Of a stretch of DNA of 11,770 nt, positions 1 to 11,770 are shown piece after piece. Under the pieces are notes generated by a model that was given only the letters and a program-made list of their open reading frames with translations, searched no databases and was not told the DNA's origin. How positions within the stretch are numbered: the stretch's first letter is position 1; each line of letters starts with the position of its first letter. The position numbers were made by a program, and so were the translations under genes. Source of the DNA: an uncultured Methanosarcinales archaeon (GTDB lineage: Archaea > Nanobdellota > Nanobdellia > Woesearchaeales > JAGVZT01); assembly GCA_964419615.1 (NCBI GenBank), contig CAYQPU010000026.1, positions 1 through 11,770 on the forward strand. Reading direction: 5' to 3'.

Positions 1-7
1 ATTAACT

Positions 8-646
8 TTACTTTTCAGAATGTAGCAATTCACACATTCTTATAAAAAGTTCTTGGTATCTATCTGCTTCACTTGTTGTTTCATTTTTTAGATCTTGCAT
101 CCAATCCAAACTGCCTAAATCATCACTTAGTTGTTGGTATCTTTTTCTGTGCCTTTTTTTGACATTTAGATTATCAATTCTATTTAACTCCTCAATAACT
201 TCTGCGTCTTTACACTCATCCCCAGAAAGATATGTAAGAATAAGCTCGCTTTTTTGCTTCTCATCCAGCTTCAAGTTTAAGAAGATTCTTTCCCTTAACT
301 GGTCAGAAATACTTTCTCTTCTAAATCCTGTCGTTCTTACATGATAATAACTTGTTTCTCTAAATTCATCATCAATAGCCCTTGCCATACCCAGCCAATG
401 AGCATAAATATTCCTGAATTGGTCAAATAAATAGTTATTAACATCATCTGGAGTAGTGTCCATATTCTTTTGAATTAACTCAACTAAACTATCCAATTGA
501 TGTTTAATCTTATACCAATTGTTATCTAAAGTAGGATCCAAATTTTCAACATAGTGTCTGTGCCATCTACCTACTTCACATTCAAGATTAGTTAATTCAC
601 TTCCAAGTCCAGCACGAATTGGTCGTGGCCAATGAGTCCCAGGCAT
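8..646 (-). CDS. Hypothetical protein, 212 aa
   Basis: Long open frame ending in TAA, with an AT-rich TATA-like stretch (TTAAATAT, 672..665) shortly upstream of the ATG. Acidic, probably helical protein with one basic patch (KKRHRKR). No motif recognised. Confidence 0.7.
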   Translation of the reverse strand: MPGTHWPRPIRAGLGSELTNLECEVGRWHRHYVENLDPTLDNNWYKIKHQLDSLVELIQKNMDTTPDDVNNYLFDQFRNIYAHWLGMARAIDDEFRETSYYHVRTTGFRRESISDQLRERIFLNLKLDEKQKSELILTYLSGDECKDAEVIEELNRIDNLNVKKRHRKRYQQLSDDLGSLDWMQDLKNETTSEADRYQELFIRMCELLHSEK

Positions 647-718
647 AATTATGGAAATTCATTATATTTAATAAGAATTATTCAAAAAAATTCCTTAAAT
701 TAAGTAAAAAGCTATTCT

Positions 719-1792
719 TTACCAAGGAATCATCGATCCATATCTCCCATTATTTACTTCCTTAAATTGCCTACTATTTGGATAAGTTTTTGGACCCAAA
801 GAACCAATAGCTTCCCAAGCTCTTCTGACTCCCAATTGGATAGCCTTAACTGGATCTTGTTCAAATGTTAAATATTCCAAAACCCCTGCAGCAAGTGCAT
901 CACCAGCCCCATTAAGATTTGTTAAAGGATTTGGAGGAATTGCTTTTGCAGTATAATGACCACTATGATCAGCAATCATTGCACCTTTATCTGCAAGCTT
1001 TAGAACAGCAACCTCACAATCAGCTAATAATATCTTTGCAGCCTCAATTCTATGTTGAGTATCATTATAAATATCAAGATCATGCTTATGTCTCATCTCT
1101 TCAACATTTGCCAGAATCATATAAACACGCTTTTTAAGAATCTGATTAAGTAATTCAGCACCTATATCTAGATGATACTCAGATGAGAAGTCTGTCACAA
1201 TATTACCCAGATCTGGATCATTATCATTTATCTTTCTTGCTTGCTCAACTATTGCCCATGTAACTTCTGGACTATCTGCAATCTTATATTGAGTTAGCAC
1301 AACATGACTTGATTGTTCTAGTAAACTAACTGGAATATCAGCTGGCTCTAAAGCAACAGTTGCACCGAGATCAACAGCGAAAGTCCTATCTTCATTCCAA
1401 TCATGCAGTAAAGTAAAGATCTCGCATGATTTGTACCCTTCCACTCTTTTTAAGCACCTGACAACACCATAATCTGATAAATCACTAATAATGCCATCAC
1501 CAATCTCATCAGGTAGACCCAGTTCTCCTCCAATTCCTGCAAACAATGCTGATGGCACTCCTGCTTTGGCTAACACACTAACAATATTAGGTCCTGAACC
1601 TCCAAAAAATGTTTCGCATTCTAGTTCCCCAGACTCAATCTTGCCATTAAGATATTTCTTTGTTCTCTCAAAAGAACCTTCTGCGGTATTAGAATCTGCC
1701 TCAAGTAGCTGTAATTCATCAAAAACCCTTTTTGGAACATTTTTAACAGTATGCTCAAGCATAGGGTTTCCAAAATTAAATACATAAGTCAT
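719..1792 (-). CDS. PfkB/ribokinase-family kinase, adenosine/inosine-guanosine (nucleoside) kinase-like, 357 aa
   Basis: N-terminal FGNPML (cf. GNPLLD of adenosine kinases), GGSGPN (PfkB signature 1 region), RTFA lid strand, and C-terminal NLNGAGDALAAG anion-hole motif (cf. DTxGAGDxF). The substrate is inferred. Confidence 0.88.
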   Translation of the reverse strand: MTYVFNFGNPMLEHTVKNVPKRVFDELQLLEADSNTAEGSFERTKKYLNGKIESGELECETFFGGSGPNIVSVLAKAGVPSALFAGIGGELGLPDEIGDGIISDLSDYGVVRCLKRVEGYKSCEIFTLLHDWNEDRTFAVDLGATVALEPADIPVSLLEQSSHVVLTQYKIADSPEVTWAIVEQARKINDNDPDLGNIVTDFSSEYHLDIGAELLNQILKKRVYMILANVEEMRHKHDLDIYNDTQHRIEAAKILLADCEVAVLKLADKGAMIADHSGHYTAKAIPPNPLTNLNGAGDALAAGVLEYLTFEQDPVKAIQLGVRRAWEAIGSLGPKTYPNSRQFKEVNNGRYGSMIPW

Positions 1793-1860
1793 TTTATTAC
1801 AAAAATGAACAACTCATATTCATATATAATATTTACTATTTTTAAGTATACACATACGGA

Positions 1861-1977
1861 TTATTTTGTTAATCCATACTTATCTTCAAAGTCTTTGACT
1901 TTGAAAAACTTACCTTTTCGGATCTTATCTAGCTTTTCCAGGTAGTTCTTTTTGGCTGTGGGTTCTTCAATTACCAA
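1861..1977 (-). CDS. Small 38-aa basic protein (MVIEEPTAKKNYLEKLDKIRKGKFFKVKDFEDKYGLTK), possibly antitoxin-like
   Basis: This is the 3' part of track ORF 1861..2073, whose 5' part overlaps the tRNA. There is an in-frame TTG at 1977..1975 preceded by AGGAAG and a TATATTAA box. It resembles the C-terminal half of small archaeal DUF2683-type proteins (from memory, not searched). Confidence 0.45.
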   Translation of the reverse strand: MVIEEPTAKKNYLEKLDKIRKGKFFKVKDFEDKYGLTK

Positions 1978-2036
1978 AGATCTTCCTAAACCATTAATAT
2001 ATTCTTTAATACTGATTTTCCAATTCTTCTTATTAG

Positions 2037-2041
2037 AAAAA
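2037..2041 (-). terminator. Oligo-T tract directly after the tRNA discriminator base
   Basis: The minus strand reads ...GGGGCA-TTTTT-CT, typical of archaeal intrinsic termination. Confidence 0.5.
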
Positions 2042-2055
2042 TGCCCCGTCCGGGA

Positions 2056-2085
2056 CTTTCGATAAAACAACAAATGTTGTGTTTG
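2056..2085 (-). other. tRNA intron 3, 30 nt, T-loop position 59/60
   Basis: BHB: central helix TTCG(54-57)/CGAA, 3-nt bulges AA|C and AG|T, with the T stem as outer helix. The interior contains the hairpin CAAC-ATTT-GTTG. Confidence 0.9.
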
Positions 2086-2106
2086 TTCGAACCCAGGTCG
2101 TCGCCT

Positions 2107-2123
2107 TTCTCCAATCTTAAACT
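2107..2123 (-). other. tRNA intron 2, 17 nt, canonical position 37/38
   Basis: Sequence AGTTTAAGATTGGAGAA. Central helix CTCT(32-35)/GGAG, 3' bulge AA|A38. The intron-side helix is weak, so the motif is a relaxed bulge-helix-loop. Confidence 0.9.
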
Positions 2124-2143
2124 CGAGAGGGCGAAATGATTAG

Positions 2144-2316
2144 TTGCCCGATCTTTTACTAAACTCAACCTAAAATAGTGACTGGTTTGTCACGTGTCGT
2201 GGCTATCTAGTATAAAATATAGGCCACGTCAAGGGACTGCAAGTCCCTTATGTTTTGGTCGACCTTTTTTTAAAAGGTCGTTTTGGTCGAGCTTTTGCGC
2301 TGCGCGGAAAAGATCG
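2144..2316 (-). other. tRNA intron 1, 173 nt, D-loop position 19/20
   Basis: Strict BHB: central helix GTCC(15-17a)/GGGC, bulges GG|C and AA|C. The intron-side helix is GATCTTTT/AAAAGATC (8 bp) and the exon-side helix is TA/TA. Confidence 0.9.
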
Positions 2317-2361
2317 CCGGACTACACCAACGGGGCATACTCCCAAAGAAGCAGATCGTCC

Positions 2362-2376
2362 TTTTTAAAGTTTATC
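2362..2376 (-). promoter_or_regulatory. BRE-TATA promoter of the tRNA gene
   Basis: The minus strand reads GATAAAC-TTTAAAAA, with the TATA 5' end 33 nt upstream of tRNA nucleotide 1. Confidence 0.65.
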
Positions 2377-2391
2377 ATAATTACATGAACT

Positions 2392-2937
2392 CTATGGACA
2401 ATGGCAGCAACAGTCTCCTTGTACAATAGGTGCTTTCTCATTCCTAAGTCCCAGAACATATTGAGTGTGATACATACTATTCATCAAAAACATTGATAAA
2501 AACTCTTGATTACTCCTACTTTTAAATTCTGATCTAATCAATAATTTGCTTCTACAATCAAGTATGGCAATATCATAAAACCCTGATTTTTTAAAACAAG
2601 ATGCACCCCACCTAAGTTCAGATAGATTAATCTCTGTTTCCAAAAAACCGTCTCCTTCGTGATTTGTAAACCTAATATGTACTTGTTCAACATCTTTTGG
2701 AGGCTTGTGTGAAACATAATCCGTAAAAATCTTATAATCCGCAATTGGATATGGTAATCTCTCATTATCATCTCCCATAATAACATACTGTATACTATTC
2801 CATGCAGTACAAGCAGAAAGAGTTTCTGAACCGTTAAACTCTTCTAGTTTCCTTAGAATCATTGCTATGTTAGAACCCAGAAAGTTGTAAGAATAATTCA
2901 ATGCACTTATTAGATCTAAGTAATCAGAATTATTCAT
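2392..2937 (-). CDS. Hypothetical protein, 181 aa, C-terminal CCCHCP tail
   Basis: Open frame 15 nt downstream of the 2953..3735 gene on the same strand, so probably co-transcribed. No family recognised. Confidence 0.7.
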   Translation of the reverse strand: MNNSDYLDLISALNYSYNFLGSNIAMILRKLEEFNGSETLSACTAWNSIQYVIMGDDNERLPYPIADYKIFTDYVSHKPPKDVEQVHIRFTNHEGDGFLETEINLSELRWGASCFKKSGFYDIAILDCRSKLLIRSEFKSRSNQEFLSMFLMNSMYHTQYVLGLRNEKAPIVQGDCCCHCP

Positions 2938-2952
2938 TTTTCATAAACATTT

Positions 2953-3735
2953 CTATGCTGGTGTTTCTTCTCTTTCATAAATATCAGCAGCTTGCACAAC
3001 TAACTCAACTGATGCAATTGCCATTCCATAATATTGTTCTGCTACAAAAAGCAGTTCTAGTGGTTTAAGTTGGTAGAATTCATCAGCTTGGAAAACTCTT
3101 GGAACTAAAAAAATATCATTTGATGCAGCAACAAACAAACCTTCATTTGCAGCATATTCTAAAAACCTTCTTGCCTCAGTTTTTTCCATGGCTTCTGGAA
3201 TATATTCAGCGAGAAGTAACTTGGTTGTGACCTTCTGATCACCAGGTCTGTTCATTATGTATGTCAGATTATCTGGTGTTAGTGGAAACAAATGGAATTC
3301 ACTACTAGTCATAATGTCATTAGCTTTTATTTCTATGGGTGCTAGAACCTGATCCAAGAACTGTGGAAACATTTCAGTACTTTTTAAAATCAGGAACATA
3401 AGCATATCATAACCTAGTTCTTCGATTTTGTGCTCAGCTAATCCTTCCTTTACACAGGCAGAAATCACAAAATCTGCTTCTTTTAATGCTTGATATCTCT
3501 GTTGAGAATTATCTCTAAATGAAACATCTCCAACAACAGCTTCAATCATATCAGTATCTCTTTGTGTGCCCATTGCAGAAATAAAATCTCCAAAATTACC
3601 TAAGGGGTAAAGTAAAAAATCAAATTGAGTGTAAATTTCGAAAATCTCTTGAATTTGAGGTATTAGTCCTTGATTCTTTTCAGAAAAATGTTCCTTCATT
3701 AAGTCAAATAATCTTGTTTGTAGTTTTGCTGGCAT
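2953..3735 (-). CDS. Hypothetical acidic protein, 260 aa
   Basis: Long open frame with an AAGGAG SD about 9 nt upstream of the ATG. No motif recognised. Confidence 0.75.
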   Translation of the reverse strand: MPAKLQTRLFDLMKEHFSEKNQGLIPQIQEIFEIYTQFDFLLYPLGNFGDFISAMGTQRDTDMIEAVVGDVSFRDNSQQRYQALKEADFVISACVKEGLAEHKIEELGYDMLMFLILKSTEMFPQFLDQVLAPIEIKANDIMTSSEFHLFPLTPDNLTYIMNRPGDQKVTTKLLLAEYIPEAMEKTEARRFLEYAANEGLFVAASNDIFLVPRVFQADEFYQLKPLELLFVAEQYYGMAIASVELVVQAADIYEREETPA

Positions 3736-3846
3736 GTTTATCGACTCCTTGCTTTTATATTATAACTTGAGGAAGTGAAAATCATATTTATACCTTTCTC
3801 TTTTAACCACTCTAGCATAATAAAGAAAATAAGAATAAAATTACAT

Positions 3847-3863
3847 GAAAACAATTATATATA
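3847..3863 (+). promoter_or_regulatory. BRE-TATA promoter, probably leaderless transcript of the glycosyltransferase
   Basis: GAAAACAA-TTATATATA, with the TATA start 29 nt before ATG 3884 and no SD in between. Confidence 0.55.
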
Positions 3864-3883
3864 CCTAATTAAACCAATGCATA

Positions 3884-4648
3884 ATGGAGATTTGTGTTGT
3901 GATCCCTTGCTTAAACGAAGAAAAATACATAGGAACAATTCTTAATGATCTAAAAAATCAAACCAAAAAACCGAATAAAGTAATTATTGCAGATGCTGAT
4001 TCAAGTGATAACACAAAAAAAGTAATCACTTCATTCAAAAAAGATCTTAAAATAAAACTAATCAAAGGAGATATGCCGTGGACCAGCAGAAACAGAGGTG
4101 CCAGACTCAGCAGTAAAAACGCATTAGTCTTCTTTTTTGATGCAGATGTTTCTATTGACAAAGATTTTATCGAAAATGCTATCAAGGAAATGCAAAACAA
4201 AAAGTTAGATGGATCCACTTGTCATAACCTTCCGTTTTATAGAAAATGGGAAAAAGGGTACAAAAATAAATTTTTCAGATCTGTTGATTCATTCTACTAT
4301 TTTATGCACAATCTTGGGTTGGACTTTTTAGCATTTTTCAAATTTCCAGTAGCAACAGGCACATGTATAATCTCAACTAGAAAAGCATTTGATAAAGCAG
4401 AAGGTTTTCCAGAACACATGACAGCGTTTGAGGATTCTGAATTTGCTAGAAGAGTTTCAAAAAATGACAAATTTGGCATATTAAAGTCAGTAAAGGTTAA
4501 AGTCTCAACAAGGCGATTTGATAGTAAAGGTAGATTCGTATTCCAGCTTAAACTACTTTTATATGCTGTACTATTCCCATTGTTTAATATTAACAAACAA
4601 ATGCAGTATTTTGACAAAAGGAAAAAAAGAAAGAAAAAATCAAAATAA
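3884..4648 (+). CDS. Glycosyltransferase family 2, 254 aa
   Basis: VVIPCLNEE N-terminus, DADSSDNT, SRNRGA, FFDAD (DxD motif) and FED catalytic region. Lys-rich C-terminal tail. Confidence 0.92.
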   Translation: MEICVVIPCLNEEKYIGTILNDLKNQTKKPNKVIIADADSSDNTKKVITSFKKDLKIKLIKGDMPWTSRNRGARLSSKNALVFFFDADVSIDKDFIENAIKEMQNKKLDGSTCHNLPFYRKWEKGYKNKFFRSVDSFYYFMHNLGLDFLAFFKFPVATGTCIISTRKAFDKAEGFPEHMTAFEDSEFARRVSKNDKFGILKSVKVKVSTRRFDSKGRFVFQLKLLLYAVLFPLFNINKQMQYFDKRKKRKKKSK

Positions 4649-4649
4649 C

Positions 4650-6539
4650 ATGAAATACAAAGGATTCACATTAGACCCTTTTCAAGAAGAATCAATAAAA
4701 TCAATAGATAATAATCATTCTGTTGTTGTATCAGCACCTACTGGTTCTGGAAAAACACTAATTGCAGATTATATTATTGGTAAGTATTTAAATAAAGGAC
4801 TTAGGGTAATCTACACAGCACCAATCAAAGCATTGTCAAATCAAAAGTACAAAGAATTCTGTGCAGACTTTGGTAAAGATAACATCGGTCTGTTAACCGG
4901 AGATATTGTTATTAACTCACAAGCTCCAATCTTAATCATGACCACCGAAATCTACAGAAATATGGCAATATCTAATGATAAGGTCGTGGATAAAGTTAGC
5001 TATGTTGTTTTTGATGAAATTCACTTTATTAATGACTATGAAAGAGGATACGTCTGGGAAGAATCAATAATATTTTCAAAATCACATGTTAGATTTTTGT
5101 GTTTATCTGCAACGATCCCAAACTCAAAACAATTTGCTGACTGGATAATGGAAATAAAAAAGCACCAAGTGGATGTAGTTATCAACACAAAAAGAAATGT
5201 TCCATTATACAGATACTTTTACACAAACGAACTTGGAATCTCAAACCTACAAAAAGTCAAAGAAGTAATGGAAATACCTCGAAGAAGAGCAAAGAAAAAA
5301 CATAGAATAATTTCCCCTTCTCATATTGAACTTGTAAAAGAAATTAAAGACAAGCTACCTTGTTTATTTTTCAACTTCTCTAGGAAGAGATGTCAAGAAT
5401 CAGCACTAGAACTATCTAAATCTAGAGTCTTTCAGACTAATCCTCAAATAAGTAAGCTTGTAAGAGAAAAATTATCCCAGGCAACTCCAGAAATAAGAAG
5501 ACTTAAATCAACAGGTCTATTAAGAAGCGCACTAAACTATGGAATTGCTTTTCATCATGCAGGGCTATTACCAATAATAAAAGAACTGGTTGAAGATCTA
5601 TTCTCAAAAGGACTAATCAAAGTCTTATATACCACAGAAACATTCGCAGTTGGAATAAACATGCCCGCCAAAACAGTCTGCTTTGAATCTTTAAGAAAAT
5701 ATGATGGAAGATCATTTCGACTACTAAATTCAAAAGAATACTTTCAAATAGCTGGAAGAGCAGGTAGGCGAGGAATTGATGACAAAGGTTTTGCAATTGC
5801 AATGATTGACAGGCGTGATTTTAGCTATCCAAAATACAAAAAAATAACAGATAAAGACATGGATCCAATTAAATCACAATTTAGATTGTCAGTTAACACT
5901 GTTCTAAACTTAGTTGATCAACACTCAAAAAAAGATATTGACATAATCCTAGGAATGAACTTTCACAACTACCAAGAATACGGCAAAGAGTACAAAAAAA
6001 GAAGAGGCGTTGCGTATCTAAGATTTCACAACATAAGCAAAAAATTAAAAAGATTAGGTTACATAGAAGAAGACTCACTAACAGAAAAAGGGAAATTTGC
6101 ATCAAAAATATATTCTGATGAAATCCTAACTGGAGAAATCTTTGCAACTGACTTTTTCCGTCAATTCAATGATTATCAACTAATGCTAATTCTTGCTTCA
6201 ATAATTTACGAACCAAGAGAAAAAAACATGTTCTACAAAAAATTCAAATCAGGTGATCTCAGTGATCTGCAAAGAGCAGTTAATACACTCGGGAGCAATA
6301 AATTTAGATCTTTGTACTATCTAACTGCACTTGTAAGTCCATGTTACAATGGCTACTCGTTGTTTGATATCCTTGACAACACTAACCTTTTGGAAGGAGA
6401 TGTAATTAGATTCTTTAGGCAAATTCTTGACAGAATTGGTCAAATACTGAATGCAACCACAGACCAAGATCTAATTGATAAAATGTATAACTGCCAACAT
6501 ATTGTGCACAAATGCATTGAAGATGTAAACGCAATATAG
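4650..6539 (+). CDS. Ski2-like (Mtr4/Ski2/HelY-type) SF2 DExH helicase with DSHCT-like C-terminus, 629 aa
   Basis: Q motif LDPFQ, APTGSGKT (I), YTAPIKALSNQKY (Ia), DEIH (II), SAT (III), FHHAGL, TETFAVGINMPA (V), QIAGRAGRRG (VI) and C-terminal LLEGDVIRFFRQILD. The start was moved to ATG 4650, 1 nt after the GT2 stop, because the track's 4518 extension overlaps the GT2 gene. Confidence 0.93.
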   Translation: MKYKGFTLDPFQEESIKSIDNNHSVVVSAPTGSGKTLIADYIIGKYLNKGLRVIYTAPIKALSNQKYKEFCADFGKDNIGLLTGDIVINSQAPILIMTTEIYRNMAISNDKVVDKVSYVVFDEIHFINDYERGYVWEESIIFSKSHVRFLCLSATIPNSKQFADWIMEIKKHQVDVVINTKRNVPLYRYFYTNELGISNLQKVKEVMEIPRRRAKKKHRIISPSHIELVKEIKDKLPCLFFNFSRKRCQESALELSKSRVFQTNPQISKLVREKLSQATPEIRRLKSTGLLRSALNYGIAFHHAGLLPIIKELVEDLFSKGLIKVLYTTETFAVGINMPAKTVCFESLRKYDGRSFRLLNSKEYFQIAGRAGRRGIDDKGFAIAMIDRRDFSYPKYKKITDKDMDPIKSQFRLSVNTVLNLVDQHSKKDIDIILGMNFHNYQEYGKEYKKRRGVAYLRFHNISKKLKRLGYIEEDSLTEKGKFASKIYSDEILTGEIFATDFFRQFNDYQLMLILASIIYEPREKNMFYKKFKSGDLSDLQRAVNTLGSNKFRSLYYLTALVSPCYNGYSLFDILDNTNLLEGDVIRFFRQILDRIGQILNATTDQDLIDKMYNCQHIVHKCIEDVNAI

Positions 6540-6551
6540 AAGCAAGCAACT

Positions 6552-6717
6552 GGAGGATTAGCTCCGCCTTGGCCAATTATGTGAGTGAGACTTGAATCCT
6601 CCTTGGATGTAATAAGGAACAGTTTGTTAATTCTCAAGAAGCATAGTGTGGAAAATTTACTCCTTGCTAACAAACTGTCTCACGAACAGGCCAGGTGGAG
6701 ATAATTCTCCTCTTTTT
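6552..6717 (+). ncRNA. Candidate structured RNA of unknown family (~160-nt rod with side branch), followed by an oligo-T tract
   Basis: Nested helices: 6552-6560/6702-6710, 6562-6569/6693-6700, GGCC 6571-6574/6689-6692, GTGAGAC 6585-6591/GTCTCAC 6677-6683, and AGTTTGTTA 6621-6629/TAACAAACT 6668-6676. Then TCTTTTT at 6711-6717. Confidence 0.55.
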
Positions 6718-6727
6718 AATCTCATAA

Positions 6728-6742
6728 CGTAAACTATAAATA
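6728..6742 (+). promoter_or_regulatory. BRE-TATA promoter of the MscS gene
   Basis: CGTAAAC-TATAAATA, with the TATA start 26 nt before ATG 6761 and 32 nt before ATG 6767. No SD, so probably leaderless. Confidence 0.5.
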
Positions 6743-6760
6743 CATCTTATCTACTAAACT

Positions 6761-7528
6761 ATGTTCATGGACTTAAACACACCAATATTCCTTGGAAACA
6801 CCTGGCAAAGTGTGATTATTTTTGTAGCTGTAATTCTAGCAGCAACTGTTATTGGTAAAATAATTGAAATAATTTTTAAAAGAATATTCCATAAATTAAT
6901 GAAGAAAACCAAAAACAAGTTTGATGACATTATTGTTGAGGAAGTAGGTCATATTATATTCCATTTAATGCTGGTAGCTGGTATTTATGGTGCATCATTA
7001 ACCTTAACTTTAACAGATACAATCAGGATATACTATGGTAAATTCATAAAAATCTTAATAATATTCATAGTAACCCGATTCCTATTATCATTCTGGAACT
7101 CAGTATTAACAAAAGTAATTCATCCAAAAGTAAAAGCAACAGAGAATGATCTTGATGACTTATTACTGCCAGCACTTAGCAAAACACTAAAAGGCTTAAT
7201 CGTTGTCATGGCTGCTCTTGTTGTAATGAGTGACCTTGGATTTAATGTCCTTTCATTTGTAGCGGGACTTGGAATAGGTGGTTTGGCATTAGCAATGGCA
7301 TCCAAAGATTTTGTAGCAAATTTGTTTGGAGCTTTCTCAATCTATTCAGATAGGATGTTTAAAATTGGAGACCGGATAAAAGTAAAAGGAGTGGAGGGAA
7401 AAGTAGTTGATATCGGCCTTAGAAGTATAAGGTTAAAACAAAAAGATGGCACAACAATAATTGTTCCAAACTCTTTAATGACCACAAACCCAGTTGAAAA
7501 CAAAGATTTTAGTTTTCTTAAAAAATAA
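6761..7528 (+). CDS. mscS: Small-conductance mechanosensitive channel (MscS family), 255 aa
   Basis: Several N-terminal TM helices, the pore helix AGLGIGGLALAMASKDFVANLFGAF, and the beta domain FKIGDRIKV...EGKVVDIGLRS...IIVPNS. The start could be ATG 6767. Confidence 0.9.
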   Translation: MFMDLNTPIFLGNTWQSVIIFVAVILAATVIGKIIEIIFKRIFHKLMKKTKNKFDDIIVEEVGHIIFHLMLVAGIYGASLTLTLTDTIRIYYGKFIKILIIFIVTRFLLSFWNSVLTKVIHPKVKATENDLDDLLLPALSKTLKGLIVVMAALVVMSDLGFNVLSFVAGLGIGGLALAMASKDFVANLFGAFSIYSDRMFKIGDRIKVKGVEGKVVDIGLRSIRLKQKDGTTIIVPNSLMTTNPVENKDFSFLKK

Positions 7529-7584
7529 TCAACTTAGGCAAATTAAAGAATAAGTATTTATAATCTCTCTTAAAACAATTTTTA

Positions 7585-8550
7585 ATGGTAAAAAAAATTG
7601 CTATTGTTGGAGCAGGGTTTGCTGGCTTATCAGCTTACACTACCCTTCATAAATCAAACAACTTTGACACAACTCTAATTGACAAAAGACCCAGCTTTGA
7701 ATACACTCCCTCCTTACCATTCTGCTTAAACAATCCTAACTACATTAAGAAAATCACTTTTCCTTATAAAAAATACTATAAAGATTTTGTGCAAGCAGAA
7801 GTTACAAAAATAACCCATAAGCAAGTTAACACTAAAAACAAAACCTTTGATTATGATTACTTAATCTATGCAGCAGGTTCATCTACAAATTTCTATGAAA
7901 ACAAATCCTTTGAAAAAAACACATATCCACTAAAAACTATAAATCATGTTAAGGCTCTTAATAAACAACTCAAAACAGCACAAAATGTAACTGTGGTTGG
8001 TGGAGGATACACAGGCGTTGAGATTGCAGCAGAACTTGTAAAACATCATCAAGTAAACTTAATTCATTCTCAAAACAAACTACTAAACAATCTTCCGTCG
8101 AAAGCTGGCAGAATAGCTCAGGAGTACCTAATCAGAAACAAAGCTAAAATATACTTTAAAAGCAAGGTTAGCTCATGTACTCAAGACAGCATTACATTAA
8201 GTTCTGCAAAAACGCTTCAAACTGATCTGATAATATTAGCAGCAGGCATCAAGCCAAATGATGAACTAATCACAAACCTTAACTCAAAGAACATATTCAC
8301 AGCAGGAGACTGTTCCCCAGACTCACTTAGAACAGGTCATCATGCAATAGTGCATGGAAAAGAGGTTGCAAACAAGATACTTGATAAACCAATCAAAAAA
8401 CACAATCAATCACCAATGCTTGTATCATTAGGAAACAAATACGGGATTATCATAAGTTACAATAAAGTTCTGCCAACTTATTTAACAGGAATAATAAAAA
8501 AAGTAGTGGAACAAAAAACATTGTTCCAATTCAAAAAACTACTTTTTTAG
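7585..8550 (+). CDS. NAD(P)/FAD-dependent oxidoreductase (NDH-2/AIF-like pyridine nucleotide-disulfide oxidoreductase fold), 321 aa
   Basis: IAIVGAGFAG (FAD-binding), YDYLIYAAGS, VVGGGYTGVEIAAEL (NAD-binding) and IFTAGDC. TTTATAA at 7557-7563 lies upstream. The 3' end overlaps the convergent DoxX gene by 12 nt. Confidence 0.88.
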   Translation: MVKKIAIVGAGFAGLSAYTTLHKSNNFDTTLIDKRPSFEYTPSLPFCLNNPNYIKKITFPYKKYYKDFVQAEVTKITHKQVNTKNKTFDYDYLIYAAGSSTNFYENKSFEKNTYPLKTINHVKALNKQLKTAQNVTVVGGGYTGVEIAAELVKHHQVNLIHSQNKLLNNLPSKAGRIAQEYLIRNKAKIYFKSKVSSCTQDSITLSSAKTLQTDLIILAAGIKPNDELITNLNSKNIFTAGDCSPDSLRTGHHAIVHGKEVANKILDKPIKKHNQSPMLVSLGNKYGIIISYNKVLPTYLTGIIKKVVEQKTLFQFKKLLF

Positions 8551-8928
8551 ATCCATTATTGAACAGCTATTAGGTTTAACTATATATGTAATCAAAGCTG
8601 CAAACAATAACAATGGGTATCTAAAATCTGCCCAGCCATTCTTTAAATGCACAGTAATTACAGCAACAAGCATGATTATAGCTAATAATGTAGCTGGAAT
8701 CTTTGTCCATAAACCAACCAATAGCATTAACCCACCAACCAACTCAATAATCCCAATCACAACTGCTAATGCTGCTGCTAGAGGAAAACCAATACCTGCT
8801 AGCATTCCTGAAAAACCTTCAATCCCAGGTGCTCCAAATAATTTCCCATAGCCTGCAATAATAAAAATCAAACCAATAACAACTCTTAGCAGCAGATCTC
8901 CATATTTAGAATATTTTTCAAGTTTCAT
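8539..8928 (-). CDS. DoxX-family membrane protein, 129 aa
   Basis: LLLRVVIGLIFIIAGYGKL, IELVGGLMLLVGLWTK and VHLKNGW motifs. GGTGAT SD just upstream of the ATG and TTTAAATA box at 8967..8960. Confidence 0.9.
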   Translation of the reverse strand: MKLEKYSKYGDLLLRVVIGLIFIIAGYGKLFGAPGIEGFSGMLAGIGFPLAAALAVVIGIIELVGGLMLLVGLWTKIPATLLAIIMLVAVITVHLKNGWADFRYPLLLFAALITYIVKPNSCSIMDLKK

Positions 8929-9084
8929 TATATCACCAAGAATTAAACAAAAAGCAGAATATTTAAAGTTGATCTTTAAGGGTTCAACACAAAAATGTAC
9001 ACCAAATCAGCACATAAATCATAATTAGTTGCTATCAAACAATGTAAAATAAACTTTATATACCATGGTGAATTTTAAAGTTTA

Positions 9085-9174
9085 ATGGAAGATTGTCCAG
9101 AGTGCGGATGTCAAGTAGCGTTTCAAGAAGGATGTAGAAAATGCCCAGCATGTGGTTGGGGAATGTGTGGTTAG
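9085..9174 (+). CDS. 29-aa cysteine-rich zinc-ribbon micro-protein ([29 protein letters not shown]), missed by the ORF track
   Basis: ATG 9085 to TAG 9172-9174, with two CPxCG motifs and 7 Cys. TTTATATA at 9055-9062 starts 30 nt upstream, which fits a leaderless transcript. This GC-richer island fills the DoxX-purB gap. Confidence 0.75.
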
Positions 9175-9180
9175 GACTAT

Positions 9181-9195
9181 CGAAATCTTTAAATA
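9181..9195 (+). promoter_or_regulatory. BRE-TATA promoter of purB-purA
   Basis: CGAAATC-TTTAAATA, a close match to the archaeal consensus, with the TATA start 35 nt before ATG 9223. Confidence 0.65.
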
Positions 9196-9222
9196 TTCAC
9201 AACTAACTTAATCATTAACTGT

Positions 9223-10569
9223 ATGAATAATCTTACAGCAGTTTCCCCCATAGAAGGTAGATACAAAAAAATTCTTGATCTTAGTGAATATTTTTCAGAG
9301 TATGCATTAGTAAAGCTCCGTCTATATGTTGAAATAGAATACCTTATTGTACTATCAAAAAACAAAGTAATCAGAAAAATATCTGATGAAGAATTATTAA
9401 TTCTAAAAAATATTCATAAAAAATTTAATTTGGAAGAAGCAAAGCAAGTAATACAAATTGAAAAAACAACAAACCATGATGTAAAAGCAGTAGAACTTTA
9501 CCTTAGAAACAAAATTGAAGACACATCACTAAAAGATCTAACTGAATTTGTTCACTTTGGACTAACATCGTCAGACATTAATAACATAGCATATTCACTA
9601 ATGATAAAACAATTTTTAGAAAACATCTATGTACCAACAATAAAGCAACTGCTTAGAAAACTCTTAGATCTTGTAGAAGAAACAAAAGACATTCCAATGC
9701 TAGCAAGAACTCATGGCCAGCCTGCATCTCCAACAACATTTGGAAAAGAAATTGCAGTGTTTATGGACAGACTCACAACTCAGGTATCATCACTAAAGCA
9801 AATAAAATTAACTGCAAAGCTCAATGGAGCAACTGGAAATTATAATGCACATATGATTACATATCCTGATATTGATTGGCAAGAGTTTAGTAGCTTCTTC
9901 ATAAAATCCCTTGATTTAAAACCCAATGAGATCACAACTCAAATTGAGCCAAGAGATAACCTAGCCAATTTATTCCATAATATAATCAGAATAAACAATA
10001 TCCTACTTGATTTAAGTAAAGACATGTGGCTATACATCAGCCAGAATTACCTAATTCAGGAAACAGTAAAGGCAGAAGTTGGATCTTCAACAATGCCTCA
10101 TAAAGTAAATCCAATAGACTTTGAGAATTGTGAAGGTAATCTGGGACTAGCAAATGTAATCTTATCACACCTTGCAAACAAACTCCCAATATCCAGAATG
10201 CAACGTGATCTAAGCTGTAGCACAGTAATGCGAAATATTGGTGTGGGATTTGCTCACAGTATAATTGCATATAAAAGTTGTTTTAAAGGTTTAAATAAAA
10301 TCAAACCAAATAATAAAGCAATGCTTGAAGATCTTAGAAAGCATCCTGAAATACTCACTGAGGCAATTCAGACAATCCTTAAAAAACAAGGAGTAGTGTC
10401 TGCTTATGAAGAAATAAAAAAAATATCTCGGGGTAAATCTTTATCACAAGAGGAAATAAACACATTATTGTCAAAACATAAAATGCAGCCTATTAAACCT
10501 GAAGAATACATAGGATTAGCTGAAAAACTAGCTCAAAAAGCAATAAACAAAACAAAGAAATTTCTATGA
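9223..10569 (+). CDS. purB: Adenylosuccinate lyase, 448 aa
   Basis: LTAVSPIEGRY, TTNHDVKAVE, HFGLTSSDINN, ARTHGQPASPTT (catalytic His) and the fumarase-superfamily signature GSSTMPHKVNPIDFEN. It resembles the E. coli-type PurB. Confidence 0.97.
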   Translation: MNNLTAVSPIEGRYKKILDLSEYFSEYALVKLRLYVEIEYLIVLSKNKVIRKISDEELLILKNIHKKFNLEEAKQVIQIEKTTNHDVKAVELYLRNKIEDTSLKDLTEFVHFGLTSSDINNIAYSLMIKQFLENIYVPTIKQLLRKLLDLVEETKDIPMLARTHGQPASPTTFGKEIAVFMDRLTTQVSSLKQIKLTAKLNGATGNYNAHMITYPDIDWQEFSSFFIKSLDLKPNEITTQIEPRDNLANLFHNIIRINNILLDLSKDMWLYISQNYLIQETVKAEVGSSTMPHKVNPIDFENCEGNLGLANVILSHLANKLPISRMQRDLSCSTVMRNIGVGFAHSIIAYKSCFKGLNKIKPNNKAMLEDLRKHPEILTEAIQTILKKQGVVSAYEEIKKISRGKSLSQEEINTLLSKHKMQPIKPEEYIGLAEKLAQKAINKTKKFL

Positions 10570-10575
10570 GGTGAT
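10568..10575 (+). promoter_or_regulatory. Shine-Dalgarno sequence for purA, overlapping the purB stop
   Basis: GAGGTGAT is the full complement of the archaeal 16S 3' end (AUCACCUC) and lies 5 nt before ATA 10581. Confidence 0.75.
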
Positions 10576-10580
10576 GTAAG

Positions 10581-11770
10581 ATAACAGCAACAGTAGTCGT
10601 AGGTCTCCAATGGGGAGATGAAGGGAAAGGAAAAATAGTTGACTTATTAGCAGAAAAAGTAGAAGCAGTAGCAAGATTCCAGGGAGGGAATAATGCTGGC
10701 CACACAATTGTCCTAAATAAAGAAAAATATAAACTTCATTTAATACCTTCTGGTGTATTATATCCTGAAAAAAAACTTTGTATTGGAGCTGGAGTTGTAG
10801 TAAACCCTCAGGTTTTAATGGGAGAGGTAGCAGGTCTACAAGCAAAAGGAATTGAGCCTAATCTATTAATCTCTGAAAAAGCACATGTAATACTTCCGCT
10901 TCACATCTTACAAGACAAAATAACAGACAAAGCTCAAGGCAAACTATCGGCAGGTTCCACTCACAGAGGAATATCACCTGTTTATTCTGATAAAGCAGCA
11001 AGACATGGAATTAGGATGGTTGATCTTTTGGACAAGCAAATCTTGTCAGAAAAACTTGACTATCTAATTAAAGTAAAACAAAACTTCTTCATGAGTAACG
11101 GTGGGGATGCAGAATTTGACAAAGAAAAACTAATGAATCAACTCATGGATTATGGTGAACAACTATCAAAATACATCTGTAATGTATCAATTGAACTAAA
11201 TAACCTTCTTGCAAGTAATAAGCCCATTTTGTGTGAAGGTGCCCAAGGAGTAATGCTCTGTGTTGATCATGGACTATATCCTTATGGGACATCATCTAAT
11301 CCAATTGCAGGTGCAGCATGTACAGGCCTTGGAATAGGTCCAACACATATCAATAGAATAGTTGGAGTTGTCAAAGCATACACATCAAGAGTAGGAAAAG
11401 GACCAGTTCCAAGTGAAATCTTTGACAACACAGCAGATCACATAAGAGAATTTGGTAAAGAATATGGTACAACAACAGGAAGACCTAGAAGAATTGGTTG
11501 GATTGATCTTGTAACTTTAAGACATGCAATAATGATAAATGGGGTAACAGAAATCGCTCTAACCAAAGTGGACATATTGTCCGGGATGCAAGAAATCAAA
11601 GTTTGCACTCATTACACACATCATGGGAAAAAAATTCTTAGCCATCCATCAAACCTAGCAGTGTTTAGGAAAAGTGAGCCAGTGTACAAAACATTTGAAG
11701 GATTTGAATTTGACAAAATAAAAAAATATAAGGACTTTCCAGAAAATGCACGAATATACATAGAATTTCT
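10581..11770 (+). CDS. purA: Adenylosuccinate synthetase, long bacterial type, 3'-truncated by the window edge; apparent ATA start
   Basis: Hand translation gives an uninterrupted frame: (I/M)TATVVVGLQWGDEGKGKIVD...RFQGGNNAGHT...LHLIPSG...EGAQG...KAYTSRVGKGP...EYGTTTGRPRRIGW...LTKVDIL. It is absent from the ORF track. Confidence 0.95.
   Translation, partial: MTATVVVGLQWGDEGKGKIVDLLAEKVEAVARFQGGNNAGHTIVLNKEKYKLHLIPSGVLYPEKKLCIGAGVVVNPQVLMGEVAGLQAKGIEPNLLISEKAHVILPLHILQDKITDKAQGKLSAGSTHRGISPVYSDKAARHGIRMVDLLDKQILSEKLDYLIKVKQNFFMSNGGDAEFDKEKLMNQLMDYGEQLSKYICNVSIELNNLLASNKPILCEGAQGVMLCVDHGLYPYGTSSNPIAGAACTGLGIGPTHINRIVGVVKAYTSRVGKGPVPSEIFDNTADHIREFGKEYGTTTGRPRRIGWIDLVTLRHAIMINGVTEIALTKVDILSGMQEIKVCTHYTHHGKKILSHPSNLAVFRKSEPVYKTFEGFEFDKIKKYKDFPENARIYIEF

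Follow-up and report, generated by a model that had tools for sequence, protein, structure and literature searches.

Evidence for a functional tRNA-Glu(CUC) gene interrupted by three BHB introns in a marine Woesearchaeota

We describe a tRNA gene of a marine Woesearchaeota (DPANN) in which 220 of 295 nt are intron. We are highly confident that it is the functional, single-copy tRNA-Glu(CUC) gene of its genome and that its three interruptions are BHB introns, which would be removed along the pathway proposed below. The gene occupies positions 2336 to 2042 on the minus strand of the window (the whole stretch of DNA that we analysed, 11,770 nt long) and consists of four exons (Table 1). All four are collinear within 295 nt on one strand, which separates the gene from split and permuted tRNA genes, and with three introns, at 19/20, 37/38 and 59/60, it belongs with the multi-intron genes of the Thermoproteales type. 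An earlier note, made from the sequence alone, had proposed a four-exon tRNA-Glu(CTC) with introns at 19/20, 37/38 and 59/60. Its exon sizes (20, 20, 21 and 14 nt) and its intron share prove exact, and the gene itself is borne out by an ARAGORN call on the spliced product, by a BHB motif at each junction and by the agreement of relatives.

Table 1 Features of the tRNA-Glu(CTC) gene in the window
Feature	Position	Strand	Description and basis
TATA-like box TTTAAAAA	2362..2369	-	26-33 nt 5' of the mature 5' end; read from sequence; putative promoter
Exon 1, 20 nt	2317..2336	-	tRNA positions 1-19: acceptor 5' strand, D-stem 5' strand, D loop to G19
Intron 1, 173 nt, D loop, 19/20	2144..2316	-	BHB scoring, constrained folding
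Three-hairpin core module in intron 1	2194..2285	-	Intron positions 32-123; member of a multi-copy intron family (BLAST)
Exon 2, 20 nt	2124..2143	-	Positions 20-37, with anticodon CTC (34-36) and G37
Intron 2, 17 nt, canonical, 37/38	2107..2123	-	BHB scoring
Exon 3, 21 nt	2086..2106	-	Positions 38-59, position 47 absent
Intron 3, 30 nt, T loop, 59/60	2056..2085	-	BHB scoring, folding
Exon 4, 14 nt	2042..2055	-	Positions 60-73, discriminator A73 last; CCA not encoded
T5 run	2037..2041	-	Directly 3' of A73; likely terminator

The mature tRNA and its gene

When gene positions 1-20, 194-213, 231-251 and 282-295 are joined, ARAGORN identifies the resulting 75-mer as tRNA-Glu(ctc), with acceptor, D, anticodon and T stems of 7, 3+1, 5 and 5 bp. 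This is the clean cloverleaf that had been claimed for the spliced product; its one mismatch, U13:U22 in the D stem, is usual in the group, being present in 12 of 13 Glu tRNAs of relatives. The anticodon CUC lies in a 7-nt loop, and the D arm (GGUGUAGUCCGG...AAUCAU) is of the Glu type common to the aligned Glu tRNAs of relatives. At its 5' end the gene reads GCCCCGUUGGUGUAGUCCGG, as is typical of archaeal tRNA-Glu, and at its 3' end UCCCGGACGGGGCA followed by TTTTT (minus strand). Two intronless orthologues, identical to the 75-mer at 66 and 68 of 75 positions, score 59.9 and 57.8 bits against RF00005 (gathering score 29).

In unspliced form the locus gave no tRNA with ARAGORN, whether or not introns were allowed, and no match to the Rfam tRNA model at either the gathering score or E<=10, so the expectation that default callers would miss the gene holds for both. 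Searches of Rfam for group I and group II self-splicing introns returned no match at the gathering score and chance-level matches alone at E<=10. A spliced scan of the whole genome (1.48 Mb) recovered two Glu genes, this one and a Glu(UUC) gene at C13:18022-17844 whose three introns occupy the same sites and measure 32, 43 and 29 nt; no other tRNA-Glu(CTC) is present elsewhere in the 99%-complete genome.

The Glu(UUC) gene of the same genome has GTTTAAAAAC at a distance equal to that of the TATA-like box of Glu(CTC), and the Glu(CTC) gene of a second species of the genus (hereafter the congener, G001) has an A/T box at the corresponding upstream distance. Across the precursor (window 2037-2336, minus strand) there are five internal T runs, each exactly 4 long, and the sole run of at least 5 follows directly after the discriminator, an arrangement that fits selection against premature termination inside introns.

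The neighbouring ORFs, which by Pfam encode a PfkB kinase, a glycosyltransferase and three products without a family, have no link to tRNA. Directly upstream of the tRNA gene lies a 181-aa ORF (window 2392-2937, minus strand) whose product ends in CCCHCP; it has no Pfam family and no paralogue in the genome, and it is not found beside the congener's Glu(CTC) gene. Three flanking ORFs were likewise not found within 1.5 kb of that gene.

Splice motifs and folding of the precursor

We scored BHB motifs as two 3-nt bulges flanking a 4-bp helix, each bulge being cleaved 3' of its second nucleotide. Every one of the three junctions has a motif with a fully paired central helix (Table 2). Because BHB-like motifs are frequent by chance (33 candidates in the 295 nt under loose criteria), we take the motifs alone as consistent with splicing, not as proof of it, and place the evidential weight on the cloverleaf and on the comparison with relatives. 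Against the same background of chance motifs, we found no convincing candidate for a nested BHB (twintron) that would excise the repeated core of intron 1. No C/D-box motifs were found in the introns.

Table 2 BHB motifs at the three junctions (arrows, cleavage positions)
Intron	Site, length	Central helix	Bulges	Outer helix	Inner helix
1	19/20, 173 nt	GUCC/GGGC 4/4	GG↓C, AA↓C	2 bp	8 bp
2	37/38, 17 nt	CUCU/GGAG 4/4	CG↓A, AA↓A	5 bp (anticodon stem)	1 bp
3	59/60, 30 nt	UUCG/CGAA 4/4	AA↓C, AG↓U	5 bp (T stem)	1 bp

When the 295-nt precursor is folded without constraints, the MFE structure already contains the central helix, the T stem and the 3' bulge of intron 3. At introns 1 and 2 it adopts slightly different registers, relative to which the BHB forms lie at +4.3 and +6.1 kcal/mol; overall, imposing a single BHB motif costs 2.3 to 6.1 kcal/mol above the MFE. 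Under constraint, one structure accommodates all three BHBs, the D-stem pairs 10-12:23-25 and the other cloverleaf stems at -95.9 kcal/mol, compared with -110.3 kcal/mol for the MFE.

These folds bear on how the introns might leave the precursor. The earlier note had argued that the D-loop BHB can form only if the D arm is refolded, and one alternative reading of the gene follows from this: it would be functional, but spliced in an obligatory order by a broad-specificity activity, with the 37/38 and 59/60 introns going first and the D-loop intron last, after rearrangement of the D arm. The D-loop motif does have the weakest outer helix of the three, 2 bp stacked on the D stem, and its register is not that of the MFE fold. 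Yet the three BHBs, the cloverleaf stems and the D-stem pairs are mutually compatible in one fold, so that neither D-arm refolding nor a fixed order is required, and the D-loop BHB on its own lies 2.2-4.3 kcal/mol above the MFE. We therefore regard an obligatory order as unlikely; splicing may be ordered, but nothing in the folds demands it. The canonical site, which had been called relaxed, scarcely deserves that name: its 4-bp helix is flanked by two bulges and backed by the 5-bp anticodon stem, and only its inner helix is short.

Comparison with Glu tRNA genes of relatives

We searched 40 relatives by BLAST with the locus as query and then applied spliced alignment, which yielded Glu genes from throughout the order. 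The Glu(CTC) orthologues have between no and three introns, and these are always at 19/20, 37/38 and 59/60 (Table 3). In sequence, the mature tRNA matches that of other genera at 66-72 of 75 nt, and in the congener intron 1 is identical at 147 of 172 positions (85%). The central helix of the D-loop motif stays paired despite one- or two-sided changes (GUCC/GGGC here, GUCC/GGAC in G004 and GCCC/GGGU in G019). Among the 13 Glu tRNAs compared, all acceptor, anticodon and T-stem positions are paired, and 9 pairs whose halves are separated by introns occur as two to four pair types. This count leaves out the Glu(UUC) genes of four relatives (L007, L012, L013 and L014), because their spliced alignments are imprecise near the anticodon arm. 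In one relative (L020; G038:C14), an intronless Glu(UUC) gene and a second tRNA gene are on the same strand as the 23S rRNA gene, no more than ~300 nt from its 3' end.

Table 3 Intron lengths (nt) in Glu(CTC) genes of the order
Genome	Relation	D loop	37/38	T loop
G000	Own genome	173	17	30
G001	Congener	172	12	129
G019	Another family	33	17	31
G006	Same family, unpublished genome	38	49	32
G004	Same family	66	none	38
G028	Same order	none	48	76
G007	Same family	none	none	none
G010	Same order	none	none	none

The comparison also speaks to whether the gene is alive. It could be a decaying tRNA pseudogene that has taken up repeat elements, leaving tRNA-Glu(UUC) as the only reader of GAG: wobble pairing would in principle let a UUC anticodon decode this codon, and the core of intron 1 is indeed a repeat, with about 15 other matches in the genome. 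Decay, however, would have to have spared the exons, which are identical to those of the congener at 75 of 75 positions (20/20 in exon 1, 20/20 in exon 2 and 21/21 in exon 3), when the 53 nt upstream agree at only 29 (55%). No stem is broken, and the stems covary among members of the order; every insertion falls precisely within a BHB whose central helix is fully paired (4/4); and the TATA-like box and the T5 run are in place. Moreover, Glu(UUC) is equally interrupted, as are about 14 tRNA genes of the genome, and these cannot all be dead. We consider a pseudogene very improbable.

The interruptions might also be products of assembly, if repeats had caused chimeric joins when this genome was put together from a metagenome. 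The core of the intron is repetitive, and two contigs of the congener end inside a repeated 129-nt intron. Against such joins, a 577-nt X1 contig covers window 1876-2452 with zero differences, although X1 may be the source sample of the window, so that this contig is not necessarily independent. Contigs of a second study tile the gene, again with zero differences (X5, 1822-2063 and 2035-2253; X6, 2181-2352), and the congener's gene is built alike. We give an assembly artefact next to no credence.

The core of the long D-loop intron belongs to a repeat family

The interior of intron 1 is predicted to form a multibranch fold, and its core (intron positions 32-123) gave 18 further BLAST alignments at 74-92% identity, at about 15 other places in the genome; introns 2 and 3 had no paralogues in the genome by BLAST. 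Hosts of the core module include the T-loop intron of tRNA-Pro(UGG) and both the D- and T-loop introns of tRNA-Arg(CCU), and core-family members are also found in tRNA-His (in the anticodon intron) and tRNA-Gln(UUG). By this sequence similarity, which is significant and reaches from one tRNA species to another within the genome, the introns qualify as a paralogous ('transposed') family. When BHB-guided intron removal and ARAGORN were applied to 16 family copies, the host tRNA was resolved at 5, some of them doubtful, and the spliced-alignment census described below was used instead. Summed over metagenome contigs, depth rises about 3-fold across the core module.

Over its first 9 nt and its final 14 nt, intron 1 matches the corresponding ends of the D-loop intron of Glu(UUC), which is 32 nt long; the match takes in the inner helix, a strand of the central helix and the bulge. 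In the congener, Glu(UUC) itself has a 164-nt D-loop intron of the same kind as intron 1 of Glu(CTC), in place of the 32 nt seen here. Short D-loop introns are found in other genera and long ones in this genus alone, and the long form is therefore most simply regarded as derived, although the direction and mechanism of change are inferred. The three sites themselves are old in the order and recur in the Glu(UUC) paralogue, and the exceptional 173-nt size would have come about through a structured insert of ~140 nt, including the ~90-nt three-hairpin core, between the conserved ends of a ~32-nt intron.

Both Glu genes of the congener have one and the same structured 129-nt T-loop intron, which is absent from the Glu genes of the genome studied here and shares only a short CGACCAAAA motif with the core family. 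Its Glu(UUC) gene is split over two contig ends (L102, G001:C28; and L103, G001:C1), inside this very intron. The recurrence of the 129-nt intron in Glu(CTC) suggests recent copying or gene conversion between the paralogues, together with a repeat that breaks assembly.

From these observations we offer a tentative model, to which we assign somewhat less than even odds. Intron 1 would have grown from within, when a structured insert with the ~90-nt core settled between the BHB-forming ends of a small, old intron; such inserts would have spread, within one genus, among the D- and T-loop introns of tRNAs that are not related to each other, and from one Glu paralogue to the other. In this lineage, with a loop-less alpha-type EndA as its sole endonuclease, tRNA introns would offer an active mobile element, of RNA or DNA, places where it can insert safely.

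Splicing enzymes and a proposed pathway

The genome encodes one candidate for the splicing endonuclease, a 219-aa EndA (G000:C3:32058-32714; L001:1474-2133, minus strand) with PF02778 and PF01974 (101 bits) domains. These are the sole matches to either family above the cut-off in the genome, and tblastn at E<=10 recovered the gene itself and no second EndA gene. The protein is collinear with the alpha4 EndA of M. jannaschii (1a79), with just two one-residue gaps and with the positions of the Tyr/His/Lys triad kept. In the alignment it has neither the 6-aa insertion of the N. equitans alpha subunit nor the 5-aa insertion that follows the catalytic histidine in the ARMAN-2 catalytic unit. Its architecture is thus that of a single alpha-type gene with no second subunit gene and no specificity loops, and going by sequence the enzyme is probably a homotetramer (alpha4). 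Its Lys-rich N-terminal extension of ~50 aa, which varies in length among relatives, might add RNA affinity. The closest homologues come from MAGs named Woesearchaeota or Nanoarchaeota.

This architecture argues against the broad-specificity endonuclease that the earlier note had postulated and that the obligatory-order reading requires. The sole EndA is of the plain alpha type, with the M. jannaschii-like layout and no inserted specificity loop, and the same single collinear EndA occurs in relatives with few and in relatives with many interrupted tRNA genes.

We propose the following pathway for the functional gene. Transcription from the TATA-like box at -33 to -26 to the T5 run would yield a precursor of ~300 nt. 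At each motif described above, EndA would cut inside both 3-nt bulges. RtcB, which the genome encodes (PF01139, 538 bits), would then join the four exons and probably circularise the introns. RNase P and 3' trimming would finish the ends of the tRNA, and the CCA-adding enzyme, also encoded, would add the CCA that the gene lacks.

Heavy interruption is typical of the genome

RF00005 and ARAGORN each detect 10 tRNAs in this genome, which is 99.4% complete and has 33% G+C. We took a census with 69 tRNAs of two relatives (G007 and G031) as spliced-alignment queries, keeping loci whose spliced product passes ARAGORN. It recovered 33 loci with 32 anticodons (for example C7:13061-13349, C13:36874-37193 and C32:19640-19936): seven with a single intron, 12 with two and about 14 with three; the census is approximate because its boundaries were set without BHB refinement. 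At least 26 of the 33 loci have two or more introns. Intron sites cluster near 20/21, 37/38 and 59-61, and 16 of the 76 introns are at least 100 nt long. Apparent four-intron genes (Pro, Val and Arg) turned out to be alignment artefacts, with three introns each. Six interrupted tRNA genes form a 2-kb cluster on the minus strand (G000:C13:17151-19247): Lys(UUU), Asp, Glu(UUC), an Ile/Met-type gene (tat call), Gly(GCC) and Val(UAC).

A DPANN genome that is 99% complete thus seems to be without three quarters of its tRNAs because its tRNA genes are multi-intron. The rarity that had been claimed for such genes does not extend to their own genome, given the share of three-intron genes in the census. 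By RF00005, 10 tRNAs are detectable in the congener, 13 in G023 and 31 to 38 in G007, G031 and G034; these differing counts indicate that heavy interruption is lineage-specific. G023, a single-contig complete genome from another family of the order, may represent independent heavy interruption.

Discussion

The gene is a new example of a known oddity, and typical of its own genome. Its closest parallels in layout are the multi-intron tRNAs of Thermoproteales (Sugahara 2008, as described in PMC4033280), which likewise have as many as three BHB introns, in non-canonical as well as canonical positions, and are missed by standard finders. In that order three introns per tRNA gene is the stated maximum, and intron transposition has been described (PMC4033280). 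Going by that secondary account, our system differs in its host, a DPANN woesearchaeote and not a crenarchaeote; in its enzyme, a single alpha-type EndA without the Crenarchaea-specific loop in place of (alpha-beta)2; and in the much greater length of some introns (173 nt for intron 1, and the census introns of at least 100 nt). Transposition in Thermoproteales (Fujishima 2010, via PMC4033280) is alike in that similar introns sit in unrelated tRNA genes of one genome, implying copying. What differs from transposition as summarised there is the unit, here a structured module with a ~90-nt core inside introns with older BHB ends, and its location in D- and T-loop introns.

Pre-tRNA-Glu(UUC) of Methanopyrus kandleri has a D-loop intron at 20b/21 (HBh') and a canonical intron at 37/38 (PMC5829648). 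It shares with our gene a Glu tRNA with D-loop and canonical introns, an EndA without a specificity loop and a weak outer helix at the D-loop site; our gene, by contrast, has its D-loop site at 19/20 with both 3-nt bulges and carries a third intron, at 59/60, and its genome encodes an EndA of a single subunit type instead of alpha plus beta (PMC5829648). ARMAN-1 and ARMAN-2 (Ca. Micrarchaeum) are also DPANN with introns outside the anticodon loop, but theirs is a three-unit epsilon2 EndA with an ARMAN-specific loop and ours a single-unit protein of 219 aa (PMC3239211, PMC3488258). Kaneta et al. (2018) linked alpha4-type EndAs of DPANN to tRNA gene disruption and noted incomplete tRNA sets in new DPANN genomes (PMC5829648). 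A known system in another superphylum resembles ours in that most tRNA genes are interrupted, over half are multi-intron, annotators miss D-arm introns and a census by means of compact relatives is needed. Asgard lineages with 92-95% of their tRNA genes interrupted have been reported (PMC11291895), and a 2026 preprint takes its tRNA census by comparison with compact relatives, as we did (10.64898/2026.10.13.758758).

For Nanoarchaeota and Woesearchaeota, these findings affect annotation, completeness estimates and claims of tRNA loss or of split tRNAs. The combination of many non-canonical introns with a plain single-subunit EndA provides a test of the published idea that inserted specificity loops drive the disruption of tRNA genes. 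Finally, the contrasts between the two congeners (30 versus 129 nt in the T loop, and 32 versus 164 nt in the D loop of Glu(UUC)) let recent change in archaeal tRNA introns be viewed at the level of sequence.

What the first reader, a model, noticed from the sequence alone, without database searches (positions are those of the whole stretch)
2144..2316. Very long (173-nt), almost fully paired D-loop intron: a candidate stable circular RNA or relic of a mobile intron
Seen on the transcribed (minus) strand: an 8-bp closing helix, a small GCG-CAG-CGC hairpin, and a long helix AAGCTCGACC/GGTTGAGTTT (2294-2285/2170-2161, two G-U pairs) extended by AAAA/TTTT. A multiloop then carries four hairpins: 2280-2260 (9 bp), 2249-2231 (8 bp), 2228-2198 and 2193-2178. 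Established: most archaeal tRNA introns are tens of nt, excised BHB introns are circularised, and the known long ones (tRNA-Trp) carry C/D guides. No RUGAUGA or CUGA box and no plausible ORF is present here. Inference: this is either a new intron-encoded functional RNA or a remnant of a homing-endonuclease-type intron.
Basis: partly seen in the sequence, partly recalled or inferred. Interest (0 to 1): 0.75.

Follow-up and report, generated by a model that had tools for sequence, protein, structure and literature searches.

The report
Proliferating structured tRNA-intron family member
The 173-base insert is a real intron in the D-loop of a glutamate tRNA gene. It is one of about twenty copies of a folded, gene-less RNA module that has spread through the tRNA genes, and into the RNase P RNA gene, of a tiny DPANN-type archaeon, so it offers a fresh case for asking how archaeal tRNA introns multiply.

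Summary
Window 2316..2144 (minus strand) is a 173-nt intron at position 19/20 of a three-intron tRNA-Glu(CUC) gene (2336..2042). It is bounded by a 3-4-3 bulge-helix-bulge.

The intron is not unique:
- Its core (linker, hairpin hp2, hairpin hp3) occurs 20 times in this 1.48-Mb genome and at least 10 times in a congeneric genome.
- All 19 tRNA-borne copies lie in sense orientation inside tRNA introns: mostly T-loop 59/60, also D-loop 19/20 and anticodon 37/38.
- One further copy expands helix P3 of RNase P RNA.
- Across 30 copies the two core helices are 98.7% paired, and 11 of 13 pairs show compensatory changes.

Copying is recent. Two different tRNAs of the sister species carry 96%-identical introns. 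The interior is missing from this genome's tRNA-Glu(UUC) intron but present in the sister species. The RNase P insertion is specific to this genome.

There are no C/D boxes, no ORF, no Rfam match and no reverse transcriptase.

Best reading: a member of a lineage-specific, self-folding BHB-intron family that spreads between RNA genes. It resembles the intron transposition described in Thermoproteales, but the introns are long and modular. A trans-acting or circular-RNA function is not excluded and could not be tested. First-stage notes on other pieces of this genome had flagged the same family.

The parts
2042..2336 (-). tRNA-Glu(CUC) gene with three introns (four exons: 2336-2317, 2143-2124, 2106-2086, 2055-2042 including the discriminator A)
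   Evidence: The joined exons give a 75-nt tRNA-Glu(ctc) by ARAGORN. An automated BHB splice search recovers the same model. The unspliced gene is missed by ARAGORN and Rfam.
2144..2316 (-). Intron 1: the 173-nt D-loop (19/20) BHB intron, the finding itself. It is a composite of a 'long-form' shell and a 'short-form' core of the family.
   Evidence: Fold z = -7.65. 87% identical to the orthologous intron in congener G001. 75% identical over nt 1-167 to the T-loop intron of another tRNA on contig C13.
2317..2322 (-). 5' half of the BHB: central-helix strand GTCC (2322-2319) and the exon part of the 3-nt bulge (GG, 2318-2317). The third bulge base, C2316, is the first intron base.
   Evidence: Read from the sequence. 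The splice pair was found by the BHB rule.
2143..2149 (-). 3' half of the BHB: central-helix strand GGGC (2149-2146) and bulge AA|C (2145-2143)
   Evidence: Read from the sequence. The same GGGC-AA| ending occurs in G001 Glu(CUC), G001 Glu(UUC) and G000 Glu(UUC). G004 has GGAC-AA|.
2150..2157 (-). P1 closing helix, 3' strand AAAAGATC. It pairs with GATCTTTT at 2315-2308.
   Evidence: 92% paired with 3 covarying pairs in four full-length homologues.
2285..2294 (-). P2 long-range helix, 5' strand AAGCTCGACC. It pairs with GGTTGAGTTT at 2170-2161.
   Evidence: 85% paired in four full-length homologues. The equivalent linker/3'-region pairing was seen by eye in other copies.
2260..2280 (-). hp1: CGACCTTTT-AAA-AAAAGGTCG hairpin, the 5' hallmark of the family
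   Evidence: 100% paired with 3 covarying pairs. Present at the first intron bases of most copies.
2193..2260 (-). Conserved family core: linker GACCAAAAC, hp2 (2249-2231), hp3 (2228-2198) and the ACAC tail
   Evidence: Covariance model R1 scores 81 bits here. 20 strong hits in the own genome and 10 in G001. 30 copies are 98.7% paired, with 11 of 13 pairs showing double changes.
2178..2193 (-). hp4: GTGAC-loop-GTCAC. A hairpin is kept in the homologues but its register shifts.
   Evidence: 70% paired in this register in the homologues.
2107..2123 (-). Intron 2: 17-nt canonical 37/38 intron, without the module
   Evidence: The G001 ortholog has a 12-nt intron here.
2056..2085 (-). Intron 3: 30-nt T-loop 59/60 intron (BHB with TTCG/CGAA central helix and ...GAAAG|T ending), without the module
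   Evidence: The G001 ortholog carries an intron of about 150 nt of the same superfamily at this site.

Best explanation
The 173-nt stretch is a spliceable bulge-helix-bulge intron at position 19/20 of tRNA-Glu(CUC). It is one member of a lineage-specific, multi-copy family of long, self-folding, non-coding introns.

Architecture of each member:
- a closing helix (P1) that stacks on the BHB
- a long-range helix (P2)
- a conserved core of hairpins (hp1, hp2, hp3, sometimes hp4)

How it works (inferred). The pre-tRNA is transcribed with the intron. The intron folds on itself, so that P1 brings the two 3-nt bulges together. The single EndA of the genome cuts at 2317|2316 and 2144|2143, and an RNA ligase joins the exons. 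The intron contributes nothing in cis to the tRNA.

How it spreads (inferred). The family has multiplied by copying between RNA genes, most likely at the DNA level. The likely route is recombination or gene-conversion-like exchange seeded by short shared exon flanks and by the intron's own internal repeats (GACCAAAAC, CTTTT/AAAAG). In this reading the compensatory changes reflect selection to keep each copy compactly folded, and hence spliceable and harmless, plus whatever its propagation requires.

Shown: intron boundaries, fold, family membership, covariation, recent copy, loss and replacement events.
Inferred: actual splicing, the fate of the excised RNA, and the copying mechanism.
For: 1. 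Real intron.
- 3-4-3 BHB at the junction, and the spliced product is tRNA-Glu(ctc).
- EndA is present: 219 aa, N-terminal plus catalytic domain, with the N. equitans alpha subunit as closest solved relative.

2. Family.
- Intron nt 32-124 match 8 or more other loci at 78-90% identity. nt 1-167 match a T-loop intron on C13 at 75%.
- Iterated nhmmer finds 21 full and 3 partial copies.
- Model R1 gives 20 hits of 61-86 bits in the own genome and 10 in congener G001. It gives only single weak hits in other genera of the family, and nothing credible in the 53 other families of the order that were searched.

3. Location.
- All 19 tRNA-borne copies are in the sense orientation, and the module starts at the first or second intron base. 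Sites are T-loop 59/60, D-loop 19/20 and anticodon 37/38.

4. Structure under selection.
- 20 own copies: 99% paired, 11 of 13 pairs with double changes, 0 of 500 shuffles as good.
- 30 copies from two species: 98.7% paired, 65 compensated cells.
- Full-length architecture: P1 92%, P2 85%, hp1, hp2 and hp3 100% paired.

5. Conserved above background.
- The ortholog in G001 is 87% identical.
- The neighbouring genes are 65-79% identical at the DNA level, and the intergenic flanks do not align.

6. Recent turnover and copying.
- G001 tRNA-Lys(CUU) and tRNA-Leu T-loop introns are 96% identical to each other, whereas G000 tRNA-Lys carries another subtype.
- G000 tRNA-Glu(UUC) has only the 32-nt closing helix, where G001 has a 164-nt module-bearing intron.
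- The T-loop intron of this same gene is 30 nt here and about 150 nt in G001.
- A module expands RNase P P3 only in G000. P3 is short in G001, G002, G003, G004 and G007.

7. Pointers to a DNA-level route.
- No RVT_1 reverse transcriptase was found in the 99%-complete genome.
- The intron is a composite with a duplicated TCGACCAAAAC junction.

8. Precedent.
- Cross-isotype intron families, read as 'intron transposition', are described for Thermoproteales (Fujishima 2010, as summarised in PMC4090602, and quantified in bioRxiv 10.64898/2026.10.13.758758).
Against: - Splicing, and the absence of a trans function, are not shown: no RNA data could be obtained.
- The last six intron bases differ by site (GGGC-AA at the D-loop, TGAA-AG at the T-loop). 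A simple transfer of a whole intron between positions therefore needs extra adaptation.
- The exon flanks shared by different tRNAs are very short (about 8 and 3 nt), which is poor substrate for classical homologous recombination.
- Sequence conservation of partly unpaired segments (the AAGAU side of the hp3 loop, the ACAC tail) goes beyond what a mere 'fold compactly' constraint predicts. It could mean recognition by a protein, or a function.
- 87% identity between species could also reflect a functional RNA.
Confidence: 0.6

Rival explanations
1. Intron-borne functional RNA. The conserved P2/hp2/hp3 core is released from about 20 highly expressed pre-tRNAs, probably as a circle made by the tRNA ligase. 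It then acts in trans, for example as a protein-binding or decoy RNA. The tRNA introns serve as its expression cassettes, as with the box C/D guide in the euryarchaeal tRNA-Trp intron.
For: - Strong covariation in 30 copies.
- The ortholog is 87% identical while neighbouring genes are 65-79% identical.
- Semi-conserved unpaired bases in the hp3 loop and the tail.
- Strict sense orientation in all 19 tRNA copies.
- The module is also tolerated in a stable RNA, RNase P P3.
Against: - No known motif: no C/D or H/ACA boxes and no Rfam family.
- The copies diverge to about 75% and come in several architectures, with nested extra hairpins.
- Individual copies are lost or replaced between sister species.
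- The family is essentially confined to one genus, which is unusual for a core cellular RNA.
- No variable guide-like segment was found.
Confidence: 0.25
2. DNA-level hairpin transposon (MITE/PATE- or REP-like). It would be mobilised in trans by the genome's IS200/IS605 Y1 transposase or by another nuclease. It would survive only where insertion is harmless, that is inside pre-existing tRNA introns and a variable RNase P helix.
For: - A Y1_Tnp gene lies on contig C57, with a fragment at the end of contig C2.
- The element is built of conserved hairpins with compensatory changes, as REP and PATE elements are.
- There is a genome-specific insertion into RNase P P3, which is not a BHB site.
- An earlier agent reported another PATE-like hairpin repeat in this genome (not checked here).
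Against: - 19 of 19 tRNA copies are in the sense orientation, and each starts at the splice site rather than at random points within older introns.
- nhmmer and the covariance model found no match to the module on the IS contig. Its hairpins differ from those of the module.
- No intergenic copies in this genome.
- No target-site duplication is visible.
Confidence: 0.1
3. Relic of a homing-endonuclease intron, or an intron mobilised by a free-standing homing endonuclease ('collaborative homing') that cuts intron-less tRNA genes.
For: - A 200-aa LAGLIDADG_3 ORF abuts a three-intron tRNA-Leu gene on contig C7.
- Nearly all tRNA genes carry an intron at the same T-loop site. This is the pattern homing would produce if the intact T-loop were the target.
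Against: - No ORF remnant in this intron or in any copy (copies are 85-190 nt).
- The LAGLIDADG gene is single-copy and has no close homologue in G001, which has the intron family too.
Confidence: 0.03
4. A chance or purely local structure with no relatives: a unique long spacer that only brings the splice sites together.
For: The interior can be reduced to the closing helix alone without loss of the tRNA gene, as in G000 tRNA-Glu(UUC).
Against: 20 homologous copies in the genome, covariation, and conservation in the sister species.
Confidence: 0.02

Closest known systems
Transposed tRNA-intron families of Thermoproteales (Sugahara 2008; Fujishima et al. 2010, Mol Biol Evol 27:2233, as summarised in PMC4090602 and re-measured in bioRxiv 10.64898/2026.10.13.758758)
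   Same: [quoted passage not shown]
- Closely related sequences occur in tRNAs of different isotypes within one genome.
- Multi-intron tRNA genes.
- The mechanism of spread is unknown.
   Different: - Different lineage: a DPANN/Woesearchaeota-type small genome, not Crenarchaeota.
- The introns are much longer (85-190 nt). They are built from a conserved multi-hairpin core with clear covariation and nested sub-modules.
- The 59/60 site is occupied in about 80% of the tRNA genes.
- One copy sits in RNase P RNA.
Box C/D guide intron of euryarchaeal tRNA-Trp (Haloferax and others; Singh et al. 2004, cited in PMC4090602)
   Same: A long (about 100 nt) structured tRNA intron that is excised at a BHB and has a role after excision.
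   Different: - No C or D boxes and no K-turn signature.
- No Rfam snoRNA hit.
- Multi-copy and at several positions, rather than one conserved intron at 37/38.
Archaeal rRNA/tRNA BHB introns carrying LAGLIDADG homing endonuclease genes
   Same: BHB-bounded, mobile, excised as stable circles.
   Different: No ORF or ORF remnant in any copy. Far too short to have held one.
PATEs/MITEs of IS200/IS605 and REP/BIME elements
   Same: Short, protein-free, hairpin-rich repeats with compensatory changes in their stems. A Y1 transposase is present in the genome.
   Different: - Strict sense orientation inside RNA genes.
- Ends coincide with the splice sites.
- No similarity to the IS ends.
- No intergenic copies.
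Heavily interrupted tRNA genes of DPANN archaea with loop-bearing EndA (Kaneta et al. 2018, PMC5829648; Fujishima 2011, PMC3239211)
   Same: - A small DPANN genome in which standard tools miss most tRNAs.
- A single short EndA related to the Nanoarchaeum catalytic subunit.
- Non-canonical and multiple introns.
   Different: The passages of those papers that I read concern EndA types and counts of disrupted genes. I saw no description there of a conserved structured intron module or of its copying.

Membership tests
Archaeal BHB (EndA-spliced) tRNA intron | Two 3-nt bulges separated by a 4-bp helix at the exon-intron junctions, with cleavage after the second bulge base | tested here: met
   GTCC/GGGC helix with bulges GG|C and AA|C. 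Recovered by the rule-based scan. The outer exon-exon helix is weak (2 bp).
Archaeal BHB (EndA-spliced) tRNA intron | Removal restores a canonical cloverleaf tRNA | tested here: met
   The joined exons give a 75-nt tRNA-Glu(ctc) by ARAGORN.
Archaeal BHB (EndA-spliced) tRNA intron | The host encodes a splicing endonuclease | tested here: met
   One PF01974 + PF02778 protein of 219 aa. Best PDB match is the N. equitans EndA alpha subunit, 3IEY_A, E = 3e-34.
Archaeal BHB (EndA-spliced) tRNA intron | Spliced and circular products observed in RNA | not testable with these tools
Transposed / cross-isotype tRNA intron family (Thermoproteales type) | Introns of at least 80% identity in tRNAs of different types within one genome | tested here: met
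   - Core 90% identical to the T-loop intron on contig C8, and 83-84% to four others.
- G001 Lys and Leu introns are 96% identical.
Transposed / cross-isotype tRNA intron family (Thermoproteales type) | Related introns at different positions of the tRNA | tested here: met
   Copies at 19/20, 37/38 and 59/60.
Box C/D sRNA-bearing intron | C box RUGAUGA and D box CUGA flanking a guide | tested here: not met
   Neither motif occurs in the intron. No credible Rfam hit at E up to 10: three sub-threshold matches on the opposite strand.
Homing-endonuclease intron | An intron-encoded LAGLIDADG (or other) endonuclease ORF, or its remnant | tested here: not met
   - The six-frame translation shows only short or meaningless frames.
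- All copies are 190 nt or shorter.
- The only LAGLIDADG gene found is free-standing on contig C7.
IS200/IS605-derived PATE/MITE | Ends or hairpins derived from a resident IS, and insertion in either orientation in non-coding DNA | tested here: not met
   - nhmmer and the CM found no match to the module on the TnpA contig. Its hairpins differ.
- 19 of 19 copies are in the sense orientation, and none is intergenic.
Known Rfam RNA family | Score at or above a family's gathering threshold | tested here: not met
   No hit for the intron or for other copies.

The most novel reading that the evidence does not exclude
The module is a new class of RNA element that uses the tRNA-splicing machinery as its life cycle. 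It would be excised and circularised from about 20 pre-tRNAs. It would then either serve the cell as an abundant structured RNA with a protein partner, or re-insert at BHB-like sites of other RNAs and be fixed in DNA. The second case would be an RNA-level mobile BHB intron caught while spreading, including into RNase P RNA.
Probability: 0.2. Interest if true: 0.85.

Novelty: new variant of a known kind. Interest (0 to 1): 0.62.

Why it matters
How archaeal tRNA introns arise and multiply is an old open question. The Thermoproteales 'intron transposition' has no known mechanism. [quoted passage not shown]

This genus offers an unusually readable case:
- The introns are long, structured and easy to align.
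- There are about 20 copies per 1.5-Mb genome.
- Events are recent enough to see: 96%-identical introns in different tRNAs, replacement of orthologous introns, an interior deletion, and an insertion into RNase P RNA.
- The genome has one EndA and no detected reverse transcriptase.

Comparing more genomes of the genus, or sequencing its RNA, could show directly whether the copying is DNA- or RNA-mediated, and whether the excised module has a life of its own.

There is also a practical point. Standard tRNA finders see only about 10 of roughly 40 or more tRNA genes here.

Tried and rejected
- ARAGORN and Rfam at gathering thresholds on the window found nothing, because of the introns. Rfam at E up to 10 on the locus, and on 14 related loci, found only noise, RNase P and intact tRNAs.
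- My first genome contigs pattern scan was too loose.
- A stricter pattern found nothing in viral contigs or in metagenome contigs. A looser metagenome scan gave 11 loci whose best model hits are bacterial GC-rich terminators, so they are false positives.
- The organism could not be named with my own tools. The protein-atlas search was uninformative. The look-up of encoding contigs gave only a JGI sample number. 'DPANN/Woesearchaeota' rests on earlier agents' notes, on the Nanoarchaeum-like EndA and on the many small-genome families in the order.
- I looked by eye for a K-turn or H/ACA reading of hp3 and found no consistent GA/AG or ACA signature, so I dropped it.
- I considered hp1 as an internal promoter, because it resembles the RNase P promoter motif ACCAAAACCTTTTTAAAA. 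That motif is not a general promoter of this genome: it occurs twice. I keep it only as a note.
- I tested whether the RNase P insertion is itself a BHB intron. No convincing BHB was found, and excision at the one BHB-like pairing I saw would remove the conserved GAGGAAAG, so I read it as an expansion of P3.
- My automated three-intron census is only approximate. About a quarter of the genes got no model or a wrong one under the strict BHB rule.

Full report
WHAT IS THERE

On the minus strand, window 2336..2042 is a tRNA gene split by three introns:
- exon 1, 2336-2317
- intron 1, 2316-2144 (173 nt)
- exon 2, 2143-2124
- intron 2, 2123-2107 (17 nt, canonical 37/38)
- exon 3, 2106-2086
- intron 3, 2085-2056 (30 nt, T-loop 59/60)
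- exon 4, 2055-2042

ARAGORN and Rfam see nothing in the unspliced window. The joined exons form a 75-nt tRNA-Glu(ctc) cloverleaf. A rule-based splice search recovered the same three introns on its own.

The junction of intron 1 is a 3-4-3 bulge-helix-bulge. Exon GTCC (2322-2319) pairs with intron GGGC (2149-2146).

THE FOLD

The intron folds to -62.3 kcal/mol, against -32.8 +/- 3.9 for shuffled sequences (z = -7.65).
- closing helix P1
- the small GCG/CGC hairpin
- the long-range helix P2, AAGCTCGACC / GGTTGAGTTT (2294-2285 / 2170-2161)
- four hairpins: hp1 2280-2260, hp2 2249-2231, hp3 2228-2198, hp4 2193-2178

64% of the bases are paired. There are no RUGAUGA or CUGA boxes and no plausible ORF. 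Rfam gives nothing even at E up to 10.

IT IS NOT UNIQUE

A search of the window's own genome (1.48 Mb, 64 contigs, 99% complete) with the intron found many homologues:
- Its nt 32-124 recur at eight or more other loci at 78-90% identity.
- Its nt 1-167 recur at 75% on contig C13.
- Its first 36 nt recur at several further loci.

Iterated nhmmer gave 21 full and 3 partial copies. I aligned 20 cores (linker GACCAAAAC, hp2, hp3, ACAC tail). The two helices are 99% paired, 11 of 13 pairs show changes on both sides, no shuffle out of 500 does as well, and slid controls pair at 28-46%.

A covariance model built from that alignment (R1) gave these results:
- 20 hits of 61-86 bits in the own genome
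- 10 hits in the congeneric genome G001
- only single weak hits in three or four other genera of the same family (one of them, G006, is an unpublished genome, and nothing else here rests on it)
- nothing credible in the 53 other families of the order that were sampled

With the G001 copies added, 30 sequences are 98.7% paired, with 65 compensated cells. Viral and metagenome collections held no true match.

WHERE THE COPIES SIT

Every copy I inspected lies in an RNA gene:
- Fourteen are in T-loop introns. These run GGTTCAAA|...TGAAAG|TCC, a clean BHB with a TTCA/TGAA central helix.
- Three are in D-loop 19/20 introns: this one and two in arginine tRNAs.
- One is in a 37/38 intron of tRNA-Thr.
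- One is in another tRNA intron on contig C12.
- One is in RNase P RNA.

All 19 tRNA copies are in the sense orientation, and the family's 5' hallmark (C-G/A-A-Y-C-TTTT) begins at the first or second intron base.

There are two architectures. The short form has hp1, the linker, hp2, hp3, a variable 3' part that pairs back to the linker, and the closure. In the long form the hp1 loop carries an extra GC hairpin, and an hp4 is present. Some copies carry a further nested two-hairpin insert.

The finding's intron is a composite: a long-form shell that also contains a short-form hp1, with TCGACCAAAAC duplicated at the join. The same composite occurs in the T-loop of a tRNA on C13 (tRNA-Gln according to an earlier first-stage note; I did not confirm the isotype) and in both tRNA-Glu genes of G001. 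On these four sequences P1 is 92% paired, P2 85%, hp1, hp2 and hp3 100%, and hp4 70%.

GENOME CONTEXT

Standard tools find about 10 tRNAs in this genome. A scan anchored on the T-arm finds about 39 genes, of which 31 have an insertion of 14-191 nt at 59/60. That census is approximate.

The tRNA covariance model recovers 10 genes in G001, 14 in G002, 14 in G003, 21 in G004 and 32 in G007. Interruption is therefore family-wide and most extreme in this genus.

The genome has:
- one EndA of 219 aa, with an N-terminal and a catalytic domain, whose closest solved relative is the Nanoarchaeum equitans catalytic subunit
- no RVT_1 reverse transcriptase
- an IS200/IS605 TnpA on a 2.6-kb contig, with hairpins unlike those of the module
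- one free-standing LAGLIDADG gene abutting a tRNA-Leu, with no close homologue in G001

This fits the report that DPANN lineages with loop-bearing short EndAs have many disrupted and unpredicted tRNA genes (PMC5829648).

ORTHOLOGS AND DYNAMICS

The G001 tRNA-Glu(CUC) lies in partly conserved synteny. It carries a 172-nt D-loop intron that is 87% identical, with compensatory changes in hp2. The neighbouring glycosyltransferase and helicase genes are only 65% and 79% identical at the DNA level, and the intergenic flanks do not align. The intron sequence is therefore not drifting neutrally.

The family is nevertheless fluid:
- G001 tRNA-Glu(UUC) has a 164-nt module-bearing D-loop intron, whereas G000 tRNA-Glu(UUC) has 32 nt, which is the closing helix alone.
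- A genus further away (G004) has 66-67-nt D-loop introns with only hp1, the linker and hp2. G003 and G007 have no D-loop intron in tRNA-Glu.
- The T-loop intron of this very gene is 30 nt here and about 150 nt in G001.
- In G001 the T-loop introns of tRNA-Lys(CUU) and tRNA-Leu are 96% identical to each other and 92-93% identical to G000's tRNA-Leu intron. G000's tRNA-Lys carries a different subtype. This is a recent cross-isotype replacement.
- The RNase P P3 helix is a short hairpin in G001, G002, G003, G004 and G007, but holds a module of about 135 nt in G000. No convincing BHB encloses it.

INTERPRETATION

Shown:
- This is a real BHB intron.
- It belongs to a genus-level, multi-copy family of self-folding introns.
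- The family's helices are maintained by compensatory change.
- Members have been copied, replaced, truncated and inserted into a non-tRNA RNA gene since the two species split.

Inferred:
- The intron is excised by EndA.
- P1 exists to present the BHB.
- The rest of the fold keeps a long insert compact and harmless, or serves the intron's propagation.
- Copying is a DNA-level recombination or gene-conversion-like process. The arguments are the absence of a reverse transcriptase, the composite junctions at internal repeats, and the 3' microhomology at the RNase P site (GTTTGTGAGGAAAGTCC there, GTTCTGTGAAAGTCC at T-loop intron ends).

Open problems for this reading:
- The splice-site-proximal six bases differ by position.
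- The shared exon flanks are very short.

A trans-acting or circular RNA function is the main rival at about 0.25. It would explain the sequence conservation and the strict orientation, and only RNA data can settle it. A hairpin MITE mobilised by the Y1 transposase, and a homing-endonuclease connection, are less likely for the reasons given under the rival explanations.

COMPARISON AND NOVELTY

The closest known phenomenon is the intron transposition inferred in Thermoproteales (Fujishima 2010, via PMC4090602; 28% of Thermoproteales introns fall in cross-isotype families of at least 80% identity). This case is the same kind of thing, in a different lineage. It differs in having long modular introns with a conserved and covarying core, near-saturation of the 59/60 site, and spill-over into RNase P RNA.

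In the papers I could search I found no description of such a module in DPANN archaea. I rate it a new variant of a known kind.

First-stage notes on other pieces of this genome had independently flagged the shared intron module. I verified that here with my own searches.

Noticed in passing
G000 contig C3 about 47770-47905 (L008:1457-1592, minus strand), outside the window: The RNase P RNA gene (RF00373, 101 bits) has its P3 hairpin expanded by a copy of the intron module of about 135 nt, just 5' of the conserved GAGGAAAGTCC. RNase P of G001, G002, G003, G004 and G007 has a short P3.
   Followed up: yes
G000 contig C7 13343-13942 (L035:1716-2318, minus strand): A free-standing 200-aa LAGLIDADG_3 ORF whose end overlaps the first bases of a three-intron tRNA-Leu gene. 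It is single-copy and has no close homologue in G001 or in 59 other relatives (best 26-30% identity).
   Followed up: partly
G000 contig C57 970-1407 (L166) and the end of contig C2 (79974-80084): An IS200/IS605 Y1 transposase with an adjacent large ORF that runs off the contig. I guess this ORF is TnpB but did not check it. A second transposase fragment lies at the end of contig C2. The hairpins of this element do not resemble the intron module.
   Followed up: partly
window 2056-2085 (minus strand) compared with L155 (G001:C43): The T-loop intron of the same tRNA-Glu(CUC) is 30 nt here. The sister species has an intron of about 150 nt of the same superfamily at this site. The 37/38 intron also differs (17 nt here, 12 nt there).
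   Followed up: partly
window 2392-2937 and 2953-3735 (minus strand): Two ORFs (181 and 260 aa) without Pfam hits lie between the tRNA-Glu gene and the glycosyltransferase gene. In G001 the tRNA follows the glycosyltransferase gene after about 220 nt, so these ORFs are an insertion here or a deletion there.
   Followed up: no
window 4518-6539 (plus strand): A 673-aa Ski2/Mtr4-like helicase with a C-terminal DSHCT (NUC185) domain. Its N-terminal part is 89% identical in protein sequence to that of G001.
   Followed up: no
upstream of RNase P RNA in G000, G001, G003 and G004: A conserved promoter-like motif, ACCAAAACCTTTTTAAAA, resembles the module's linker plus hp1 (GACCAAAAC-GACCTTTTAA.AAAA). 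The motif occurs only twice in the genome, so it is not a general promoter.
   Followed up: partly
G000 contig C5 56835-57092: Two adjacent tRNA genes both read with anticodon CCA. The first is intron-less and is found by standard tools. The second has a 111-nt module-bearing T-loop intron.
   Followed up: no
G000 C10:~1700-1780 and C20:~19500-19560; G001 L173 and L174: A further nested two-hairpin sub-module (ACAC-hairpin-GTGYCC-hairpin-GG) is inserted between hp1 and the linker in some copies. It is shared between species.
   Followed up: no
L027 (G002:C48:1-300): In another genus the module lies in front of a tRNA whose first 8 bases (GCCGGGAT) are duplicated about 160 nt upstream, next to a promoter-like box. 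It could be a long leader or an intron very near the 5' end.
   Followed up: no
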